Part shown: one piece after another, positions 1 through 64,000 of the stretch
How positions within the stretch are numbered: position 1 is the first letter of the stretch
Layout of the letters: each line of letters begins with the position of its first letter
Origin: Comamonadaceae bacterium
GTDB lineage: Bacteria; Pseudomonadota; Gammaproteobacteria; Burkholderiales; Burkholderiaceae_C
NCBI GenBank assembly: GCA_030602185.1
Contig: JAUWAE010000001.1
Coordinates: forward strand, 1,184-65,183
Direction: 5' to 3'
Length of the DNA: 64,000 nt
Notes under the pieces: model-generated
Database searches by the model: none
Told to the model about the DNA's origin: nothing
The model's input: the letters and a program-made list of their open reading frames with translations, nothing else
Position numbers and translations under genes: made by a program

Positions 1-559
1 GCGGCAGGCCCACCAACGCCGTCGGGTCGTCGTTGTCGATGCGATCCAGCAAGGCAATGCCCAGGCCTTCGCTTTTCGCGCTGCCGGCGCAGTCGTAGGG
101 CTGCTCGGCGCGCAGGTAGCGTTCGATTTCGGCGTCGTTCAAGTGGCGGAACACTACGCTTACCACGGCCAGTTCGCTGCGCTCAAACCCGCTGGCCTGG
201 CACATCACCGCCAGCGCGGTCTGGAACCGCACGGTCTGGCCGCTCATCTGCCGCAGCTGGGTCACGGCGCGTTCGTGGGTGCCTGGCTTGCCCAGCGGCA
301 GCCCATTCAGGTCGGCCACCTGGTCGCTGCCGATCACCACCGCCTGCGGGTATTGCGCCGCGACGGCACGGGCCTTGGCGAGTGCCAGCCGCAGGGCCAG
401 CGCAGCGGGGGGCTCGCCGGCGTGTGGGGTCTCGTCCACGTGGGGGGCGGCCACGGTAAAGGGCACGCGCAGGCGTTCCAGCAGCTCTCGCCGGTAGCGG
501 GAGGTGGAGCCCAACACCAGCGCACGCGGTGCGTAGGGGGGGTCAGATGGGGTGTGCAT
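1..559 (-). CDS. maf: Maf-like (YceF/YhdE family) nucleoside triphosphate pyrophosphatase; 3' end runs off the window
   Basis: My own translation of the minus strand from ATG (559-557) gives MHTPSDPPYAPRALVLGSTSRYRRELLERLRVPF...VIGSDQVADLNG...YDCAGSAKSEGLGIALLDRI. The frame is open to position 1, so it is absent from the ORF track. Confidence 0.8.
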   Translation of the reverse strand, partial: MHTPSDPPYAPRALVLGSTSRYRRELLERLRVPFTVAAPHVDETPHAGEPPAALALRLALAKARAVAAQYPQAVVIGSDQVADLNGLPLGKPGTHERAVTQLRQMSGQTVRFQTALAVMCQASGFERSELAVVSVVFRHLNDAEIERYLRAEQPYDCAGSAKSEGLGIALLDRIDNDDPTALVGLP

Positions 560-652
560 GGGCCCCGATTGTGCGGCGATTTCACCGTCCCTTCGGGGGT
601 GGCCTACGGGGCGGCGCGCAAACCGGGGCGATTTCGGTTACCGTAAAGGGTC

Positions 653-1030
653 ATGACACCGCCGAGCCCAGACCTGCACCCCCTGTGCCATTCGCGTGAC
701 CTGGTCGATGGGGGTGAGGCCTGCCCATTCGACGTGCGCTACCAGGGGCAGACCTGCCGGGCCTTTGCCGTGCGCTTCCGTGGGCGGGTGCATGCCTACC
801 TGAACCGCTGCAGCCACGTGGCGATGGAGATGGACTGGCGCCCCAATCAGTTCTTCGATCTCACTGGGCAACATCTGGTGTGCGCCACCCATGGCGCCTT
901 GTTCCGGCCCGACACCGGACAGTGCGTTGGCGGGCCGGGCCGTGGCCCGCTGGTGGCGATCGAGGTGGAAGAGCAGGGTGGGGTGGTGTTCTGGCGGTCA
1001 CAATACCACCTGCAACCTGTCGAATTCTGA
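653..1030 (+). CDS. Rieske (2Fe-2S) domain protein
   Basis: ORF track, 125 aa. Cluster ligands C-x-H (NRCSHV) and C-x-x-H (VCATHG) are present. Confidence 0.8.
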   Translation: MTPPSPDLHPLCHSRDLVDGGEACPFDVRYQGQTCRAFAVRFRGRVHAYLNRCSHVAMEMDWRPNQFFDLTGQHLVCATHGALFRPDTGQCVGGPGRGPLVAIEVEEQGGVVFWRSQYHLQPVEF

Positions 1031-1037
1031 ACCGTAC

Positions 1038-2006
1038 ATGCAAGACCTCAACCCGCCGCCCCGGCCCGACCACGATGCGCCCGGCTGGGAGCGCGCCACC
1101 CTCGAAAAACTCGCTTTTGCCGCCCTGAACGAGCAGCGCGCGGCCCGCCGCTGGAAGGTGGCCTTGCGCCTGGTCTGGCTCGGGCTGTTCGCGGCGCTGC
1201 TGTGGCTGTTCTACCGCGACATCGCGCCGTCGTCGGCGCCCAGCACGCCGCACACCGCCTTGATCGAGGTGCGCGGCGAGATTGCTTCCGATTCCGAGGC
1301 GAGTGCCCAGTCGATCATTGCCTCGCTGCGTTCGGCGTTCGAGGACGCTGGTTCGCAGGCGGTCGTGCTGCTCATCAACTCGCCCGGAGGCAGCCCGGTG
1401 CAGGCCGGCATCGTCAACGACGAGATCCATCGCCTCAAGGCGCTGCACGACAAGCCGGTGTACGCAGTGGTCGAGGAAACCTGCGCGTCGGCGGCATACT
1501 ACATCGCCGCAGCGGCAGACAACATCTACGTCGACAAGGCCAGCCTGGTCGGCAGCATTGGCGTGCTGATGGACGGGTTCGGTTTCACCGGGCTGATGGA
1601 CAAGGTTGGCGTGGAGCGCCGTCTGATGACGGCCGGAGAGAACAAGGGCTTCCTCGACCCCTTCAGCCCGCAGACCGAGGCCCAGCGCACCCATGCCCAG
1701 GCCATGCTCGACGACATCCACCGGCAGTTCATCGAGGTGGTGCGCAAGGGCCGTGGCGACCGCCTGCAGGAAACACCCGAGACCTTCAGCGGGCTGGTGT
1801 GGACCGGCCAGCGCGCCGTGGCGATGGGGCTGGCTGACGACCTGGCGAGCCTGGAACAGGTGGCCCGCGATGTGGTGAAGGCGGAAGAAATCGTCGATTA
1901 CACCCAGCGCGAGAACGTTGCCCAGCGGCTGGCGCGGCGCTTTGGCGCCGGCGTGGGAGAGAGCGCCATGCGCCTGATGCGGGACTGGGGCGTGACGCTG
2001 CGCTGA
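1038..2006 (+). CDS. sppA: S49 family signal peptide peptidase (SppA, short form)
   Basis: ORF 891-2006 trimmed to ATG 1038, 7 nt after the Rieske stop. It has an N-terminal TM segment and LLINSPGGS / GSIGV motifs typical of S49 peptidases. Confidence 0.8.
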   Translation: MQDLNPPPRPDHDAPGWERATLEKLAFAALNEQRAARRWKVALRLVWLGLFAALLWLFYRDIAPSSAPSTPHTALIEVRGEIASDSEASAQSIIASLRSAFEDAGSQAVVLLINSPGGSPVQAGIVNDEIHRLKALHDKPVYAVVEETCASAAYYIAAAADNIYVDKASLVGSIGVLMDGFGFTGLMDKVGVERRLMTAGENKGFLDPFSPQTEAQRTHAQAMLDDIHRQFIEVVRKGRGDRLQETPETFSGLVWTGQRAVAMGLADDLASLEQVARDVVKAEEIVDYTQRENVAQRLARRFGAGVGESAMRLMRDWGVTLR

Positions 2007-2024
2007 GCCCCAGGTACCGACACG

Positions 2025-3242
2025 ATGGACCACGCCGACCCGACGCTCTGCCGCGCCCTGGTGGTGGGGGGCGGCATGGCGGGCCTGGCCACGGCGCTGG
2101 CGCTGGGGCGGACCTTGCCCCGGGGCCAGGTGCCGCTGGTGCTGCTGGAGCAGTCCGAGGCCTTCTCGGAGGTGGGCGCGGGCCTGCAACTGGGGCCCAA
2201 CGCCACCCGGGTGCTGCATGGCTGGGGGCTGGAATCGGCCCTGCGCGCCTGCGCCGCCTACCCCGAAGCCCTGTCGGTGCGCGATGCCCTCAGCGGTGCC
2301 GAACGGGGCCGTTTGCGGCTGGGCGAACGGGCCCGGCTGCAGTACGGGGCCCCCTATGCCACCGTGCACCGGGCCGATCTCCACCGCCTGCTGCTGGAGG
2401 CCGTCCGCGCAGACGGTGAGGTGGATACCCGGCTGGCGCAGCGCTTGCAGTCGTACCAGGACCGGGCGGAGGGCGTGACGCTGCACACCGAGGCTGGCGC
2501 TGCCTTTCAGGCGCCGGTGCTGCTGGGTTGCGACGGCCTGTGGAGCCGGGTGCGCGCACAGGGGTGGGGCGACGGACCGCCCCGGTTTTCTGGGCACCTG
2601 GCCTACCGTGGCCTGGTGCGCATGGACGAGGTGCCGGCCTCGGCCCGCCGCAACGAAGTCACCGCCTGGCTCGGGCCGCGCCTGCACGCGGTGCATTACC
2701 CCGTGCGCGGCGGCGAATGGCTCAACGTGGTCGTGGTGGTGCATGGCGACTTGCCTCCACAAGCGCACGCTTGGGACAACGCCGCCCACCGTACCGACCT
2801 GCGCCGCGCGTTGGGCGCCACCTGCGCCGGGTTGCTGGAGCTGATCGACCGCGTGCCTGAGTGGCGGCTGTGGCCGCTGTATGGCCGCGAGCCCATGACA
2901 GGGGCCGACCAGCACGCCCGCGGGCGGGTGGCGCTGCTGGGCGATGCTGCCCATCCCATGCGGCCGTACCTGGCCCAGGGCGCCGCCATGGCGCTGGAAG
3001 ACGCCTGGACGCTGCAGGCCTGCCTGAACGACGGGGCGGCCCCCGACTGGCCGGTGGTCTTGCAGCGTTGGGCCGAGGTGCGTTGGCCACGCAATGCCTG
3101 GGTGCAGGCCCGCTCGCGGCGCAACGGCACGGTGTTCCACGCCCGCGGGCCGCTGCGCCTGGGCCGCGACGCGGCCATGCGGCTGCTCGGTGAGCGCCTG
3201 CTCGACGTGCCGCGCCTGTACCTCGGGCCGCCGCCCCCCTGA
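2025..3242 (+). CDS. FAD-dependent aromatic-ring monooxygenase (salicylate/3-hydroxybenzoate hydroxylase-UbiH class)
   Basis: [15 protein letters not shown] dinucleotide-binding fold and the [27 protein letters not shown] motif. Confidence 0.75.
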
Positions 3243-3318
3243 AGGCACCCAGGCCGCCTGCCGACACGCCAGAGGGGCCGGATTCGGTGGTACAAACGGC
3301 ACAGAACGAGGAACCACG

Positions 3319-4890
3319 ATGCAAGAGACCCATGAGCCGGATGCCAAAGGCCCGGCCGCGCTGCAACTGCGCCGCGTAGCCATCGACACTTACCGCGAAA
3401 ACGTCGCCTACCTGCACCGCGACTGCGAGGTCTACCGCGCCGAAGGCTTCCAGGCCCTGTCCAAGGTCGAAGTCAGTGCCAATGGCCGCCGCATCCTGGC
3501 CACCCTCAACGTCACGTCCGATCCCCGCATTGTGCAATGCCACGAGCTGGGCCTGTCGGAAGACGCGTTTGCCCAGATGGGGGTGTTGCCTGGCCACCCG
3601 GCCACCATCTCGCAGGCGGAGCCCCCGGCCTCGATCGCTGCGCTGCACCGCAAGATCAACGGTGAGCGCCTGACCCGCGAGGACTTTCATGCCATCGTGC
3701 GCGACATTGCCGAGCACCGCTACTCCAAGATCGAACTCTCGGCCTTCGTGGTCGCCACCAACCGCGGCGAGCTCGACCGCGAAGAGGTCTTCTTCCTGAC
3801 CGAGGCCATGATCGCCAGCGGCCGCCGGGTGGACTGGCGCGAACGGCTGGTGGTGGACAAGCACTGCATCGGTGGCATTCCGGGCAACCGCACGTCCATG
3901 CTGGTGGTGCCCATCGTGGCAGCGCACGGGCTGGTGTGCCCCAAAACCTCGTCGCGCGCGATCACCTCGCCCGCCGGCACGGCCGACACCATGGAGGTGC
4001 TGGCGAACGTGGAACTGCCGTTCGACCGCCTGAGCGAGATCGTGCGCGAACACCGGGCTTGCCTGGCGTGGGGCGGCACGGCCGAGCTGTCCCCGGCCGA
4101 CGACGTGCTGATTTCGGTCGAGCGCCCGCTGTCGCTCGACTCGCCGGGGCAGATGGTCGCGTCCATCCTGAGCAAGAAGATCGCCGCCGGCTCCAGCCAC
4201 CTGGTGCTCGACATTCCCATCGGCCCCACGGCCAAGGTGCGCTCCATGCCCGAGGCGCAGAAGCTGCGCCGCCTGTTCGAGTACACGGCGCACCGGTTGG
4301 GGCTGTCGCTGGACGTGGTCATCACCGACGGCCGCCAGCCGATTGGCAACGGCGTGGGCCCGGTGCTGGAGGCGCGCGACGTGATGCGCGTGCTCGAAAA
4401 CCACCCGCTGGCACCGATCGACCTGCGCCAGAAATCACTGCGGCTGGCCGGGCGCCTGCTGGAATGCGACCCCGACATCCGCGGCGGCGACGGCTACGCG
4501 ATCGCGCGCGACATCCTCGACTCCGGCCGCGCGCTGGAGAAAATGCGCGCCATCATGGCCGCCCAGGGGGCCAAGCCCTTTGACCACGAGCGCCCCGAAT
4601 TGGGGGCCTTGAGTTTTGAAGTGGTGGCCGAGCGGGACGGCGTGGTCACCGGCATCGACAACCTGCAGATCGCGCGCGTTGCCCAGCTGGCCGGGGCCCC
4701 CAAGGTCCAGGGGGCTGGCGTGGACCTGGCGCGCAAGCTCGGCGAGCCGGTGCGGGCGGGCGAGCCACTGTACCGGGTGTATGCGGCCTTCCCGGCCGAC
4801 CTGGAGTTTGCCCGGCTGGCCACCCAGCGCTTCAGTGCCTACACCCTGGGCGACGCGGCCGAGGTGCCGCACGTGTTCGTGGAGTTTTGA
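3319..4890 (+). CDS. Thymidine phosphorylase family protein of the AMP-phosphorylase-like 'putative thymidine phosphorylase' subtype
   Basis: ORF 3094-4890 trimmed to ATG 3319. It has nucleoside phosphorylase motifs [14 protein letters not shown] and [14 protein letters not shown], plus an N-terminal extension of about 80 aa ahead of the glycosyltransferase-3 core. Confidence 0.8.
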
Positions 4891-5795
4891 CCGTGGCCCC
4901 GACCGTTCTGTTGCATTTTGCCGATGAGGCCCCTGCGGCCCACGCCCTGGCCGACGTGCTGGGTGGCGCCGTGGCGCCGCTGGAAATCGAACGACACCGC
5001 TTCCCCGATGGCGAGCTCAAGCTCCGCTTGCCCGCGACCTTGCCCGAGGAGGTGCTGGTCTGGCGCGGCTTGCAGCAGCCCAACGACAAACTGGTCGAGT
5101 TGCTGCTCACGGCGCAGACCGCCCGCCAGCTCGGCGCTCGCCGGCTGGCGCTGGTCGCGCCCTACCTGGCCTACATGCGGCAGGACATGGCCTTTCGCCC
5201 GGGCGAGGCGGTCAGCCAGCGCATCGTCGGGGGCTTCCTGGCCCAGCTGTTCGATGCGGTGCTCACCGTCGACCCCCACCTGCACCGTGTGGCCACGCTG
5301 GGCGAGGCCGTACCGGTACCGCAGCCGCTGGTGGTCAGCGGCGCGCCTGCGCTGGCCGACTGGATCGCCCGCGAGCGGCCGCAGGCCCTGCTGCTGGGGC
5401 CGGACGAAGAGTCGGCTCAGTGGGTGGCCCAGGCCGCCGACCGCCACGGCCTGGACCGGGCGGTCTGTCGCAAGGTGCGGCATGGCGACCGGCAGGTCGA
5501 CGTTGAGCTGCCCCCGCAGGACTGGCGCGACCGGCAGGTGGTGATCCTGGACGACATGGCCAGCACCGGTCACACGGTGGCCCGCGCGGCCCGCCTGGTG
5601 CTGGCGGCCGGCGCCCGCTCGGTGGACGTGGCAGTGACCCACGCGCTGTTTGCCGATGGCGCGCTCGACACCCTGCACGACGCTGGCATCGACCAGGTCT
5701 GGAGCACCGACTGCATCCCCCATGCCACCAACGTGGTGCCCATGGCGCCGGTGCTGGCCCAGGCGCTGAAGGCGGCGGGCTGGTGCCTGCCCTGA
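4887..5795 (+). CDS. Ribose-phosphate pyrophosphokinase-like protein (second Prs paralog in the window)
   Basis: Prs family motifs PYLAYMRQD and [12 protein letters not shown] (PRPP loop). The start (TTG 4887 or GTG 4893) overlaps or abuts the upstream stop TGA 4888-4890. Confidence 0.75.
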
Positions 5796-5823
5796 GGCGA
5801 CGCGGCCCGGCGTGGGGCGGTTG

Positions 5824-7125
5824 TCAGCGCGGCTGCGCCGGCAGCCGCCAGAAGGCCAGCGCTCCCAGGGCCAGCAACACCGAGGTGGTGCCCAGGGCCG
5901 CGGTGTAGGGGTCCAGCCCCAGTGGCGGAGCCAGCGAGGCCACCCAGCCCGTGAGGGTCTGCACGCCCGCCACGCCCAAAAACATGGCCATGGTGAACAC
6001 CGACAACGCCCGCCCCGCCATGTCGGGCGCGTAGGACGAGCGGACGTTGGCGTACTGCAGCACCCCAGCCCCGGACAATGCGCCGACAGCGACCATGGCC
6101 GCCACATCGCTCCAGGCGTTGGGCCAGACGGCCATACCGCAGAACATCAGGGCCGAGGTGCTGCTGAATGCCACGATCCAGCGCCGCCGTGTGCCCGGCC
6201 CGGGGTCGAGCCGCCCGAACAGGGCCGGTGTACACAGCGAGATCAGCGACACCACCAGCGCGACGTGGCCCACGGCCATCAGGTCCAGGCCGTGCCGCTC
6301 GGTGAGCATCGGGCCGAGCCACAGCCCGCGCAGCGTCAGGAAGGCGGCGTAGTGCACCAGCGCCAAGGCCATGATGCCGCGCGTGTGCGGCAGCAGGAAC
6401 AGCGAGCCGAAGCCGCGCAACGTCTGTGCCAGTGTGTCGGGGCGGGGGTGGTTGGCATGGGCCGGCTCCCGCAGGTGCCAGTGCAGTAGCCCCCAGGCCA
6501 GTGCCGCCAGGGCGGCCAGCAGGCCAAAGCCCGCCCGCCACGAGGTCTGCGCCACCCACCATGCCAGCGGCGTGCCGGTGAGCAGCAGGCCCAGCCCGCC
6601 CAGGCCCATGGCCAGCCCGGAGAAGAAGGCGAAGCGCTTCGGGGGGAAATGCCGCGCGATGTAGAGCGTGCAGGTGATGAACGCCGGGGAGCAGCCGATG
6701 CCGATCAGTGCCTGCCCGATCAGCAGCACCGAGAAGTTGGGCGCGAGGGCCGACACCACGGCACCCACCACTGCCAGCGGGAACACCGACAGCAGCGTGC
6801 GCCGCAGGCCATAGTAGTCGAGCGCCACGCCCATGGCGAACTGGCTCAGGCCAAACGCGAACGCGAAGGTGCCGGCAAACACCCCGAGGGCGCGCGTCGA
6901 CAGCGCAAATTCGGCCTGTAGCCCACCCGCCAGGATGGCCGTGACGGTGCGAAACGCCTGGCTGAGCGCAAACCCGGCAATCAACGCCAGCAGCGGCCAC
7001 CAGGCAGGGTGGGGTGGCGGGCTGGAGGGGGTGGGGGCTGGCGCGGGGCCCGGACCTGGGGAAGCGGACACTGAAACTCCTGGCGGTGACGAGTGCAAGC
7101 CGGCGGTGGCGGCCGCGGGAAGCAA
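5824..7125 (-). CDS. MFS transporter
   Basis: ORF track, 433 aa, about 12 hydrophobic segments, MFS-type loop GVALDYYGLRRT. The N-terminus is Pro/Ser-rich, so the true start is uncertain. Confidence 0.75.
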   Translation of the reverse strand: MLPAAATAGLHSSPPGVSVSASPGPGPAPAPTPSSPPPHPAWWPLLALIAGFALSQAFRTVTAILAGGLQAEFALSTRALGVFAGTFAFAFGLSQFAMGVALDYYGLRRTLLSVFPLAVVGAVVSALAPNFSVLLIGQALIGIGCSPAFITCTLYIARHFPPKRFAFFSGLAMGLGGLGLLLTGTPLAWWVAQTSWRAGFGLLAALAALAWGLLHWHLREPAHANHPRPDTLAQTLRGFGSLFLLPHTRGIMALALVHYAAFLTLRGLWLGPMLTERHGLDLMAVGHVALVVSLISLCTPALFGRLDPGPGTRRRWIVAFSSTSALMFCGMAVWPNAWSDVAAMVAVGALSGAGVLQYANVRSSYAPDMAGRALSVFTMAMFLGVAGVQTLTGWVASLAPPLGLDPYTAALGTTSVLLALGALAFWRLPAQPR

Positions 7126-7204
7126 GGCCTGCGAGCATACGCGCGCTGGCGTGCAGCCGCTGTCGCGTCGGTAGCGTGGCTGGGGGAGTGACCGGGCGAG
7201 GTCG

Positions 7205-8082
7205 TCAGAGGTCGGTGCGCAGCGTCCAGATTTCCGGGAACAGCACCACGTCCAGCATCTTGCGCAGGTAGCTGGTGCCGCCGGTGCCGCCGGTGCCGCG
7301 TTTGAGCCCGATGACGCGCTCGACGGTGGTGAGGTGACGGAAGCGCCAGAGGCGGAAGGCGTCTTCCAGGTCGGTCAGTTCTTCGCCGAGCTGGTAGAGG
7401 TCCCAGTGCTGTTCAGGCTGGCGGTACACCTGCAGCCAGGCCTCTTCCACCGCTTTGTTTTCCATGTAGGGCTGGGTCCAGTCGCGCTCGGTGTGGCTGG
7501 CGGGCACCGGCAGACCCCGGCGGGCCAGCAGGCGCAAGGCTTCGTCGTACAGCGAAGGTGCTTCGTAGGCGGCCTGCACCATGGCCAGCAGGTCGGGCCG
7601 GTGCGCATGCGGCTTGAGCATGGCGGCGTTCTTGTTGCCCAGGGCGAACTCGATGCAGCGGTACTGGTAGCTCTGGAAGCCGCTGGACTGCGCCAGGTAG
7701 GGCCGGATGGCGCTGTACTCGGGCGGCGTCATGGTGGCCAGCACGTCCCAGGCGTGCACCAGCTGCTCCATGATCTTGCTCACGCGCGCCAGCATCTTGA
7801 AGGCCGCAGCAATTGGTCGCGCGCCACGCAGGCCACGGCGGCGTGCAGTTCGTGCAGCATCAGCTTCATCCACAGCTCGCTCGTCTGGTGCTGCACGATG
7901 AAGAGCATTTCGTTGTGGTCGGGCGACAGCGGCTTTTGCGCGTTGAGGATGGCGTCGAGCTGCAGGTAGTCGCCATAGCTCATGGCGTGGCTGAAGTCGA
8001 GCTGGGCGTGTTCCTCGTGCACGATGGTTTCGGTGCGGCCGGCGTGCATCGGGCAGCCGCTGGGCGGAACAGAGGTTGGCAT
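7205..8082 (-). pseudogene. kynA: Tryptophan 2,3-dioxygenase with one frame break (authentic or sequencing error)
   Basis: The N-terminal 91 codons are in ORF 7780-8082 (MPTSVPPSG...[22 protein letters not shown]). The rest is in the frame of ORF 7205-8638 ([38 protein letters not shown]...[21 protein letters not shown]). The frames meet at 7808-7809, where one nucleotide is missing. Confidence 0.85.
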
Positions 8083-8103
8083 GTGGGCTCCTCGGAAGCG
8101 GGG

Positions 8104-9387
8104 TCAGGTCACGGCCTGCTGGCGGGCGAATTCGGGCCGTTGCCATTCGCCACTGTCCAGCACCTGCTTCAGGTGCTCCACGGCCTGCCAGACGTCTTCG
8201 TGGCCGAGGTACAGCGGCGTGAAGCCAAAGCGCAGGATGTCGGGCTGCTGGGCGTCGCCAGCGCGGAAGTCGCCAATAACCCCACGGGCGATCAGCGCCT
8301 GCACGATGGCGTAAGCGCCTTCGGTGCGGCTCAGGCAGACCTGCGAGCCGCGCCGGCGGTGTTCGCGCGGCGTGACCAGGGTCAGGCCATGGCCGGCGCA
8401 GCGTGCCTCCACCAGCTCGATGAAAAGGTCGGTCAGGGCCAGCGACTTGTCGCGCAGGACGGTCATGCCGCCGTAGGGCTCGGCCGCGAGCACGGTGTCC
8501 ACACCGCACTCCAGCGCGGCCAGGCTGATCATGGGTTGGGTGCCGCACAAAAAGCGCTGGATGCCGGGCGCGGGCCGGTAATCGGGCGTGAAGGCGAACG
8601 GCGCCGCATGGCCCCACCAGCAGGCCAGCGGTTGCCACAGGTCATCGCCCAGCCGCGCGGCGTGGCGCGGGTTCAGCCAGGCGAAGGCCGGGGCACCCGG
8701 CCCACCATTGAGGTATTTGTAGCCACAACCGACCGCAAAGTCGGCGTCGGCGCCGTTCAGGTCCACCGGCACAGCGCCGGCGCTGTGCGCCAGGTCCCAC
8801 ACCATCAGCGCGCCGGCGCCGTGTACCGCCGCGGTCACACCGCCCATGTCGTGCATGGCGCCGGTGCGGTAGTTCACGTGGGTCAGCATCACCACCCCGG
8901 TGTCCGGTCCCAGGGTCGCCATCAGGTCGGCCGCGTCGATGAGTTGCAGGGTCCAGCCGCGCTCACGGCACAGCGCCTCGGCAATGTAGAGGTCGGTCGG
9001 GAAGTTGCTGCGCTCGCTCACCAGGGTGCGGCGCCCTGGCGCGGCCTGGGCCTGCATCTGCATGGCCAGGCTGAGCACCTTGAACAGGTTGACCGAGGTG
9101 CTGTCGGTGGCGACCGTCTGGCCAGGGCGGGCACCGATCAGGCGCCCGATCTTGTCGCCCACGGTGCGGGGCCAGTCGAACCAGCCGGCGCTGTTCCAGC
9201 TGCGGATCAGGCCCTGGCCCCATTGCTGCTGCACCACCTCGGCCACGCGGGCCGGGGTGGCGGTGGGGCACACGCCCAGGGAATTGCCATCGAGGTAGAT
9301 CACGCCCTCGGGCAGGGTGAACTGGTCGCGCAGGGGGCGCAGCGGGTCTTGGGCGTCGCGCGCCCGGCAGTCGGTCAGGGTGGTCAT
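8104..9387 (-). CDS. kynU: Kynureninase
   Basis: ORF 8104-9810 trimmed to ATG 9387 ([38 protein letters not shown]...). It lies 14 nt after the kynB stop, and the upstream part of the ORF is low-complexity. Confidence 0.9.
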
Positions 9388-9401
9388 GGGAGGGGTCCGG
9401 T

Positions 9402-10040
9402 TCAGGGCAGGGCACGCAGGACTGCCCGCACGGGGCTGGCGTCGGCGTCCATGAGTTTCAGGGGCAGGGCGATCAGCTCGTAATCGCCTTCGGGCACGTC
9501 GTCCAGGCACAGGTTCTCCAGCACCCGCAGGCCGCGCTGCCGCACCATCTGGTGGCTGTCCAGCGTCTTGCTGTCGGCCGGGTCGATGCTGGCAGTGTCG
9601 ATGCCGATCAACACCACGCCCCGGTCGGCCAACCAGGCCACCGTGTCGGGGGCAAAGGCGTGCAGGGCGGGGTCCCACTGCTGGGCCGGCATGCGGGGGT
9701 AGGTGCGCACCAGCACCCGAGGCGGGCACGGCAACCCGTCGGGCAGGGCGTGGGCGAGGTGGGCCCGCCGCACCAGTGGGTCGGCGTGCAGGGCGTGCAC
9801 CACCCGGCATGGGCCAAGGTAGGCGTCGAGCGCCACGGCACCGATCGGCGAACCTTCGGGGTCGTAGTGCAGTGGCGCATCGGCGTGGGCGCCAATGTGC
9901 GGGGTGCTGGTGATGGCGCTGACATTGACCGGGCAGCCCGGGCCGATGCGGGCCACCCAGACCTGCTGGTAGGCGGTATCGCCCGGAAACACCGGCGTGC
10001 CGGCACCGACGGGGGGAGAAATGTCCCAGAGCTTTGACAT
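9402..10040 (-). CDS. kynB: Kynurenine formamidase (arylformamidase)
   Basis: ORF 9402-10115 trimmed to ATG 10040 ([11 protein letters not shown]...). It has the [11 protein letters not shown] metal-binding motif of cyclase-family formamidases. Confidence 0.85.
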
Positions 10041-10222
10041 GCCCGGGAAGTTAGCACCGGGTTTTGGGGCGTGGTGTCGGTTATTTGCAACAGATTGAAA
10101 GAATTGACACCTCAATCAACTGAGCGACCGGGTCTTTCTCCAAGGATCGGCAGGGCATGGCTGCATCCGCTAAGCTGTTGGCCGTGAGGGTGGCGCGGGC
10201 CACCAAAGGCAAAAGACTGGAC

Positions 10223-10759
10223 ATGGGCAAACAGGCAACGATCGTGCTGGCAGGCGGCTGTTTCTGGTGCACCGAGGCGGTGTTCGACCGGGTGCGCGGG
10301 GTGCTGGACGTGGAGTCCGGCTATTGCAACGGCCAGCTGCCGGCGCCCACCTACGAGGCGGTGTGCACCGGCACCACCGGGCATGCGGAGGCCGTCCGGC
10401 TGGTCTACGACCCCGACACCATCGGGCTGCGCCAGCTGCTCGAGATCTTTTTTGCCACCCACGACCCGACCACCCCCAACCGCCAGGGCCACGATGTGGG
10501 CACCCAGTACCGCAGCGGCATTTACTGGACCGAGGCCGCCCAGGAGCCCGTGGCGCGGACGCTGATCGCCGAGCTGGAGGTGGAAGGGGCTTTTGGTGCC
10601 CCCATCGTCACCGAGGTGGCGCCCCTGCACAACTACCACCCGGCCGAGGACTACCACCAGGACTTTTTCGCCCGCCATCCAGGCCACGGCTATTGCCTGG
10701 CGGTGGCCGCGCCCAAGGTGGCCAAGCTGCAGCGCGTGTTCGCCGACTGGGTCAAATGA
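10223..10759 (+). CDS. msrA: Peptide-methionine (S)-S-oxide reductase
   Basis: ORF 10157-10759 trimmed to ATG 10223. It has the GGCFWCTEAVF active-site motif. Confidence 0.9.
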   Translation: MGKQATIVLAGGCFWCTEAVFDRVRGVLDVESGYCNGQLPAPTYEAVCTGTTGHAEAVRLVYDPDTIGLRQLLEIFFATHDPTTPNRQGHDVGTQYRSGIYWTEAAQEPVARTLIAELEVEGAFGAPIVTEVAPLHNYHPAEDYHQDFFARHPGHGYCLAVAAPKVAKLQRVFADWVK

Positions 10760-10787
10760 CCGGGGCGACCGGGGCTACACTCCCCGC

Positions 10788-11747
10788 GTGAATGTCGCTG
10801 CCCACCCCGTCTTTCAGTCGCTCACCCCGGTTTTCCTGCTGATCGCTGCCGGCTACGCCGCCGGCCACCGCGGCTGGATCCGCGGCGAAGCGGTCAAGGA
10901 CCTGTCCAACCTGGTGTTCCTGCTGCTGATCCCGGCGCTGCTCTTTCGCACCATGAGCGGTGTCCGCCTGGAACAGCTGGACCTGCGGCCCATCGGGGCC
11001 TATTTCCTGGCCGCCGGGTTGCTGCTGGCGGTCTCGATCGTGTGGCGTGGGTTCAACTGCCGCAGCGTGGTGCTGGGGCTGGCTGGCACCTTTTCCAACA
11101 TGGTGATGATCGGCATCACCCTGGTGGGGCTGGCGTATGGGCAGGCGGGGTTGGTGACCTTGCTCACGCTGGTGTCGGTGCATGCGCTGATTTTGTTGAC
11201 GGCGGGCTCGGTGGTGCTGGAACTGGCTGCCGCCCATGGGATGCAGCGCGAGGGCGGCCCCGCCCCACGGCTGGCGGCCACGGCCTGGTCGGCCATCAAG
11301 GGCTCGCTCATCCACCCGATCCCGCTGCCCATTGTTTGCGGGCTCTTGTTCGCCCAGACGGGCTGGACCCTGCCCCTGGTGGTGGACCGGCCCTTGCAGT
11401 TGCTGGGCAATGCGTTCGGGCCGCAGTCGCTCGTGCTGGTGGGCGTGAGTCTGGCGCGCACGCCGATGGCCGGGCACTGGTCGCTGGCGCTCAAGCTGGC
11501 GCTGTCGAAGAACCTGGTGCTGCCGGTGCTGGTTGGCCTGAGTGCCTGGGCGTGGGGCATCGAGGGCCTGGCCTTGACGGTGATGGTCGTGGCCGCAGGG
11601 CTGCCCACCGGTGCCAACGTGTTCTTGTTCGCGCAGCGCTACCGGGTGGTGGAGGATGTCACCACCGCGGCCATGGGCGTGTCCACGGTGCTGGCGTTGT
11701 TCACGCTCAGTGCGGTCATGCTCGTCATGTCGTGGCTGGTGGCTTGA
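10788..11747 (+). CDS. AEC (auxin efflux carrier) family transporter
   Basis: In-frame GTG at 10788 within ORF 10593-11747. The protein is polytopic and begins VNVAAHPVFQSLTPVFLLIAAGYAAG, a typical AEC N-terminus. Confidence 0.7.
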   Translation: MNVAAHPVFQSLTPVFLLIAAGYAAGHRGWIRGEAVKDLSNLVFLLLIPALLFRTMSGVRLEQLDLRPIGAYFLAAGLLLAVSIVWRGFNCRSVVLGLAGTFSNMVMIGITLVGLAYGQAGLVTLLTLVSVHALILLTAGSVVLELAAAHGMQREGGPAPRLAATAWSAIKGSLIHPIPLPIVCGLLFAQTGWTLPLVVDRPLQLLGNAFGPQSLVLVGVSLARTPMAGHWSLALKLALSKNLVLPVLVGLSAWAWGIEGLALTVMVVAAGLPTGANVFLFAQRYRVVEDVTTAAMGVSTVLALFTLSAVMLVMSWLVA

Positions 11748-11799
11748 GCAGGCCGGCCACGCACCGCTATTCCGGGGTCTTCATTCACACCGCCACACC

Positions 11800-12162
11800 A
11801 TGAACTGGCTGCAACAACTGCCCGTACCGGTGCAGACCATCGGTCTGCTCATCGCATCCAATGTGTTCATGACCCTGGCCTGGTACGGCCACCTCAAGCA
11901 CCAGGCGAACAGCACCTGGTACGCCGCGGCCCTGGCGAGCTGGGGCATCGCGCTGTTCGAATACCTGCTGCAGGTACCGGCCAACCGAATCGGCCACGCC
12001 CAGTTCAGCGTGGCCCAGCTCAAGATCATGCAGGAGGTGATCACACTGAGCGTGTTTGCCCCGTTTGCGGTGTTCTACATGAACGAACCGCTGAAACTGG
12101 ACTACCTGTGGGCGGCGCTGTGCATGGTGGGCGCGGTGTATTTCATGTTCCGCGCAGCCTGA
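11800..12162 (+). CDS. Small DMT-superfamily membrane protein (DUF486-like)
   Basis: ATG 11800 within ORF 11611-12162. It is 120 aa with 4 hydrophobic segments (LIASNVFMTLAWYGHLK...). Confidence 0.6.
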   Translation: MNWLQQLPVPVQTIGLLIASNVFMTLAWYGHLKHQANSTWYAAALASWGIALFEYLLQVPANRIGHAQFSVAQLKIMQEVITLSVFAPFAVFYMNEPLKLDYLWAALCMVGAVYFMFRAA

Positions 12163-12175
12163 CCGGCATCCGGGC

Positions 12176-12664
12176 TCACTGGCTGATCTTCAACCCTTCC
12201 TCGATCTGGTATTCGAAGTAGCGCTGAAAGCCAAACGCCAGCCCTGACATCAGCCCGATGGCGCCAAACATCAGTGCGAACACGATGGCGCCGATGGTCA
12301 GCCAGTTGGTGTGGCCGGCGGGGGCATCGTGGGCCAGGGTGGGGTTGTGCCAGGCATTCCATTGCTCGGGCGTGCGCAGGGCGTAGACGATGGCCGTCAG
12401 GCAGGCCACGGCAATGCTGAAGCCGAGCAAGGGCAGCAGCAGCCACGAGAGTTTGTCGTCCTGGCCGTAGGTCAGCACCCGGTCCACCCCCCAGAGTCCG
12501 AGGGCAGTGGGGATCGCGTGCGCCCAGGCCCACACGTCCTGCCAGCCGTAAAGGTAGAGGCGGTGCCAGCCAAAGACGCCACCGGTCAGGGCCAGCCAGG
12601 CGGCCACTGTCTTGCTTTTGGCTTTGGGGTGGGACGGGGTGCTCGAGGTCAGGGTGGAGGTCAT
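12176..12664 (-). CDS. TM2 domain membrane protein
   Basis: ATG 12664 within ORF 12176-12775. It has the TM2-like motif LALTGGVFGWHRLYLYGW. Confidence 0.55.
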   Translation of the reverse strand: MTSTLTSSTPSHPKAKSKTVAAWLALTGGVFGWHRLYLYGWQDVWAWAHAIPTALGLWGVDRVLTYGQDDKLSWLLLPLLGFSIAVACLTAIVYALRTPEQWNAWHNPTLAHDAPAGHTNWLTIGAIVFALMFGAIGLMSGLAFGFQRYFEYQIEEGLKISQ

Positions 12665-12684
12665 GAGACGTTCAGTTCGCAATG

Positions 12685-13209
12685 TCATTGCGCCTGGGGT
12701 GGGCAGCGTTCGCCGAGCCCCAGGCTTTTTTCCATCAGTACGATGTCGAGCCAGCGGCCGAACTTCCAGCCGCACGACGCCACGGTGCCGGTGTGCACAA
12801 ACCCCAGGGCGCGGTGCAGCCCGATGGAGCCACCGTTGGCCGAGTCGCCAATGACCGCGATGGCCTTGCGCATGCCGGCCGCTTCGCAGCGGGCCAGCAG
12901 CTCTGCCAGCAGGGCACGGCCAAGGCCACGGCCCGCCACCTCGGGGGCCAGGTAGATCGAGTCCTCCACCGCGTAGCGGAAGGCCGCGCGCGGCCGGAAC
13001 CAGTTGGCGTAGGCAAACCCGACCACGGAGCTGCCGTCGTCCAGCACCAGCCAGGGCAGGCCCTTGCGCAGCACGTCGGCACGTCGGGCGGTCATCTCGT
13101 TCACAGAGGGGGGCTCGGTCTCGAAAGTTCCGGTGCCTTGCAGCACGTGGTGACGGTAAAGGCGGGTGACCGCGTCGAGGTCGTCGTCGCGGCTGTCTCG
13201 GATCAGCAT
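12685..13209 (-). CDS. GNAT N-acetyltransferase, phosphinothricin/methionine-sulfoximine acetyltransferase-like
   Basis: ATG 13209 within ORF 12685-13368. It has the acetyl-CoA motif VAGRGLGRALL and PAT-like context (FAYANWFRPRAAFRYAVEDSIYL). Confidence 0.7.
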   Translation of the reverse strand: MLIRDSRDDDLDAVTRLYRHHVLQGTGTFETEPPSVNEMTARRADVLRKGLPWLVLDDGSSVVGFAYANWFRPRAAFRYAVEDSIYLAPEVAGRGLGRALLAELLARCEAAGMRKAIAVIGDSANGGSIGLHRALGFVHTGTVASCGWKFGRWLDIVLMEKSLGLGERCPPQAQ

Positions 13210-13243
13210 GGCGTGGCCTGTGGCATCAAATTGTCTGGCTGGG

Positions 13244-13249
13244 TATAAT
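13244..13249 (+). promoter_or_regulatory. Candidate -10 box (TATAAT) for the rpsP operon
   Basis: A perfect TATAAT sits in the context gggTATAATGcg, 84 nt upstream of the rpsP ATG. No good -35 element is present. Confidence 0.35.
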
Positions 13250-13333
13250 GCGCGGTTTGCAGCGTTTCGCTGGCCGGGTGGCCAGTCGTGTGTCTCAGGC
13301 GTTGCGAAAGAACTACCACCCGAAGGATAAACC

Positions 13334-13594
13334 ATGGTCGTCATTCGACTCTCCCGCGGCGGCGCCAAAGCCCGTCCGTTCTACAACATCGTCGTGGCCG
13401 ACAAGCGCAACCGCCGTGACGGCCGTTTCATCGAGCGCATTGGCTTCTACAACCCCCTGGCCAAAGGTGGCGAAGAGCCCCTGCGCATCGCCCAGGACCG
13501 CCTGACCTACTGGCTGGGTGTGGGTGCCCAGGCCTCCGAGACCGTCGAGCGCCTGATCAAGCAGGCCGCCAAGGCCGCTCCGGCCGCTGCCTGA
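13334..13594 (+). CDS. rpsP: 30S ribosomal protein S16
   Basis: [41 protein letters not shown]. Confidence 0.95.
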
Positions 13595-13616
13595 GTCTGA
13601 GCGTCCCCGCGCTGTC

Positions 13617-14201
13617 GTGACCACCGTGTCCGGCCTGACGCCTGCGACCCTCCCCGCCGATGCGGTGGAGCTGGGGCGGGTGCAGGATGCGTGGGGCATC
13701 AAAGGGTGGGTGCGCCTGCACCCCCACAGCACCAGTGCCGATGTGTTGCTGCACGTCCGGCATTGGTTCCTTCAGCCGCCCGAGGGCCGTTATGCCCGTG
13801 GCTTCGATGCGTTCACCGGCGTGGTGGCGTGCGAGGTGGCCGAAGTCAAATCCCACGCCGATGGCCTGGTGGCCCGGCTCGTGCCGGTGGCCGACCGCAA
13901 TGCTGCTGAGGCCCTCAAGGGCGCGCGCATTTTCGTCTCCCGTGCCGACTTTCCACCGAGCGACAACCCCGACGAGTTTTACTGGGTCGACCTGATCGGT
14001 TTGTCGGTGGTCAACCGCGAAGGTGTCGAGCTCGGTGTCGTGCACGATCTCTTGTCCACCGGTCCGCATTCGGTGTTGTGCCTCGAATACCGCGAAGGCG
14101 ACAAGCTGCGCGAGCGCATGATCCCTTTCGTTTCGGCCTACGTTGACCAGGTTGACCTGGCCGCGCGCCGCATCACCGTCGACTGGCAACCCGATTACTG
14201 A
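13617..14201 (+). CDS. rimM: 16S rRNA processing protein RimM
   Basis: GTG start. The protein begins GRVQDAWGIKGWVRL and has a PRC-barrel C-terminus. It occupies the conserved rpsP-rimM-trmD-rplS position. Confidence 0.9.
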   Translation: MTTVSGLTPATLPADAVELGRVQDAWGIKGWVRLHPHSTSADVLLHVRHWFLQPPEGRYARGFDAFTGVVACEVAEVKSHADGLVARLVPVADRNAAEALKGARIFVSRADFPPSDNPDEFYWVDLIGLSVVNREGVELGVVHDLLSTGPHSVLCLEYREGDKLRERMIPFVSAYVDQVDLAARRITVDWQPDY

Positions 14202-14233
14202 GCGCCGCGGTGGCCGCAGCGCCCGGCTGAACC

Positions 14234-15022
14234 ATGCGCTTTGACGTCATCACCCTGTTCCCCGAGCTGTTCGGGCCGTTCCTGAACCACGGCATCAACC
14301 GGCGTGCCTACGCGTCCGGTCAGGTCGAGGTGCGCCTGTGGAACCCGCGTGACCACGCCGAGGGCAACTACCGGCGCGTCGACGACCGGCCGTTTGGCGG
14401 CGGTCCCGGCATGGTCATGATGGCCGAGCCGCTGTACCGCTGCTGGCAAGCCATCCGGGCCGACCGGGCCGAGGGCGAGCCGGTGCCGACGGTGTTGTTC
14501 TCGCCCCTGGGGAAGCGGATGGATCACGGCGTTGTGGCCGAACAGGCCGAAGGGCGCGGCGCCATCCTGGTGTGCGGGCGCTATGAGGGCATCGACCAGC
14601 GTTTCATCGACGCCTGTGTTGACCTGCAGTGGAGCCTGGGCGACTTCGTGCTGTCGGGCGGCGAGCTGGCCGCGTTGGCCCTCCTCGACGCGGTGGCCCG
14701 CTTGCAGCCCGGCGTGCTCAACGACGAAGGCAGCCACCAGCAGGACAGTTTCAACCCGGCACTCGACGGCCTGCTCGACTGCCCCCACTACACCCGGCCC
14801 GAGTCCTGGGACGGCCCGGCCGGGCCCGCGCCGGTGCCACCGGTGCTGATGTCGGGGCACCACGGGCAGATCGAGGCCTGGCGCCGCCAGCAGCGCCTGA
14901 GGCTGACCGCGGAATGCCGCCCCGACGTGCTGGAGGCGGTGCGGGCCCGCGGCGCCTTGTCGCCCAAGGACGAGGCATTCTTGCGGGACCAGACCGGCCA
15001 GATGCCGCGACCAAAGCCTTGA
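14234..15022 (+). CDS. trmD: tRNA (guanine37-N1)-methyltransferase
   Basis: MRFDVITLFPELF... and the GRYEGIDQR motif. Confidence 0.95.
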   Translation: MRFDVITLFPELFGPFLNHGINRRAYASGQVEVRLWNPRDHAEGNYRRVDDRPFGGGPGMVMMAEPLYRCWQAIRADRAEGEPVPTVLFSPLGKRMDHGVVAEQAEGRGAILVCGRYEGIDQRFIDACVDLQWSLGDFVLSGGELAALALLDAVARLQPGVLNDEGSHQQDSFNPALDGLLDCPHYTRPESWDGPAGPAPVPPVLMSGHHGQIEAWRRQQRLRLTAECRPDVLEAVRARGALSPKDEAFLRDQTGQMPRPKP

Positions 15023-15048
15023 GTCAGCGATGGCTTTCGGGCTATAAT
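15019..15048 (+). promoter_or_regulatory. Candidate sigma70-type promoter for rplS
   Basis: TTGAGT (15019-15024), 18-nt spacer, TATAAT (15043-15048), in the context ggcTATAATGga. It overlaps the trmD stop. Confidence 0.4.
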
Positions 15049-15155
15049 GGAGAGCTTCGATCCTCTGGCGGCCGTCCGCTGCCGCGTCAATCCTTCGGTT
15101 GACCGTGCAATGGGCCTTTAGTGCAGCGCGTCCATGATCGAGAGTCAAGGAAACC

Positions 15156-15512
<357 letters not shown>

Positions 15513-15528
15513 GCGACCGTTGCTCCGC

Positions 15529-15559
15529 AAAAAGCCTCCGTGGTCCACGGAGGCTTTTT
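15529..15559 (+). terminator. Rho-independent terminator after rplS
   Basis: Hairpin gcctccg-tggtcca-cggaggc (15534-15554) followed by TTTTT, with an A-run on the 5' side. Confidence 0.8.
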
Positions 15560-15659
15560 GCATTTGGGGGCCGTCACGCCAGATCGTGCCCGTGCAGTAC
15601 GATACGTTGCCCATACCTGTCCTGCGATGCTAGGCTGGGTGCCTGCGTAAAATACTCCA

Positions 15660-17012
15660 ATGGGTATGAACAAGCCGACCACCGACGACCCGTACGCCGA
15701 GCCCCTGCGCGCGCTTCCGCCAGACGATCCCTTGCGGGAGAGTTTGCACAACGAAGTGCACGCCAGGCCGTCGGCCCGCATCCGCCTGCCGGCCCTGGTC
15801 GTTTACCTGGCCGTGTACAACGAAGGGGTCACTCGAGAGCAGGAATGCGAGCACCTGCGCCAATTGCCAGGGCAGCACGCGTTGACGCCCGAGGACCTCG
15901 CTGGCAACTTCCTGCGTTTGCGCCTGCCCGGCTGCACCCTCAAATGGGAGCGGCACACCGAGTTCACTCGCTACTCGCTGGTGCAACCCCTGCCCGAGAC
16001 CGCTGCGCTGGGCAGCCGCGAGCCAGAACTGCTGTCGCACTTGGTGCTGCCGCCGCAGTGGTGGGCTGCTGTGCCCGGGCGCACCTTCTGCGCCATCAAG
16101 CTGGCCATGGTGCCGGGCGATCTGTCGGCCCCCGCCGAACGCCTGACCGATGCCCGGCAATGGTTCGACGATCACCCGGTGGTGGCGTCGCTCATGGGCA
16201 GCCATGCGCATTCCATGGTCGTGACCGATTTCGTGCTGCGCGACAGTGGGTTCGAACGCATGCTGGTGGTGGCCCCGCCAGACACCACCGAAACCCGCGC
16301 GGGCCGGATTTCGGCCCGTCTGCTTGAGCTGGAAACCTACCGCCTCATGGCCTTGCGGGGCTTGCCCGTGGCCAAGGGGCTGGCGCCCGAGTTGGCCGAG
16401 GCCGAGCAGCAACTGGCACGCATCACCGCCGACCTCGAGCGCAAGTCGTCGTCCGACCAGGCGATGCTCGATACCCTGGTGGGCCTGGCCGCCCGGGTCG
16501 AGAAGGCGATGGCCGAGCACGTCTACCGGTTCTCGGCGACGCGGGCTTACGACACGCTGGTGGCGCAGCGCATTGCCGAGTTGCGCGAGCGGCCGATCCA
16601 GGGCACCCAGACCATCGGCGAATTCATGCAGCGCCGCCTGTCGCCCGCCATAGCCACGGTCGCGTCTACCGCCCAGCGGCTCACCTCCTTGTCGGAGCGG
16701 GTGGCCCGCACCAGCGCATTGCTGCGCACCCGGGTTGACATCGCCACCGAGGTGCAAAACCAGCAGCTGCTCGAAAAGCTCACCCGCGGCCAGGAATTGC
16801 AGCTGCGGCTGCAGAGCACCGTGGAGGGGTTGTCGATTGCCGCCATCTCGTACTACGTGGTCAGTCTGCTGCTCTATGGCGCCAAAGCGCTCAAGACAGC
16901 CGGTGTACCCATCCACCCGGAGATGACGGCCGGTGCGCTGATCCCGCTGGTGCTCTGGAGCGTCTGGCGTACCACCCGCCGCATCCACGCGAAGCTGCAC
17001 GCTGGCCACTGA
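15660..17012 (+). CDS. DUF3422-like membrane-anchored protein
   Basis: 450 aa. N-terminus reads LHNEVHARPSARIRLPALVVYLAV...KWERHTEFTRYSL, and there are two C-terminal TM helices. Confidence 0.6.
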   Translation: MGMNKPTTDDPYAEPLRALPPDDPLRESLHNEVHARPSARIRLPALVVYLAVYNEGVTREQECEHLRQLPGQHALTPEDLAGNFLRLRLPGCTLKWERHTEFTRYSLVQPLPETAALGSREPELLSHLVLPPQWWAAVPGRTFCAIKLAMVPGDLSAPAERLTDARQWFDDHPVVASLMGSHAHSMVVTDFVLRDSGFERMLVVAPPDTTETRAGRISARLLELETYRLMALRGLPVAKGLAPELAEAEQQLARITADLERKSSSDQAMLDTLVGLAARVEKAMAEHVYRFSATRAYDTLVAQRIAELRERPIQGTQTIGEFMQRRLSPAIATVASTAQRLTSLSERVARTSALLRTRVDIATEVQNQQLLEKLTRGQELQLRLQSTVEGLSIAAISYYVVSLLLYGAKALKTAGVPIHPEMTAGALIPLVLWSVWRTTRRIHAKLHAGH

Positions 17013-17033
17013 AGCCGGGCAGGTTTCACCTTG

Positions 17034-17075
17034 GACAAAAAAACACCCTGCGCAGGCGGTTTGCTGCGCAGGGTG
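17034..17075 (-). terminator. Rho-independent terminator after the cytochrome c4 gene
   Basis: A 12-bp perfect stem, caccctgcgcag (17044-17055) pairing with ctgcgcagggtg (17064-17075), with an 8-nt loop. On the minus strand it is followed by TTTTTTT (plus-strand A-run 17035-17043). Confidence 0.8.
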
Positions 17076-17095
17076 TGTGGAACCCTCACTCCCGC

Positions 17096-17707
17096 TTATT
17101 TGCTGCTGAGGTATTCCGACACCGCCGCCATTTCGAGCTCGGTCATCCGCTCGGCCACGGCATGCATCACCGCATTGTCATTGGTGCGCTGGCGCTTGTT
17201 GAACTGCTTGAGCTGGGTGAACAGGTAACCCGAGAACTGGGTGGCCAGGCGGGGCAGGTGCGCCGCGCCTTCGCCGGCTACGCCGTGGCAACTCGCACAC
17301 GCCGGTACACCGCTGAACTTGTTGCCCGCATGGTAGATGTACCGCCCCATGGCGGCCAGCTGGGGGTCTTTCGCCTCCTCCGCAGGCAGACGCATCTTTT
17401 CGTAATACCGGCCCAGTGCCAGCATTTCGTCTGGGGTCAGCCTCGATACCATGTCGACCATGGCCGTGCTCTGGCGCTGGCCGGACTTGAAGGCCTCCAA
17501 CTGCTTGGCGATGTACTCGGCGTTCTGCCCGGCCAGGCGCGGGAACACCTCGCTGGTGGATTCGCCCTGCGCGCCATGGCACAGGAAGCACGAGCCTCCG
17601 GCGATTTTCTTGGCCCTGGCCTCATCGGCTTGCGCATGGACCGATCCCACGGACAGCGCCGCCAGCGCCAGCAACACGGCCTGCCCGAACGATGGCTGAA
17701 ACTTCAT
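17096..17707 (-). CDS. Dihaem cytochrome c4-type protein
   Basis: Signal peptide and two CxxCH motifs (CFLCH, CASCH). Confidence 0.85.
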   Translation of the reverse strand: MKFQPSFGQAVLLALAALSVGSVHAQADEARAKKIAGGSCFLCHGAQGESTSEVFPRLAGQNAEYIAKQLEAFKSGQRQSTAMVDMVSRLTPDEMLALGRYYEKMRLPAEEAKDPQLAAMGRYIYHAGNKFSGVPACASCHGVAGEGAAHLPRLATQFSGYLFTQLKQFNKRQRTNDNAVMHAVAERMTELEMAAVSEYLSSK

Positions 17708-17771
17708 TGCATCACCTCACACTGATATTTGAAGGGCAAAAAACCCCGGCGCGGGCCGGGGTGGTTGGGCA

Positions 17772-19055
17772 TCACATCAGCGTGTCGGCCCAGATGTTGC
17801 GGGCCCAGGCCAAGGCGTAGCGGCCTTCCAGCTCGCTGGCAGCCGCCGAGACGCCGCCGGAACCGGGCACCGTGAGCATGGTCTTCTTTTCGGCGTCATA
17901 GCGGTGCACGCTGGCCACGTGCACCACGTCCTCGTCGGTCACGAAGCTGTAGCAGGTGTTGGCGTAGATCGGCAACTGCGGGGGCTCCTTGCCCATCAGC
18001 AGCGACACCACGGCGGCGGCACAGGTCTTGCCGTGCTGGTTGGCCATGTGCCCCGACTTGGGCATGGCCGGTGCGATCTGGATCGCGTCGCCCAGCACGT
18101 GGATGTTCTTCGCCGCCTTGGATTCGAAGGTCAGGAAGTCCACCTCGCACCAGCGGGCGTTGGCGGTGGCCAGGCCCGATTTCACGGCGATGTCGCCCGC
18201 GCGCATGTCGGGCACCACGTTGGCCACGGCGGCCTTGAAGTCGTCGTTGAACTCGAACTTCAGCGTGTTGGTGGCCGCGTCCACGTCCACCACCTTGTGC
18301 TTGGGCCGGTACTCGATCATGCCCTTGTAGTGCTCGTCCCAGGCCTTCATGAACAGGCCCTTCTTCGACTGGATGTCGTCGTTGGCGTCGAAGATGACCA
18401 CCTTGCTCTTGGGCTTGGCCTTCTTGAAGTAGTTGGCCACCATGCAGGCGCGCTCGTACGGCCCGGGGGGGCAGCGGTAGGGGGCCAGCGGGATCGACAG
18501 GGCATAGACGCCGCCGTCGGGCATGGCCTCGAGCTGCTGACGCAGCGCCACCGTCTGCGGGCCCGCCTTCCAGGCGTGCAGCACCTTGTCCTTGGCGCCG
18601 TCCTTGGCCATGCCCGGCAGGGTGTTCCACATGAAGTCGATGCCGGGCGACAGGATCAGGCGGTCGTACGCCAGTTCGCCGCCGCCGGCCAGCTTGACGG
18701 TGCGCTTGTCGGGGTCGATGGCCGTGACCATGTCACGCACCACCTTGACGCCATGGTTCTTCTCCAGGCCGTCGTAAGGGGTGGTGATGTCGGCCAGGCC
18801 TTTGCTGCCGTTGATCACCAGGTTGGAAATCGGACAGGAGACGAAGGCCGGATTGGGCTCGACGAGCGTGACGCGGACCTTGCCTTCCGAGAACATGCGG
18901 GTGTATTTGGCGGCGGTGGCGCCACCGTAGCCCCCACCCACGACCACCACGTGCGGGCCGCTGCCACCACCGGTGGTGGCGCAGCCCGTCATCAGGCCGA
19001 GGGAGCCCAGGGCAGAGCCGGCGGCAAGGGTCTGTACAAACTGACGGCGTTTCAT
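17772..19055 (-). CDS. fccB: Flavocytochrome c sulfide dehydrogenase flavoprotein subunit (FccB/SoxF-like)
   Basis: Twin-arginine signal MKRRQFVQTLAAG, FAD fold VVVVGGGYGGATAAKY, 427 aa. Confidence 0.75.
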   Translation of the reverse strand: MKRRQFVQTLAAGSALGSLGLMTGCATTGGGSGPHVVVVGGGYGGATAAKYTRMFSEGKVRVTLVEPNPAFVSCPISNLVINGSKGLADITTPYDGLEKNHGVKVVRDMVTAIDPDKRTVKLAGGGELAYDRLILSPGIDFMWNTLPGMAKDGAKDKVLHAWKAGPQTVALRQQLEAMPDGGVYALSIPLAPYRCPPGPYERACMVANYFKKAKPKSKVVIFDANDDIQSKKGLFMKAWDEHYKGMIEYRPKHKVVDVDAATNTLKFEFNDDFKAAVANVVPDMRAGDIAVKSGLATANARWCEVDFLTFESKAAKNIHVLGDAIQIAPAMPKSGHMANQHGKTCAAAVVSLLMGKEPPQLPIYANTCYSFVTDEDVVHVASVHRYDAEKKTMLTVPGSGGVSAAASELEGRYALAWARNIWADTLM

Positions 19056-19067
19056 GTTCGTGTCTCC

Positions 19068-19370
19068 TTACTTTTTCTGGGCGGCGAAATAGCCGGCGAT
19101 GTCCTGGATCTGCTCGTCAGAGTAGCCCTTGGAGATCTGGTGCATGATGGTGGCGGGCTTGCGGCCGCTCTTGAAGTCGAGCATCTTCTGGACCAGCTCT
19201 TCCTTGTCCTTGCCGGCCAACGATTCCATGCCCGGTTGGGCCCGACCATTGGTGCCGTGGCAGTTGGCACAGGCGGCCGCCCATACCTTCACCTGGGCTA
19301 CCTGGGCCTGGGCGCCCAGAGCCGCTGCGGCCAAGACGCTGGCCGTCAATACCTGAATGGACCGTTTCAT
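19068..19370 (-). CDS. fccA: Monohaem cytochrome c subunit paired with FccB
   Basis: Signal peptide and CANCH haem site. It lies 12 nt upstream of fccB. Confidence 0.65.
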   Translation of the reverse strand: MKRSIQVLTASVLAAAALGAQAQVAQVKVWAAACANCHGTNGRAQPGMESLAGKDKEELVQKMLDFKSGRKPATIMHQISKGYSDEQIQDIAGYFAAQKK

Positions 19371-19540
19371 CGCGTGTCTCCTTGAGTGGAAGTCTGAAAC
19401 TGCTGAGCCGGGTTTCCCGCTACAACATCTGAAGATACTGATATTTGGATTTTTCGAAATTCTAGGCCGCTACCACAACGCAAGCTTACAGGGTTATACC
19501 GCGGGTGCGCAGGCTGGCAGGGCATGGGCCGGTTCCGTGG

Positions 19541-20701
19541 TCAGCTCAGCAGCGCCTGCGAAAACTCGCGTGCCGAGAAAGTTTGCAGGTCTTCCAGCTT
19601 TTCGCCGACACCGATGAAATACACCGGCACCACGCGGCCCTGCTGTTGCCCCCACATGGCGATCGCCGCCAGCACGCCACCCTTGGCGGTGCCATCCAGC
19701 TTGGTGACAACCAGCCCGGTGAGCTGCAGCGCCTGATCGAACGCTTTCACCTGCGCCAGCGCGTTCTGCCCGGTGTTGCCATCGATCACCAGCAGCACTT
19801 CGTGCGGGGCGGTGCTGTCGGCTTTCTGGACGACGCGCTTGATCTTTTTGAGCTCCTCCATCAGGTGCAACTGGGTGGGCAGGCGGCCGGCGGTGTCGAC
19901 GATGACCACGTCCTTGCCCCGGGCCTTGCCGGCGCTGACCGCATCGAAGCTCACCGCGGCCGGATCACCGCCGTCCTGGCTCACGATGTCTACCGTGTTG
20001 CGGTCGGCCCATACCGACAGTTGTTCGCGCGCGGCGGCGCGGAAGGTGTCGGCGGCCGCCAGGAGCACCGAGGCACCGGCGTGGGACAGGTGCCATGTGA
20101 GCTTGCCGATCGTCGTGGTCTTGCCGGCGCCATTCACGCCGGCCACCATCAGTACGGTGGGCCCGTCGGGCTGGGCGCCGATCGGCAGTGACCGTTCCAG
20201 CGGCTGCAGCAGGTCGGTCAGCGCCTCGGCCAGCAGGCGCTTGACGTCGGCCGGATCGGTGCATTTCTCGGCTTTGACGCGGCGCTTGAGGTCCTCGAGC
20301 AGGTGGGCCGTGGCCTGGGTGCCGGTGTCGGCCATCAGCAGTGCGGCTTCAAGCTCTTCGTAGAGCGCGTCGTCGATGCGGGTGCCGGTGAAGACCGTGG
20401 CGAGGCTGCTGCCGGTCTTTTTCAGCCCGGCGCTGAGGCGGTGGAGCCATCCCTGACGCGGCTCGACCGGTGCCGGGGGGGCTTCGGTGCTCACGGCCAC
20501 CGGCGCGGCGGGCTCGATCGCCTGCTTCTCGACCGGCGGGGCGGACGGGGCCTGCGGAGGGGTCGGTTGCGTGGCCGGTTGCAGGGCGGGTGGTGCTGCG
20601 GGCGATGGTGGGGGTGACGGTGCGGCCGAGGGAGCAGGCGCCGGCGCAGGTGGCTCCGCCGGCGGTGAGGAGAAGAATTTTTTCTTGAGGTAACTGAACA
20701 T
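19541..20701 (-). CDS. ftsY: Signal recognition particle receptor FtsY
   Basis: ATG 20701 (MFSYLKKKFF). The N-region is Pro/Ala-rich. NG-domain motifs are GVNGAGKTTTIGKL, DTAGRL and TKLDGTAKGG. Confidence 0.95.
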   Translation of the reverse strand: MFSYLKKKFFSSPPAEPPAPAPAPSAAPSPPPSPAAPPALQPATQPTPPQAPSAPPVEKQAIEPAAPVAVSTEAPPAPVEPRQGWLHRLSAGLKKTGSSLATVFTGTRIDDALYEELEAALLMADTGTQATAHLLEDLKRRVKAEKCTDPADVKRLLAEALTDLLQPLERSLPIGAQPDGPTVLMVAGVNGAGKTTTIGKLTWHLSHAGASVLLAAADTFRAAAREQLSVWADRNTVDIVSQDGGDPAAVSFDAVSAGKARGKDVVIVDTAGRLPTQLHLMEELKKIKRVVQKADSTAPHEVLLVIDGNTGQNALAQVKAFDQALQLTGLVVTKLDGTAKGGVLAAIAMWGQQQGRVVPVYFIGVGEKLEDLQTFSAREFSQALLS

Positions 20702-20731
20702 TTGACGGGTTTCTGGAATCATCTGCATTCT

Positions 20732-22183
20732 ATGAAACCCTTGCAACGTTTGCTGGCCCGTGCCAGGCGGGCCGTATGGATTGCGACATGGTCCACGCTG
20801 GGTGCCGTGGGCCTGGCCCAGGCGGGCAGCCCTGCCACCCAGTCAGCCCTCCGGTCCGCTGACCGGGCGGTGGCACCGGCCGCCGCGGTGGCCGAACGCT
20901 TCACCCTGTCGAATGGCATGACGCTGATCGTTCAGCCCGACCGCCGGGCGCCGACGGCGGTGCACATGGTCTGGGTGCGTGTCGGCTCGATGGACGAGGT
21001 GGATGGTCAGTCGGGTGTGGCGCACGTGTTGGAGCACATGCTGTTCAAGGGCACCGACACCCTGGCCGAAGGCGAGTTTTCGCGCCGTGTGGCGGCCTTG
21101 GGGGGGCGCGACAACGCCTTCACCAGCCGCGACGTCACCGCCTACCACCAGCAGGTGCCGGCCGACCGCCTGGAGGCGGTGATGCAGCTGGAGGCGGATC
21201 GCTTCGCTCGCAACCGCTGGCCCGACGACGCCTTTCAGCGCGAAATGGGGGTGATCCAGGAAGAACGCCGCCAGCGGGTGGAGGAGTCGCCCCAGGCTCG
21301 CTTGTTCGAGTTGTTCAATGCCACGGCGTTCAAGGCCCACCCCTACCGCCGCCCGATCATCGGGTGGATGGCCGACCTGCAGGCGCTGCGCGCCGACGAG
21401 GTGCGTGATTTCTACCGGCGATGGTACGTGCCATCGAACGCGGCCGTGGTCGTGGTCGGTGACGTCGATGTCCAGGCCGTGCGCGCCATGGCCGAGCGCC
21501 ATTACGGCCGTATTCCCGCGGCCGGTTTGCCCGTGCGCAAGCCTCTGACCGAGCCACTTCAGCAAGGGCCTCGGCGCGTCGAGCTGCGTGCGCGGGCCCA
21601 GCAACCCCTGCTGCTGATGGGGTACAAGGTACCGCAGCTGGCCCACCCGCTGGACGAGAGCAGCGCCGCTGCCGACGCTTTGGCGCTCACCCTGCTGGCT
21701 GGTGTGCTCGACGGACACAGCGCGGCCCGGCTCGAGCGGGCGCTGGTGCAGGGACGCCAGCCCGATGGCCGTCTGGGCGAGCGGGTGGCCGACCATGCCG
21801 GCGCGTCGTATGGCCTGTCGGGGCGTGGGCCACAGCTGTTCCTGCTCAGCGCGGCACCCGCGCAGGGGGTGGCGCCGCAGCAGCTTGAAGCGGCGCTCAA
21901 GGCCGAGTTGCGCCGTGTGGCCGAAGACGGGGTCACGCCGGCCGAGCTGCAACGCGTCAAGAACCAGTGGGCCGCCAGCGAAGTGTTCAAGCGCGACTCC
22001 ATGTTTGCCCTCGCCCGTGAGCTGGGCGAGCATTGGGCGCTCGACTGGCCGCTGGACGCGTCGGAGCGGTTGATGGCACGCCTGCGCGCGGTCACGCCGG
22101 AGCATGTGCAGGCGGTGGCACGCCGCTATTTTGCCGACGACCAATTGACGGTCGGCTGGCTCACACCGCAGGAGCAGCCATGA
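20732..22183 (+). CDS. M16 family zinc peptidase, catalytic-type subunit
   Basis: ATG 20732, signal peptide, intact HxxEH motif (GVAHVLEHMLFKG). Confidence 0.8.
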   Translation: MKPLQRLLARARRAVWIATWSTLGAVGLAQAGSPATQSALRSADRAVAPAAAVAERFTLSNGMTLIVQPDRRAPTAVHMVWVRVGSMDEVDGQSGVAHVLEHMLFKGTDTLAEGEFSRRVAALGGRDNAFTSRDVTAYHQQVPADRLEAVMQLEADRFARNRWPDDAFQREMGVIQEERRQRVEESPQARLFELFNATAFKAHPYRRPIIGWMADLQALRADEVRDFYRRWYVPSNAAVVVVGDVDVQAVRAMAERHYGRIPAAGLPVRKPLTEPLQQGPRRVELRARAQQPLLLMGYKVPQLAHPLDESSAAADALALTLLAGVLDGHSAARLERALVQGRQPDGRLGERVADHAGASYGLSGRGPQLFLLSAAPAQGVAPQQLEAALKAELRRVAEDGVTPAELQRVKNQWAASEVFKRDSMFALARELGEHWALDWPLDASERLMARLRAVTPEHVQAVARRYFADDQLTVGWLTPQEQP

Positions 22184-23529
22184 GCACCGTCATGTACCGT
22201 GCGATCCGCCGGTGGGCAACCGGGCTGGTGGCTGCGCTGGCCTGGGTGGCCGTTGGCGCACAGGCGGCGTTGCCGATCGACCATTGGGTCCGGCCAGACG
22301 GCGCCCGTGTCTACCTGGTGCGCACCGACGCACTGCCCATGCTCGACGTGCAGGTGGACGTGGACGCCGGCAGCCGGCGCGACCCGGCCCACGTGGCGGG
22401 GCTGGCGGGCGCTACAGCGCTGATGCTCGGCAAGGGCGTGGCCCCCGCAGCCGGCCGTCCGGGCCTTGACGAAAACGCCCTGGTCGAGGCCTGGGCCGAC
22501 CTGGGAGCGCAGTTCGGTGTGGCGGCGTCCAGCGACCGCATGAGCTTCACCTTACGCACGCTGGTGGAGCCGGAGCTGCTGCAGGCAGCGGTGGGACTGG
22601 CCGCCCGCCAGCTGGCCGCACCGGCCTTCCCGGCCGAGGTCTGGGTCCGCGAACGCCAGCGGCTACAGGCCGCCTGGCAGGACGCCCAGACCCGCCCCGC
22701 CACGGTGGCCGGGCGGCGGTTTGCCGAGGCGGTGTACGGCAGCCACCCTTATGGACAGGAGCCTCGGCCCGACACCTGGGCTGCCATCGACACCACGGCG
22801 ATGCGGGACTTCTACCGCCGCCATGCGCGTGCGTGCGATGCCCGCATCACGCTGGTGGGTGCGATGGATCGGCCGGCAGCCGACGCCCTGGTCCAGCGCC
22901 TGCTGGCCGGGTGGGCCGACCACGGGTGCGCCGCCTTGCCGCCGGTGGCCGAAGTCGCGCCTCTGGCGGCCGCGCAGCGGCTGGACGTGCCTTTTCCGGC
23001 CGCCCAGGCCCAGGTGCTCATTGGCCAGCCCGGCATGGCGCGCAGCGACCCCGATTTCCTGCCGCTGACGGTGGGTAACCATGTGCTGGGCGGTGGTGGT
23101 TTCACGTCGCGTCTGATGCAGGAACTGCGCGAGAAGCGCGGCCTCACGTACGGCGTTTACAGCTATTTTTCGCCGGGTCGCCACGCCGGCGCCTTCACCG
23201 TGGGGGTGCAGACCCGCCCCGACCAGGCGAGCCAGGCGGTCGATCTGGTGCACCACGAACTGCGCCGTTTCATGGAAGAGGGGCCAACCGAACAGGAACT
23301 GGCCGAGGCCAAGGCCTCGTTGATCAACGGTTTTGCGTTGCGCCTGGACAGCAACCGCAAGTTGCTGGACACCGTGGCTGGCATGGCCTGGAATGACCTG
23401 CCCCTCGATTACCTCGACCGCTGGACGGAACAGGTCGCGGCGATCGACCGTGCCCAGGTGCAGCGTGCGTTCCGGCGCGTCTTGCAGACCGACCGCTGGG
23501 TGACCGTGGTCGTGGGGGGTGCCCCATGA
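22180..23529 (+). CDS. M16 family peptidase-like protein, non-catalytic-type subunit
   Basis: ATG 22180 overlaps the upstream stop (ATGA). It has the M16 fold but lacks HxxEH (GLAGATALMLGKG). Confidence 0.75.
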   Translation: MSTVMYRAIRRWATGLVAALAWVAVGAQAALPIDHWVRPDGARVYLVRTDALPMLDVQVDVDAGSRRDPAHVAGLAGATALMLGKGVAPAAGRPGLDENALVEAWADLGAQFGVAASSDRMSFTLRTLVEPELLQAAVGLAARQLAAPAFPAEVWVRERQRLQAAWQDAQTRPATVAGRRFAEAVYGSHPYGQEPRPDTWAAIDTTAMRDFYRRHARACDARITLVGAMDRPAADALVQRLLAGWADHGCAALPPVAEVAPLAAAQRLDVPFPAAQAQVLIGQPGMARSDPDFLPLTVGNHVLGGGGFTSRLMQELREKRGLTYGVYSYFSPGRHAGAFTVGVQTRPDQASQAVDLVHHELRRFMEEGPTEQELAEAKASLINGFALRLDSNRKLLDTVAGMAWNDLPLDYLDRWTEQVAAIDRAQVQRAFRRVLQTDRWVTVVVGGAP

Positions 23530-24151
23530 AGCCGCTCCGTGGTGCCCATGGCGCTCAGTCCCCGGGCGAGGTCCGCATCATCGGTGGGCTGTGGAAACGC
23601 AGCAAGCTGCAGGTACCGGTGCGACCGGGCCTGCGCCCCACCCCAGACCGGGTGCGCGAGACGCTGTTCAACTGGCTGGGGCAGGACCTGCATGGCTGGC
23701 GCTGCCTCGACGCGTTTGCCGGCAGCGGGGCGCTCGGTTTCGAGGCCGCGTCCCGAGGGGCTGCCGAGGTGTGGTTGGTGGAAGCCGACGCCGGCCTTGC
23801 GGCCGGCCTGAAGGCCAATGCCCAGCGGTTGCAGGCGGGCCAGGTGCAGGTGCGTGCGGGCGATGCGCTGGCGGTCTTGCGCGGTGCGCCACCGGGTGTG
23901 TGGGATGTGGTGTTCCTCGACCCGCCGTTCGACCGGGATGCGGCTGGCGGTGCGTCGCTGTTCGAACAAGCGCTGAAAGCGGCTGTCCCCCTCCTGCGCC
24001 ACGACGGCTGGCTCTACCTCGAGGCGCCCCGGCCCTGGAGCGATGAAGCCCTGGCCGCACTTGGTCTGCATGCCCACCGGCGCCTGAAAGCAGGGGCCGT
24101 GCACGCGCACCTGCTCGTGCGCCTGGGGCCGAGCGGCGATAATCCCACCCC

Positions 24152-24155
<4 letters not shown>
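23526..24155 (+). CDS. rsmD: 16S rRNA (guanine966-N2)-methyltransferase
   Basis: DAFAGSGALGFEAASRGA and VVFLDPPF motifs. ATGA overlap with the upstream gene. Confidence 0.85.
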
Positions 24156-24935
<780 letters not shown>

Positions 24936-24971
24936 CGGTCGGCTGAACGAAACGCCCGCCGAGCGGCTCCG

Positions 24972-25598
24972 TCAGGAGGGTGTGTCGGGGCCGCTGGCAG
25001 CCGGTTTCGGTGGCTTGGGGCGCGGCGGTTTGCTGGTATGGATGGCCACCGTGGCCTTCTCGGGCTGGCCGGCGAGCAGGTCGGGCAAGGCGCGCACCGA
25101 GCGTTCGATCGCGGCCTGCAGGGCATCGCGCTGCTCAGGGGCCGGCTTTTTCAGCACCCAGTTGGCTACTTCCGACTTGTGCCCCGGGTGGCCGATGCCC
25201 AGGCGCAGGCGCCAGTAGTCCGGGCTGCCCAGCTGGGCATGGATGTCGCGCAGGCCATTGTGCCCGGCGTGCCCGCCGCCTTTCTTGAGCCGGGCGTCAC
25301 CGGGCGGCAGGTCGAGCTCGTCGTGCGCCACCAGAATCTGTTCCGGCGCAATCTTGTAGAAGCGGGCCAGCGCGGCCACCGCCTGGCCAGAGCGGTTCAT
25401 GTAGGTCATGGGCTCCAGCAGCCACAGCGGTTGGCCGTCGTGCGTGGCCCGGGCCACCAGGCCGAAGTAGCTGCGCTCGGGCTGCAGGTGAACCTTGAGC
25501 TCGCGCGCCACGGCTTCCAGCCACCAGAAGCCGGCGTTGTGTCGCGTGTCTTCGTACTCGGGCCCCGGATTGCCCAGGCCGACCAGGAGTTTGAACAT
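24972..25598 (-). CDS. pth: Peptidyl-tRNA hydrolase
   Basis: ATG 25598. Sequence reads [26 protein letters not shown]. Confidence 0.95.
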
Positions 25599-25676
25599 TG
25601 GCGGTGTTCCCATGAAAAAAGGCCCGCAGTGCGGGCCCCGAGGCAACCACGGGCGGCATGGCCACCCGTGCAGGCA

Positions 25677-26300
25677 TTACTTCTTGCCCTTCTTGCCCTT
25701 CTTGTCGTCGGCGGCGGCCACCGGCGCAGCGATCACCTCTTCCACCGGTTCCACGATGGTGGCGATGGTCGGGTTCGGCTTGCCATGGGTGACGATCTTC
25801 ACGCCGGCCGGCAGTTGCAGGTCGTTGGCGTGGATGGACTGGCCCTTGACGACGTTGCCCAGGTCGACGGTGATGAACTCGGGCAGCTGGGTGGCCAGGC
25901 ACTCGATCTCGATCTCGGTGGCGACGTGGTTCACCAGGCACTTGTCCTGCTTGACGGCCGGCGAGTTTTCGGCGTTGACGAAGTGCAGAGGGATCTTCTT
26001 GCGCAGGCGTGTCTTTTCATCGACGCGCTGGAAGTCCACGTGCAGCACTTGCGGCTTGAAGGGGTGGTATTGCACATCGCGCAGCAGCACCTTCTGCACC
26101 TGGCCGTTCAGCTCCATGTCGAGGATGGAGGCGTGGAAGGCTTCCTTGTGCAGCGCGTGCCACAGGGCATTGTGGTCGAGCTCGATGGTGGCGGGGGCGA
26201 TACCGCCACCGAAAACGATACCGGGCGCACGGCCGGTGTTGCGCAGGCGGCGGCTCGCACCCGTACCCTGCTGTTGGCGCTCAAAAGCGACGAATTGCAT
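25677..26300 (-). CDS. rplY: 50S ribosomal protein L25 (Ctc form)
   Basis: ATG 26300. Sequence reads [32 protein letters not shown], with a Lys-rich C-terminus. Confidence 0.9.
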
Positions 26301-26348
26301 GGTTGACTCCATAAGGGGCTCGGCCGCGACCAGCTCGAACCCAGACTG

Positions 26349-26382
26349 AAAAAACGCCCGTTGGCCACCTGGCCTTCGGGCG
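26349..26382 (-). terminator. Hairpin plus T-run between prs and rplY (terminator or attenuator)
   Basis: The minus strand reads cgcccg-aa-ggcc-aggt-ggcc-aa-cgggcg followed by TTTTTT. Confidence 0.65.
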
Positions 26383-26411
26383 CGGCTGATGCCCGCGTGG
26401 CAACCTTCGGC

Positions 26412-27398
26412 TCAGGCCGAGTGGTCTGCGTCGGCGAACAAACTCATCACCGACTCACCGCTGGCGATCCGCGCGATGGTCTCGGCCATCAGCGGTGCCA
26501 CGGAGAGTTGGCGGATCTTGGAGCAGGCCTGGGCGGCCTGGCTCAAGGGGATGGTGTTGGTCACGACGACTTCGTCCAGGGCCGAGCCCTTGGCGATGCG
26601 GTCGATGGCCGGGCCCGAAAAGATCGGGTGGGTGCAGTAGGCGTACACGTTCTTGGCACCGCGCTCCTTGAGCACCTCGGCCGCCTTCACCAGCGTGCCG
26701 GCGGTGTCGATCATGTCGTCCATGATCACGCAGTTGCGGCCTTCGATGTCGCCAATGACGTGCATCACTTCCGACACGTTGGGCTTAGGGCGGCGCTTGT
26801 CGATGATCGCCATGTCGCAGTTCAGCTGCTTGGCGAGCGCCCGGGCGCGCACCACGCCGCCGACATCGGGCGACACGACCAGCAGGTCGGGGTAGTTCTT
26901 CTGCCGCAGGTCGCCCAGCAGCACGGGCGAGGCGTAGATGTTGTCGACCGGGATGTCGAAGAAGCCCTGGATCTGGTCGGCGTGCAGGTCCATGGTCAGC
27001 ACGCGGTTGACGCCCACGGTCTGCAGCATGTTGGCCACCACCTTGGCGCTGATGGGCACACGGCTGGAACGCGGCCGGCGGTCCTGGCGGGCATAACCGT
27101 AGTAGGGGATCACCGCGGAGATGCGCGCGGCGGACGCCCGCTTGAGCGCATCGACCATGATGATGAGTTCCATCAGGTTCTCATTGGTCGGTGCACAAGT
27201 GGACTGGACCACGAACACGTCGCGGGCACGGACGTTCTGGGTGATTTCTACAGTCACCTCACCATCGGAAAAACGGCCGACGTTGGCGGCCCCGAGTGTG
27301 GTACCGAGGTGTTGGGCGATTTCAGCGGCCAGTACCGGATTGGCATTGCCGGTAAAGATCATGAAATCCGGTGCTTGCACTGGCGTGGAGACTTGCAT
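26412..27398 (-). CDS. prs: Ribose-phosphate pyrophosphokinase (canonical)
   Basis: ATG 27398 (alternative 27362). Motifs are [24 protein letters not shown] and [10 protein letters not shown]. Confidence 0.95.
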
Positions 27399-27424
27399 GG
27401 AATGACCGGCGCAGGAAAAAGATT

Positions 27425-27501
27425 TGGCAGGGGAGGAAGGATTCGAACCCTCGTATGTCGGAATCAAAATCCGATGCCTTAACCAACTTGGCGACTCCCC
27501 T
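27425..27501 (-). tRNA. tRNA-Gln (anticodon TTG)
   Basis: Minus strand: AGGGGAGTCGCCAAGTTGG...TCGGA-TTTTGAT-TCCGA...CTCCCCTGCCA. It has a 7-bp acceptor stem, anticodon loop TT-TTG-AT and an encoded CCA. Confidence 0.95.
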
Positions 27502-27569
27502 ACACTGGCTTGCCGCTGATGCGACACACCGAATGCAGTGTTAGCTCGACTGTTTGAGTAACAGCTGGC

Positions 27570-27575
27570 ATTATA
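27570..27575 (-). promoter_or_regulatory. Candidate -10 box (TATAAT) for tRNA-Gln/prs
   Basis: The minus strand reads tagcggcTATAATGcc immediately after the ispE stop, about 68 nt upstream of the mature tRNA 5' end. Confidence 0.35.
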
Positions 27576-27579
27576 GCCG

Positions 27580-28440
27580 CTAAATCCACTCAAGCAGAGG
27601 ATGCTTGCTCAAATTGCTGCAAATTTTTGCGATCCATCCGTTCGGTAGCGGCTCGGCTTCAAAGCCTGAAACTACCGGTGCGAACAGCGCGCTGCCTGAG
27701 CCTGTCATGCGGCCGTTAAGGCCGTTTTTTGCCATCCATTTGAGCCCGACTTCGATGTCGGGGCACAGCCGGCTGGCCACAGGCTGCAAGACATTGCAAC
27801 CGAACCCGAAGGTGTCTGTTACATCAACTGCAGCAAAGTCCGCTATTGTAGCCATATTTTCGTCCCGTTTCAAATCCGGGCTCTGAAAAATCGCGGGTGT
27901 GGAGACGCCGGTGGGTGGCTTGAGCACCAGGAACCGTGCCGGGGGCAGGGCGATTGGGGTGAGCTGCTCGCCGATGCCTTCGACCCAGGCGTTGTGCCCG
28001 CCGAGGAAAAACGGCACGTCGGCCCCCAGTTGGGCGCCGAGCGAGAGGAGCCGCTCGCGCGGCCAGTGCAGCCCCCAGAGGCGGTTGAGCGCGAGCAGGG
28101 TCGAGGCGGCGTCGCTGGAGCCGCCGCCGAGCCCGGCCTCCATCGGCAGGCGTTTGTCCAGGGTGATGTCGGCTCCCAGGGGGCAAGCGCTGGCGCTTTG
28201 CAGCAGGTGGGCGGCTCGCCAGACGAGGTCGTGCGCGGGCAGTGGGGGCGCATCGCCGTTGGCGTCGTGGCGGCGCAGCAGACCGTCGCTGCGGCGCTCG
28301 AAGTGCAGGGTGTCGGCCCAGTCGATGAGCATGAACACGGACTGCAGCAGGTGGTAGCCGTCGGCGCGCCGACCGACCACGTGCAGGAACAGGTTGAGCT
28401 TGGCGGGCGCAGGGACGTCCAGCAGTTGGGTCAAGGCCAT
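27580..28440 (-). CDS. ispE: 4-(cytidine 5'-diphospho)-2-C-methyl-D-erythritol kinase
   Basis: [19 protein letters not shown] and [18 protein letters not shown]-kinase motifs. Confidence 0.95.
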
Positions 28441-28447
28441 GGGTGGG

Positions 28448-28951
28448 TCATTGCAAGACGAGGCGCAGCTGCACCGCGGGCAAGGGGTGCAGCCGTTGGG
28501 CCGACAGGCGGCCTTCGGCGTGACGGCTCAGGTCGGCGGTCCAGCCCGGGATGCTGGCCGACTGGCCGCGCAGCCAGGCAAACAGGGCGGGCAGGGGCAG
28601 GGCGGTGCCGGTCAGTTCGGTCGTCAGGGTGTCGGTGTCGGGGTAGAGGCGGGTGTCGTCGCCGCGCCGCAGCATGGCCTGGGCGGGGGTCCAGCTGGCG
28701 GTCGCCACGGTCTGGCCCAGCGGGGTCATGAGGCGCAATTCGCCGCTGTCGGCATTGCCCAGCAGCTCGAAGGCGCCGCTGAGGCGCTGTGGTGGCTCGC
28801 TGTCGATCTGCAGCGACAGGCGGCCAGCCCAGTACGACTCGGGCCGTTCTTCGTGCGGGCGTGGCGGCGTGGCGCAGCCACCCAGGGCCAGGGCGGCCGC
28901 GCCGCTCAGCGCCCCGTGCAACCAGGTGCGGCGGGACAGTGGAGCGCTCAC
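28448..28951 (-). CDS. lolB: Outer-membrane lipoprotein LolB
   Basis: GTG 28951 overlaps the upstream stop (GTGA). Lipobox is LALGGC. It occupies the conserved lolB-ispE position. The ORF track extends to 29026, so the start is uncertain. Confidence 0.75.
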   Translation of the reverse strand: MSAPLSRRTWLHGALSGAAALALGGCATPPRPHEERPESYWAGRLSLQIDSEPPQRLSGAFELLGNADSGELRLMTPLGQTVATASWTPAQAMLRRGDDTRLYPDTDTLTTELTGTALPLPALFAWLRGQSASIPGWTADLSRHAEGRLSAQRLHPLPAVQLRLVLQ

Positions 28952-30759
28952 GGCTGCACCTGCAGGCGGCGCAGGGTTTGCAGCAGCGTCTCGTTGTCCG
29001 GGGCCAGCAGCAGGCCTTCTCGCCACACGGCCAGGGCGGCCTCGCGCTGGTTCAGCACCCAGTGGACCTCGCCCAGGTGGGCGGCGATTTCGGCGTCCGG
29101 CCGGCGCTGGTAGGCGTCGCGCAGGATGCGCAGCGCGTCGCCATGGTTGCCCAGGCGGAACTCGACCCAGCCCAGGCTGTCGAGGATGTAGGGGTCGTTG
29201 GGGGCATGGCGCAGGGCTTGCTGGATCAGGGCTTTGGCTTCGGGCAGGCGCTCGTTGCGGTCGGCCAGGGAATAGCCCAGGGCGTTGTAGGCGTGGTGGA
29301 AGTCGGGCTGGCGGGCAATCAGGGCGCGCAGCAGGCGCTCCATGTCGCTGTGGCGTCCGGCCTTGTCGGCGGCCATGGCGTGTTCGTAGGCCAGGTCGGC
29401 ATCGTCGGGGAAGCGTTCGACGGCGGCGGCATAGGCCTCGAAGGCCAGCGCGTGCTGGCCCACGTCACGCAGCATCTGGGCTTCGGCCATGTATTGCCGG
29501 CGCAGTTCGGCGTCGTCGCGTGCGGCGGGTTGGCGCAGCAGGCGCCGCGCGTCGTCCAGCCGCCCCTGGCGGGCCAGCATGGTGGCACGGCGCAGCTGCG
29601 CTGCCAGCAGCGCATCGGCGTTCTCGATGCGGTCCAGCCAGGCGTTGGCGGCCACGAAATCGCCGCGCTGTTCGGCCGCCTGGGCCAGCTGCAGGAAAGC
29701 CTGGTTCTGGCCCGGGCCCGCTTCGGCAGCTGGCAGGTCGCGTGACAGGGTCAGGTAGCGCTGCAGGGCGGTTTCGGCTGCCTCGGGCTGGCGGCTCTGG
29801 ACCAGCAGGATGCCTTTGAGCAGCCAGGCCTGCGGCAACTCCGGGGCGCTGGCCAGCAGGCGGTCGAGTTCACGCTGGGCGGTGTCCCGCCGGCGCTGGT
29901 CGATCAGCACCCGCACGAACGCCAGGTGGATGCCGGTGCGTGCGTGCGAAGTTGGGGCGTTGGGCAGGTGCACGTAGCGTTCGACCAGGGGCAGGGCACC
30001 GGGTTGCTCGCGCTCCAGCAGTTCGAGGGCGAGCGTGGCGGCCGCGACAGAGCCGGGTTCCTGCGCCAGGGCGCGGCTGGCCGAGGCCAGGGCTTCGAGC
30101 GGTTGGTCTTGCGCCAGCTCCAGCCGGCCGAGGGTAGCCCAGGTCGTGGCGGCGGTGGCGGGGTCGGCCAGCGAAGGCGCCAGCGCCTCGCGCGCCGCCT
30201 GGGCGGCTGCTGTCTTGTCTGCACTGCGGGCCAGCGTCTGGGGAATGGCGGCGATGACCTCGTTGCGGCGTTCGGGTGGGCTCAGCCGGATGATCTGGCG
30301 CAGCGCGTTGGACACCTCGGCCGGCCGGTTGAGTGCGAGCAGGATTTGCAGTTCGTAGCGGTACGGCTCGTCGCTGTTGGGGTGCACCGTGGCCCATTGC
30401 CGGGCCGCGGACAGGGCGGCGTTGCCGGCGCGGCCCTGCAGGGCGATGTCCACCGCCCGCCGGTACAGCTCGGGGCGGCGGGTCCGGTTGGCGGCATCGA
30501 GCACCAGGGAGTAGGCCGATCCTGGGTCGTTGCGGCGCAGTTCCAGCTCACCCAGCAGCAACTGGTAGAACAGCTCGGCGTCCATGTCGGACGAAACGGG
30601 CGCGGCGACAGGTGCCGCGGGCGCTGCCGTTTGTGCCCCGGCGGCCAGGGCGCCGGTGAGGAGGCACAGTGCCACGCCGCGGCGCAGCCAGATGGGTCGG
30701 CGCGGCGGTGGGAACGGGCGCCTGTGCAGGCGGGGGTCGGCAGTGGCTTCCCTGGTCAT
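28948..30759 (-). CDS. Tetratricopeptide-repeat (TPR) protein with signal peptide
   Basis: ORF 28948-31314 trimmed to ATG 30759 (MTREATADPRL...). It has repeated TPR-like A/L/Y-rich 34-mers, and the upstream part of the ORF is antisense to fpg. Confidence 0.7.
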   Translation of the reverse strand: MTREATADPRLHRRPFPPPRRPIWLRRGVALCLLTGALAAGAQTAAPAAPVAAPVSSDMDAELFYQLLLGELELRRNDPGSAYSLVLDAANRTRRPELYRRAVDIALQGRAGNAALSAARQWATVHPNSDEPYRYELQILLALNRPAEVSNALRQIIRLSPPERRNEVIAAIPQTLARSADKTAAAQAAREALAPSLADPATAATTWATLGRLELAQDQPLEALASASRALAQEPGSVAAATLALELLEREQPGALPLVERYVHLPNAPTSHARTGIHLAFVRVLIDQRRRDTAQRELDRLLASAPELPQAWLLKGILLVQSRQPEAAETALQRYLTLSRDLPAAEAGPGQNQAFLQLAQAAEQRGDFVAANAWLDRIENADALLAAQLRRATMLARQGRLDDARRLLRQPAARDDAELRRQYMAEAQMLRDVGQHALAFEAYAAAVERFPDDADLAYEHAMAADKAGRHSDMERLLRALIARQPDFHHAYNALGYSLADRNERLPEAKALIQQALRHAPNDPYILDSLGWVEFRLGNHGDALRILRDAYQRRPDAEIAAHLGEVHWVLNQREAALAVWREGLLLAPDNETLLQTLRRLQVQP

Positions 30760-30805
30760 GCGGCCATGATAATGGAAGGCCGATGTTTCAGCCGTGAGCC
30801 CGCGC

Positions 30806-31621
30806 ATGCCCGAATTGCCCGAAGTGGAAGTGACCCGCCGCAGTTTTGCCGACGCCATTGCTGGTGCGGTGGTGGACGGTGTTTGGCTGGGCAAGCCGCT
30901 GCGCTGGCCGCTGGGTGTGGCGCCTGCCGCGTTGGTGGGGCGCCGGGTGCAGGGGGTGAGGCGCCGGGGCAAGTACCTGCTGCTGGACCTGGACGATGGG
31001 CTGCTCTTGCTGCACCTGGGCATGTCGGGCAGTCTGCAGTTTGCGCCTTCGCTGCCACCGGTGGGGCCGCACGACCATTTTGAGTTGCGCACCGACCGGG
31101 GGGTGTTGCGCCTGCACGATCCGCGCCGTTTTGGCGCCGCGGTGTATGCCGCCGGCGAGCAGGATGCGGTGGCGCGCAAGCTGCTCGGCGGCCTCGGGCC
31201 AGAGCCGTTGACCGAGGCCTTCGACCCGTTCGTGTTCCACGCCGGCCTGCGCCAGCGGCGCGCGGCGATCAAACAGGTGCTGCTGGCGGGTGACCTGGTG
31301 GTGGGCGTGGGCAATATCTATGCGTCGGAGTCGCTGTTTCTGGCCGGCATCCGGCCGACGGTGCGTGCCGACCGCATCAGCCGCCCGCGCGCCTTGCGCT
31401 TGCACGGCGCGATCCGCACGGTGCTGTCCAGGGCACTGGCGGTGGGGGGCAGCACGCTGAAGGACTTTTCCAACGCCCAGGGCCAGAGCGGTTACTTCCA
31501 GCTCGAAACCATGGTGTACGACCGCGCCGGCCAGCCGTGCCGTGTGTGTGGCGCCCCCATCAAGGCCTTGCGCCAGGGCCAGCGCTCGACGTTCTATTGC
31601 CCGGTCTGCCAGAAGCCCTGA
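30806..31621 (+). CDS. mutM: Formamidopyrimidine-DNA glycosylase
   Basis: [10 protein letters not shown]-terminus and C-terminal zinc finger [25 protein letters not shown]. Confidence 0.95.
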
Positions 31622-31707
31622 AGGGTGGCCCCAAGGGCCGCCCAACAGTGATGACAATGCTATATTGCCTTCACCGCCCGGACACCGGGGTCCTACGACA
31701 CACAGCC

Positions 31708-33693
31708 ATGTCATTCAATCAGGAATTCGACGAGCACAGCGCCTGGCGGCAGGCCCAGGCGGCACGGCTTCAGGGTCTGGCCGAATGGCTGGAGGCGCGC
31801 GACCTGCTGGACCCGGGGGCCCGCGAGCGGCTGGAGCAGTTGCGCCACCAGTTGCGCAGCGACAAGGTGATGGTCGCGTTCGTGGCCGAGTTCTCGCGCG
31901 GCAAGTCGGAACTCATCAATGCGGTGTTCTTTGCCGGCTACGGCCGCCGCATCATGCCGGCGAGTGCCGGCCGCACGACCATGTGCCCGACCGAACTGGG
32001 CTACGACGCCGATGTGCCGCCCTGCCTGCGCCTGCTGCCGATTGAGACGCGCCTGCAGCCGCAGTCGCTGCTGGAGTGGCGTGGTGCGCCCGATCAGTGG
32101 GAGCGCATCGACCTGGACGTGAACGACCCCGGGCAGCTTGCGCGCGCGATCGAGAAGGTGGCCGAGGTGCGGCGGGTGACGCAGGACGAGGCCCGGGCGC
32201 TGGGCTTCTGGCACGACGAGGCACCCGAGGACAACCCGCTCGTGGGCCCGGACGGGCTCTACGAGGTGCCGCGCTGGCGCCATGCGCTCATCAACATGGC
32301 CCACCCGCTGCTCAAGCAGGGCCTGGTCATCCTCGACACACCGGGGCTCAACGCCATCGGTGCCGAACCCGAGCTCACCGTCAGCCTGCTGCCACAGGCG
32401 CACGCGGTGGTGTTCATCCTGGCGGCGGATGCCGGGGTCAGCAAGTCGGACCTGGCCATGTGGCGCGAGCACCTGGCGCCAGCCGCCGAACGGCGCGACT
32501 CCCGGCTGGTGGTGCTCAACAAGATCGATACGCTGTGGGACGAACTCAGCACGCCGGCTTACATCGAGGCTCAGATCCAGCGCCAGCGCGAAGCCTCGGC
32601 GCAGGTGCTGGGCCTGAGCCCGGCGCAGGTGATCGCGGTGTCGGCCCAGAAAGGCCTGCTGGCCAAGGTGCGCGATGACGGCCGCCTGCTCACCGAAAGC
32701 CGCCTGCCCGACCTGGAGCGGGCGCTGGCGCAAGACGTGCTGGCGCAGCGCCGCACCATCCTGGTCGAGAGCGTGCAGGCTGGGCTGGAGGCCCTGCACG
32801 CCCAGGTGGAGCAACACCTGCACGCGCGTGGCCGCGAACTCGATGAGCAGCTCCAGGAGCTGGAGGCGCTGCGTGGCAAGAACAGCACCGTCATTCGCCA
32901 GATGCGCCTGCGCATCGAACAGGAACAGGCCGAGTTCGACGCCAGCGGCGCCCGCATCCAGGCGGTGCGCTCGGTGCACCTGAAGTTGCTCAAGGAGGTG
33001 TTCGCCTTGCTGGGCAGCACCCGCCTGAAGGCCGAAATGGCGCAGTTCGCGGCGGCGCTCAAGCAGCCGGGCATCAAGTTGGGTATCCGGCGGGTGTACG
33101 CCGAGGCGTTCGACCGCCTGCGTGCCGGGCTGCAGCAGGCGCAGGCACAGCTGGGCGAGGTGCAGGACATGCTGGGCAGCACTTTTCGCGAGCTCAACAC
33201 CGAGTTCGGCTTCACCCTGCAACTGCCCGAGCGGCTCGACCTGCAACGGCACACCGAGGCACTGGACCTGATCGAGCGCAACCACCTGCAGTACCTGGGG
33301 CTGACCAACCTGTTCCGCTTGTCGCAGCCGGAGTTTGCCGAGCGGCTGGCCAAGGCCGTGTTGTCGCGCTTGAAGGCGGTTTACGAAGCGGCGGCAGACG
33401 AGGTGGAGCTGTGGAACAAGTCGGCCGCGGCCCAGCTCGACGGTCAGCTGCGCGAGCGGCGCAAGACCTTTGCCCGCCGCATTGAGGCGGTGCACCGCAT
33501 TCAGCAGGCTGCGGGCGGACTGGACGAGCGCATTGCCGAGCTGCGCCAGCAACTCGAGCAGCTGGCCCAGGACCGGGAGGCGCTGGAGCGGTTGTCTCGC
33601 GAAGGGGTGGCGGTTACCGAGCCTGCCGAGGCGCCAGCTGCCGCCGTAGACACTCGAGCAGACACGGAAATGGCGACCGATGGCGAACGCTGA
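31708..33693 (+). CDS. Dynamin-family large GTPase (bacterial dynamin-like protein)
   Basis: ATG 31708 within ORF 31537-33693. G1 is AEFSRGKSELINA, G3 is ILDTPGLNA, G4 is VLNKID. The C-terminal half is long, helical and coiled-coil-like. Confidence 0.8.
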   Translation: MSFNQEFDEHSAWRQAQAARLQGLAEWLEARDLLDPGARERLEQLRHQLRSDKVMVAFVAEFSRGKSELINAVFFAGYGRRIMPASAGRTTMCPTELGYDADVPPCLRLLPIETRLQPQSLLEWRGAPDQWERIDLDVNDPGQLARAIEKVAEVRRVTQDEARALGFWHDEAPEDNPLVGPDGLYEVPRWRHALINMAHPLLKQGLVILDTPGLNAIGAEPELTVSLLPQAHAVVFILAADAGVSKSDLAMWREHLAPAAERRDSRLVVLNKIDTLWDELSTPAYIEAQIQRQREASAQVLGLSPAQVIAVSAQKGLLAKVRDDGRLLTESRLPDLERALAQDVLAQRRTILVESVQAGLEALHAQVEQHLHARGRELDEQLQELEALRGKNSTVIRQMRLRIEQEQAEFDASGARIQAVRSVHLKLLKEVFALLGSTRLKAEMAQFAAALKQPGIKLGIRRVYAEAFDRLRAGLQQAQAQLGEVQDMLGSTFRELNTEFGFTLQLPERLDLQRHTEALDLIERNHLQYLGLTNLFRLSQPEFAERLAKAVLSRLKAVYEAAADEVELWNKSAAAQLDGQLRERRKTFARRIEAVHRIQQAAGGLDERIAELRQQLEQLAQDREALERLSREGVAVTEPAEAPAAAVDTRADTEMATDGER

Positions 33694-34777
33694 CCGGCCC
33701 CGCGCGGGGCCGGAGATTGGCCAGGCTGCGTTTTTTGAAGCGGTGGTGCGTTGGCAAACCACCCATGGCCGGCATGGCCTGCCTTGGCAGGGCACGCACA
33801 ATCCTTACCGGGTGTGGCTGTCGGAGATCATGCTCCAGCAGACCCAGGTGACCACGGTGCTGGACTACTACCCCCGTTTCCTCGCGCGCTTCCCCGACGT
33901 GCAGACCTTGGCCGCGGCCGAACTGGACGAGGTGTTGGCGTTGTGGAGCGGCCTGGGCTATTACAGCCGGGCGCGCAACCTGCACGCCTGCGCCCGCCAG
34001 GTCGTGAACGACTGGGGTGGGCGGTTTCCCTCGCGTGCGGCCGCCCTCCAGACGCTCCAGGGCATCGGCCGCTCCACCGCGGCCGCGATCGCGGCGTTCT
34101 GCTACGGCGAGCCGGTGACGATCCTGGACGGCAATGTCAAGCGTGTGTTGTCGCGCCTGCTGGCGTTCGAAGGTGATCTGGCGCAGGCCGCGCAGGAGCG
34201 CCGGTTGTGGGACCTGGCCCAGGCGCAGGTGCCCTCCCAGGCCGGTCACAGCGAGATGATTGCCTACACGCAGGGCTTGATGGACCTGGGCGCCACGGTC
34301 TGTCATCGGTCCCGGCCCGACTGCTTGCTGTGTCCTGCCGCCGACCTTTGCGAGGCCCGGTCATCGGCGCGGATGGCGGAGTTTCCGGTTCGCACGCGCC
34401 GGCTGGTGCGGCGTACCGAGGCGTGGTGGTGGCTGGTGTTGCGCCGTGCCGATGGGGCGTGCTGGGTGCAGCAGCGGCCGGCCCGCGGCATCTGGGCCGG
34501 GTTGTACGCCTTCCCGGTGTACCACACGGCCACCGAGGCCAAGGCTGCGCTGGAGGCGGCCACTGGTTACCCCGTGGCAGTGACCGAGCACCCGGTCGTG
34601 CGCCATGCCCTGACGCACCGCGACCTGTTGCTGCACCCGCTGGAGTGCGACTGGCCCGCTACCCACCAGCTGCCCGAGGCCTGGGGCCCGGGCCAATGGC
34701 TGGACGAATCCCGCGCCGACGCGCTGGGGTTGCCCACGCCGGTGCGTAGCTGGTTGAAAGGCCGTACCGGCGGCTGA
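33680..34777 (+). CDS. mutY: A/G-specific adenine DNA glycosylase
   Basis: HhH-GPD core (YRVWLSEIMLQQTQV, GLGYYSRARNL) and Fe-S loop CHRSRPDCLLCPAADLC. The start overlaps the dynamin-like gene by 14 nt. Confidence 0.95.
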   Translation: MANADRPRAGPEIGQAAFFEAVVRWQTTHGRHGLPWQGTHNPYRVWLSEIMLQQTQVTTVLDYYPRFLARFPDVQTLAAAELDEVLALWSGLGYYSRARNLHACARQVVNDWGGRFPSRAAALQTLQGIGRSTAAAIAAFCYGEPVTILDGNVKRVLSRLLAFEGDLAQAAQERRLWDLAQAQVPSQAGHSEMIAYTQGLMDLGATVCHRSRPDCLLCPAADLCEARSSARMAEFPVRTRRLVRRTEAWWWLVLRRADGACWVQQRPARGIWAGLYAFPVYHTATEAKAALEAATGYPVAVTEHPVVRHALTHRDLLLHPLECDWPATHQLPEAWGPGQWLDESRADALGLPTPVRSWLKGRTGG

Positions 34778-34785
34778 CGTGGCTG

Positions 34786-35670
34786 TCAGCCGTTGAAGCG
34801 CAGTGCGTCGAGCTCGCGGTGCCGGCGCTGAACCGGCCAGTCTTGCCCGAAGGTCGCGGCCAGCCGCTCCACCAGGTAGACCGAACGGTGCTGCCCCCCG
34901 GTGCAGCCGATGGCCACGGTGGCGTAGCTGCGGTGGTCGGCCACCATGCGGGGCAACCAGCGCTGCAGGAATTCGGTGATCTGCGCCTCCATGGCCTGCA
35001 CCTCGGCTTCGGCGGCGAGGAAGCGCGCGACGGGCGCGTCCTGGCCGGTCAGCAGGCGCAGATCGGGCTCGTAGTGCGGGTTGGGCAGCATGCGCACGTC
35101 GAACACGAAGTCGGCATCCATGGGGATGCCGCGTTTGAACGCGAACGATTCAAAGACCAGAGTCAGCGTGGCCGGTGCGCGGCTGAGCAGCTGTTTGATC
35201 TCGCTGCGCAGGTGCGACGCTTTGAGGTGGCTGGTGTCGAGCACCAGGGCTTGGTCGCGCAGTTCGCTCAGCAGCTCGCGCTCCTGCTCGATGGCATCGA
35301 CCAGGGCGCGCCGCTGGTCTTGCGAGTCCTTCAGCGACAGGGGATGCAGGCGCCGCGTTTCGGAGAAGCGGCGCACCAGGGTGTCGGTGGTGGTGTCCAG
35401 GAACACGGCAGTGAGCGGCTGGCCGCGCGACTGGATCTGGCGCAGCCGTTGTGGCAGGCCCGGCAGCGACTGGGCGCTGCGCACGTCCATGGCCACCGCC
35501 ACCCGCTCGGCCCGGTGCGCCTGCTCCACCTCGATGAAGGGCTCCAGCAGCTCGGGCGGCAGGTTGTCCACACAATAGAAACCGGCGTCCTCCAGCGCGT
35601 GCAGCGCCACCGATTTGCCCGAGCCGGACATCCCGGTGATCAGCACCAGTTGCATGGCGGGGGTGCTCAT
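34786..35670 (-). CDS. rapZ: RNase adapter protein RapZ
   Basis: Walker [15 protein letters not shown]. The ATG at 35670 overlaps the recN stop (ATGA); the alternative start is 35655. Confidence 0.9.
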
Positions 35671-37316
35671 GTCTGCATCATCTCGCGGGCGTGGGCCAGC
35701 GACGCGTCGGACAGGGCGTCGCCGCCGAGCATGCGGGCGAGTTCGCGCACCCGGTCCTCATGGGCGACGGGCTGCACGTCGCTCACGGTGCCGTGGGTGT
35801 CCATGGTCTTGCTGACGAGCAAATGGTGGTCGGCACAGGCAGCCACCTGGGGCAGGTGGGTCACGGCCAGCACCTGGCGGTCTTGGCCGAGGCGGTGCAT
35901 GAGCCGCCCGACCGTGTGGGCCACCGCCCCGCCGATGCCGCTGTCCACTTCGTCGAAGATGAGGGTGGGGGCGCGGCCGAGCTGGCTGGTGGTGACCGAG
36001 ATGGCCAGGGCGATGCGCGACAGCTCGCCGCCGGAGGCGACTTTACCCACCGGTCGCGGGCTGCTGCCGGGGTGGCCCGCTACCAGGAACTCGATGTTTT
36101 CCAGGCCGTGGGCCTGGGGCTCGTCGAGGGGCTGCAGGCGCACCTCGAAACGGCCTCCGGCCATGCCCAGGCCTTGCATGGCCTCGGTGATGGCGTCGGA
36201 CAAGCGGCGGGCCGCTTCCTGGCGCTGGCGCGTGAGGACGGCAGCGGCCTGCAGCAGCTGCTGGCAGGCGGCGCGCTCGGCCTGTTGCAGGGCCTCCAGG
36301 TCGGTGTGGCGGTCCAGCTCGGCCAGCGATTGTTTCCACTGTTGCAGCCGCTGGGGCAGCTCGTCGGGCGTGCAGCGGTGGCGGCGCGCCAGCGACACCC
36401 ACAACCCCAGGCGCTGGTCCAGGGCCTCCAGCGCGTCCGGGTCCACCTCGGTGTGGTGGGCGTGGTGTTGCAGGTCGTGGCAGGCGTCCTCGATCTGTGC
36501 GAGCGCGGTTTCCAGCGTGCTGGCCAGCTCGGCGTAGCGCGGCTCGATGTGCTGTTGCTCCTGCAGGGCCTGCACCGCCCGGTGCACCAGCGCGGCGGCG
36601 CTCGGCTCGCCGTCGTCCAGGGCGTGCAGGGCGGCTTGGGCGGCGTCAATCAGACCCTGGGCGTGGGCCAGGCGCCCATGCTGGAGGTTCAGCTCTTCCC
36701 ACTCGCCCGCCTGCGGGGCCAGTTTGTCGAGTTCGGCGATCTGCCACTGCAGGCGCTCGCGTTCCTGCTGCAGGGTCGCCTGCTGAGCCCGGGCCTGCTC
36801 CAGGGTGCGTTGTGCCTGCCGCCAGGCGGCCCAGTGTGTCCGCACGGCCGAGCTGTCGAGCCGGGCGTAGCCGTCGAGCAGGGCGCGTACCGAGTCCGTG
36901 CGGGTGAGGCTTTGCCAGGCGTGCTGGCCATGGATGTCCACCAGGGCGTCGGCCACCGCCTTGAGCTGCCCGGCCGTGGCGGCACCGCCGTTGATCCAGG
37001 CCCGGCTGCGGCCCTGGGTGTCGATGCTGCGGCGCAGCAGCAGCGGCTCGCCCGCTTCGTGTGCAAACCCGTTGTCCTGCAGCCAGGCGGTCACCTCCTC
37101 GTTCGGCTCGAATTCGGCCGCAATCTCACACCGGCTGGCGCCCTCGCGCACCACACCAGCGTCGGCCCGGGCCCCCAGCACCAGCTGCAGCGCGTCGATC
37201 AGGATCGACTTGCCGGCACCGGTTTCGCCCGTCAGTACGGTGAATCCGCGCTGCAGGTCCAGGTCCAGCGAACGCACGATGACGAAGTCGCGCAACACCA
37301 TGCGCAGCCAGCTCAT
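35667..37316 (-). CDS. recN: DNA repair protein RecN
   Basis: ORF 35667-38003 trimmed to ATG 37316 ([21 protein letters not shown]...[10 protein letters not shown]). It has an SMC-like coiled coil and an ATGA overlap with the nadK stop. Confidence 0.95.
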
Positions 37317-38233
37317 GTCACCACCCCCTCGTTCCAGTGCAGTTTCTTGCGCAGTGTGTCGAAATAACTCCAGCCCACCGGGTGCAACAGGCACAACTCG
37401 TGCACCGAGCGGCGCACGGTGATGCGGTCGCCGTGCAGCAGGCTGGTGAAGGTCTGCATGTCGAAGTGGGCGCTGGCGTCGCGCCCGGCCACCACTTCCA
37501 CAGCGATCTCTCCGGTGGCCGGCAGCACGATGGGCCGGTTGGACAGCGTGTGCGGTGCGATCGGGGCCATCACCCAGCCGTCGATGGCGGGGTGCAGCAG
37601 CGGCCCGCCGGCCGACAGGGCATAGGCCGTGGAGCCGGTGGGCGACGCGATGATGAGACCGTCGGCCCGCTGGTTGGCCACGAAATGGCCGTCCACTTCC
37701 ACCCGCAGCTCCACCATGCTGGGCGAGCCGCCGCGGTTGACCACCACGTCGTTCATGGCAATGGTCTCGAACACGTAGCGGCCGTCGCGCACCACGCCGG
37801 CCTGCATGAGGGTGCGGCGGTCTTCCTCGTATTCGCCGCGCAGGATGGGTTGCAGGTGCGTGTCGAAGTCTTGGAACGGAATGTCGGTGATGAAGCCCAG
37901 CCGCCCCTGGTTGATACCCACCAGCGGTACGCGGTAGCGCGCCAGCTGCCGTGCGATGCCCAGCATGGTGCCATCGCCACCCATCACCAGGGCGAGGTCG
38001 CATTCGCGGCCTATGCCTTCGACGTCGAGCACGTGGTAGTGGGTGAGGCCCGTGTTGTGGGCGGTGTCGTGTTCGATCGCCACCTCGCAGCCCTGGTCGT
38101 GCAGGAAGTGGGCGATGCGCTCGAGCGCGTCGCGCGAGCCGACGGCGTGGTATTTGCCGACGATGGCCACATGCCGAAAGCGGCTGCCCGTTCGGGGCGA
38201 TGTCTCCAGGTGCGGCGCAGGGGGCAAATTCAT
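37313..38233 (-). CDS. nadK: NAD kinase
   Basis: ATG 38233. It has the GGDGTMLG motif. Confidence 0.9.
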
Positions 38234-38269
38234 GCTCAAATTACAGCACAAGCTTTTTACAATGTCCCA

Positions 38270-39292
38270 ATGTTAGACGACCGCTCCAAGCTGCTGCTGA
38301 AGACTTTGGTCGAACGCTACATCGCCGACGGCCAGCCGGTGGGTTCGCGCACCCTGTCGCGGGCCACCGGCCTGGAGCTGTCGCCAGCCACCATCCGCAA
38401 CGTGATGAGCGACCTGGAGGAGCTGGGTCTGATCGTCAGCCCCCACACCTCGGCCGGCCGGGTGCCCACCGCCAAAGGCTACCGCCTGTTCGTGGACACG
38501 ATGCTCACTGTGCGGCGCGACGACGTGCCACGGCTGGACCAGTTGCAGGCCGCTGGCAGCCTGGTGGCGGACCGGCCCCGTCAGGTCATCAGTCAGGCCG
38601 CGCACATGCTGTCCAGCCTGTCGCAGTTTGTGGGCGTGGTCATGGCGCCCAAGCGGCCGTCGGTGTTCCGCCACATCGAATTCCTCAGCCTGTCCGACCG
38701 GCGGGTGCTGGTGATCCTGGTCTCGCCCGACGGGGAGGTGCAGAACCGCATCATCCACACCCAGACGGAGTACACCCAGTCGCAGCTGCAGGAAGCGGCC
38801 AATTTCCTCAACTCGCACTATGCAGGGCTGACCATCGACGCGGTGCGCGAACGCCTGCGCACCGAGGTGGACGCACTGCGCAGCGAAATCGCTGGCTTGA
38901 TGGTGAAGGCGGTGGAGGCTGGCTCCGATGCCATGCAGGAGCAGGACGACGTGGTGGTGTCGGGCGAGCGCAACCTGCTGTCGGTCAGCGAGTTCACCCA
39001 TGACATGGGACACCTGCGCAAAATGTTTGACCTGTTCGAGCAAAAGACCCAGCTCATGCGGCTGCTGGAGGTGTCCAACCAGGCCGAAGGCGTGCGCATC
39101 TTCATTGGCGGTGAAAGCCAGGTGGTGCCGTTCGAAGAGCTGTCGGTGGTGAGTGCCCCGTACGAGGTCGATGGCACGGTGGTGGGGACGCTGGGGGTGA
39201 TTGGCCCGCAGCGCATGCCGTACGACCGCATGATCCAGATCGTGGACATCACGGCCAAGCTCGTGAGCAATGCACTGAGCCAGACCAAGTAG
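38270..39292 (+). CDS. hrcA: Heat-inducible transcription repressor HrcA
   Basis: ATG 38270 within ORF 37337-39292. Sequence reads [53 protein letters not shown]. Confidence 0.95.
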
Positions 39293-39304
39293 CCGCCGCT
39301 GCCC

Positions 39305-41212
39305 ATGGCTCAGCCCGCGTCTCAGCCGCCCGACGAAGACGAACGACTGGCCCTGTTGCATGGGCTGCAGTTGCTCGACTCCCTGCCCGAACCCGCGTTT
39401 GACCGGATCACGCGCTTGGCCACGCGGCTGTTGGGCGTGCCAATGGCGCTGGTCAGTCTGGTCGATCGGGACCGTCAATGGTTCAAGTCGCGGGTGGGCT
39501 TGGCGGCCACCGAAACGCCGCGTGAGCAGGCGTTTTGCGCCCACGCCATCTTGCAGACCGGGCCCTTCGTGGTGACCGACGCCCTGGAAGACGCCCGTTT
39601 TGCCGATAACCCGCTGGTGACTGGGGCGCTGGGCTTGCGCTTTTATGCCGGCGTGCCGATCCGCACGGCCGGTGGGCTGGCGCTGGGGACCTTGTGTGCG
39701 CTTGACCAGCGCCCGCGTACCCTGTCAGCCGACGACCTGCAGACCCTGCAGGACCTGGCCGACATGGTCAGCCAGGAGGTGCAGCTGCGCGAGTCCCTGC
39801 TGGCCACGCAGCACCGGCTGGACGCGAGCGAGCGGCGTTTCCGGGCTGTTTTCGAGCTGGCGCCGGTGGGGGTGGCGCTGGTGGCGCCCGATGGTGGCTG
39901 GATCGGCACCAACGCCGCGCTCAGTGCCCTGCTGGGATACGACCGCGATGCCCTGCGCCGAGAAACCCTGACCGGTCTCACTTGGGTGGACGACCGCGCC
40001 GCCGAGGCCACGCTGCTGGAGGCGCTGCGCCAGCGCCAGGCAGAGCGTTACACCCTGGAAAAACGGTACGTCCACGCCAACGGTGAGCCGGTCTGGGTGC
40101 GGCAGAGCGTCTCGCTCAAGTTCAATGCGGCGGGGCAGCCCGAGTACTTCGTGGCCGTGTTGGAGGACATCGGCGCGCGCAAGGCGGCCGAGGCGCGGCT
40201 CGACGCGGCGATGCGCGAACTGGAGCAGCGGGTGGCCCAGCGCACCGACGAGCTGGTGCAGGCCAACGCCCGCCTGCAGGCCGCGCTGGAGCAGCAGGCC
40301 GCTTCGGCCCGTGCGCTGCGTCAGCGCGAGGCCGAACTGACGGCGGTGCTGGAACACGCCAACGACGCCTACATCTGCATGGACGAGTCCAGCATCATCA
40401 CCGTCTGGAACCTGCAGGCGGCCGAGGTGTTTGGCTGGACGGCGGCCGAGGCCATCGGGCGGCCCATGTACGAGCTCATCGTGCCGCCCGACATGCGGCA
40501 GGCGCACCGTGACGGCGTGCACCGCTACGTCGTCACGCGCCATTCGACGATGATGGACCGGCGGCTGGAACTGCCCGCGGTGCGCAAGGACGGTACGGTC
40601 ATCCTGCTGGAGCTTCGCATCCGTGCGCTCAACGTCGATGGGCGGCACCTGTTCAGCGCCTTCATGCACGACATTTCGGAGCGCAAGCGCGAAGAGAACC
40701 GGCGGCTGCAGGAAGCGCGGGTCGACCCGCTGACCGGCCTGTACAACCGGCGCGCCCTGGAAGAGATGCTGCCGCAGGCCATGGCCCGCGCCGACCGAGA
40801 CGACAAGCCGCTGGCGCTGCTGTTCATCGACCTGGACGGCTTCAAGGCCGTGAACGACAACCTGGGGCACGACGCTGGCGATGCCGTGCTGCGCGATGTG
40901 GCCGCCCGCTTGCGGGCCCATGTGCGCCAGACCGACACGCTGGTGCGGCTGGCCGGAGACGAGTTCACCGTGGTGCTGGAGCGCCTGCAGGGAGGCCTGC
41001 CCGCGGCGCGCCAGGTGGCGCAGAAACTGGTTGACCGACTGGCTCAACCATTTGAGCTGGACCTGGGCGTGGCCCGGATCGGCGCGAGCATCGGCGTGGC
41101 CATCTACCTGCCTGGCAGCGGGGAGTCGGCGGCCAGGCTCATCAAAACCGCGGACGGCTGGATGTACCAAGCCAAACGGGCCGGAAAAGGCTGTGTCTTG
41201 CCGTTAGAATAG
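39305..41212 (+). CDS. GAF-PAS-PAS-GGDEF diguanylate cyclase
   Basis: N-terminal GAF (ALVSLVDRDRQWFKSRVG...), two PAS domains, and a GGDEF domain with an AGDEF variant site (RLAGDEFTVV) and an RQTD I-site. It lies 12 nt after hrcA. Confidence 0.85.
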   Translation: MAQPASQPPDEDERLALLHGLQLLDSLPEPAFDRITRLATRLLGVPMALVSLVDRDRQWFKSRVGLAATETPREQAFCAHAILQTGPFVVTDALEDARFADNPLVTGALGLRFYAGVPIRTAGGLALGTLCALDQRPRTLSADDLQTLQDLADMVSQEVQLRESLLATQHRLDASERRFRAVFELAPVGVALVAPDGGWIGTNAALSALLGYDRDALRRETLTGLTWVDDRAAEATLLEALRQRQAERYTLEKRYVHANGEPVWVRQSVSLKFNAAGQPEYFVAVLEDIGARKAAEARLDAAMRELEQRVAQRTDELVQANARLQAALEQQAASARALRQREAELTAVLEHANDAYICMDESSIITVWNLQAAEVFGWTAAEAIGRPMYELIVPPDMRQAHRDGVHRYVVTRHSTMMDRRLELPAVRKDGTVILLELRIRALNVDGRHLFSAFMHDISERKREENRRLQEARVDPLTGLYNRRALEEMLPQAMARADRDDKPLALLFIDLDGFKAVNDNLGHDAGDAVLRDVAARLRAHVRQTDTLVRLAGDEFTVVLERLQGGLPAARQVAQKLVDRLAQPFELDLGVARIGASIGVAIYLPGSGESAARLIKTADGWMYQAKRAGKGCVLPLE

Positions 41213-41245
41213 CGTTTTGGCTCTGCTAAACTGCTCGACTTGGTC

Positions 41246-41322
41246 GGGCCGTTAGCTCAGTTGGTCAGAGCAGAGGACTCATAATCCTTTGGTCGTTGGT
41301 TCAAGTCCAACACGGCCTACCA
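41246..41322 (+). tRNA. tRNA with anticodon CAT (elongator Met or lysidine-modified Ile2)
   Basis: GGGCCGTTAGCTCAGTTGGTCAGAGCAGAGGACTCATAATCCTTTGGTCGTTGGTTCAAGTCCAACACGGCCTACCA. The arm sequences resemble the ileX type, but I cannot decide the identity by eye. Confidence 0.9.
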
Positions 41323-41381
41323 AAAAATTCGAGTTGGAAGAAAAAGTCGTGAAAATCGATGTATACTTCTAGCTTCAGCAA

Positions 41382-41458
41382 GCGGCTGTAGCTCAGTTGG
41401 ATAGAGTACTTGGCTACGAACCAAGGGGTCGTGGGTTCGAATCCTGCCAGCCGCGCCA
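41382..41458 (+). tRNA. tRNA-Arg (anticodon ACG)
   Basis: GCGGCTGTAGCTCAGTTGGATAGAGTACTTGG-CTACGAA-CCAAG...CAGCCGCGCCA. Confidence 0.95.
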
Positions 41459-41465
41459 AATCTGT

Positions 41466-41499
41466 AAGCCTCGCACCGGAAACGGTCGCGAGGCTTTTC
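41466..41499 (+). terminator. Rho-independent terminator after the tRNA pair
   Basis: 11-bp stem with a one-nt bulge (gcctcgcaccg / cggtcgcgaggc), GAAA loop, then TTTT. Confidence 0.75.
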
Positions 41500-41558
41500 A
41501 GTTTCTGGGCCTTGGGGCGCTCGCCCCTGTCCGGGCTTCAATACCATTGGAAGCAACC

Positions 41559-42149
41559 ATGCCCCTTACTTCGATTGCCGTCCGCCTGAAGCGCTTGGGC
41601 TGCCTTGCCGGGTGGGTGCTGTGCGGGGTCGTCCCGCTCGCTGCCGCAGCGGAATCGCCACGCGTGGTGTCGCCAGCGCCCTTGCAGGCCATCGAACGGC
41701 TGGACGTGGCACGCTACATGGGCACCTGGTTTGAAATTGCCAAGTACCCCAACCGCTTTCAGCGCCAATGTGCCGCCGGGACCCAGGCCCGTTACCGGCT
41801 GCTGGATGCCGGCACACTCGAAGTGGTCAACCGCTGCCGCAATGCCAATGGCGAATCGGTCGAGGCGGTGGGCCGGGCCCGCCAGGTGGGGCCGTCGGAT
41901 TCGGCCCGGCTCAAGGTGCGGTTTGCCCCCGCCTGGCTGTCGTTTCTTCCCATGGTCTGGGGCGATTACTGGGTGATCGACCTGGACGCCGATTACCGGC
42001 TGGTGGCCATCAGCGAGCCTGGGCGGGAGTACCTTTGGGTGCTGTCGCGTTCGCCCGAGGTGGATGACGCAGCCTACCAGGCGCTGCTGGGCCGTCTGGC
42101 CACCCAGGGCTTCGATCTGCAGCGGCTGGAGCGCACGCCCCAGCCCTGA
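41559..42149 (+). CDS. blc: Bacterial lipocalin (Blc-like)
   Basis: ATG 41559, signal peptide. Lipocalin motif YMGTWFEIAKYPNRFQ and YWVIDLDADYRLVAISEPGREYLWVLSR. Confidence 0.85.
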   Translation: MPLTSIAVRLKRLGCLAGWVLCGVVPLAAAAESPRVVSPAPLQAIERLDVARYMGTWFEIAKYPNRFQRQCAAGTQARYRLLDAGTLEVVNRCRNANGESVEAVGRARQVGPSDSARLKVRFAPAWLSFLPMVWGDYWVIDLDADYRLVAISEPGREYLWVLSRSPEVDDAAYQALLGRLATQGFDLQRLERTPQP

Positions 42150-42202
42150 GCGGCCGTGCCTGCGCATGGTGCATGCGGCGGTTGAGCGTTAAGCTCGGGA
42201 CC

Positions 42203-43525
42203 ATGAAAGCCTATCGCGCAAGCCTGCTCTGGTTCGACGCTGCCGCCGCGCAGCCCACTCCCCGCTACGAGGCCGACGGTCTGTTGGTGGTCGGCCCCGC
42301 AGGTGAGACGCCGGGTGCGGTGCGGCGGGTGGTGGCTGTTGGCGCGTACCGCGAACTGGCGCAGCGTTACCCAGGCGTGGCCGTGGAGCACTTCCCGGGC
42401 CGGCTCATTGCACCCGGTTTCATCGATCTGCATGTGCATTACCCGCAGACGGACGTCATCGGCTCCCCGGCCGAGGGGCTGCTGCCCTGGCTGGAGCACT
42501 ACACCTTTCCCCACGAAGCGCGGTTTGCCGATCCGGCCTATGCGGACGAAGTGGCCGAGGTGTTTCTGGACGAGTTGCTGCGCCACGGCGTGACCACCGC
42601 GCTGACCTTTGCCACCTCGCACCCCGGCTCGGTGGATGTCCTGCTGGGGCGCGCCCGTACGCGCGGGCTGCGCCTGGTGGCGGGCAAGGTGCTGCAAGAC
42701 CGCCACTCGCCCGATGGCGTGCGCGACGACACCGAACAGGGCCTGATCGACACCGAAGCACTGATCGGCCGCTGGCACGGCGTGGACCGGCTGGGCTATG
42801 CGATCACCCCCCGGTTCGCGCCCAGCTGTTCCGATGCCCAGATGCGTGGCGCGGGCGAGCTGGCCGCCTGCCACCCCAGCGTGTGGATCCAGTCGCACGT
42901 GGCCGAAAACCTGGACGAGGTGCGTTGGGTGCATGAGCTGTACCCTCACGCACGCAGCTACCTGGGCGTGTATGAAGGTTTCGGCCTGCTGCGTGAGCGT
43001 GCCGTGTACGCGCATTGCATTTACCTCGACGACACCGACCGCGCGCTGATGCGCGACACCGGCGCCGCCGCCGCCGTGAGCCCCACCAGCAACCTGTTCC
43101 TGGGCAGCGGTTTTTTCGACTACGACCGGGCGCGCCAGTCGGGCATGCGCTATGGCCTGGCCAGCGATGTGGGCGGTGGCACCAGTTTCAATCCCTTCCA
43201 CACCATGCTGGCGGCGTACTACGTCGGCCGGGCCTCGGTCAACGGTGGCGGTACGCACAAGCAGGGGGTGAGCCTGGCGCCGAGCGAACTGTGGTGGCAG
43301 CACACGGCCGGGGCGGCCCATGCCATGGGGCTGGACGGCGTGGTCGGCAACCTCGCGCCCGGCTGCGAGGCGGACTGGGTGCTGCTCAACCCGCAGCGAC
43401 TGCCCTTGCTGGCGCGCCGGCTGGGCCAGGCCGAGACGCTGGAGGAATACCTGTTTGCGTGGGTGGTCCTCGCCGACGACCGGGTGGTGGAGCGGGTGTC
43501 GATCGCCGGCGCTCCGGTGGCCTGA
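42203..43525 (+). CDS. guaD: Guanine deaminase
   Basis: ATG 42203. Amidohydrolase metal site FIDLHVHYPQTD; also HVAENLDE and ASDVGGG. Confidence 0.85.
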   Translation: MKAYRASLLWFDAAAAQPTPRYEADGLLVVGPAGETPGAVRRVVAVGAYRELAQRYPGVAVEHFPGRLIAPGFIDLHVHYPQTDVIGSPAEGLLPWLEHYTFPHEARFADPAYADEVAEVFLDELLRHGVTTALTFATSHPGSVDVLLGRARTRGLRLVAGKVLQDRHSPDGVRDDTEQGLIDTEALIGRWHGVDRLGYAITPRFAPSCSDAQMRGAGELAACHPSVWIQSHVAENLDEVRWVHELYPHARSYLGVYEGFGLLRERAVYAHCIYLDDTDRALMRDTGAAAAVSPTSNLFLGSGFFDYDRARQSGMRYGLASDVGGGTSFNPFHTMLAAYYVGRASVNGGGTHKQGVSLAPSELWWQHTAGAAHAMGLDGVVGNLAPGCEADWVLLNPQRLPLLARRLGQAETLEEYLFAWVVLADDRVVERVSIAGAPVA

Positions 43526-43661
43526 CGCGCGGCGGCCCCTACCCATGGGCGACCCCTTTACACGCCCTTTACCCGGCTGCCACGGGAATGCCAACGACTT
43601 GCGCCACACTATGTCCATGGCACGCCGTTTGCCGTGACCGATTGTGTGAAGCAGGGATTTC

Positions 43662-45143
43662 ATGCCGTTGTTACTGACCGTACTGCGCCAACGACTGGGC
43701 CGGGGTGCCCTGGCGTTGGCGACCGCGGGGCTGGCTGGGTGCGCCAGCCTGCTGCCCGCCGACAGCGACCCCCTGGCCGTGCCGGTGGAGGTGCCGTCGG
43801 CCTGGTCCGCCTTGCCGTCTGGGGTGCAGGCCAGGGACTCGGCCGAACTGTCCGCCTGGTGGGACCGATTCGAAGACCCCTTGCTCAGCGCCTGGGTGGG
43901 CCGCGCGCTGGCGCACCACACCAGTGTGCGCCAGGCTGTGGCGGCGCTGCAGCAAAGCCGCGCGCAGCGCGACGTGGCCATAGCGAACCAGTTGCCGTCG
44001 GTGCGGGCGTCGGGATCGGCCCAGCGCAGCCAGGTGGGCGATGGCACGCCGGGTAACACCTTCCGTGCCGGTTTCGACGCCACTTGGGAGCCCGACGTGT
44101 TTGGCGTGCGCCGCCAGGCCAGCGCGGCGGCCGACGCCGACGTGCAGGCCGCTGCGGCGGCGGTGGCTCAGGCGCGGGTCAGCCTGGCGGCGGAGGTGGC
44201 GGCCAACGCCATCGAACTGCGCGGGTTGGAGCAGCGGCTGCGGCTGTCCCGCGACAACCTGGCTAAGCAGGAGGAGTCGCTGCAGCTGACCGAATGGCGG
44301 GTGCAGGCCGGTCTGGCCTCGTCGCTCGACCTGGAACAGGCCCGTGCGGCGGTCGAGCAGACCCGCGCCGCCTTGCCGGCGCTCGAGACCTCGTTGCAGC
44401 AGGCGCTGAATGCCCTGGCAGTACTCACCGGCCAGCCGCCCGGTGCCTTGGTGCAGGAGTGGCGCAGGGGCGCGCGCGCGGATGTGCCTCGCCCACCGAC
44501 CGATCTGACGTTGACCTTCCCGGCCGAGACCCTGCGCCAGCGCCCCGACGTGCAGGCCGCCGAACAGCGTGTGCTGGCGGCCTGGGCGCGCACCCGGCAG
44601 GCCGATGCCAGCCGCTACCCCAACCTGTCGCTGGGCGGCTCTCTGGGGCTCAACGCGCCGCGCCTGGGGGATCTGCTGGACCTGTCCTCGCTCACGCGCA
44701 GCGTGGTGGCAAGCGTCACGGCCTCGTTGTTCGATGGCGGTGCGGCGCGGGCCCAGGTGCGTGCACAGGCCGCTGCGCTGGAGCAGGCCCGTTTGGCCCA
44801 CGAGGCCGCCGTGCTGAACGCCTTGCAGGACGTGGAGAACGCCCTGGTGGCGCTGCAGGGCAACCGCGAGCGGGTGGCCCGCCTGGAAGCGGCCGCCGAA
44901 GCCGCCGGCAATGCCGAGTTGTTGGCCCGCCAGCGCTATGCCAGCGGCCTGGTGGATTACCGCACCTTGCTCGACACCCAGCGCACCCTGCTGTCAACCC
45001 AGACCGAGCTGGCCGCCGCCCGCACCAGCTGGAGCAACGACCACGTGCGCCTCTACAAGGCCCTGGGGGGTGGCTGGGCCGCCGAGCCGGCCGAGCCTCC
45101 GCCCCAGAGCCCGATGACCGAACCTTCTGCTGCCCAGTCATGA
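43662..45143 (+). CDS. Efflux-pump outer-membrane factor lipoprotein (NodT/OprM family)
   Basis: Lipobox LAGC and two OEP repeats (WWDRFEDPLL...). Confidence 0.85.
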   Translation: MPLLLTVLRQRLGRGALALATAGLAGCASLLPADSDPLAVPVEVPSAWSALPSGVQARDSAELSAWWDRFEDPLLSAWVGRALAHHTSVRQAVAALQQSRAQRDVAIANQLPSVRASGSAQRSQVGDGTPGNTFRAGFDATWEPDVFGVRRQASAAADADVQAAAAAVAQARVSLAAEVAANAIELRGLEQRLRLSRDNLAKQEESLQLTEWRVQAGLASSLDLEQARAAVEQTRAALPALETSLQQALNALAVLTGQPPGALVQEWRRGARADVPRPPTDLTLTFPAETLRQRPDVQAAEQRVLAAWARTRQADASRYPNLSLGGSLGLNAPRLGDLLDLSSLTRSVVASVTASLFDGGAARAQVRAQAAALEQARLAHEAAVLNALQDVENALVALQGNRERVARLEAAAEAAGNAELLARQRYASGLVDYRTLLDTQRTLLSTQTELAAARTSWSNDHVRLYKALGGGWAAEPAEPPPQSPMTEPSAAQS

Positions 45144-46435
45144 AACCCACGCCTGCCTCTTCTGCCGACCTGCAAACCCTGCTGGGCGACGACCGGCCAC
45201 CCCGGTGGTGGCGTAGGCCCACCTTATGGATCGCCGCCGCCTTGGTGGTGCTTGCTGCGGTGGGGGTGCAGCAGTACGTCTCGCGCCAGGCCCAGCGCAC
45301 CGCCCCCAGCTACGTGACCGAGGCGCTGAGCGCCGGTGACATCACCCTCACCGTGTCGGCCAACGGCACCCTGCAGCCGACGCGCCTGGTCAATGTGGGC
45401 AGTGAACTGTCGGGTACCGTGCGCGAGGTGCTGGTGGACGTGAACGACCGTGTCACAAAAGGTCAGGTGCTGGTGGTGCTCGACACCGCCAAACTGACCG
45501 ATCAGGTCAACAGTTCCCGTGCCGCCGTGGCGGTGGCCCAGGCCCAGGTGGCCCAGGCGGCAGCCACCCTGCACGAGGCCCGTGCGCAACTGGCCCGACA
45601 GGAGGAGGTGTTCAAGCTGTCGGGTGGCAAGGTGCCCTCGGCGGCCGAACTCGACGCCGCCCGAGCCGCGGTGGAGCGTGCCGTGGCCGCCGAAACCAGC
45701 GCACGTGCAGCGGTGTTGCAGGCCCAGGCGGCGCTGGCCACCAACGAGACCAACCTGTCCAAGGCCTCCATCCGCTCCCCGATCGACGGGGTGGTGCTGA
45801 CCCGATCGGTCGACCCGGGCAACGCGGTGGCGGCGTCGCTCCAGGCAGTGACCCTGTTCAGCATCGCGCAAAGCCTCGGCCAGTTGCAGCTGGAGGTGTA
45901 CGTGGACGAGGCCGACGTAGGGGCCGTGAAGGTGGGACAGCGCGCCAGCTTCACCGTCAGTTCCTACCCCACGCGCCGCTACCCGGCGACGATCTCTCGC
46001 GTCAATTACGGCTCCACCAAAACCGACAACGTGGTGACCTACGTGACCACGCTCGATGTGGACAACAGCGACCTCAGCCTGCGCCCTGGCATGACAGCCA
46101 ATGCCAGCATCGTGGCCACCGAACGCAAGGGCGTGCTGCGGGTGCCGAATGCGGCCCTGCGTTTCAACCCGGCCAGCTCTAACGGCAACACCCCAGGCGA
46201 CACCAGTGTGCTGGCCCGGATGATGCCGCGCCCGCCAGCCAGTGCGCCCAAAACGGCACGAGCCGACGCGCGGCCCGGCGCGCGCCAGATATGGGTGCTG
46301 CGCGACGGCCAGCCGGTGGCGCTGCCCGTGACCAGCGGCATCAGCGACGGGCGCTACACCGAAGTCAGCGGAGAGGGGCTGGAGCCCGGTCTGCAGGTGA
46401 TCACTGGCCAGCTGAGTGCGGGGGCGGCGCGATGA
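45140..46435 (+). CDS. MacA-like periplasmic adaptor (HlyD/MFP family)
   Basis: ATG 45140 (ATGA overlap with the OMF gene). It has an N-terminal TM, a lipoyl/hairpin architecture and VTKGQVLVVLD. Confidence 0.85.
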   Translation: MKPTPASSADLQTLLGDDRPPRWWRRPTLWIAAALVVLAAVGVQQYVSRQAQRTAPSYVTEALSAGDITLTVSANGTLQPTRLVNVGSELSGTVREVLVDVNDRVTKGQVLVVLDTAKLTDQVNSSRAAVAVAQAQVAQAAATLHEARAQLARQEEVFKLSGGKVPSAAELDAARAAVERAVAAETSARAAVLQAQAALATNETNLSKASIRSPIDGVVLTRSVDPGNAVAASLQAVTLFSIAQSLGQLQLEVYVDEADVGAVKVGQRASFTVSSYPTRRYPATISRVNYGSTKTDNVVTYVTTLDVDNSDLSLRPGMTANASIVATERKGVLRVPNAALRFNPASSNGNTPGDTSVLARMMPRPPASAPKTARADARPGARQIWVLRDGQPVALPVTSGISDGRYTEVSGEGLEPGLQVITGQLSAGAAR

Positions 46436-47145
46436 GCGAGCCGGCGCTGATTGCGCTCGAAGGCGTCACCAAAACCTACGGGCAGGGCGTGGCCGCGTTC
46501 CAGGCCCTCAAGGGCGTGGACCTGTCGATCGAGCGGGGGGATTTCGTGGCCATCATGGGGCCGAGCGGTTCGGGCAAGTCGACCGCCATGAACGTGCTGG
46601 GTTGCCTCGATACGCCCAGCAGCGGCACTTACCGCTTCCTGGGGGTACCGGTGCAATCGCTCAGCCGCGACGAGCGGGCCCGGCTGCGGCGTCGCTACTT
46701 TGGCTTTGTGTTCCAGGGTTTCCACCTGCTGGCCCGCACCACTGCACAGGAAAACGTGGAACTGCCGCTGGTGTACCGGGGCGAGCCTGCGCGCCAGCGC
46801 CACCAGGCGGCCCGGCGCGCGCTCGCGGCGGTGGGGCTGGAGAACTGGGCGCACCACACACCGGCCGAATTGTCGGGCGGGCAGCAGCAACGCGTGGCCA
46901 TTGCCCGGGCCATCGTTACCGAGCCGCAGGTGCTGCTGGCCGACGAGCCTACTGGCAACCTCGATTCGCAGCGCAGCCACGAAATCATGGAGCTGATCCA
47001 GCGCTTCAACCGCGAGCTGGGCATCACCGTGCTGATGGTGACGCACGAGCCCGACATTGCCGCCTATGCCCACCGGGTGATCCATTTCCGCGACGGTGTG
47101 GTGGACCGCGAGCACCGGCCGGCTGTGCCGGCGGAGGCGGGCTGA
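46432..47145 (+). CDS. ABC transporter ATP-binding protein (MacB/LolD-type NBD, separate polypeptide)
   Basis: Walker A GPSGSGKST, signature LSGGQQQRVAIARA, Walker B LLADEPTGNLD. ATGA overlap with the adaptor gene. Confidence 0.9.
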   Translation: MSEPALIALEGVTKTYGQGVAAFQALKGVDLSIERGDFVAIMGPSGSGKSTAMNVLGCLDTPSSGTYRFLGVPVQSLSRDERARLRRRYFGFVFQGFHLLARTTAQENVELPLVYRGEPARQRHQAARRALAAVGLENWAHHTPAELSGGQQQRVAIARAIVTEPQVLLADEPTGNLDSQRSHEIMELIQRFNRELGITVLMVTHEPDIAAYAHRVIHFRDGVVDREHRPAVPAEAG

Positions 47146-48353
47146 TGCTGTTCAACACCCTGGTGCTGGCGTTGCGCTCGATCCGGCGTAATCTGCTGCG
47201 CTCTTTTCTCACGATCCTTGGTGTGGTCATCGGGGTGGCCGCGGTGATCACCATGGTGACCCTGGGCAACGGCGCCACCATGGCCATCCAGAACCAGATT
47301 GCCGGGTTGGGCACCAACCTGCTGCAGGTGCGGCCTGGGCAACGCCTGGGGCCGGGCATGAGCGGCACCTGGGCCCCGGCCTTCAAGGTGTCCGACGCCG
47401 ACGCCCTGGCAACCCAGGTGGGTGGCGTGCTCACGGCAGCCCCCGAGTCCCGCACCGGCAGTACCGTGGTCGCGCAGGGGCGCAACTGGTCGAGCAGCAT
47501 CATTGGCAGCACCAACGAATGGTTGGTGACCGGCAACTGGACGCTGAGCGACGGCCGCCGTTTCACCGACGAAGAACTGCGGGCCGGCGCTGCGGTCTGC
47601 CTGATTGGCGAGACGGTGCGCCGCGAGCTGTTCGGCCCGGTGGAGGCCATAGGCAGCGCGGTGCGGGTACGCCAGATGTCGTGCGAGGTGGTGGGCATCC
47701 TAGGCTCGAAAGGGCAGGGGGCGTTTGGCAACGACCAGGACGATCTGGTCTTCATGCCCTTGAACACCCTGCAGCGCCGCGTCACGGGCAACACGCGGGT
47801 CAACACCTTGCTGGTCTCGATGGTGGATGGTGCCGATGCCGACACGGTCAAGGCCGGGGTGCGCGACCTGCTGCGCGAGCGCCGCAAGCTGGCCGAATCG
47901 GACGAGGACAACTTCAACGTGCTCGACACCAAGCAGCTGGGAGAAACGCTGTCGAGCACGACCCGGGTCATGACCATGCTGCTGGGGGCGGTGGCGGCCG
48001 TCAGCCTGCTGGTCGGAGGCATCGGCATCATGAACATTATGCTGGTGAGCGTGACCGAGCGCACGCGCGAGATCGGTCTGCGACTGGCCATTGGCGCGCT
48101 GGAGCGCGAGGTGCTGCTGCAGTTCCTGATCGAGGCGGTGGTGCTGGCCGCACTCGGCGGGCTGATCGGCATGGCGCTGGCCGTGGGGGCGGGGGTGGGG
48201 CTGTCCACCCTGATGAACGTGCCCTATGTGTTCAATCCCGGCATCAACCTGTTGGCATTTGTGTTTTCGGCCGGTATCGGGGTATTGTTCGGGTTCTTCC
48301 CGGCCCGGCGAGCGGCCCGGCTGGACCCGATCGAGGCGCTGCGCCACGAATGA
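47145..48353 (+). CDS. ABC transporter permease (FtsX/MacB-type with periplasmic domain)
   Basis: ATG 47145 overlaps the NBD stop (TGATG). It has TM1, a periplasmic loop of about 220 aa, and three C-terminal TM segments. Confidence 0.85.
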   Translation: MLFNTLVLALRSIRRNLLRSFLTILGVVIGVAAVITMVTLGNGATMAIQNQIAGLGTNLLQVRPGQRLGPGMSGTWAPAFKVSDADALATQVGGVLTAAPESRTGSTVVAQGRNWSSSIIGSTNEWLVTGNWTLSDGRRFTDEELRAGAAVCLIGETVRRELFGPVEAIGSAVRVRQMSCEVVGILGSKGQGAFGNDQDDLVFMPLNTLQRRVTGNTRVNTLLVSMVDGADADTVKAGVRDLLRERRKLAESDEDNFNVLDTKQLGETLSSTTRVMTMLLGAVAAVSLLVGGIGIMNIMLVSVTERTREIGLRLAIGALEREVLLQFLIEAVVLAALGGLIGMALAVGAGVGLSTLMNVPYVFNPGINLLAFVFSAGIGVLFGFFPARRAARLDPIEALRHE

Positions 48354-48370
48354 ACCTGCAGGAGGTGGCC

Positions 48371-49027
48371 ATGGAACGTACGCTGCAAACTGGGAGCGGC
48401 GCTGAGCCCCACGTGGCACGCCGGCAGGTGCTGTTGGGCGGTGCCGCTGCGGTGGTAGGGGTGGCCGCCGCGTGGTCCCGGCCGGCCCGCGCAGCCGGGT
48501 TGACTCTCACTCCGAGCCAGATGGAAGGACCCTTTTACCCCGTGCGCCTGCCAGCAGACCAGGACGGCGACCTGTTGCGCAACGGTGCGGTGGCGTACTC
48601 GCGCGGGCAGGCCCTGGTGCTGGAAGGCACGGTGGTGGACGTGGACGGCGTGCCCGTGAGCGGGGCGGCGGTGGAGATCTGGCAGTGCGACGCCGACGGG
48701 CATTACCACCACCCGGGCGACGGCGGGCGGGCCGACCCGGCCTTTCAGGGGTTTGGGCGGGTGGTGCTGGGCCGCGAGGGGGTGTACCGCTTCCGTACCT
48801 TGCGGCCGGTGCCTTACACCGGGCGCACGCCCCACATCCACCTCAAGGTGCGGCTGGGGCCGCATGAACTGTTGACGACCCAGGTGTACGTGGAAGGCGA
48901 GCCCGGCAACGAGCGCGACGGCCTCTGGCGCCGCCTGTCGGTGGCCGACCGGCGGGCGCTGACCGTGCCGCTGGTGCGCGACGGCTCGGGCTGGCGTGGC
49001 CGTTTTCCGGTCGTCGTGATGGCCTGA
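48371..49027 (+). CDS. Tat-signal intradiol ring-cleavage dioxygenase-like protein
   Basis: ATG 48371 preceded by GGAGG. Tat-like signal ARRQVLLGGAAAVVGVAAAWSRPARA. Dioxygenase core reads VEIWQCDADGHYHH...YTGRTPHIHLKV. Confidence 0.7.
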   Translation: MERTLQTGSGAEPHVARRQVLLGGAAAVVGVAAAWSRPARAAGLTLTPSQMEGPFYPVRLPADQDGDLLRNGAVAYSRGQALVLEGTVVDVDGVPVSGAAVEIWQCDADGHYHHPGDGGRADPAFQGFGRVVLGREGVYRFRTLRPVPYTGRTPHIHLKVRLGPHELLTTQVYVEGEPGNERDGLWRRLSVADRRALTVPLVRDGSGWRGRFPVVVMA

Positions 49028-49057
49028 ACCACGGCCTCACCCGCCCCCCGCCTGCTC

Positions 49058-49768
49058 CTACCAGGGGACCACTTCGCCGCGGTGGTCAACGAAGTGGGCG
49101 TGGGGCTGCGGGGGTAGCGCATCGAGCACGCGCAGCAGCCGTGCTGCGGCTTCGGCCGGGTCGTCTGCCTGGGAGCCCACGAATGGTGCGCTCAGGCGCG
49201 AGCGCACGGTACCTGGCTGCAAGGCTGCCACCACTGCCAGCGGGCGCCGCCGGGCCCATTCGATGGCGGTGCATTGCAGCAGCATGTTGAGCGCCGCCTT
49301 GGACGCCCGGTAGCCGTACCAGCCGCCCTTGCGGTTGTCGGCAATGCTGCCCACCCGGGCCGACAGTTTGCCCCACACCACCCGTTCACCCGTGGCCAGC
49401 AGCGGGCCGAAATGTTTGAGCAGCAGTGTGGGGCCGGTGGCGTTGAGGGCAAAAGCCCGCGCCAGGGCGTTGGGGGTCAGATCGTCCAGCCGTTTTTCCG
49501 GGGCATGGCCGTCGGGCATCAGGGTGCCGGTGGCGTCGAGCACGAGGTGCACCGGGCCATGCGCTGCCATGGCGGCCGCGGCGTTTTCCAGGAGCGATTC
49601 GTCGTCCAGGTCGATGCGAGGGGTGCTGTGTCGAGACAGGCCGATCACGCGCTGGCAGCGCGGGTCCCTCTGCAGGTGTGCCACGAAAGCCGAACCGATG
49701 GCGCCGCTGGCCCCGAACACGACGGCCGTGTAGCCGTCGCGCAGTTGCGTCATGCTGGGGTGGCTCAT
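49058..49768 (-). CDS. SDR family oxidoreductase
   Basis: ATG 49768 (ATGA overlap with the upstream DCC gene stop). It has VFGASGAIGSAF and catalytic YRASK. Confidence 0.8.
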   Translation of the reverse strand: MSHPSMTQLRDGYTAVVFGASGAIGSAFVAHLQRDPRCQRVIGLSRHSTPRIDLDDESLLENAAAAMAAHGPVHLVLDATGTLMPDGHAPEKRLDDLTPNALARAFALNATGPTLLLKHFGPLLATGERVVWGKLSARVGSIADNRKGGWYGYRASKAALNMLLQCTAIEWARRRPLAVVAALQPGTVRSRLSAPFVGSQADDPAEAAARLLRVLDALPPQPHAHFVDHRGEVVPW

Positions 49769-50169
49769 CGGCAGGTGCAGTCGGATGGCTGGTGCGCGCC
49801 GCCCAGGCGCCGCTGCAGCCAGGGACGCACCGGCAAGAAGGTGCGGTAGGCCGCTTCGAGCAGCACAGTCATGGGGCGGTTGCTGCACAGGCGGCCGAGC
49901 CAGTGCCAGCCGGGCATGGCCAGCCAGAGGCGAGCAAAAGCCGCCCCGCCACTCAGCAGGGTGCCGTCGGGCCTGCGGACGTGAAAGCGTGCCATCGCTT
50001 CAGCGGCGGACAGGCCCGCCCCGAGCGCGGCCTCTGGCGCGCTCACGTCCACCCAGGCCAGCGGTTCACGTGGCGCCAGTCGGCGGTAGTGCGCGATCTC
50101 GCGTCGGCACAGGGGGCAGCTGCCGTCGTAGTACACGGTCAGTGCGGGTTCGGTGTGCGGTGCGGGCAT
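49765..50169 (-). CDS. DCC-family thiol-disulfide oxidoreductase (DUF393)
   Basis: VYYDGSCPLCRREI motif, 134 aa. Confidence 0.75.
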   Translation of the reverse strand: MPAPHTEPALTVYYDGSCPLCRREIAHYRRLAPREPLAWVDVSAPEAALGAGLSAAEAMARFHVRRPDGTLLSGGAAFARLWLAMPGWHWLGRLCSNRPMTVLLEAAYRTFLPVRPWLQRRLGGAHQPSDCTCR

Positions 50170-50239
50170 GGTGTGTATGTTGCGCCATTTTCAACGACCT
50201 TGCCGCCCACAGGGAAGGCGATCCGCTATAAACCCGGCC

Positions 50240-51097
50240 ATGAAAGACGCAATCGTGATTTACCACGCCGATTGCCCAGACGGCTTTGGCGCAGCGTATG
50301 CGGCTTGGTGCGTGCTGGGCGATCGGGCCGATTACCTGCCGTATCGCCATGGGGAGGCGCCGCCCGAGGCCACCGGGCGCGACGTCTACATCCTGGACTT
50401 TGCCTTCGACGTGGAGGGCATGACGAGGCTGCAGCAGCAGGCCCGCTCGGTCACGCTGCTCGACCACCACCAGACCGCCCACGACCGCCTGAGCTGCATG
50501 GCGTGCGGGCCGGGCTTTCGGCTGCTGTTTGACATGCAGCGCTCGGGTGCGCGCCTGGCGTGGGAGCACTTCCACCCAGGCACGGCGGTGCCGCACCTCA
50601 TTTCACGCATTGAAGACCGAGACCTGTGGTGCTGGGCGTTCGAGGACACCCGGCCTTTCCTGGCCGCGCTCGATGCCCTGCCGTTCGACTTCGAGGCCTG
50701 GGCCCGCTTCCATGCCGCGAGCGAAGACCGCGCCGAACGCCAGCGCCTCGTGGCCCAGGGCCAGGCCGTGGTGGACCGTTTCGCCCAGCAGGTGAAGGAC
50801 ATCGCGGCCGGAGCCTTTGAGGTCAACTTCATGGGCTACCCGGTGTTCGCCGTCAACGCCACCAGCGAGTTCACCAGCGACGTGGGCAACGAACTGGCGC
50901 AGCGCTCGGGCACCCTGGGCATTGTGTTCAAGGTGGACAGCCCCACGGTGGTGAAGGTGGGTTTGCGTGCTGTGCGCGGCTTTGACGCCAGCGCGCTGGC
51001 GGTGCAGTTTGGCGGCGGTGGCCACCCGCAGGCATGTGCGTTCCGCCTGCCGCTGGCGCGCCTGAGCGCTTTGCTCGACGGCACGCTGACCCCCTGA
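50240..51097 (+). CDS. Stand-alone DHH/DHHA1 family phosphoesterase
   Basis: ATG 50240. Motifs are HADCPDG, LLDHHQT (DHH) and FGGGGHPQACAF (DHHA1). Confidence 0.7.
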   Translation: MKDAIVIYHADCPDGFGAAYAAWCVLGDRADYLPYRHGEAPPEATGRDVYILDFAFDVEGMTRLQQQARSVTLLDHHQTAHDRLSCMACGPGFRLLFDMQRSGARLAWEHFHPGTAVPHLISRIEDRDLWCWAFEDTRPFLAALDALPFDFEAWARFHAASEDRAERQRLVAQGQAVVDRFAQQVKDIAAGAFEVNFMGYPVFAVNATSEFTSDVGNELAQRSGTLGIVFKVDSPTVVKVGLRAVRGFDASALAVQFGGGGHPQACAFRLPLARLSALLDGTLTP

Positions 51098-51135
51098 GGC
51101 AGGGCGTAGGCCGATTGACGCCGGCATGGATTCCT

Positions 51136-51159
51136 TATAAACTGTTTATACCGTTTACA
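51136..51159. promoter_or_regulatory. Perfect palindrome plus a third half-site upstream of the small-protein/ParA-like operon (candidate operator/promoter)
   Basis: TATAAAC-t-GTTTATA (51136-51150), then GTTTACA (51153-51159). SD AGGAG is at 51165-51169 and the ATG at 51176. Confidence 0.4.
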
Positions 51160-51175
51160 TTGTTAGGAGTTTGCC

Positions 51176-51595
51176 ATGCCTGTGGATAAAAAAACCAAAG
51201 ACGTTGCTGCCGCCAAGGCCAAAAAAGTCAAGCTGGTGCGCGACAGTTTTTGCATGCCCAAAGACGAATACGCTGAAATTGATGCGCTGAAGCAGCGCGT
51301 GCTGGCGCTGGGCAAGGCCGTCAAGAAAAGCGAACTGCTGCGGGCCGGGGTGCTGGCCCTGGCACGTGCCAGCGATGCCAGCTTGCTGGCCTACATCGAC
51401 GCGGTGCCCAACCTCAAGACCGGCCGGCCCTCCACCAAGCCCGAAGCCGAGGCCGAAGCGGCTGCGCCAGCCGCCAAGCCTGCACCTGCGCCAGCCCCGG
51501 CAGCCAAGCCGGCGAGTGCTCCGGCCAGCCGCCGCCGTCCTGTCCGAAAAGCCGCCGCCGCGCCTGCAACAGCACAAGCTGCCGCAGCGGCCTGA
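51176..51595 (+). CDS. Small basic protein with Ala/Pro/Lys-rich tail; possible RHH-like DNA-binding partner of the ParA-like ATPase
   Basis: 139 aa with a good SD. It has a Lys-rich N-terminus, a central segment KLVRDSFCMPKDEYAEIDALKQRVLALGKAVKKSELLRAGVLAL, and an AAKPAPAPAPAAKPASAPA tail. I recognise no family. Confidence 0.5.
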   Translation: MPVDKKTKDVAAAKAKKVKLVRDSFCMPKDEYAEIDALKQRVLALGKAVKKSELLRAGVLALARASDASLLAYIDAVPNLKTGRPSTKPEAEAEAAAPAAKPAPAPAPAAKPASAPASRRRPVRKAAAAPATAQAAAAA

Positions 51596-51610
51596 TCGCT
51601 GCCACGCGCC

Positions 51611-52225
51611 ATGCCGATCGTCGTCGTTGCCAACCCCAAAGGCGGCGTGGGCAAGTCCACGCTGTCCACCAACATTGCCGGGTACTTCGCCCGGCAAGGC
51701 CACACCGTCATGCTGGGCGATGCCGACCGTCAGCAGTCCTCGGCCGTCTGGTTGCGGCAGCGGCCGCCCCAGGCGCGCCCGATCGTCACGTGGGACGCTT
51801 CGGCAGTGGATGTGCTGCGCCCGCCACGAGGCACCACCCACGTGGTGCTGGACACGCCAGCCGGCCTGCACGGTCGCCAACTCAAGGAAACCCTTAAGCG
51901 GGCCGACAAGCTGCTCATTCCTCTGCAGCCCAGCCTGTTTGACATGCAGGCCACCAAAGACTTTGTCGATGACCTGAAAGACCGCCGGCGCGCCGCCGAC
52001 CTGGACATCGCCGTGGTGGGCATGCGGGTGGACGAGCGCACCATCGCCGCCGAGCGCCTGCGCGCCTTTGTCGAAGAACTGGACCTGCCGGTACTCACCC
52101 ACCTGAGGGACACGCAAAACTACGTCCGCCTCGCCATGCAGGGGCTGACGCTGTTCGATGTGCTGCCCAGCCGCGTGGCCAAAGACCTGAAGGCGTGGGA
52201 GCCGATCACGGCCTGGCTGGACTGA
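51611..52225 (+). CDS. ParA/MinD-family ATPase (small, type Ib-like, orphan)
   Basis: Deviant Walker A VANPKGGVGKST, 204 aa with no N-terminal HTH. It lies 15 nt after the small ORF. Confidence 0.85.
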   Translation: MPIVVVANPKGGVGKSTLSTNIAGYFARQGHTVMLGDADRQQSSAVWLRQRPPQARPIVTWDASAVDVLRPPRGTTHVVLDTPAGLHGRQLKETLKRADKLLIPLQPSLFDMQATKDFVDDLKDRRRAADLDIAVVGMRVDERTIAAERLRAFVEELDLPVLTHLRDTQNYVRLAMQGLTLFDVLPSRVAKDLKAWEPITAWLD

Positions 52226-52235
52226 TCAATCTGGC

Positions 52236-52652
52236 TCAAAAAAGTGGTTTGAACATCGACAGCAACTCCAGGGCCACGCTGGGGTGTTTCGCCAGACTTT
52301 CAGCCACCAGGGGCGTGTTCATGTACTGGGAGTAGCCGGGCAGTTTGTGCACTTCGGGGTCAGACAGGTCACGAAACCCCATCGACCAGTCGTTAAAAAT
52401 TCGTCCTTCGGTGTCTTCCTCATCGATCACGATCGTGTTTTCATGCCTGGGGTCCTGTTTGATGTGTTCAAACAGGTCCTTCACCTGCTGGCGTTCGCCT
52501 TCAATCAGCTGCAGAAAATCGCCGTCCTTGTACAGCAACATGCCGGTCACATTCCGGCGCATGTTGTTACGCCTTGACGTATCCAGCAAATTCACCAGAT
52601 CGGTTTTGGAAAAAGGCACAGTGGCAGAGCTCACATAGACGAGTCGGTACAT
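52236..52652 (-). CDS. Short BLUF-domain blue-light flavin photoreceptor
   Basis: MYRLVYVSS..., SRRNNMRRNVTGMLLY, DFLQLIEG and NDWSMG match the BLUF Tyr/Asn/Gln/Trp-Met positions. It is 138 aa with no output domain. Confidence 0.85.
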   Translation of the reverse strand: MYRLVYVSSATVPFSKTDLVNLLDTSRRNNMRRNVTGMLLYKDGDFLQLIEGERQQVKDLFEHIKQDPRHENTIVIDEEDTEGRIFNDWSMGFRDLSDPEVHKLPGYSQYMNTPLVAESLAKHPSVALELLSMFKPLF

Positions 52653-52728
52653 GGCTTGAGATTGCGAAAAGCGTTAGAGAAAAATTGTCTGGCAATTATG
52701 CGTGCTTTGCCGCTTTGTTGCAGATACA

Positions 52729-53976
52729 TCAACCAGACGTGACGCGGTTCCTGCCGGTGCGCTTGGACTGGTAGAGCGCCTGGTCGCACCGGTGGATGAA
52801 GTCTTCCAGAGGCTCTTGCGGCTGCAAGGCTGCTACACCCAGCGACAGCGTCACCCGGCCCACCTGGGCGTCTTCGGCGCTTTCCACGCGCACCCGCATC
52901 AGCTCGGCCACTTCTTTGGCACGGGCCATGGTGCAGTCGCTCAGCACCACCAGAAACTCTTCACCACCCCAGCGCACCACCGGGTCGCTGGCACGCACCG
53001 CGCCGCGCAGCACCTGCGTCACCTGGCGAATCACCCGGTCGCCGGCGGGGTGGCCAAAGCTGTCGTTGATCGATTTGAAGTGGTCGATGTCGCACATGAT
53101 CAACGCCAGGGGGGCCCCGCTGGCCACGGCTGCTGCGTACCGTTCGCTCAGCGAGCGTTCGCCCTGGTGGCGGTTGAACAGGCCGGTCAAGCGGTCGAGC
53201 GTGGCAGCCTGTAGCAGGTCGCGCTCTTTCTTTACCCGGCTGGTCACGTCACGGCCCACGCTCACGTAGTGCGTCACTCGGCCCGATTCGTCGCGCAGCG
53301 GCGAGATGTTCTGTTCAAAGTGAAACAGCGTGCCATCGCGCCTTCGGTTGATGAAGATCGCCTTGAAATCCCGGCCGCTTTGCAGCTCTTGTCGCAACAC
53401 GTCATAAAAGTCTTCGCCATGCTCGCCCGAGCGCAGCATGGCGGGGGTTTGGCCCAGCAGTTCATTGACGCTGTAACCCGTCACGTTCGCAAAGGCCTGG
53501 TTCGCAAACACGATGTGGGCCGTGGCATCGGTCAGCAGCACCGGGTCGCTGGCCGAATCCAGTGCTTTGGCCAGCAGGCGCCCGCGCTGTTCTGACAGCA
53601 CGTAATCGGTCATGTCGTGCTGCACCGAAACGAAGTGGGTGATCTGGCCGTGGTCGTCGCGCACCGGCGAAATGTTCCAGCGCACCACATAGGGCGTCCC
53701 GTCCTTGCGGTAGTTGGTGGCCGTACCTTCAAAGTAGTGGCCATCACTCAGGCAGGTTCGCATTCGGGCCAGCACCTGCGGGTCGGTGTCGGGCCCTTGC
53801 AGCATCTTGAGCGAGCGCCCTTGCAACTCTTCCAGCGTGTAGCCTGTCATGCGAGAGAACGCCGGATTGGCGGTGAGCACGGGATAGCCCGCAGCCGCGT
53901 CGGCCGAGGTAATTACCACCGCGTTCCAGGCCTGCATGATGGCCATGCGCAAAACGGCCAAATCTGAATGGGTCAT
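52729..53976 (-). CDS. PAS(LOV-like, Cys-less)-PAS-GGDEF diguanylate cyclase
   Basis: ORF 52729-54399 trimmed to ATG 53976 (alternative 53994). PAS1 reads GRSLKMLQGPDTD...NYRKDGTPYVVRWNISP...VSVQHDMT. It has a GGEEF site with an RASD I-site. Confidence 0.8.
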   Translation of the reverse strand: MTHSDLAVLRMAIMQAWNAVVITSADAAAGYPVLTANPAFSRMTGYTLEELQGRSLKMLQGPDTDPQVLARMRTCLSDGHYFEGTATNYRKDGTPYVVRWNISPVRDDHGQITHFVSVQHDMTDYVLSEQRGRLLAKALDSASDPVLLTDATAHIVFANQAFANVTGYSVNELLGQTPAMLRSGEHGEDFYDVLRQELQSGRDFKAIFINRRRDGTLFHFEQNISPLRDESGRVTHYVSVGRDVTSRVKKERDLLQAATLDRLTGLFNRHQGERSLSERYAAAVASGAPLALIMCDIDHFKSINDSFGHPAGDRVIRQVTQVLRGAVRASDPVVRWGGEEFLVVLSDCTMARAKEVAELMRVRVESAEDAQVGRVTLSLGVAALQPQEPLEDFIHRCDQALYQSKRTGRNRVTSG

Positions 53977-54228
53977 TTGTGAATTTATACCCATTTGGCG
54001 TGCGGGCGCAAACCGGTAGGGGTACGGTATTTTTTGGCTAAACAACGCTTCGGACCATACTCCAAAAGAAGTAGTCTGTACATGTGAAAGGGTGGTTGTA
54101 TCCTGTTGGTTGATTTGGGCTGGACCGGCTGGGAGGCTTTCAGGAGGTTGGCCTTGTTGGCTGATGAAAAATCGACCGTAACGCGCCGGGCGCCAGCAGC
54201 GATGCGCCACAATGACAGACACTACCGT

Positions 54229-55982
54229 ATGACCACTCACGATTCCTCGAGTGCGCTCCAAGTTTGGGCGTTGCAGCTGACCAACGTGCCCATGATGGCT
54301 GTGGGCGTTGATGGCCTCATCACCGACGTGAACGAAGCGGTGTTGCGGCACAGTGGCTTGCCCCGGGAACACTGGGTGGGGCGTATCTTTGGGAGCCACT
54401 TTGAAAACCCCGAGGCCGCGCAGAAGCTATTCGACCGCACGCTGGCCACTGGGCACTCGGTCAACCAGCTGGTTCATGTGCGCACCCAGCACGGGCAGCA
54501 GGTGGAGTTGGATCTGACATTGACCGCGTTCCGTGGTGTGAATGGTCAGGTCCAAGGGCTGTTTGTGGAGGCGCGTAACGTCACCGGCGCGCGTGCGGCC
54601 GAGCTCAAACTTGAGGCTGCCTCACGCTACGCCAGAAGCCTGCTGGAAGCCAGCCTCGATCCGCTGGTCACCATCAGTACCGAGGGCAAGATCATGGATG
54701 TCAACCGCGCCACCGAGCTGGCCACCGGTTGGCCGCGTGAGGCTTTGATTGGCAGCGACTTTTCCGAATACTTCACCGAGCCCCAGAGGGCGAGGGAGGG
54801 GTATCAGCAGGTCTTCTCACAAGGTTCCGTCATGGACTATGCACTGGTGATGCGCCACAGGTCGGGCAGCATCAAAGAAGTGCTTTACAACGCCAGTGTG
54901 TACCGAGATGAGAAAGGGCAGGTGGCAGGGGTGTTTGCCGCTGCCAGAGACATTACGGCGCTGAAGCGTTTCCAGCGAGAGCTCGAGAGCACGAACCGCG
55001 AGGTGGTGCTGTTGGGCGAAATGACGGGTCTGTTGCAGAGCTGCCGTACCGTCCAAGAGGCGTTGCCCATCATCACTTTGACGATGTCGCAACTCTTCCC
55101 TGAAGCCAGCGGGCAGTTGATGTTGCTCAACCCAGCGACGAACTGGCTTGAAGATGCTGGTACCTGGGGGCGGCACAGGCACCGTTTGCATTCACTGCCC
55201 CCTTCGGAATGTTGGGCCTTGCGCAGAGGTCATGTGCACGAGGTGGGTTTCGGCCCCAGCATCAATCCGCCCTGCGTGCAGGTGAAATGCAAAAACAAGC
55301 CGTATTTGTGCATGCCTTTGCTGGCCCAAGGCAGCAATTTGGGAATCATTCAGCTGGTAATAGATCCACTGCGGGCAGACCAAGCCCGACTGACCCATGC
55401 TAGGCACCTCGCTGCCACAGCGGCCGACAGCGTCAGCCTAGCCTTGGCCAATTTGCAGCTCAGAGAGTCCTTGCAAGCTGCATCCATCCACGACCACCTG
55501 ACCGGTTTATACAACCGCGGGTACATGGAGGAAGCGCTTGCCAGAGAAATCAGCCGAATGGAGCGTGACCACAAACCGTTGACGGTGGCAATGCTGGATC
55601 TGGATCATTTTAAGCAGTTCAACGATCGCTACGGTCACGAAGCTGGTGATGCCGTGCTGCGGGCGTTCGCTCAGTTGTTGTCTGGTTTTCGCGAAGGCAG
55701 TGACCTGGCATGCAGGTATGGGGGCGAAGAATTCCTCCTCATCTTGCCAGATTTGCACCCTGACAAGGCGGTGGACCGGCTGGACGCGCTACGGCTGGCG
55801 GTGGCCGCTCTTCGTGTGGAATACCAAGGCAAGGCGTTGCCTCCTCTGACGGTGTCGGTGGGCTTGGCCTCTGCACCACACACACCGTTAACGGCAGCGA
55901 ACTGGTCAGCAAGGCGGACGAGGCCTTGTACTTGGCCAAGAACCAAGGGCGCAACCGAGTGGTGATGGCAACCAGTACCTAA
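54229..55982 (+). pseudogene. PAS-PAS-GAF-GGDEF diguanylate cyclase with a frame break in the last ~35 codons
   Basis: ATG 54229 (alternative 54202). GGEEF is intact. After SVGLASAPHT, the annotated frame gives a nonsense tail ending at 55965. The shifted frame from 55887 reads VNGSELVSKADEALYLAKNQGRNRVVMATST* (stop 55980-55982). Confidence 0.8.
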
Positions 55983-56038
55983 GGGCAACCAGCACCTAGG
56001 CCATGGTCCAACCCGCTTGACCCACCACACACCGCACC

Positions 56039-56914
56039 ATGCCACATTCATTTTTGGACAGCTTGCTGGCGGCCATACCTGGTCGCTGGGAGAAGGTCAT
56101 CGTCACGCTGCTGCTGATTGCGGTGGCGCTGTTGCTTTCGCACATGTGGGCGCGCTACCTAGCGCGGGGTGAAATTTCGTCGGAAAAGCGGCGCATGCAC
56201 CTGGTATGGGCCCGCAATGTGATCTGGTTTGTGGTGGTGCTGGTCATTGTGTCGGTCTGGGCCTCCACGATTGCCGGGTTTGCGCTTTCGCTGGCGGCGG
56301 TGGCGGGTGCGATGCTGATCGTCAGCAAGGAGCTCATCATGTGCGTGCAGGGCTACCTGTATGCCACGCTGGTGCAGCCATTCAAGGTGGGCGACATCGT
56401 GGAGTTCAACCAGTTGCGGGGGCGGGTGATCGATATCGACATGTTCGCCACCACGCTGGCCGAGCTCGATGCCTCGGGCCGGCTCACTGGCAAGGTGGCC
56501 GAATTCCCGAACGGGCTGCTGCTGACCACCCCTTTGAAGAACATATCGCCCACGGGTGACTTTGCGCTGCACTTCATACGCATCCCCATGCCCGAGAAAT
56601 GGCCGCACGGCTTGGATCTGGATGCCCTGGAACAGGCGGCCATGGCGGCGGCCGAGCGGGCTACCAGCCCCTGGCAGGAGGAAGCTAGCACCCACTTCCG
56701 CAAGCTCTCGCAGGAAAGCTTCATTCCGTTCCCATCGGGGCGCAGCAAAGTATCGTGGGACTTTTCAGATCCCAAGCACCTGGTGCTGGTGGTGCGGGTG
56801 GCCTGCCCTTCACGGGAACGTACCCAGGTGGAGCAGCAGGTGTTCAAGGACACCTGGAAGGCCCTGGATGTGGCCAACCAGATGCCAGCAGAAAGTAAAA
56901 AGCCCGCTGTGTGA
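56039..56914 (+). CDS. MscS-family mechanosensitive channel-like protein
   Basis: Three N-terminal TM helices, then the beta-domain motif QPFKVGDIVEFNQLRGRVIDIDMFATTL. Confidence 0.75.
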   Translation: MPHSFLDSLLAAIPGRWEKVIVTLLLIAVALLLSHMWARYLARGEISSEKRRMHLVWARNVIWFVVVLVIVSVWASTIAGFALSLAAVAGAMLIVSKELIMCVQGYLYATLVQPFKVGDIVEFNQLRGRVIDIDMFATTLAELDASGRLTGKVAEFPNGLLLTTPLKNISPTGDFALHFIRIPMPEKWPHGLDLDALEQAAMAAAERATSPWQEEASTHFRKLSQESFIPFPSGRSKVSWDFSDPKHLVLVVRVACPSRERTQVEQQVFKDTWKALDVANQMPAESKKPAV

Positions 56915-56934
56915 GTGGCACAGAGGGCTTTTTC
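56897..56934 (+). terminator. Rho-independent terminator overlapping the MscS-like stop codon
   Basis: Stem agcccgctgtg / cacagagggct (one mismatch), loop tgagtgg containing the TGA stop, then TTTT. Confidence 0.7.
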
Positions 56935-57138
56935 GTATCAAAAAAAACTATTCAGCAGCCTCCCAGCTGCTATTGATGCTTGGCGTGGATAAAAACCAAG
57001 AATCGCTCATCTTGTTCCGACCTGAATGGCGGCCAAAATGGCAATAATAATTAAATAAAACGTTAAAAACTTTATGTGTGACTGCAAACTTGGCAACTAC
57101 ACCTTTTGGCCGATTCGTTCAAGGCTGCGGGTGTGTTT

Positions 57139-57720
57139 TCAGAAGGGGCGGCGCTTGATCCTTCGCTCTACCGCCGATGCCGCGTAGAGGAACAGCAGGG
57201 TGCCAATCAGGTCACCGATCAACATGGGCAGGAACGAGGCTGCCCAGCGGTGGTCTGCCGACGTTTGATGGAAGTAGGCGTTGTGAGCAACGGCACTCAA
57301 GGTGGCGCAAATGGCGGCGACGTACAAAAGATCTTTGATGCTCAAGCCGGCCAGATCGCTCTGAATGCGCAGCAGGCGTCTGGCCACCAGCACACCGACC
57401 AGCGGCGACGACGCTGAAAGGGCTGCAAGCACCAGGGACTCGAGCATGTTGTGACCCAGATGCGGATAGTTGGTAAAAAAGGCGCCCAGAAAAAGGCCCA
57501 ACGCCCCACGCCACCCCAACAACAGAACAGCGACGACGCGAAGCGCTGCAGGCAGAAAAACCCAGTTGGCAAAGGGGCTGGATTCGAAGTAGGCAAAAAG
57601 CCAACGGTTCACTTCGAACAGCAGAACCCAGAGGACGACGACCGCCGATACTTCTACGGTCTGTGTTTTGAGCCGTTCTCGGGCCTGTTCCACGAAGTCT
57701 CCCTGGCTTGTTCTAGGCAC
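57139..57720 (-). CDS. Polytopic membrane protein, possibly MASE1-like sensor module
   Basis: GTG start at 57720. About 5 TM segments, with the motif WVFLPAALRVVAVLLLGWRGALGLFLGAFFTN. It overlaps the upstream wHTH ORF by 67 nt in another frame. Confidence 0.45.
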   Translation of the reverse strand: MPRTSQGDFVEQARERLKTQTVEVSAVVVLWVLLFEVNRWLFAYFESSPFANWVFLPAALRVVAVLLLGWRGALGLFLGAFFTNYPHLGHNMLESLVLAALSASSPLVGVLVARRLLRIQSDLAGLSIKDLLYVAAICATLSAVAHNAYFHQTSADHRWAASFLPMLIGDLIGTLLFLYAASAVERRIKRRPF

Positions 57721-58046
57721 TGGCCAAGCCTGTCGAAATATTCTTCGGCAGCTTTGGTGGGAACGATGTATTTGACCCGATGGTCGTGCTCACTGGATAC
57801 GAACGAGAGCATGCCCTTGCTGTGCAAGGTTTTGATCCGCCGAAAGGCGGTGCGCTCAGGCGTGCCCTGTTCCATCCTGGTCACTTCCGTGACCTGCAGT
57901 TGTTTGCCCGACTCCCAGGCTGACAGCAGCAACCCCAGCAGGCGCTCCTCCACAGTGTCAAGCACAGGTAGGCTGGGCATCTGGCGCACAGCACTGAGCA
58001 AGTTCAAAAACTTGGCGTAGGTGCTGGCGTGCTTGGTGACTGACAT
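57654..58046 (-). CDS. Winged-helix (MarR-like) DNA-binding protein
   Basis: 130 aa. LQVTEVTRMEQGTPERTAFRRIKTLHSKGMLSFVSSEHDHRVKYIVPT fits an HTH-wing pattern. The C-terminal ~20 codons overlap the next ORF. Confidence 0.5.
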   Translation of the reverse strand: MSVTKHASTYAKFLNLLSAVRQMPSLPVLDTVEERLLGLLLSAWESGKQLQVTEVTRMEQGTPERTAFRRIKTLHSKGMLSFVSSEHDHRVKYIVPTKAAEEYFDRLGQCLEQARETSWNRPENGSKHRP

Positions 58047-58196
58047 GCCGCAATCTTATGTCATGTCTCAATGTCTTGGCCTGGCGCTGCCATTGCGCTG
58101 GAGGCGGCCGCCAAGAGCAATGAAGCAAAAGCCTGCACCGCAACCCCCAGTACCAAAAGTGTCAGCAGCCACATTGCCGTTCATCCCTGAGTCTTT

Positions 58197-58769
58197 TCAA
58201 ACGGTCTTTTGGTCTGCGTTCCCCATCCGTACCGTCACCTTGAGTCTTGAAAGCCGGCGCAGCAGGCGGATGCGTGCTGCCACAGGCCACCAGTCGTATA
58301 GAAAGATTTCCATCGGCCGCCACATGGCAACCCAACCGCCAATGACGATACTCTGCTGAAGAATCTGCATGGCGTGAAGTCCGGCGCCGGAATCGCTGCC
58401 CAGCCATTGGCTCACTCCAATGGATGCAGACAGGAAGGCCAGCCCGATGAGCAGGCTGGTGCGCCCTCGTTTGAAGAGGTCTTTCAGCTGTGCCTGCGTT
58501 GACTGCGCTGAAGCCTCGAAATGTGCGCGTATCGCCTGTTCAACCAGGCCCAACTTTGCAAGATTGCCGGGTGGTTGATCAAGATGAATGAGCAATTCCA
58601 GGGCAGCGTTTTTGGGCAGCTCTTTGGCGTATTTGACAATGTAGTCGTCTGCGTCAGCATCCAGATCCCTGCTGTGGAATGGGGAGGGATCGATCGCGTT
58701 GAACAACTGGTCGATATGTGTGACGTGCACCTCGACGCACTGCGTGGGTAGATCCTCTGGGTTCGGCAT
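58197..58769 (-). CDS. Hypothetical protein with a soluble N-domain and two C-terminal TM helices
   Basis: 190 aa with coding-like composition. It contains FNAIDPSPFHSRDLDADADDYIVKYAKELP. I can name no family. Confidence 0.5.
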   Translation of the reverse strand: MPNPEDLPTQCVEVHVTHIDQLFNAIDPSPFHSRDLDADADDYIVKYAKELPKNAALELLIHLDQPPGNLAKLGLVEQAIRAHFEASAQSTQAQLKDLFKRGRTSLLIGLAFLSASIGVSQWLGSDSGAGLHAMQILQQSIVIGGWVAMWRPMEIFLYDWWPVAARIRLLRRLSRLKVTVRMGNADQKTV

Positions 58770-59002
58770 TGCCTCAGGATAACTCGCCCAGAGGTGCAGC
58801 AGTTTCGATGCGATTGCCCGATGTGGATGGTTACTGCATCGAAGAGCACATTAACCCTAGACCACAAACGCCGTCATCACCCGACCCGCACTGACCAAGT
58901 AGCCATGCTGAAAGCTGCTCAATCTTGGGAAATGTTCAGCCCTGCAGACGGCAACACGGCTGTGACTGATTCGTAAAACCAGACGTATAACGCGAGGGTG
59001 GA

Positions 59003-59036
59003 AAATAAAAAATCCTAATTGGATCAACCACTTAGG
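59003..59036 (-). terminator. Rho-independent terminator after tRNA-Ser
   Basis: The minus strand reads cctaagtgg-ttgat-ccaattagg (9-bp stem, one mismatch), followed by ATTTTTTATTTT. Confidence 0.7.
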
Positions 59037-59044
59037 CTTGTATC

Positions 59045-59132
59045 TGGCGGAAGCGGTGAGATTCGAACTCACGAACGGTTGCCCGTTGCCGGTTTTCAAG
59101 ACCGGTGCAATCGACCACTCTGCCACGCTTCC
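59045..59132 (-). tRNA. tRNA-Ser (anticodon TGA)
   Basis: Minus strand: GGAAGCGTGGCAGAGTGGTCGATTGCA-CCGGT-CTTGAAA-ACCGG-long variable arm-GTGAGTTCGAATCTCACCGCTTCCGCCA. Confidence 0.95.
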
Positions 59133-59318
59133 GAGGATCGACCGAGATTGTAGCCGCCCCGATGCCGTGCCATGCCGCTTCGCTTTGCCTGACGCGCTGT
59201 AAGAAAAAAACGGACAGCAGGAACAGCCACTTCCCGACTCCTCTAAGTCGGCCGGCTTGCATACATTGACCTCACGAGCGACAGGGAGCGATGGTCTGAA
59301 GACAACCGGAGGGCGGTC

Positions 59319-60050
59319 ATGGATACAGCAACTCTTGACAGGGGGCCGCAGGCGGCCCGTGTGCACGGATGGGCCACAGCGTGGCAAGACGAACCCGATA
59401 CCTGCGCTGAAAGAGCGGACAGGACGGTGGAGTACCTGCCATTTCGGGTACGCCGGGTGGTCACCCGAAGCGATCTGGCGCAGGCGGTGGCGGTGCGGAG
59501 TTTGGCCTATGGCCGGCACCTGCCGCCGGCGCTGACCAAGGCACTGCGGACGCCTGAAAAGGCCGATACGCAGCCTGGCACCGTCATTCTGCTGGCCGAA
59601 TCCAAGCTCGACGGCTCTGCTTTGGGCACCATGCGAATACAAACCAATGCGGTCAGCCCGCTGGGTATGGAGCAGTCCATCCGGCTACCTGACTGGATGG
59701 CGGGACATCATCTGGCCGAAACCACGCGCCTTGCGGTGGCCGGAGACCGCAGCGGCCATCTGGTCAGGCTGGCTTTGGTCAAGGCGGGCTACCAGTTTTG
59801 TGTCATGCAGGGTATCCGTTACATGGTCATCACTGCCCGCGCACCAGTGGACCGGCAATACGAACGCCTGCTTTTCCAGGATGTGTTCCCTGGAATGGGG
59901 TACATGCCGCTGGAGCACGTCTTCAACTTGCCGCACCGGGTGATGTGTTTTGATGTGGAGCAGGGCGAAGCACTTTGGACACGCCACAATCACCCACTGT
60001 TGCACTTTTTCACCCGCACTCAACACCCTGACATCTGCTTGAACGGTTGA
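59319..60050 (+). CDS. GNAT-fold acyltransferase-like protein (possibly FeeM/OlsB-type N-acyl amino acid synthase family)
   Basis: 243 aa with SD GGAGGG. The pattern ...ESKLDGSALGTMRIQTN...ETTRLAV...GIRYMVITARAPVDRQYERLLFQDVF...HRVMCFDVEQ resembles that family, but this is recognition by eye only. Confidence 0.35.
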   Translation: MDTATLDRGPQAARVHGWATAWQDEPDTCAERADRTVEYLPFRVRRVVTRSDLAQAVAVRSLAYGRHLPPALTKALRTPEKADTQPGTVILLAESKLDGSALGTMRIQTNAVSPLGMEQSIRLPDWMAGHHLAETTRLAVAGDRSGHLVRLALVKAGYQFCVMQGIRYMVITARAPVDRQYERLLFQDVFPGMGYMPLEHVFNLPHRVMCFDVEQGEALWTRHNHPLLHFFTRTQHPDICLNG

Positions 60051-60060
60051 GCCAGTCCCT

Positions 60061-63054
60061 TCAGGGTTGTGATGCCGTGCCGGCGCCGGCGCTGGGGATG
60101 GAGTCGGTACCCAGCACCCAGTCCACGCCTTCCAGTTCGCCTTCGGTGGGTTTCAGGTCGCTGAGGTAGTGGTTGAGTGCATCGTCGCGGATGAAGTCCG
60201 CAGCCGATGTGGCACCCAGGATGTCGTGAGGTGCTTGTGGCCGTGCGACCACGAAGCCTTGAACGTAATCCACCCCGATTTCGGCCAGAGTTTGCACGGT
60301 TTCCGCATCTTCTGCCCATTCGGCAATCGTTTTCATGCCCAGGTTTTGCGCCAGACTCACAATCGCCTCCACGATCGCGACGTTGGCGGGGTGGCGGTTC
60401 ATGTTGACAATGAAGCTGCCGTCGATCTTGAGCAGGTCGGCCGGCAGTTCCTTCAGGTAAGAAAACGAGGTGTAGCCGGCACCGAAATCGTCCAGCGCGA
60501 TGCGGGCACCGAAACCGCGGACCCTGTCAATGAAGCGGCGGGTGTTGCCCATGTCGTGCAAGGCCACACTTTCGGTGATTTCCAGACACAACCGCCGAGA
60601 CACCGGCCCGGCGGTTTGCAGCTGATCGTATACAAATTGGACGAACCGCTCGTCGTTGAGCGAGGCCCCGCTGAGGTTGACGCAGACGAAGTGATTGGCC
60701 TCCATGCGCGATTGATGCTGCTGCAGCCAGCTTAAGGTGGTGGTGAGGACCCAGCGGTCGATGGCGCTCATGCGGCCGGCATGCTCGCCTGCGTTGATGA
60801 GCCGCTCGGTCGGCACCCGGCCGCCGGTGGCGTCTTGCATGCGCAACAGCACCTCGAAATTGAGCGACGCATACGGGTTGCGCAGCGACAGAATGGGTTG
60901 CATTTCCAGGAACAGGCCGTCGATCGACTGCCCCGTGGCCAAGCGTTCGACCAGCTGCAGTTCGGCTTCGTTCTCGCTGAAAACCCGGGAAGCCTTGTCA
61001 TATACCTGCAGGCTGGAACTCCGGCCTTTTTTGGCCTCGCGGCAGGCGCGGTCTGCAGTTGACACCACTTCTTTGGGCCCCAGGTCTGGGTGCACCTCGA
61101 TGAGCCCGATGGATACTCGCACCTGAAATGCGCGTTCACCAACGGAGTAGGGTTCGTTGCCCAGTGCCGTGACTATGCTGCGGCACACGGCCTCGGCTTG
61201 AGGCAGCGGTGTACCTGGCATCACCAGCAGAAACTCGTCGCCACCGACCCGGCCCACCACCATCTGCCCGCTGAGCCGCTGGACGATCCGCCCGCAGACC
61301 TGTCGCAGGACCTCGTCTCCGGCGTTGTGGCCGTAGAGGTCGTTGATCAATTTGAACCGGTCGAGGTCGAGGTAAGCCACCGCCAGCGGTTGCCCGCTGC
61401 GAAGGTGCCGCAGGGCTTCGTCCAGGGCCAGTTCGGTGCCACGCCGGTTCAATACCGTGGTGAGCGGGTCGTGGTTGGCGAGGAATTCCAGCCGGGTTTT
61501 TGCCCTTACCGTGGTGCTGATGTCCTGGAGGGACCCCTCCACCTTGCCTTTGGACCAGGTGGCTTTGACCAAAAAATGACGCGGGTCTTGCCCGTGCTGC
61601 CCGCCATCGGTCACTTCCAGTTCGGCACCGCCTTCCGCCCGAGCGGCTTCGGCCAGCTGCTCCCATGGCCCGCGGCCAAAGCGGGCTGGCCAGCTGTCCG
61701 ATCCCGGCGCCTGCACTTCCGGGCCCAGCATGTCGACCAGTGCCGGGTTGGCCCCGAGGAAGCGGCCGTCTTCGTTCAAGGTGAACAGCCCAATGGGAAT
61801 CACGTCGAAGGTATGCTGCAGCTCGGCCTGCATCTGCAGTTTTTCGGCGTGTTCCTCGCGCATGCGCTCTGCCACGGCCAGTGCCGTGAGCACCGACGAG
61901 GCGAGTGCGGCGGTCACGCTGTTCACCGACCCGATCAGCACCGTCAAACCCAGTGCCGCAGCGGCCACCTCATAGACGTTGGCCAACAGCGCCACGCCGA
62001 TTGAGGCGGCGTACCACAAGGCCACCCGTGACTGGGTGGCCATGAGTATCTGGGCCAGCAGGAAGATGTAGATCAGCACGCCCACCGTGGTGGCGGCCCA
62101 GACGATTGGCAGGAAGTCTTCGTAGGAGAGAAGGACCGACAGCAACAGGATCGGCAGGGTGCTGAGCTGGACGGCGTTGATCAGGCCAGCGCGCCCCAGT
62201 CGCTCCAGCTGATCGATGAACAGCTGACGAAAGAGGACGATGGTCACGGAGTAATACAGCGCGATGGTGATGGGCCGTAAATGTTGCAACACGACCTGCG
62301 GTACCGTATGACCCAGCCACTGCTGGTCCCAGCCTGCGGACAGCGCAGCCATGCGCAGGTTGAGCAGCAGCCAGCTTGCAAACAGCAAGTAATGGTGGTC
62401 TCGGTTGAGCAGTCCGGCGATCAGGATGAATGCGGCCAGCACCAGCATGCCCCCGTCGAGCAGGCCAGCGTTGCGGTGGAACTCCCGGTTGGCGATCGCC
62501 AGTTCGGCGGGCTCCCACTGCTCGACCGAAAAACGGGCCGGCCCGCGAAAGGCGATCTGGCAGATCACTGACCGAACCGATTTGTCAAGCGCCAGTGCAA
62601 ACCCCCCACGAGAGACGGACATGGCGCCCTCGACCTGGTCTCGCCCTGCACTGCCGAGCCAGTGGCCATCGGTCGTGTTCCAGCATTGCATCTCGGTCGC
62701 ATGTCGAGATGGGAACTCCAGCACCGTTGCGGTGCTGCGCCATTCGGGCTCGACTTGTACCCATACCGGTTCGGTGGACAACTCGGATTGCCACAGCGTG
62801 GATGGCGGCGCGTCGCGCAAGGCCGCTGCAGCGTCGGTCAGCATCCATTCGGGCGCGCTCTGTGGTACCAGCCGGAACGGCTGCTGACTGTCGGGGTCGG
62901 CCGCGTATTGACTGGGCAGCAGCGTTAGTGTGAGTACAGAAAACAGCGCAATCAGCGCAGGCAACCACCCGGTCGAGAGGTTGCGCAACCAGGCGTCTAT
63001 GCGGGTGTGCAGGGCGCCGAGTCTAGACATCGGGGTGCCCCGAGGGGTGTGCAT
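60061..63054 (-). CDS. 7TM-receptor (7TMR-DISM-like) PAS-GGDEF-EAL c-di-GMP signalling protein
   Basis: 997 aa (alternative start 63030). It has an N-terminal TM, a periplasmic domain of about 170 aa, 7 TM helices, a PAS domain, GGDEF (RVGGDEFLLVM) and EAL (EVLLRMQD ... DDFGAGYTSFSYL). Confidence 0.85.
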   Translation of the reverse strand: MHTPRGTPMSRLGALHTRIDAWLRNLSTGWLPALIALFSVLTLTLLPSQYAADPDSQQPFRLVPQSAPEWMLTDAAAALRDAPPSTLWQSELSTEPVWVQVEPEWRSTATVLEFPSRHATEMQCWNTTDGHWLGSAGRDQVEGAMSVSRGGFALALDKSVRSVICQIAFRGPARFSVEQWEPAELAIANREFHRNAGLLDGGMLVLAAFILIAGLLNRDHHYLLFASWLLLNLRMAALSAGWDQQWLGHTVPQVVLQHLRPITIALYYSVTIVLFRQLFIDQLERLGRAGLINAVQLSTLPILLLSVLLSYEDFLPIVWAATTVGVLIYIFLLAQILMATQSRVALWYAASIGVALLANVYEVAAAALGLTVLIGSVNSVTAALASSVLTALAVAERMREEHAEKLQMQAELQHTFDVIPIGLFTLNEDGRFLGANPALVDMLGPEVQAPGSDSWPARFGRGPWEQLAEAARAEGGAELEVTDGGQHGQDPRHFLVKATWSKGKVEGSLQDISTTVRAKTRLEFLANHDPLTTVLNRRGTELALDEALRHLRSGQPLAVAYLDLDRFKLINDLYGHNAGDEVLRQVCGRIVQRLSGQMVVGRVGGDEFLLVMPGTPLPQAEAVCRSIVTALGNEPYSVGERAFQVRVSIGLIEVHPDLGPKEVVSTADRACREAKKGRSSSLQVYDKASRVFSENEAELQLVERLATGQSIDGLFLEMQPILSLRNPYASLNFEVLLRMQDATGGRVPTERLINAGEHAGRMSAIDRWVLTTTLSWLQQHQSRMEANHFVCVNLSGASLNDERFVQFVYDQLQTAGPVSRRLCLEITESVALHDMGNTRRFIDRVRGFGARIALDDFGAGYTSFSYLKELPADLLKIDGSFIVNMNRHPANVAIVEAIVSLAQNLGMKTIAEWAEDAETVQTLAEIGVDYVQGFVVARPQAPHDILGATSAADFIRDDALNHYLSDLKPTEGELEGVDWVLGTDSIPSAGAGTASQP

Positions 63055-63175
63055 GCATTGGGTGTTGTCGGTATCACACGTACTCCCTGCGCCTAGTCTT
63101 GCTTGTGCTGCGCATTATGCGGGGAAAAGATGGTCATTGGCAGCGCCTGGTGGACTTGTGCCACACTCGCACGCC

Positions 63176-64000
63176 ATGGACAAGACAGCATGGGCGCGGG
63201 AGGCGCTGGCCGCTTTCGATCGCTTCGTGCAAGCCGGCGACGGCCTGCGCCCGCGCCCAGGGCAGCGGCTGATGGCCGAGCAAGTGGCGTGCAGTTTCAG
63301 CGAGGCCGATCTGGGGCGCGTGTCCGACGACCTCGCGGAGCCGTCCGCCCCCCCCAGCCGATCGATCGCTGTGATCCAGGCGGGCACCGGCGTGGGCAAG
63401 TCCCTGGCGTACAGCCTGCCCGCAGTGGGCCTGGCACTGGCGCGGCAGACCCGGGTGCTCATATCCACCGCCACCGTGGCGTTGCAAGAGCAGCTCATAC
63501 ACAAAGACCTGCCGGCTGTTGCGCAGGCCTTTGGGCAGCCGGTGAGGTTCGCGCTGGCCAAGGGGCGTGGGCGGTATGTCTGCCGCCTCAAGCTGGACCG
63601 CTGGCTCACGGCACGTGACCCCGGCCAATCGGTCGACTTCGATGCCGACGACCTCGTCGAGGACGACCTGTTCCACGATGCGGCCGCCACCCAGTCCCTG
63701 GCGGGACACCGCGACGACACCGAACGCCTGGCGCTCTACGAAGAGATGCGCGACGGCCTGCAGAGTGGCCGCTGGTCGGGCGACCGGGACACCTTGGCCA
63801 CGCCGCCCGATCCGCTGCTCTGGCAGTCGGTGGCGGCCGACGTGAGCTCTTGCACCGCCCGCCATTGCCCGGCCTATGGGCAGTGCAGTTACTACGAGCA
63901 CCGCAAGGCCTTGGTGGGGGCCCAAGTCATCGTGGTCAACCACGACCTGCTGCTCAGCTCGCTGGGCTCGCGCACCCTGCCAGAGCTGGACAACTGCCTG
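63176..64000 (+). CDS. dinG: ATP-dependent DNA helicase DinG (Rad3/XPD-like); 3' end runs off the window
   Basis: My own translation from ATG 63176 gives MDKTAWAREALAAFDRFVQAGDGL...IQAGTGVGKSLAYSLPA (Walker A)...CRLK...SSCTARHCPAYGQCSYYEHR (Fe-S Cys cluster)...VVNHDLLL. The frame is open to the window end, so it is absent from the ORF track. Confidence 0.85.
   Translation, partial: MDKTAWAREALAAFDRFVQAGDGLRPRPGQRLMAEQVACSFSEADLGRVSDDLAEPSAPPSRSIAVIQAGTGVGKSLAYSLPAVGLALARQTRVLISTATVALQEQLIHKDLPAVAQAFGQPVRFALAKGRGRYVCRLKLDRWLTARDPGQSVDFDADDLVEDDLFHDAAATQSLAGHRDDTERLALYEEMRDGLQSGRWSGDRDTLATPPDPLLWQSVAADVSSCTARHCPAYGQCSYYEHRKALVGAQVIVVNHDLLLSSLGSRTLPELDNCL

Follow-up and report, generated by a model that had tools for sequence, protein, structure and literature searches.

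A solo dynamin-like GTPase gene between fpg and mutY, conserved across Burkholderiales

The fpg-BDLP-mutY locus and its dynamin-like protein

The window analysed here, a 64-kb stretch of DNA from a Comamonadaceae bacterium, carries a gene for a bacterial dynamin-like protein (BDLP) between two glycosylase genes of the GO system, all three on the forward strand. The upstream gene, fpg (mutM; 30806..31621), encodes a 271-aa formamidopyrimidine-DNA glycosylase with the Pfam domains Fapy_DNA_glyco, H2TH and zf-FPG, and matches NCBIfam PRK01103 above cut-off (3.7e-92). Its start is the ATG at 30806, which gives the biologically required MPELPEVE N-terminus, and both the N-terminal PELPEVE and the C-terminal zinc finger are present. 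An 86-nt gap (31622-31707) separates it from the BDLP gene (31708..33693), which encodes a BDLP-class large GTPase of 661 aa identified by its Dynamin_N domain, AF2 model, Foldseek matches and orthologous family. The third gene, mutY (33680..34777), encodes a 365-aa A/G-specific adenine glycosylase, assigned by Pfam, NCBIfam TIGR01084 (1.3e-101, above cut-off) and motif reading, with the Fe-S motif CX6CX2CX5C and a NUDIX-like (NUDIX_4) C-terminal domain. The flanks of the BDLP gene are true fpg and mutY genes with their catalytic signatures. The mutY ATG at 33680 is embedded in the last BDLP codons, giving a 14-nt overlap (33680..33693, forward strand) that ends with the BDLP stop codon TGA at 33691-33693 and is consistent with translational coupling. 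A first-pass annotation had already placed a 661-aa dynamin-family GTPase between fpg and mutY; its coordinates for the three genes and the gap, and its G1, G3 and G4 motifs, were all reproduced exactly, and G1-G4 are intact.

The BDLP matches Pfam Dynamin_N at 2.5e-14 (54 bits; cut-off 27), and its start at 31708 is backed by the N-terminus MSFNQEFDEH, which is conserved among homologues. Within the GTPase domain (residues 54-331; 31867..32700, forward strand) lie G1 AEFSRGKS (residues 60-67; 31885-31908), switch I GRTTMCPTE (88-96; 31969-31995), G3 DTPGLNA (210-216; 32335-32355) and G4 NKID (271-274; 32518-32529). These motifs are invariant inside the order and at least 90% conserved over the whole family, and by them the large GTPase domain is catalytically intact. 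The AF2 model (mean pLDDT 73.8) predicts helices at residues 3-50 and 333-631, and its secondary structure defines an all-helical stalk (332-631; 32701..33600, forward strand) in which two helices of ~100 residues each surround a smaller helical tip region (437-540). An acidic, variable C-terminal tail (632-661; 33601..33690, forward strand) is predicted to be disordered, with pLDDT <50 at 634-661 and unconserved alignment columns. Foldseek searches with this model returned 2J69 (6.6e-14), IniA, Cj-DLP1/2, LeoA and mitofusins as best matches at probability 1.0; TM-scores were low (0.3-0.4), as expected given flexible stalks. Pfam, the motifs and the predicted structure thus identify the protein as a true BDLP/mitofusin-class dynamin, and bear out the dynamin identity proposed in the first-pass annotation.

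A hydropathy scan of the 661-aa protein revealed neither a hydrophobic paddle nor a transmembrane segment: the top 19-residue hydropathy (1.53) falls at residues 222-241, within the G-domain core. The protein is acidic overall (net charge -16), and a basic loop, KQPGIKLGIRR (452-462), may mediate peripheral membrane binding. No DNA-binding domain or clamp-binding motif (QLxLF-type) was recognisable in the protein. Homologues of 730-885 aa were inspected for domain fusions that would tie the BDLP to repair or to membranes, and this idea was discarded, as they add disordered acidic or proline-rich extensions only and never a repair domain. A phmmer search against all window ORFs of at least 100 aa matched only the BDLP itself, so that no second dynamin gene lies in the window and the earlier description of a solo BDLP stands there; a single copy is also found at the related loci compared.

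The best structural match is Nostoc punctiforme BDLP1 (2J68/2J69; Foldseek E = 6.6e-14, probability 1.0), which likewise has a dynamin-type G domain and, after it, a long helical neck and trunk. Its sequence match is weak and covers G3-G4, and identity is only ~13%; the protein described here has no paddle at the stalk tip, and its membrane binding is predicted by class. Mycobacterial IniA (6J72/6J73) belongs to the same fold class (E = 8e-12). The iniBAC stress operon encodes IniA alongside a second dynamin, IniC, and IniA has a lipid-binding tip loop, whereas neither the partner dynamin nor such a tip loop was found for this BDLP. More generally, the paired dynamins (the DynA fusion, Cj-DLP1/2, IniA/IniC) have a second dynamin gene or domain, and none lies beside the BDLP here. 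A full-text literature search returned nothing on this BDLP subfamily or on a link between a dynamin and mutY or fpg, and the literature on the E. coli mutY operon yielded incidental mentions only.

A promoter-like element and the probable transcription units

Comparison of loci revealed a short element, TGCTATATTG (31658..31667, forward strand), 40 nt 5' of the BDLP start codon, that resembles an extended -10 promoter (TGn + TATATT). It is the sole match in the 64-kb window, and 63 of 80 Comamonadaceae loci carry exactly one copy on the same strand and in the same place, 20-50 nt 5' of the BDLP start, amid unconserved intergenic flanks; the remaining loci carry near-variants. We read it as an extended -10 promoter, constitutive-looking in its sequence. 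The candidate came from the locus comparison alone, and a scan of 30500-35000 for consensus promoters and terminators called nothing. Inverted repeats seemed to flank TGCTATATTG at several loci; a hairpin around it was considered and rejected, with a best-stem mean of 3.62 in the true flanks against 3.52 +/- 0.14 when flanks were re-paired.

Directly after the fpg stop codon lies a GC-rich hairpin, GGGTGGCCC-CAA-GGGCCGCCC (31623..31643, forward strand), with a predicted 9-bp stem and no U-tract; the region 31622-31720 has a folding z of -3.3. This hairpin, a candidate terminator or 3' stabiliser of fpg, drew no call in the terminator scan. Among known RNA families, the window contains tRNAs only.

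Of 70 loci, 45 have the BDLP stop codon overlapping the mutY start, usually by the 4 nt ATGA, and the overlap in Noviherbaspirillum is likewise 4 nt. This conservation strongly suggests the co-transcription of BDLP and mutY that had been proposed from the single overlap, and the two genes apparently share a transcript. Because a hairpin and then a promoter-like element lie inside the 86-nt gap, fpg seems to form a unit of its own; together with the mutY overlap, these features make it likely that the locus is organised as fpg alone, then promoter-BDLP-mutY. The shared oxidative-stress regulon suggested in the first-pass annotation fared less well: nothing points to one, the conserved element is constitutive-looking instead, and no OxyR-, SoxR- or LexA-like elements were seen on reading the fpg-BDLP gap by eye.

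Conservation, inheritance and genomic context

Of 80 independent genome loci, 75 show the fpg-BDLP-mutY order; contig ends or the loss of mutY alone account for the five exceptions. Among the 78 informative Comamonadaceae loci, fpg is directly adjacent 5' of the BDLP gene in all 78 and mutY lies 3' of it in 76. The trio also occurs in Cupriavidus, Noviherbaspirillum and Saezia, and fpg adjoins the BDLP gene in Sulfuriferula and further lineages too, two of them with otherwise unrelated flanks; the pair is kept even in lineages where the remaining flanks wholly differ (Sulfuriferula L099, L094). The arrangement is conserved across Burkholderiales beyond chance and, being so widespread, is not unique to this strain; uniqueness was an outcome that the earlier annotation had named as counting against its proposal. 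Its statement that the genes for Fpg and MutY are as a rule unlinked is true of E. coli, where mutM and mutY lie 0.7 Mb apart, and fails in Burkholderiales, where they share one conserved neighbourhood.

Over the 80 loci, conservation of the BDLP equals or exceeds that of RecN and RapZ, encoded nearby, and is higher than that of MutY. Its family is large, with 486 representatives at 50% clustering (<1e-30), many of them full-length at ~650 aa. The GC content of the gene equals that of its flanks, and searches for the BDLP gave no matches in phages and only one weak match in plasmids. Composition, conservation and near-absence from mobile elements are best explained by a housekeeping, vertically inherited gene.

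The subfamily keeps fpg close by, though not always next to it. The Methylophilaceae gene of this subfamily is monocistronic and lies between ubiE-ubiJ-ubiB and rpoH-ftsXEY, ~4 kb from fpg across the ubiquinone operon, at a locus that has no mutY; Sulfuriferula, Brachymonas and two further lineages likewise lack mutY at the BDLP locus. A paralogous BDLP subfamily is located after the membrane-protein gene yggT. In E. coli, the glycosylase genes stand, as here, in same-strand strings with functionally unrelated genes (rpmB-rpmG-mutM and mutY-yggX-mltC-nupG); there, however, the strings include no dynamin gene, whereas here fpg and mutY flank one. As the BDLP is not always beside fpg or mutY and has a yggT-linked paralogue, a repair function is unreadable from position alone. 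We also considered the yggT and mutY contexts, 6.3 kb apart in E. coli, as two ends of one ancestral neighbourhood; this idea remains speculative because no yggS, yggT, yqgF or rdgB homologue was found in the window.

Relation of the BDLP to GO repair

The explanation that we favour, at roughly even chances of being right, is that the BDLP is a housekeeping, vertically inherited, solo GTPase of the BDLP/mitofusin class, and that its tie to GO repair reflects an ancient neighbourhood and co-expression, rather than any proven part in base excision repair. Transcription would run through fpg to the hairpin, and then from the promoter through BDLP and mutY, so that MutY synthesis would ride on BDLP transcription and translation. 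The protein itself would self-assemble on a large cellular surface in a GTP-dependent manner, like other BDLPs, most probably by peripheral binding to the cytoplasmic face of the inner membrane. Because it is acidic and has neither a transmembrane segment nor a paddle, this membrane step is argued from class homology alone. Given the variable fpg adjacency, the Methylophilaceae arrangement, the yggT paralogue and the E. coli strings, we place the repair link at the level of gene organisation only: there it is real, while its mechanism is an unproven proposal.

One observation stands against a neighbourhood-only view: an fpg-BDLP pair amid unrelated flanks and a widespread coupling to mutY are features that often mark functional partners.

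Such a partnership could take the form of a cytosolic nucleoid or replisome GTPase that concentrates MutY, perhaps also Fpg, at newly replicated DNA or hands it over there, a reading that we hold only as a tentative minority view. It would account for the translational coupling to mutY in most Comamonadaceae and in Noviherbaspirillum, and for the constant fpg adjacency in Comamonadaceae and its recurrence in Cupriavidus, Noviherbaspirillum, Saezia, Sulfuriferula and others; a non-membrane role is plausible, given that the protein showed neither paddle nor transmembrane segment. The proposal follows the example of E. coli CrfC, a dynamin-like protein that binds the sliding clamp; CrfC is the one known case of such a protein acting on replicating DNA and a precedent for action at the nucleoid (PMC6374313). 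Like the BDLP, E. coli CrfC/YjdA/RdcA is a cytosolic dynamin-like GTPase without a membrane anchor, but the two are only distantly homologous, over the G domain alone (hhalign probability 71%; BLASTP fragments only), for which reason orthology was rejected, and the rdcB/yjcZ partner is absent here, with mutY downstream instead. The same reading is opposed by the monocistronic Methylophilaceae gene beside neither glycosylase gene, at least four lineages whose locus lacks mutY, the net charge and missing DNA- and clamp-binding features, the longer homologues with their disordered tails, and the unrelated neighbours of the E. coli GO genes. In its mechanochemical form, in which the BDLP would be a GO-system accessory kept stoichiometric with MutY by coupling and would organise MutY and perhaps Fpg either on the nucleoid or in the wake of the fork, we consider it unlikely.

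An improbable alternative is an RdcA-type (YjdA/CrfC) regulatory GTPase, which would sense cell state and control an enzyme by contact, its genomic position being irrelevant. The soluble, acidic character of the BDLP, its long helical stalk and the lack of a paddle would suit this, and E. coli YjdA is now annotated as 'regulator of diguanylate cyclase RdcA' (PMC6510439); yet no RdcB-like partner gene is present, the match to RdcA is limited to the G domain, and no candidate target enzyme recurs across contexts. Some dynamin-like proteins defend against phages (bioRxiv 10.1101/2022.05.11.491447), and PADLOC gave weak matches to LeoBC (7.8e-11) and LeoA (7e-4), which raises an anti-phage dynamin of the Eleos (LeoABC) type. 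LeoA (ETEC, PDB 4AUR) shares the fold class and, like the BDLP, has no paddle, but it acts with LeoB and LeoC encoded alongside, often in mobile or defence islands. The BDLP is a single gene without a LeoA/LeoBC pair, in a fixed core housekeeping position across the order, with host-like composition, no phage copies and next to none on plasmids, and the PADLOC matches represent generic dynamin similarity; we therefore rejected a defence function, which appears very improbable.

Bacterial dynamin-like proteins are widespread, and known functions, available for a handful, are nearly all membrane-related. The BDLP described here represents a large, strongly conserved, single-copy subfamily found in Betaproteobacteria of environmental and biotechnological importance, for example Cupriavidus, Hydrogenophaga, Polaromonas and Ramlibacter. 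Because its promoter and translation appear to drive the antimutator gene mutY, an insertion or polar mutation in the BDLP gene would be expected to reduce MutY and increase G:C to T:A mutation rates, which matters for engineering and transposon screens in these organisms. The locus also offers a sharp, cheap genetic test for a dynamin-like GTPase in DNA repair. Should a GO accessory role prove true, this would be the first dynamin-like GTPase in base excision repair; if there is no repair role, the locus would still be a clean case of a DNA-repair gene in a mixed operon.

The dynamin-like GTPase and its locus

Three genes lie on the forward strand: fpg at 30806-31621, the gene for a 661-residue dynamin-family GTPase (BDLP, bacterial dynamin-like protein) at 31708-33693, and mutY at 33680-34777. 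An 86-nt gap separates fpg from the BDLP gene, whose TGA comes 14 nt after the ATG of mutY. An upstream GTG at 30794 is the fpg start in the ORF list, and the ATG at 30806 gives the obligatory N-terminus MPELPEVE. The 8-oxoguanine glycosylases Fpg and MutY both score above the cut-offs of their NCBI equivalog models with catalytic signatures present, and the middle protein matches Pfam Dynamin_N at 2.5e-14, displaying G1 (AEFSRGKS), switch-I (GRTTMCPTE), G3 (DTPGLNA) and G4 (NKID) motifs; it is probably an active GTPase. ORF, profile and motif checks reproduced the coordinates, gap, 14-nt overlap and G motifs described in the first-pass annotation. GC content is even over the region, which is flanked on the minus strand by ispE, lolB and a TPR gene upstream, and by rapZ, recN and an NAD kinase gene downstream. 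The convergent mutY (+) and rapZ (-) genes have stop codons 8 nt apart (34772-34789), both within a short inverted repeat, GCTGAC-GTGGCT-GTCAGC, that could form a shared bidirectional hairpin.

An AlphaFold2 model of the BDLP (built on 30 homologues; mean pLDDT 73.8) begins with two N-terminal helices, followed by the G domain (residues 54-331), an all-helical stalk in which two ~100-residue helices flank a smaller tip, and a disordered acidic tail. The top Foldseek matches in the PDB are all BDLP-class, namely Nostoc BDLP (6.6e-14), IniA, Campylobacter DLP1/2, LeoA and mitofusins, and a PDB sequence search weakly returned the same families. Hydropathy analysis over the protein, which is acidic (net charge -16), revealed neither a transmembrane segment nor a hydrophobic paddle; hydropathy peaks in a beta-strand of the G domain. 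No second dynamin gene is present within the 64-kb window. In lacking both a transmembrane segment and a paddle, and in being encoded by a solo gene, this protein differs from the best-known members of its class. Longer homologues carry no repair, DNA-binding or membrane domain, their extensions being disordered tails only. Four representatives of 820-885 aa (P0142, P0147, P0179 and P0200) have extremely acidic or proline-rich C-terminal extensions of 150-220 residues with no Pfam domain. In P0190 a comparable disordered stretch of ~190 residues precedes the conserved region at the N-terminus, and the short acidic tail of the window protein resembles these extensions. Taken together, the protein is securely placed as a conserved solo BDLP-class GTPase.

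Conservation, paralogues and alternative contexts

By scanning one genome per species, we collected 80 Comamonadaceae loci, from Macromonas, Tepidimonas, Tepidicella, Hydrogenophaga, Polaromonas, Ramlibacter, Brachymonas and other Comamonadaceae, whose BDLPs share 60-83% identity with the window protein; the best named protein match overall comes from Aquabacterium sp. A08 (87%). The gene directly upstream is fpg in all 78 loci with upstream sequence. Where downstream sequence is available, also in 78 loci, the next gene is mutY in 76; L079 (Brachymonas) and L080 retain the fpg-BDLP pair and are followed by other genes. Across the 80 loci the BDLP is better conserved than MutY and at least matches RecN and RapZ, encoded nearby, in this respect. 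Individual loci bear insertions: ~250 nt between the BDLP gene and mutY (L031, 7935-8190), ~3 kb between the TPR gene and fpg (L019, 2117-5127) and ~1 kb between mutY and rapZ (L070, 8662-9753).

Searching 1.84 billion cluster representatives exhaustively gave 2941 relatives, 486 of them scoring below 1e-30; many of the 150 listed are full-length (~650 aa), with identities falling as low as 30%. We looked up the genomic context of representatives from the main family branches and saw the fpg-BDLP-mutY order in Saezia sanguinis (BDLP 41% identity), in two further lineages (46-48%), in Cupriavidus and Noviherbaspirillum, and in the lineage of P0160, whose closest named relative is Imbroritus primus. 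Sulfuriferula sp. AH1 and one other lineage have fpg-BDLP without mutY, both with entirely different flanks, and at L086 an HD-domain gene stands between fpg and the BDLP gene. The contig bearing the fpg-BDLP pair of P0145 also has a type III CRISPR Cas10/Csm1-like gene ~3 kb upstream (L094, 1-1902), unrelated to this arrangement. The first-pass annotation had named restriction of the arrangement to this strain among the outcomes that would refute it; the trio instead recurs in Comamonadaceae and beyond, and on these comparisons the neighbourhood is ancient, not strain-specific.

The family divides into at least two paralogous groups. The fpg-type group, with 39-65% identity among its members, contains the window protein and those of Cupriavidus, Noviherbaspirillum, Sulfuriferula and Methylophilaceae (P0446); identity between this and the yggT-type group is ~29-41%. 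The yggT-type gene was examined in a Methylotenera genome, a gammaproteobacterial MAG and one further contig, and in all three it follows (yggS)-proC-yggT(-yggU), beside pilT/pilU (L083, 4633-6543; L088, 5001-6995; L090, 5001-7031), with yggS not seen in L088. For the paralogues at these loci the identity is about 30-38%. This constitutes a second fixed housekeeping context for dynamin-like GTPases of this kind, and assemblies labelled Methylotenera include both types. Scanning metagenomes with the fpg-type protein of Methylophilaceae yielded 80 loci (L102-L181, e.g. L153, 161-10646) with a uniform order: ubiB, ubiJ, ubiE and a GBBH_N gene (all four on the minus strand), then the BDLP gene, then rpoH, ftsX, ftsE and ftsY (again all on the minus strand). 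None of these 80 contains mutY. Full flanks are present in 50, of which 14 show fpg ~4 kb upstream of the BDLP gene, past the ubiquinone operon. In this context fpg thus remains nearby, yet the BDLP gene can exist as a single-gene unit.

The E. coli mutM (fpg) gene belongs to the same-strand string rpmB-rpmG-mutM and mutY to mutY-yggX-mltC-nupG, so in that species both glycosylase genes are strung together with genes of unrelated function. Within 11 kb of the K-12 chromosome (L100, 3090000-3108000) lie yqgE-yqgF, yggR, yggS-yggT-yggU-rdgB-hemW and mutY. Given this clustering, the settings in which dynamin genes occur beside yggT, ruvX/pyr (Sulfuriferula) and mutY may all derive from one old proteobacterial neighbourhood. 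The 64-kb window holds no homologue of yggS, yggT or yqgF.

A promoter-like element and the BDLP-mutY junction

When the fpg-BDLP gaps are compared, one 10-mer, TGCTATATTG, stands out as invariant in GC-rich DNA that otherwise cannot be aligned. Its sole copy in the 64-kb window is at 31658-31667 (+). A total of 63 of the 80 loci, spanning 12-14 kb each, likewise contain a single copy, always in the same orientation and 20-50 nt ahead of the BDLP start codon. Near-variants (TGCTATAGT, TGCTACATT and TGCTAGGCT) occupy the same place in most remaining loci, and near-variants are also found in some more distant lineages. The element reads as an extended -10 promoter, TGn followed by TATATT; locus comparison revealed no conserved -35 element, and an apparent flanking hairpin failed its control. 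In a Macromonas MAG (L002, 4691-4709), TATATT lies only 7 nt from the BDLP ATG, and the mRNA may be leaderless in that lineage. An oxidative-stress regulon had been proposed as one possibility for the locus, but we saw no oxidative-stress regulatory element on reading through the fpg-BDLP gap.

Gene boundaries were computable in 70 loci. The BDLP stop and mutY start overlap in 45 of these, the majority by the 4-nt ATGA, and the overlap in Noviherbaspirillum is likewise 4 nt. The fpg-BDLP junction overlaps in none (median gap 74 nt, range 30-273 nt). In the window, a GC hairpin with a perfect 9-bp stem (GGGTGGCCC CAA GGGCCGCCC, 31623-31643) begins two bases past the fpg stop; it has no U-tract and was therefore missed by the terminator scan. 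Several related loci, L018 and L005 among them, also showed GC-rich inverted repeats after fpg on inspection by eye. The BDLP/mutY overlap, the upstream promoter-like motif and the hairpin after fpg together suggest, as the best reading, units consisting of fpg, then the hairpin, then promoter-BDLP-mutY. Co-transcription of the BDLP gene with mutY, previously proposed from the single overlap, is strongly suggested by the recurrence of that overlap across loci. Expression of mutY would then depend on BDLP transcription, and probably on BDLP translation too. That the BDLP gene, with its own predicted promoter, forms a conserved unit with mutY in an ancient neighbourhood with fpg, we regard as secure.

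Possible functions of the BDLP

The most likely reading, held with about even confidence, is that of a conventional BDLP, a self-assembling GTPase at a cellular surface, tied to the glycosylases by co-expression and inheritance; the surface would most likely be the inner membrane, bound peripherally. A serious if doubtful rival is that the BDLP acts as a partner of MutY/Fpg. Such a partnership is favoured by the predicted translational coupling with mutY, by the persistence of the fpg-BDLP pair where the surrounding genes are rearranged, and by the protein having no membrane anchor; the Methylophilaceae-like loci show the gene as a single-gene unit. A role in defence is unlikely: PADLOC matches to the Eleos proteins LeoBC and LeoA are weak and generic, and database searches found no copy in phages and practically none in plasmids. 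Also unlikely is a regulator resembling RdcA; orthology to this E. coli protein (CrfC/YjdA/RdcA) was rejected because similarity is restricted to the G domain.

Databases already call the proteins of this subfamily 'dynamin family protein', and a full-text literature search found no paper describing the fpg-linked subfamily, its promoter or its fpg/mutY linkage. The window protein falls into a known class and is itself uncharacterised; the probable operon that its gene forms with the antimutator gene mutY is unreported and can be tested.

Follow-up and report, generated by a model that had tools for sequence, protein, structure and literature searches.

The BLUF gene and the neighbouring cyclase gene

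The window analysed here is a 64,000-nt stretch of a Comamonadaceae contig (JAUWAE010000001.1). It carries a stand-alone (short) BLUF photoreceptor gene (52236-52652, minus strand; 138 aa), preceded on the same strand by the gene of a PAS-PAS-GGDEF diguanylate cyclase, termed DGC1 in the following (52729-53976, minus strand; 415 aa if translated from the ATG at 53976; 63.7% G+C, GC3 0.81). The cyclase start at 53976 (MTHSDLAVLR) is the best fit to the N-termini of the orthologues; gene callers alternatively place it at 53946 or 53994.

The BLUF reading frame matches the Pfam BLUF family (PF04940) over the complete profile (positions 1-92 of 92; E=6.3e-32, 110 bits with a cutoff of 25). No other Pfam family passes its curated threshold, TEX47 scoring 17.8 bits where 25 are required, and no output domain is present. 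The photocycle residues Tyr6 (MYRLVY), Asn29/Asn30 (RRNN), Gln48 (DFLQLIE), Trp89 and Met91 (both NDWSMG) line up with those of TePixD and PixD (Y8, N31/32, Q50, W91 and M93 of PixD), and all of them except Asn29 were scored as invariant in an alignment of 29 BLUF homologues. In an AF2 model (pLDDT 83), a ferredoxin-like beta-alpha-beta-beta-alpha-beta-beta core is followed by C-terminal helices; the best Foldseek match of this model is TePixD (PDB 1x0p; TM 0.80 over the full length, 142 columns). The C-terminal 45 residues have a conserved motif of their own in the family, FRDLSDPEV..PG[FY]S..MNTPLVAE. The nearest homologue (P0002) is 74% identical and the reading frame is untruncated. As judged by sequence, the ORF is confirmed as a genuine full-length BLUF protein. 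It belongs to a family found in many phyla and, since an output domain is lacking, its signalling must pass via a partner protein.

The same holds for PixD/TePixD (Slr1694, Tll0078), which act with PixE, and for BlrB. These proteins lack an output domain as well and resemble the BLUF protein in size (~140 aa), core and two-helix C-terminal cap, TePixD also being the best match at the sequence level (E=5.6e-19). However, the identity to PixD-type proteins is only ~30-39%, and no PixE-like gene adjoins the BLUF gene.

DGC1 comprises two PAS domains, PAS1 (53605-53922, minus strand) and PAS2 (53209-53547, minus strand), and a GGDEF catalytic domain (52744-53205, minus strand; Pfam E=1.2e-43, profile positions 1-161 of 161); an EAL domain was not found by Pfam. 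The active site GGEEF (residues 343-347) is preceded at the canonical distance of five residues by the I-site RASD (residues 334-337), reading RASD-PVVRW-GGEEF. Arg334, Asp337 and RWGGEEF are invariant among 21 aligned members of the family, which is large, centred on Burkholderiales, ~416 aa in length and 55-68% identical, with one member in a Vibrio cholerae conjugative element. DGC1 is thus predicted from its sequence to be a catalytically competent, product-inhibited cyclase of a widespread family. The first-pass annotation had described a bare 138-aa BLUF protein with its photocycle residues in place, 76 nt downstream of a PAS-PAS-GGDEF gene on the same strand with GGEEF and RASD sites; the residues, the spacing and all four domains, each matched in Pfam, agree with that description.

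The spacer from the cyclase stop codon to the BLUF start codon (52653-52728, minus strand) is 76 nt long and A/T-rich (43% G+C). Its minus strand holds neither a terminator-like site nor a convincing sigma-70 site, and an Rfam search of the spacer returned no match, and thus no riboswitch. The predicted RNA fold is less stable than that of shuffled sequence (z=+1.45). A Shine-Dalgarno sequence is not evident at the BLUF start. In the aligned upstream regions of the closest BLUF homologues no convincing conservation of a leader or promoter was detected, nor was any detected in their downstream regions. With both genes on one strand and a spacer free of terminator and structure, co-transcription is plausible.

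Composition and surrounding segment

The BLUF gene has a G+C content of 52.3% (GC3 0.68) and is the most A/T-rich of 17 genes measured, while core genes range from 66 to 72% (about 68%) with a GC3 of ~0.85. It thereby lies 16 G+C points under the core of the window. In 80 other genomes, BLUF genes average 3.5 points under their flanks, with a maximum of 10. The closest BLUF homologues reside in loci of 49-51% G+C (L087, L088, L008), and one close homologue (P0019) adjoins an IS transposase and an integrase. The composition of the gene and the ~50% G+C of the hosts of its closest homologues point to a recent horizontal acquisition. Such an acquisition had been proposed from the A/T-richness of this ORF, and the proposal stands, as does the underlying count of 27 G+C in 60 nt (52381-52440), which is exact on recount. 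The difference in composition between the BLUF gene and DGC1 (GC3 0.68 vs 0.81) argues against a long shared evolution of the two.

Downstream, a ParA-family ATPase gene (51611-52225, plus strand; Pfam CbiA/ParA) is convergent on the BLUF gene, their stop codons being 10 nt apart. The high-G+C core has its edge at this gene, where the G+C content falls from ~68% to ~58%, and homology with a related contig (L095) ends at its stop codon. This contig, whose ParA is at least 90% identical, was considered as the pre-insertion state and rejected: it shares just parA and a gene of unknown function (73% identical DNA), with different sequence on either side.

Upstream of DGC1, a second PAS-PAS-GGDEF gene, DGC2 (54154-55965, plus strand), is divergently transcribed and carries a C-terminal frameshift in the window. 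The Pfam match of its GGDEF domain stops at profile position 135 of 161; the intact ending ...ADEALYLAKNQGRNRV is encoded in another frame both in the window and in L004; L001, L003 and L005 have it in frame. A truncated MASE1 ORF is located near DGC2. The frameshift and this truncated ORF indicate that the segment tolerates gene decay. A tRNA-Ser(UGA) gene (59045-59132, minus strand; ARAGORN) bounds the lower-G+C segment (52.2-59.0 kb) on its far side. A tRNA-linked integrative island was considered for 52.2-59 kb but not adopted; neither a second copy of the tRNA 3' end nor another flanking direct repeat nor an integrase was found. The segment and its flank contain three GGDEF genes within 10 kb. 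A 7TMR-DISM GGDEF-EAL protein is encoded at 60061-63054.

PAS domains of the cyclase

In the PDB, PAS1 is matched best by LOV domains throughout (E down to 6e-26), and these make up almost all of the top 60 matches. Its motif GRSLKMLQGPDTD has Leu where LOV domains have the adduct-forming Cys, so that GRSLKMLQ stands opposite GXNCRFLQ, with SLKMLQ in place of NCRFLQ. This Leu (Leu62) is invariant in 21 of 21 aligned family members (common motif SL[KR]xLQG), as are Gln66, Asn94, Trp106 and Gln125. By sequence, the Cys-less state is ancestral in the DGC1 family rather than local. PAS1 had been annotated as LOV-type without the adduct Cys, in line with these matches, and as retaining NYRKDG, WNISP and VSVQHD. 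All three strings are present, but WNISP is not the LOV motif. In ungapped alignments the Asn of LOV 'FWN' is opposite Val ('pfwNdl' vs 'pyvVrw'; 'fwN' to 'vvR/W'), and WNISP is therefore out of register.

Four of the eight classical flavin contacts are kept in PAS1, namely the equivalents of LOV Gln454, Arg467, Asn482 and Gln513, and these vary little or not at all within the family. At the other four, Ser replaces Asn, Leu replaces Cys, the Arg position holds Lys, Arg, Gln or Ser, and the second flavin-binding Asn is Val, followed two positions later by an invariant Trp. In AsLOV2 numbering (N449, R451, Q454, R467, N482, N492, Q513), N449 corresponds to Ser, R451 to Lys, a position variable in the family, and N492 to Val. 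With four of eight contacts changed, flavin binding by PAS1 is uncertain, and the suggestion of the first-pass annotation that the domain may signal by flavin photoreduction is doubtful.

PAS2 resembles the MmoS/NifL type, a class of FAD redox sensors. Its best PDB match is MmoS (3ewk; E=9.7e-32 for the whole sequence, with MmoS PAS-A as the top-scoring stretch), and NifL (2gj3) is matched with E=2.3e-16. The motif SG-x-HG is common to PAS2 and MmoS, NRR[KR]D is likewise shared with FAD-PAS relatives, and Ser189, Gly190 and His192 do not vary within the DGC1 family. In the alignment as read by eye, Glu70 and Trp87 of NifL are opposite Pro and Phe, respectively. The resemblance of PAS2 to redox sensors makes redox or oxygen sensing the simpler function for DGC1.

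PAS domains resembling the LOV and MmoS/NifL classes link DGC1 to AxDGC2, RmcA PASd, LadC (LOV-GGDEF, PDB 8c05) and MmoS/NifL, and their position N-terminal to GGDEF through a helical linker is that of flavin-PAS c-di-GMP enzymes. The Cys-less LOV-like PASd of RmcA is a precedent within a c-di-GMP enzyme; in PAS1, by contrast, the second Asn is missing as well as the Cys. Redox-sensing cyclases with flavin-PAS domains are known, namely AxDGC2 (FAD-PAS) and CdgF (PMC8846402). The literature searched describes no cofactor for the DGC1 family.

The V. cholerae conjugative-element cyclase (P0147) is 57-58% identical to DGC1 over the full length and shares the PAS-PAS-GGDEF layout and SLKMLQG. It is probably DgcK of the SXT/R391 elements, which is reported to carry FMN. 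Its locus contains genes for a REC-GGDEF protein, a CHASE hybrid kinase and TraF/TraH, and differs from that of DGC1 in having no BLUF gene within 8 kb.

Conservation of the pairing and its interpretation

The arrangement of the BLUF gene and DGC1 recurs on six other contigs, each identical over all 1759 nt, so that these represent one clone. A DGC1 neighbour is absent at the closest BLUF homologues, namely P0002 (74% identity), P0013 (67%), that of Zwartia (L008; 70%), P0017 and P0023. From the cyclase side, no BLUF gene lies within 3-8 kb at six loci of three DGC1 orthologues (P0132, P0136 and P0147). A metagenome scan with back-translated DGC1 patterns, which were too generic (RWGGEEF), returned ordinary GGDEF proteins of at most 47% identity; these are not orthologues and serve as background, with a BLUF gene within 3 kb at 0 of 80 loci. 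The adjacency is hence missing from these relatives, an outcome that the first-pass annotation had named as refuting its proposal.

The neighbourhood of BLUF genes was surveyed at ~88 homologue loci (80 representative genomes and 7 close relatives). A GGDEF-containing neighbour occurs at two of them (L007 and L067), in each case with an architecture different from that of DGC1. In L007, the nearest relative with a resolved genome (70% identity), the BLUF gene forms part of an apparent HK / REC-HD-GYP / BLUF / GGDEF operon, and at L067 the BLUF gene adjoins one for PAS-GGDEF-EAL. A c-di-GMP enzyme gene is also found beside BLUF at L050, Macromonas (L014) encodes EAL and then BLUF with a 20-nt gap, a PapA/PapB-like pair within the BLUF family, and L032 is a PAS-GGDEF-EAL-BLUF fusion. 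Signalling genes in general are enriched ~3-fold next to BLUF (18 of 154 adjacent slots vs 24 of ~562 more distant ones, p=0.0015), and 13 of the 18 are on the same strand. For c-di-GMP genes specifically, the difference is not significant (4 of 154 vs 6 of 562, p=0.23). The commonest signalling neighbours are response-regulator and kinase genes, the former recalling the response-regulator-like PixE, and occasionally genes for EAL, HD-GYP or GGDEF proteins. The BLUF family shows no fixed association with GGDEF genes, and an adjacency seen in one clone is weak evidence of a functional pair.

Among characterised systems, PapB-PapA of Rhodopseudomonas palustris is similar in gene arrangement: a short BLUF protein regulates the neighbouring EAL phosphodiesterase in trans via its C-terminal helices (PMC8846402). 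Here, too, a stand-alone BLUF gene adjoins a c-di-GMP enzyme gene and light regulation in trans is the proposed logic, but a GGDEF cyclase that carries two PAS domains takes the place of the EAL protein, and the adjacency is not conserved. BlsA of Acinetobacter baumannii, also a short BLUF protein, has several unlinked partners and is gained or lost between strains (PMC9948694). BlsA is distant in sequence from the present protein (PDB 6w6z, E=2.8e-8), and its partners are transcription factors and BipA. A short BLUF protein acting on a GGDEF enzyme was absent from the literature searched, which describes EAL enzymes only, in keeping with the first-pass annotation.

The explanation we consider best, though with restrained confidence, is that two ordinary signalling genes were joined recently, an imported PixD-like sensor now lying beside a redox-type cyclase. 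The BLUF protein is predicted to be a functional stand-alone receptor of the PixD/TePixD type. If it works as characterised BLUF proteins do, its FAD would sit between Tyr6, Gln48 and Met91 and go through the blue-light hydrogen-bond switch; strand beta-5 and the C-terminal helices would then relay the change to a partner protein. The gene, probably together with its A/T-rich 76-nt leader, would have arrived horizontally from a Burkholderiales lineage of ~50% G+C and landed at the edge of the lower-G+C accessory segment, which is rich in c-di-GMP genes; with three GGDEF genes so close together, a BLUF-GGDEF adjacency could easily arise by chance. DGC1, whose family appears to work without BLUF everywhere else examined, would most likely sense redox or oxygen through its two flavin-class PAS domains. 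It is the leading single candidate for the BLUF partner; action on one or more unlinked partners, as for BlsA, or on two-component proteins, as of PixD on PixE, is nevertheless more likely, and the adjacency to DGC1 would then be a product of the landing site. BlsA is the model for this preferred reading.

It is rather unlikely, but worth weighing, that the pair is a dedicated photoswitch, a PapB-PapA-like system with a cyclase replacing the phosphodiesterase. The BLUF protein would then be co-transcribed with DGC1, bind it via the C-terminal helices, with the PAS dimer or the coiled-coil linker as the probable docking site, and raise or lower c-di-GMP synthesis in blue light. The shared strand, the unstructured spacer without a terminator, the intact BLUF protein with its conserved C-terminal cap, the signalling genes enriched next to BLUF and the independent associations with c-di-GMP enzymes (L007, L014, L067, L050 and the L032 fusion) are consistent with such a switch. 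In addition, the partner is encoded by a neighbouring gene in PapB-PapA, PixD-PixE and YcgF-YcgE, three of the best-studied systems with a short or partner-dependent BLUF protein. Against these points, the arrangement comes from a single clonal sequence, it is missing at the closest BLUF homologues and the cyclase orthologues examined, the two genes differ in GC3, the c-di-GMP enrichment is not significant, and the A/T-rich spacer before a BLUF gene lacking an evident Shine-Dalgarno sequence could hold a promoter of its own. The other BLUF-linked c-di-GMP proteins, moreover, mostly contain EAL or HD-GYP, so that a phosphodiesterase could be the target there. The two-protein, possibly dual-flavin, light switch on the cyclase put forward in the first-pass annotation finds no support beyond the adjacency.

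DGC1 could itself be the light sensor, by flavin photoreduction in the Cys-less PAS1 as proposed for RmcA PASd in a review account, the BLUF protein being unrelated or redundant. The LOV matches of PAS1, its four near-invariant flavin contacts, the RmcA precedent and the FMN said to be carried by DgcK all fit this idea, which is nonetheless improbable given the four altered contacts, the redox-sensor character of PAS2 and the frequency of the family in non-phototrophic soil, water and clinical Burkholderiales. It is more improbable still that the BLUF gene is a passenger, silent or in decay, without a function in this host at present. Its foreign composition, the lack of a recognisable ribosome-binding site or promoter and the gene decay elsewhere in the segment would suit a passenger, but the protein is full length, retains every family-invariant residue and is 74% identical to its nearest homologue without truncation.

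If the BLUF protein did switch DGC1, control of a diguanylate cyclase by a stand-alone BLUF partner would be shown for the first time, and a cyclase family would have gained light control via a single horizontally acquired accessory gene. The flavin-type PAS domains of DGC1 might in that case add a redox input and create a two-signal gate. A functional pair would extend the partner model of short BLUF proteins from c-di-GMP breakdown (PapB-PapA) to synthesis and provide a natural two-component tool for the optogenetic control of a cyclase. The horizontal movement of the BLUF family and its signalling-gene neighbours fit a plug-in light-input module. The Burkholderiales cyclase family, for its part, stably combines a Cys-less LOV-derived PAS domain with an MmoS/NifL-like one.

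A short BLUF protein beside a PAS-PAS-GGDEF cyclase

The 138-aa ORF at 52236-52652 (minus strand) was described in the first-pass annotation as a bare BLUF domain with its photocycle residues in place. This was confirmed by a match to the whole Pfam BLUF profile (E=6.3e-32), by the presence of Tyr6, Asn29/30, Gln48, Trp89 and Met91, and by an alignment of 29 homologues in which Tyr6, Asn30, Gln48, Trp89 and Met91 are invariant. The latter positions align with the photocycle residues of TePixD/PixD. The AlphaFold2 model (pLDDT 83) consists of the BLUF core and short C-terminal helices, and is structurally closest to TePixD, which it matches along its full length (TM 0.80). Based on profile, photocycle residues, modelled fold and TePixD match, the ORF is predicted to encode a bona fide short BLUF protein of the PixD/BlrB type. 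A parA-family gene is convergent with BLUF, with 10 nt separating the stop codons.

The stop codon of DGC1, the PAS-PAS-GGDEF cyclase gene at 52729-53976 (minus strand), is located 76 nt upstream of BLUF on the same strand; both the gap and the shared strand were borne out by the ORF coordinates, and the start at 53976 gives the best fit to orthologue N-termini. The GGDEF domain is intact, and the annotated GGEEF site and RASD I-site are both present, the latter at canonical spacing. On the minus strand of the DGC1-BLUF spacer no terminator-like site was found. The spacer RNA folds more weakly than shuffled sequence (z=+1.45) and has no Rfam match. Read-through from DGC1 into BLUF is plausible. 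The A/T-rich spacer also contains a CATAAT hexamer, identified by eye and without a good -35 element, and could harbor a separate BLUF promoter. No Shine-Dalgarno sequence is evident before BLUF.

The DGC1 family and its PAS domains

More than 100 full-length relatives of DGC1 (54-68% identity, ~416 aa) were retrieved by protein search from Ralstonia, Cupriavidus, Burkholderia multivorans, Acidovorax, Achromobacter and many metagenomes. The top PDB matches of PAS1, the N-terminal PAS domain, are LOV domains throughout, down to E=6e-26, and NCRFLQ of LOV reads SLKMLQ in ungapped alignments, in agreement with the earlier view of PAS1 as LOV-like but devoid of the adduct Cys. The Cys position is occupied by Leu in 21/21 aligned relatives (motif SL[KR]xLQG), in which catalytic and I-site residues are likewise invariant. 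Because this Leu is invariant, the Cys-less state of PAS1 is ancestral to the DGC1 family and not a local feature. 'WNISP', previously read as a retained LOV motif, is three residues out of register with that motif, since the second flavin-binding Asn (LOV 'FWN') aligns with Val, followed by an invariant Trp two residues on. Four classical flavin contacts, equivalent to AsLOV2 Gln454, Arg467, Asn482 and Gln513, are invariant or nearly so, and four others are altered. Judged from these residues, PAS1 may bind flavin, although this is uncertain, and photochemistry of the LOV type is excluded.

Among PDB entries, PAS2, the second PAS domain, matches MmoS best, with the best-scoring stretch in the FAD-binding PAS-A of MmoS; NifL PAS1 also matches, lower in the PDB list. 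PAS2 and MmoS have an SG-x-HG motif in common, which is invariant in the DGC1 family. Redox-sensing flavin-PAS c-di-GMP enzymes have already been described (PMC8846402), and the simplest reading of DGC1 would be a redox- or oxygen-responsive cyclase.

Gene contexts and an HMM scan revealed no BLUF neighbour for the DGC1 orthologues P0132 (64% identity), P0136 (62%) and P0147 (58%, Vibrio cholerae). The P0147 locus (L099:6297-14773; GCA_007595205.1, LVDF01000010.1) lies in a conjugative-element region, and the orthologue is accompanied by genes for an EAL protein, a REC-GGDEF protein, a CHASE-PAS hybrid kinase and TraF/TraH. This region probably represents dgcK/dgcL cargo of an SXT/R391 element, with P0147 fitting DgcK, which reportedly carries FMN. 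Given this orthologue in a conjugative element, the DGC1 family is also horizontally mobile.

Composition and genomic neighborhood of BLUF

BLUF has a G+C content of 52.3% (GC3 0.68), compared to 67-72% (GC3 0.83-0.88) in seven of eight core genes upstream, 63.7% (GC3 0.81) in DGC1 and 43% in the spacer. It is ~16 points below its surroundings, while BLUF homologues in 80 other genomes lie on average 3.5 points, and at most 10, below their flanks. Its nearest homologues, at 74% and 70% identity, reside in loci of 49-51% G+C. Both comparisons support the recent acquisition proposed earlier. Mobility of the gene is further supported by homologue P0019 (L096:1299-4417, 66% identity), which adjoins an IS (rve transposase) gene and a phage-type integrase gene.

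A scan with one genome per species yielded 80 BLUF loci (42-70% identity) from Proteobacteria, Acidobacteriota, Verrucomicrobiota, Nitrospira, Rubrobacter and others, and their neighbours were classified with domain HMMs built from Pfam-verified seeds. Only four loci have a gene for a c-di-GMP enzyme no more than two genes away from BLUF. In L007:1-7588 (Burkholderiaceae MAG JAYSGB010000043.1), the closest genome-resolved homologue (70%) belongs to an apparent operon (gaps ≤17 nt) in the order hybrid histidine kinase (1609 aa, periplasmic-binding-domain/PAS with Hpt), REC-HD-GYP, BLUF and multi-pass membrane GGDEF protein (GGEEF). BLUF there stands between a c-di-GMP phosphodiesterase and a cyclase. 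In the cultured betaproteobacterium Macromonas nakdongensis BK-30 (L014:5118-6417), a stand-alone EAL gene (286 aa) stops 20 nt before a short BLUF on the same strand, resembling PapA/PapB. The others have PAS-GGDEF-EAL upstream (L067) and REC-EAL two genes upstream (L050). Kinase, response-regulator or chemoreceptor neighbours occur at ~14 of the 80 loci and are absent from ~60. Among five further close relatives, P0002 neighbours a convergent OmpR-type regulator and P0019 has a dCache-HAMP-PAS4 histidine kinase gene 64 nt downstream; no signalling gene adjoins P0013, P0017 or P0023. Signalling genes are ~3-fold enriched directly beside BLUF (18/154 slots vs 24/~562, Fisher p=0.0015), and 13 of these 18 share the strand of BLUF. 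Restricted to c-di-GMP genes, the comparison gives 4/154 vs 6/562 (p=0.23). From survey and enrichment, the BLUF family behaves like a mobile module frequently incorporated into signalling operons, and no recurrent, specific link to the DGC1 family was found across the surveyed loci and relatives. A Methylococcaceae MAG (L032:1-2295, JBNLCC010000056.1) encodes PAS, GGDEF, EAL and a C-terminal BLUF (residues 628-718) in a single ORF; a short BLUF gene of this family is encoded separately, 3.7 kb away.

The basis of the two-protein light switch suggested in the first-pass annotation is gene adjacency in a single clonal genome: the six other contigs sharing the BLUF-DGC1 arrangement show no difference across the 1759 nt and therefore represent one clone. 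The adjacency was apparently made by recent insertion into a segment with three GGDEF genes within 10 kb, and recent acquisition speaks against a co-evolved pair. Modulation of DGC1 by BLUF, despite shared strand and plausible read-through, is considered unlikely. It is somewhat more likely than not that the two function independently and that BLUF has other partners; BlsA demonstrates that several unlinked partners can be used by a short BLUF protein (PMC9948694). A light response of PAS1 itself, compatible with the other readings, finds a parallel in RmcA PASd, a Cys-less LOV-like domain implicated in light response (PMC8846402), but is improbable. That BLUF, its photocycle residues intact, is a silent passenger appears very improbable.

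BLUF and DGC1 are each of known kinds; only the candidate pairing would be new. In a 2022 census of the sensory inputs of c-di-GMP enzymes, EAL proteins are the only listed targets of short photoreceptors (PapB-PapA), and BLUF is described as rare among GGDEF/EAL proteins (PMC8846402). Light control of cyclases is known to operate through LOV domains, phytochromes or cyanobacteriochromes, or through kinase relays. The literature searched yielded no cyclase paired with a BLUF partner, consistent with the earlier statement that a BLUF partner of a GGDEF enzyme is undescribed.

The low-G+C segment around BLUF

The ~6.9 kb at 52200-59132 have a G+C content of 58-60%; with two exceptions, the 2-kb windows before 52 kb have 66-72%. 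The start of the segment coincides exactly with the stop codon of parA, the point at which a related contig ceases to be homologous, and tRNA-Ser(UGA) (59045-59132, minus strand) lies at its far end; no att-like repeat or integrase was found for it. It contains BLUF, two GGDEF genes, an MscS-like gene, a MASE1 fragment and two ORFs without Pfam match. DGC2, the second, divergent PAS-PAS-GGDEF gene (54154-55965, plus strand), is frameshifted near its C-terminus (55880-55965) in the window and contig L004, ending ...RTRPCTWPRTKGATEW, and its Pfam GGDEF match breaks off at profile position 135/161. In L001, L003 and L005, from the same, otherwise identical population, it is intact and reads ...ADEALYLAKNQGRNRVVMATST. 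The frameshift is either a genuine polymorphism that inactivates DGC2 or an error of assembly or sequencing that has recurred. The MASE1-only ORF (57139-57720, minus strand; 184-193 aa) covers just the first part of this membrane sensor domain (profile positions 20-176 of 299) without an output domain and overlaps a 130-aa ORF without Pfam match. It is probably what is left of a MASE1 signalling protein after truncation. Just past tRNA-Ser follow genes for a FeeM-like N-acyl amino acid synthase (59319-60050, plus strand) and a 997-aa 7TMR-DISM GGDEF-EAL protein (60061-63054, minus strand); a fourth GGDEF gene is located at 39305-41212. c-di-GMP genes are unusually dense around BLUF.
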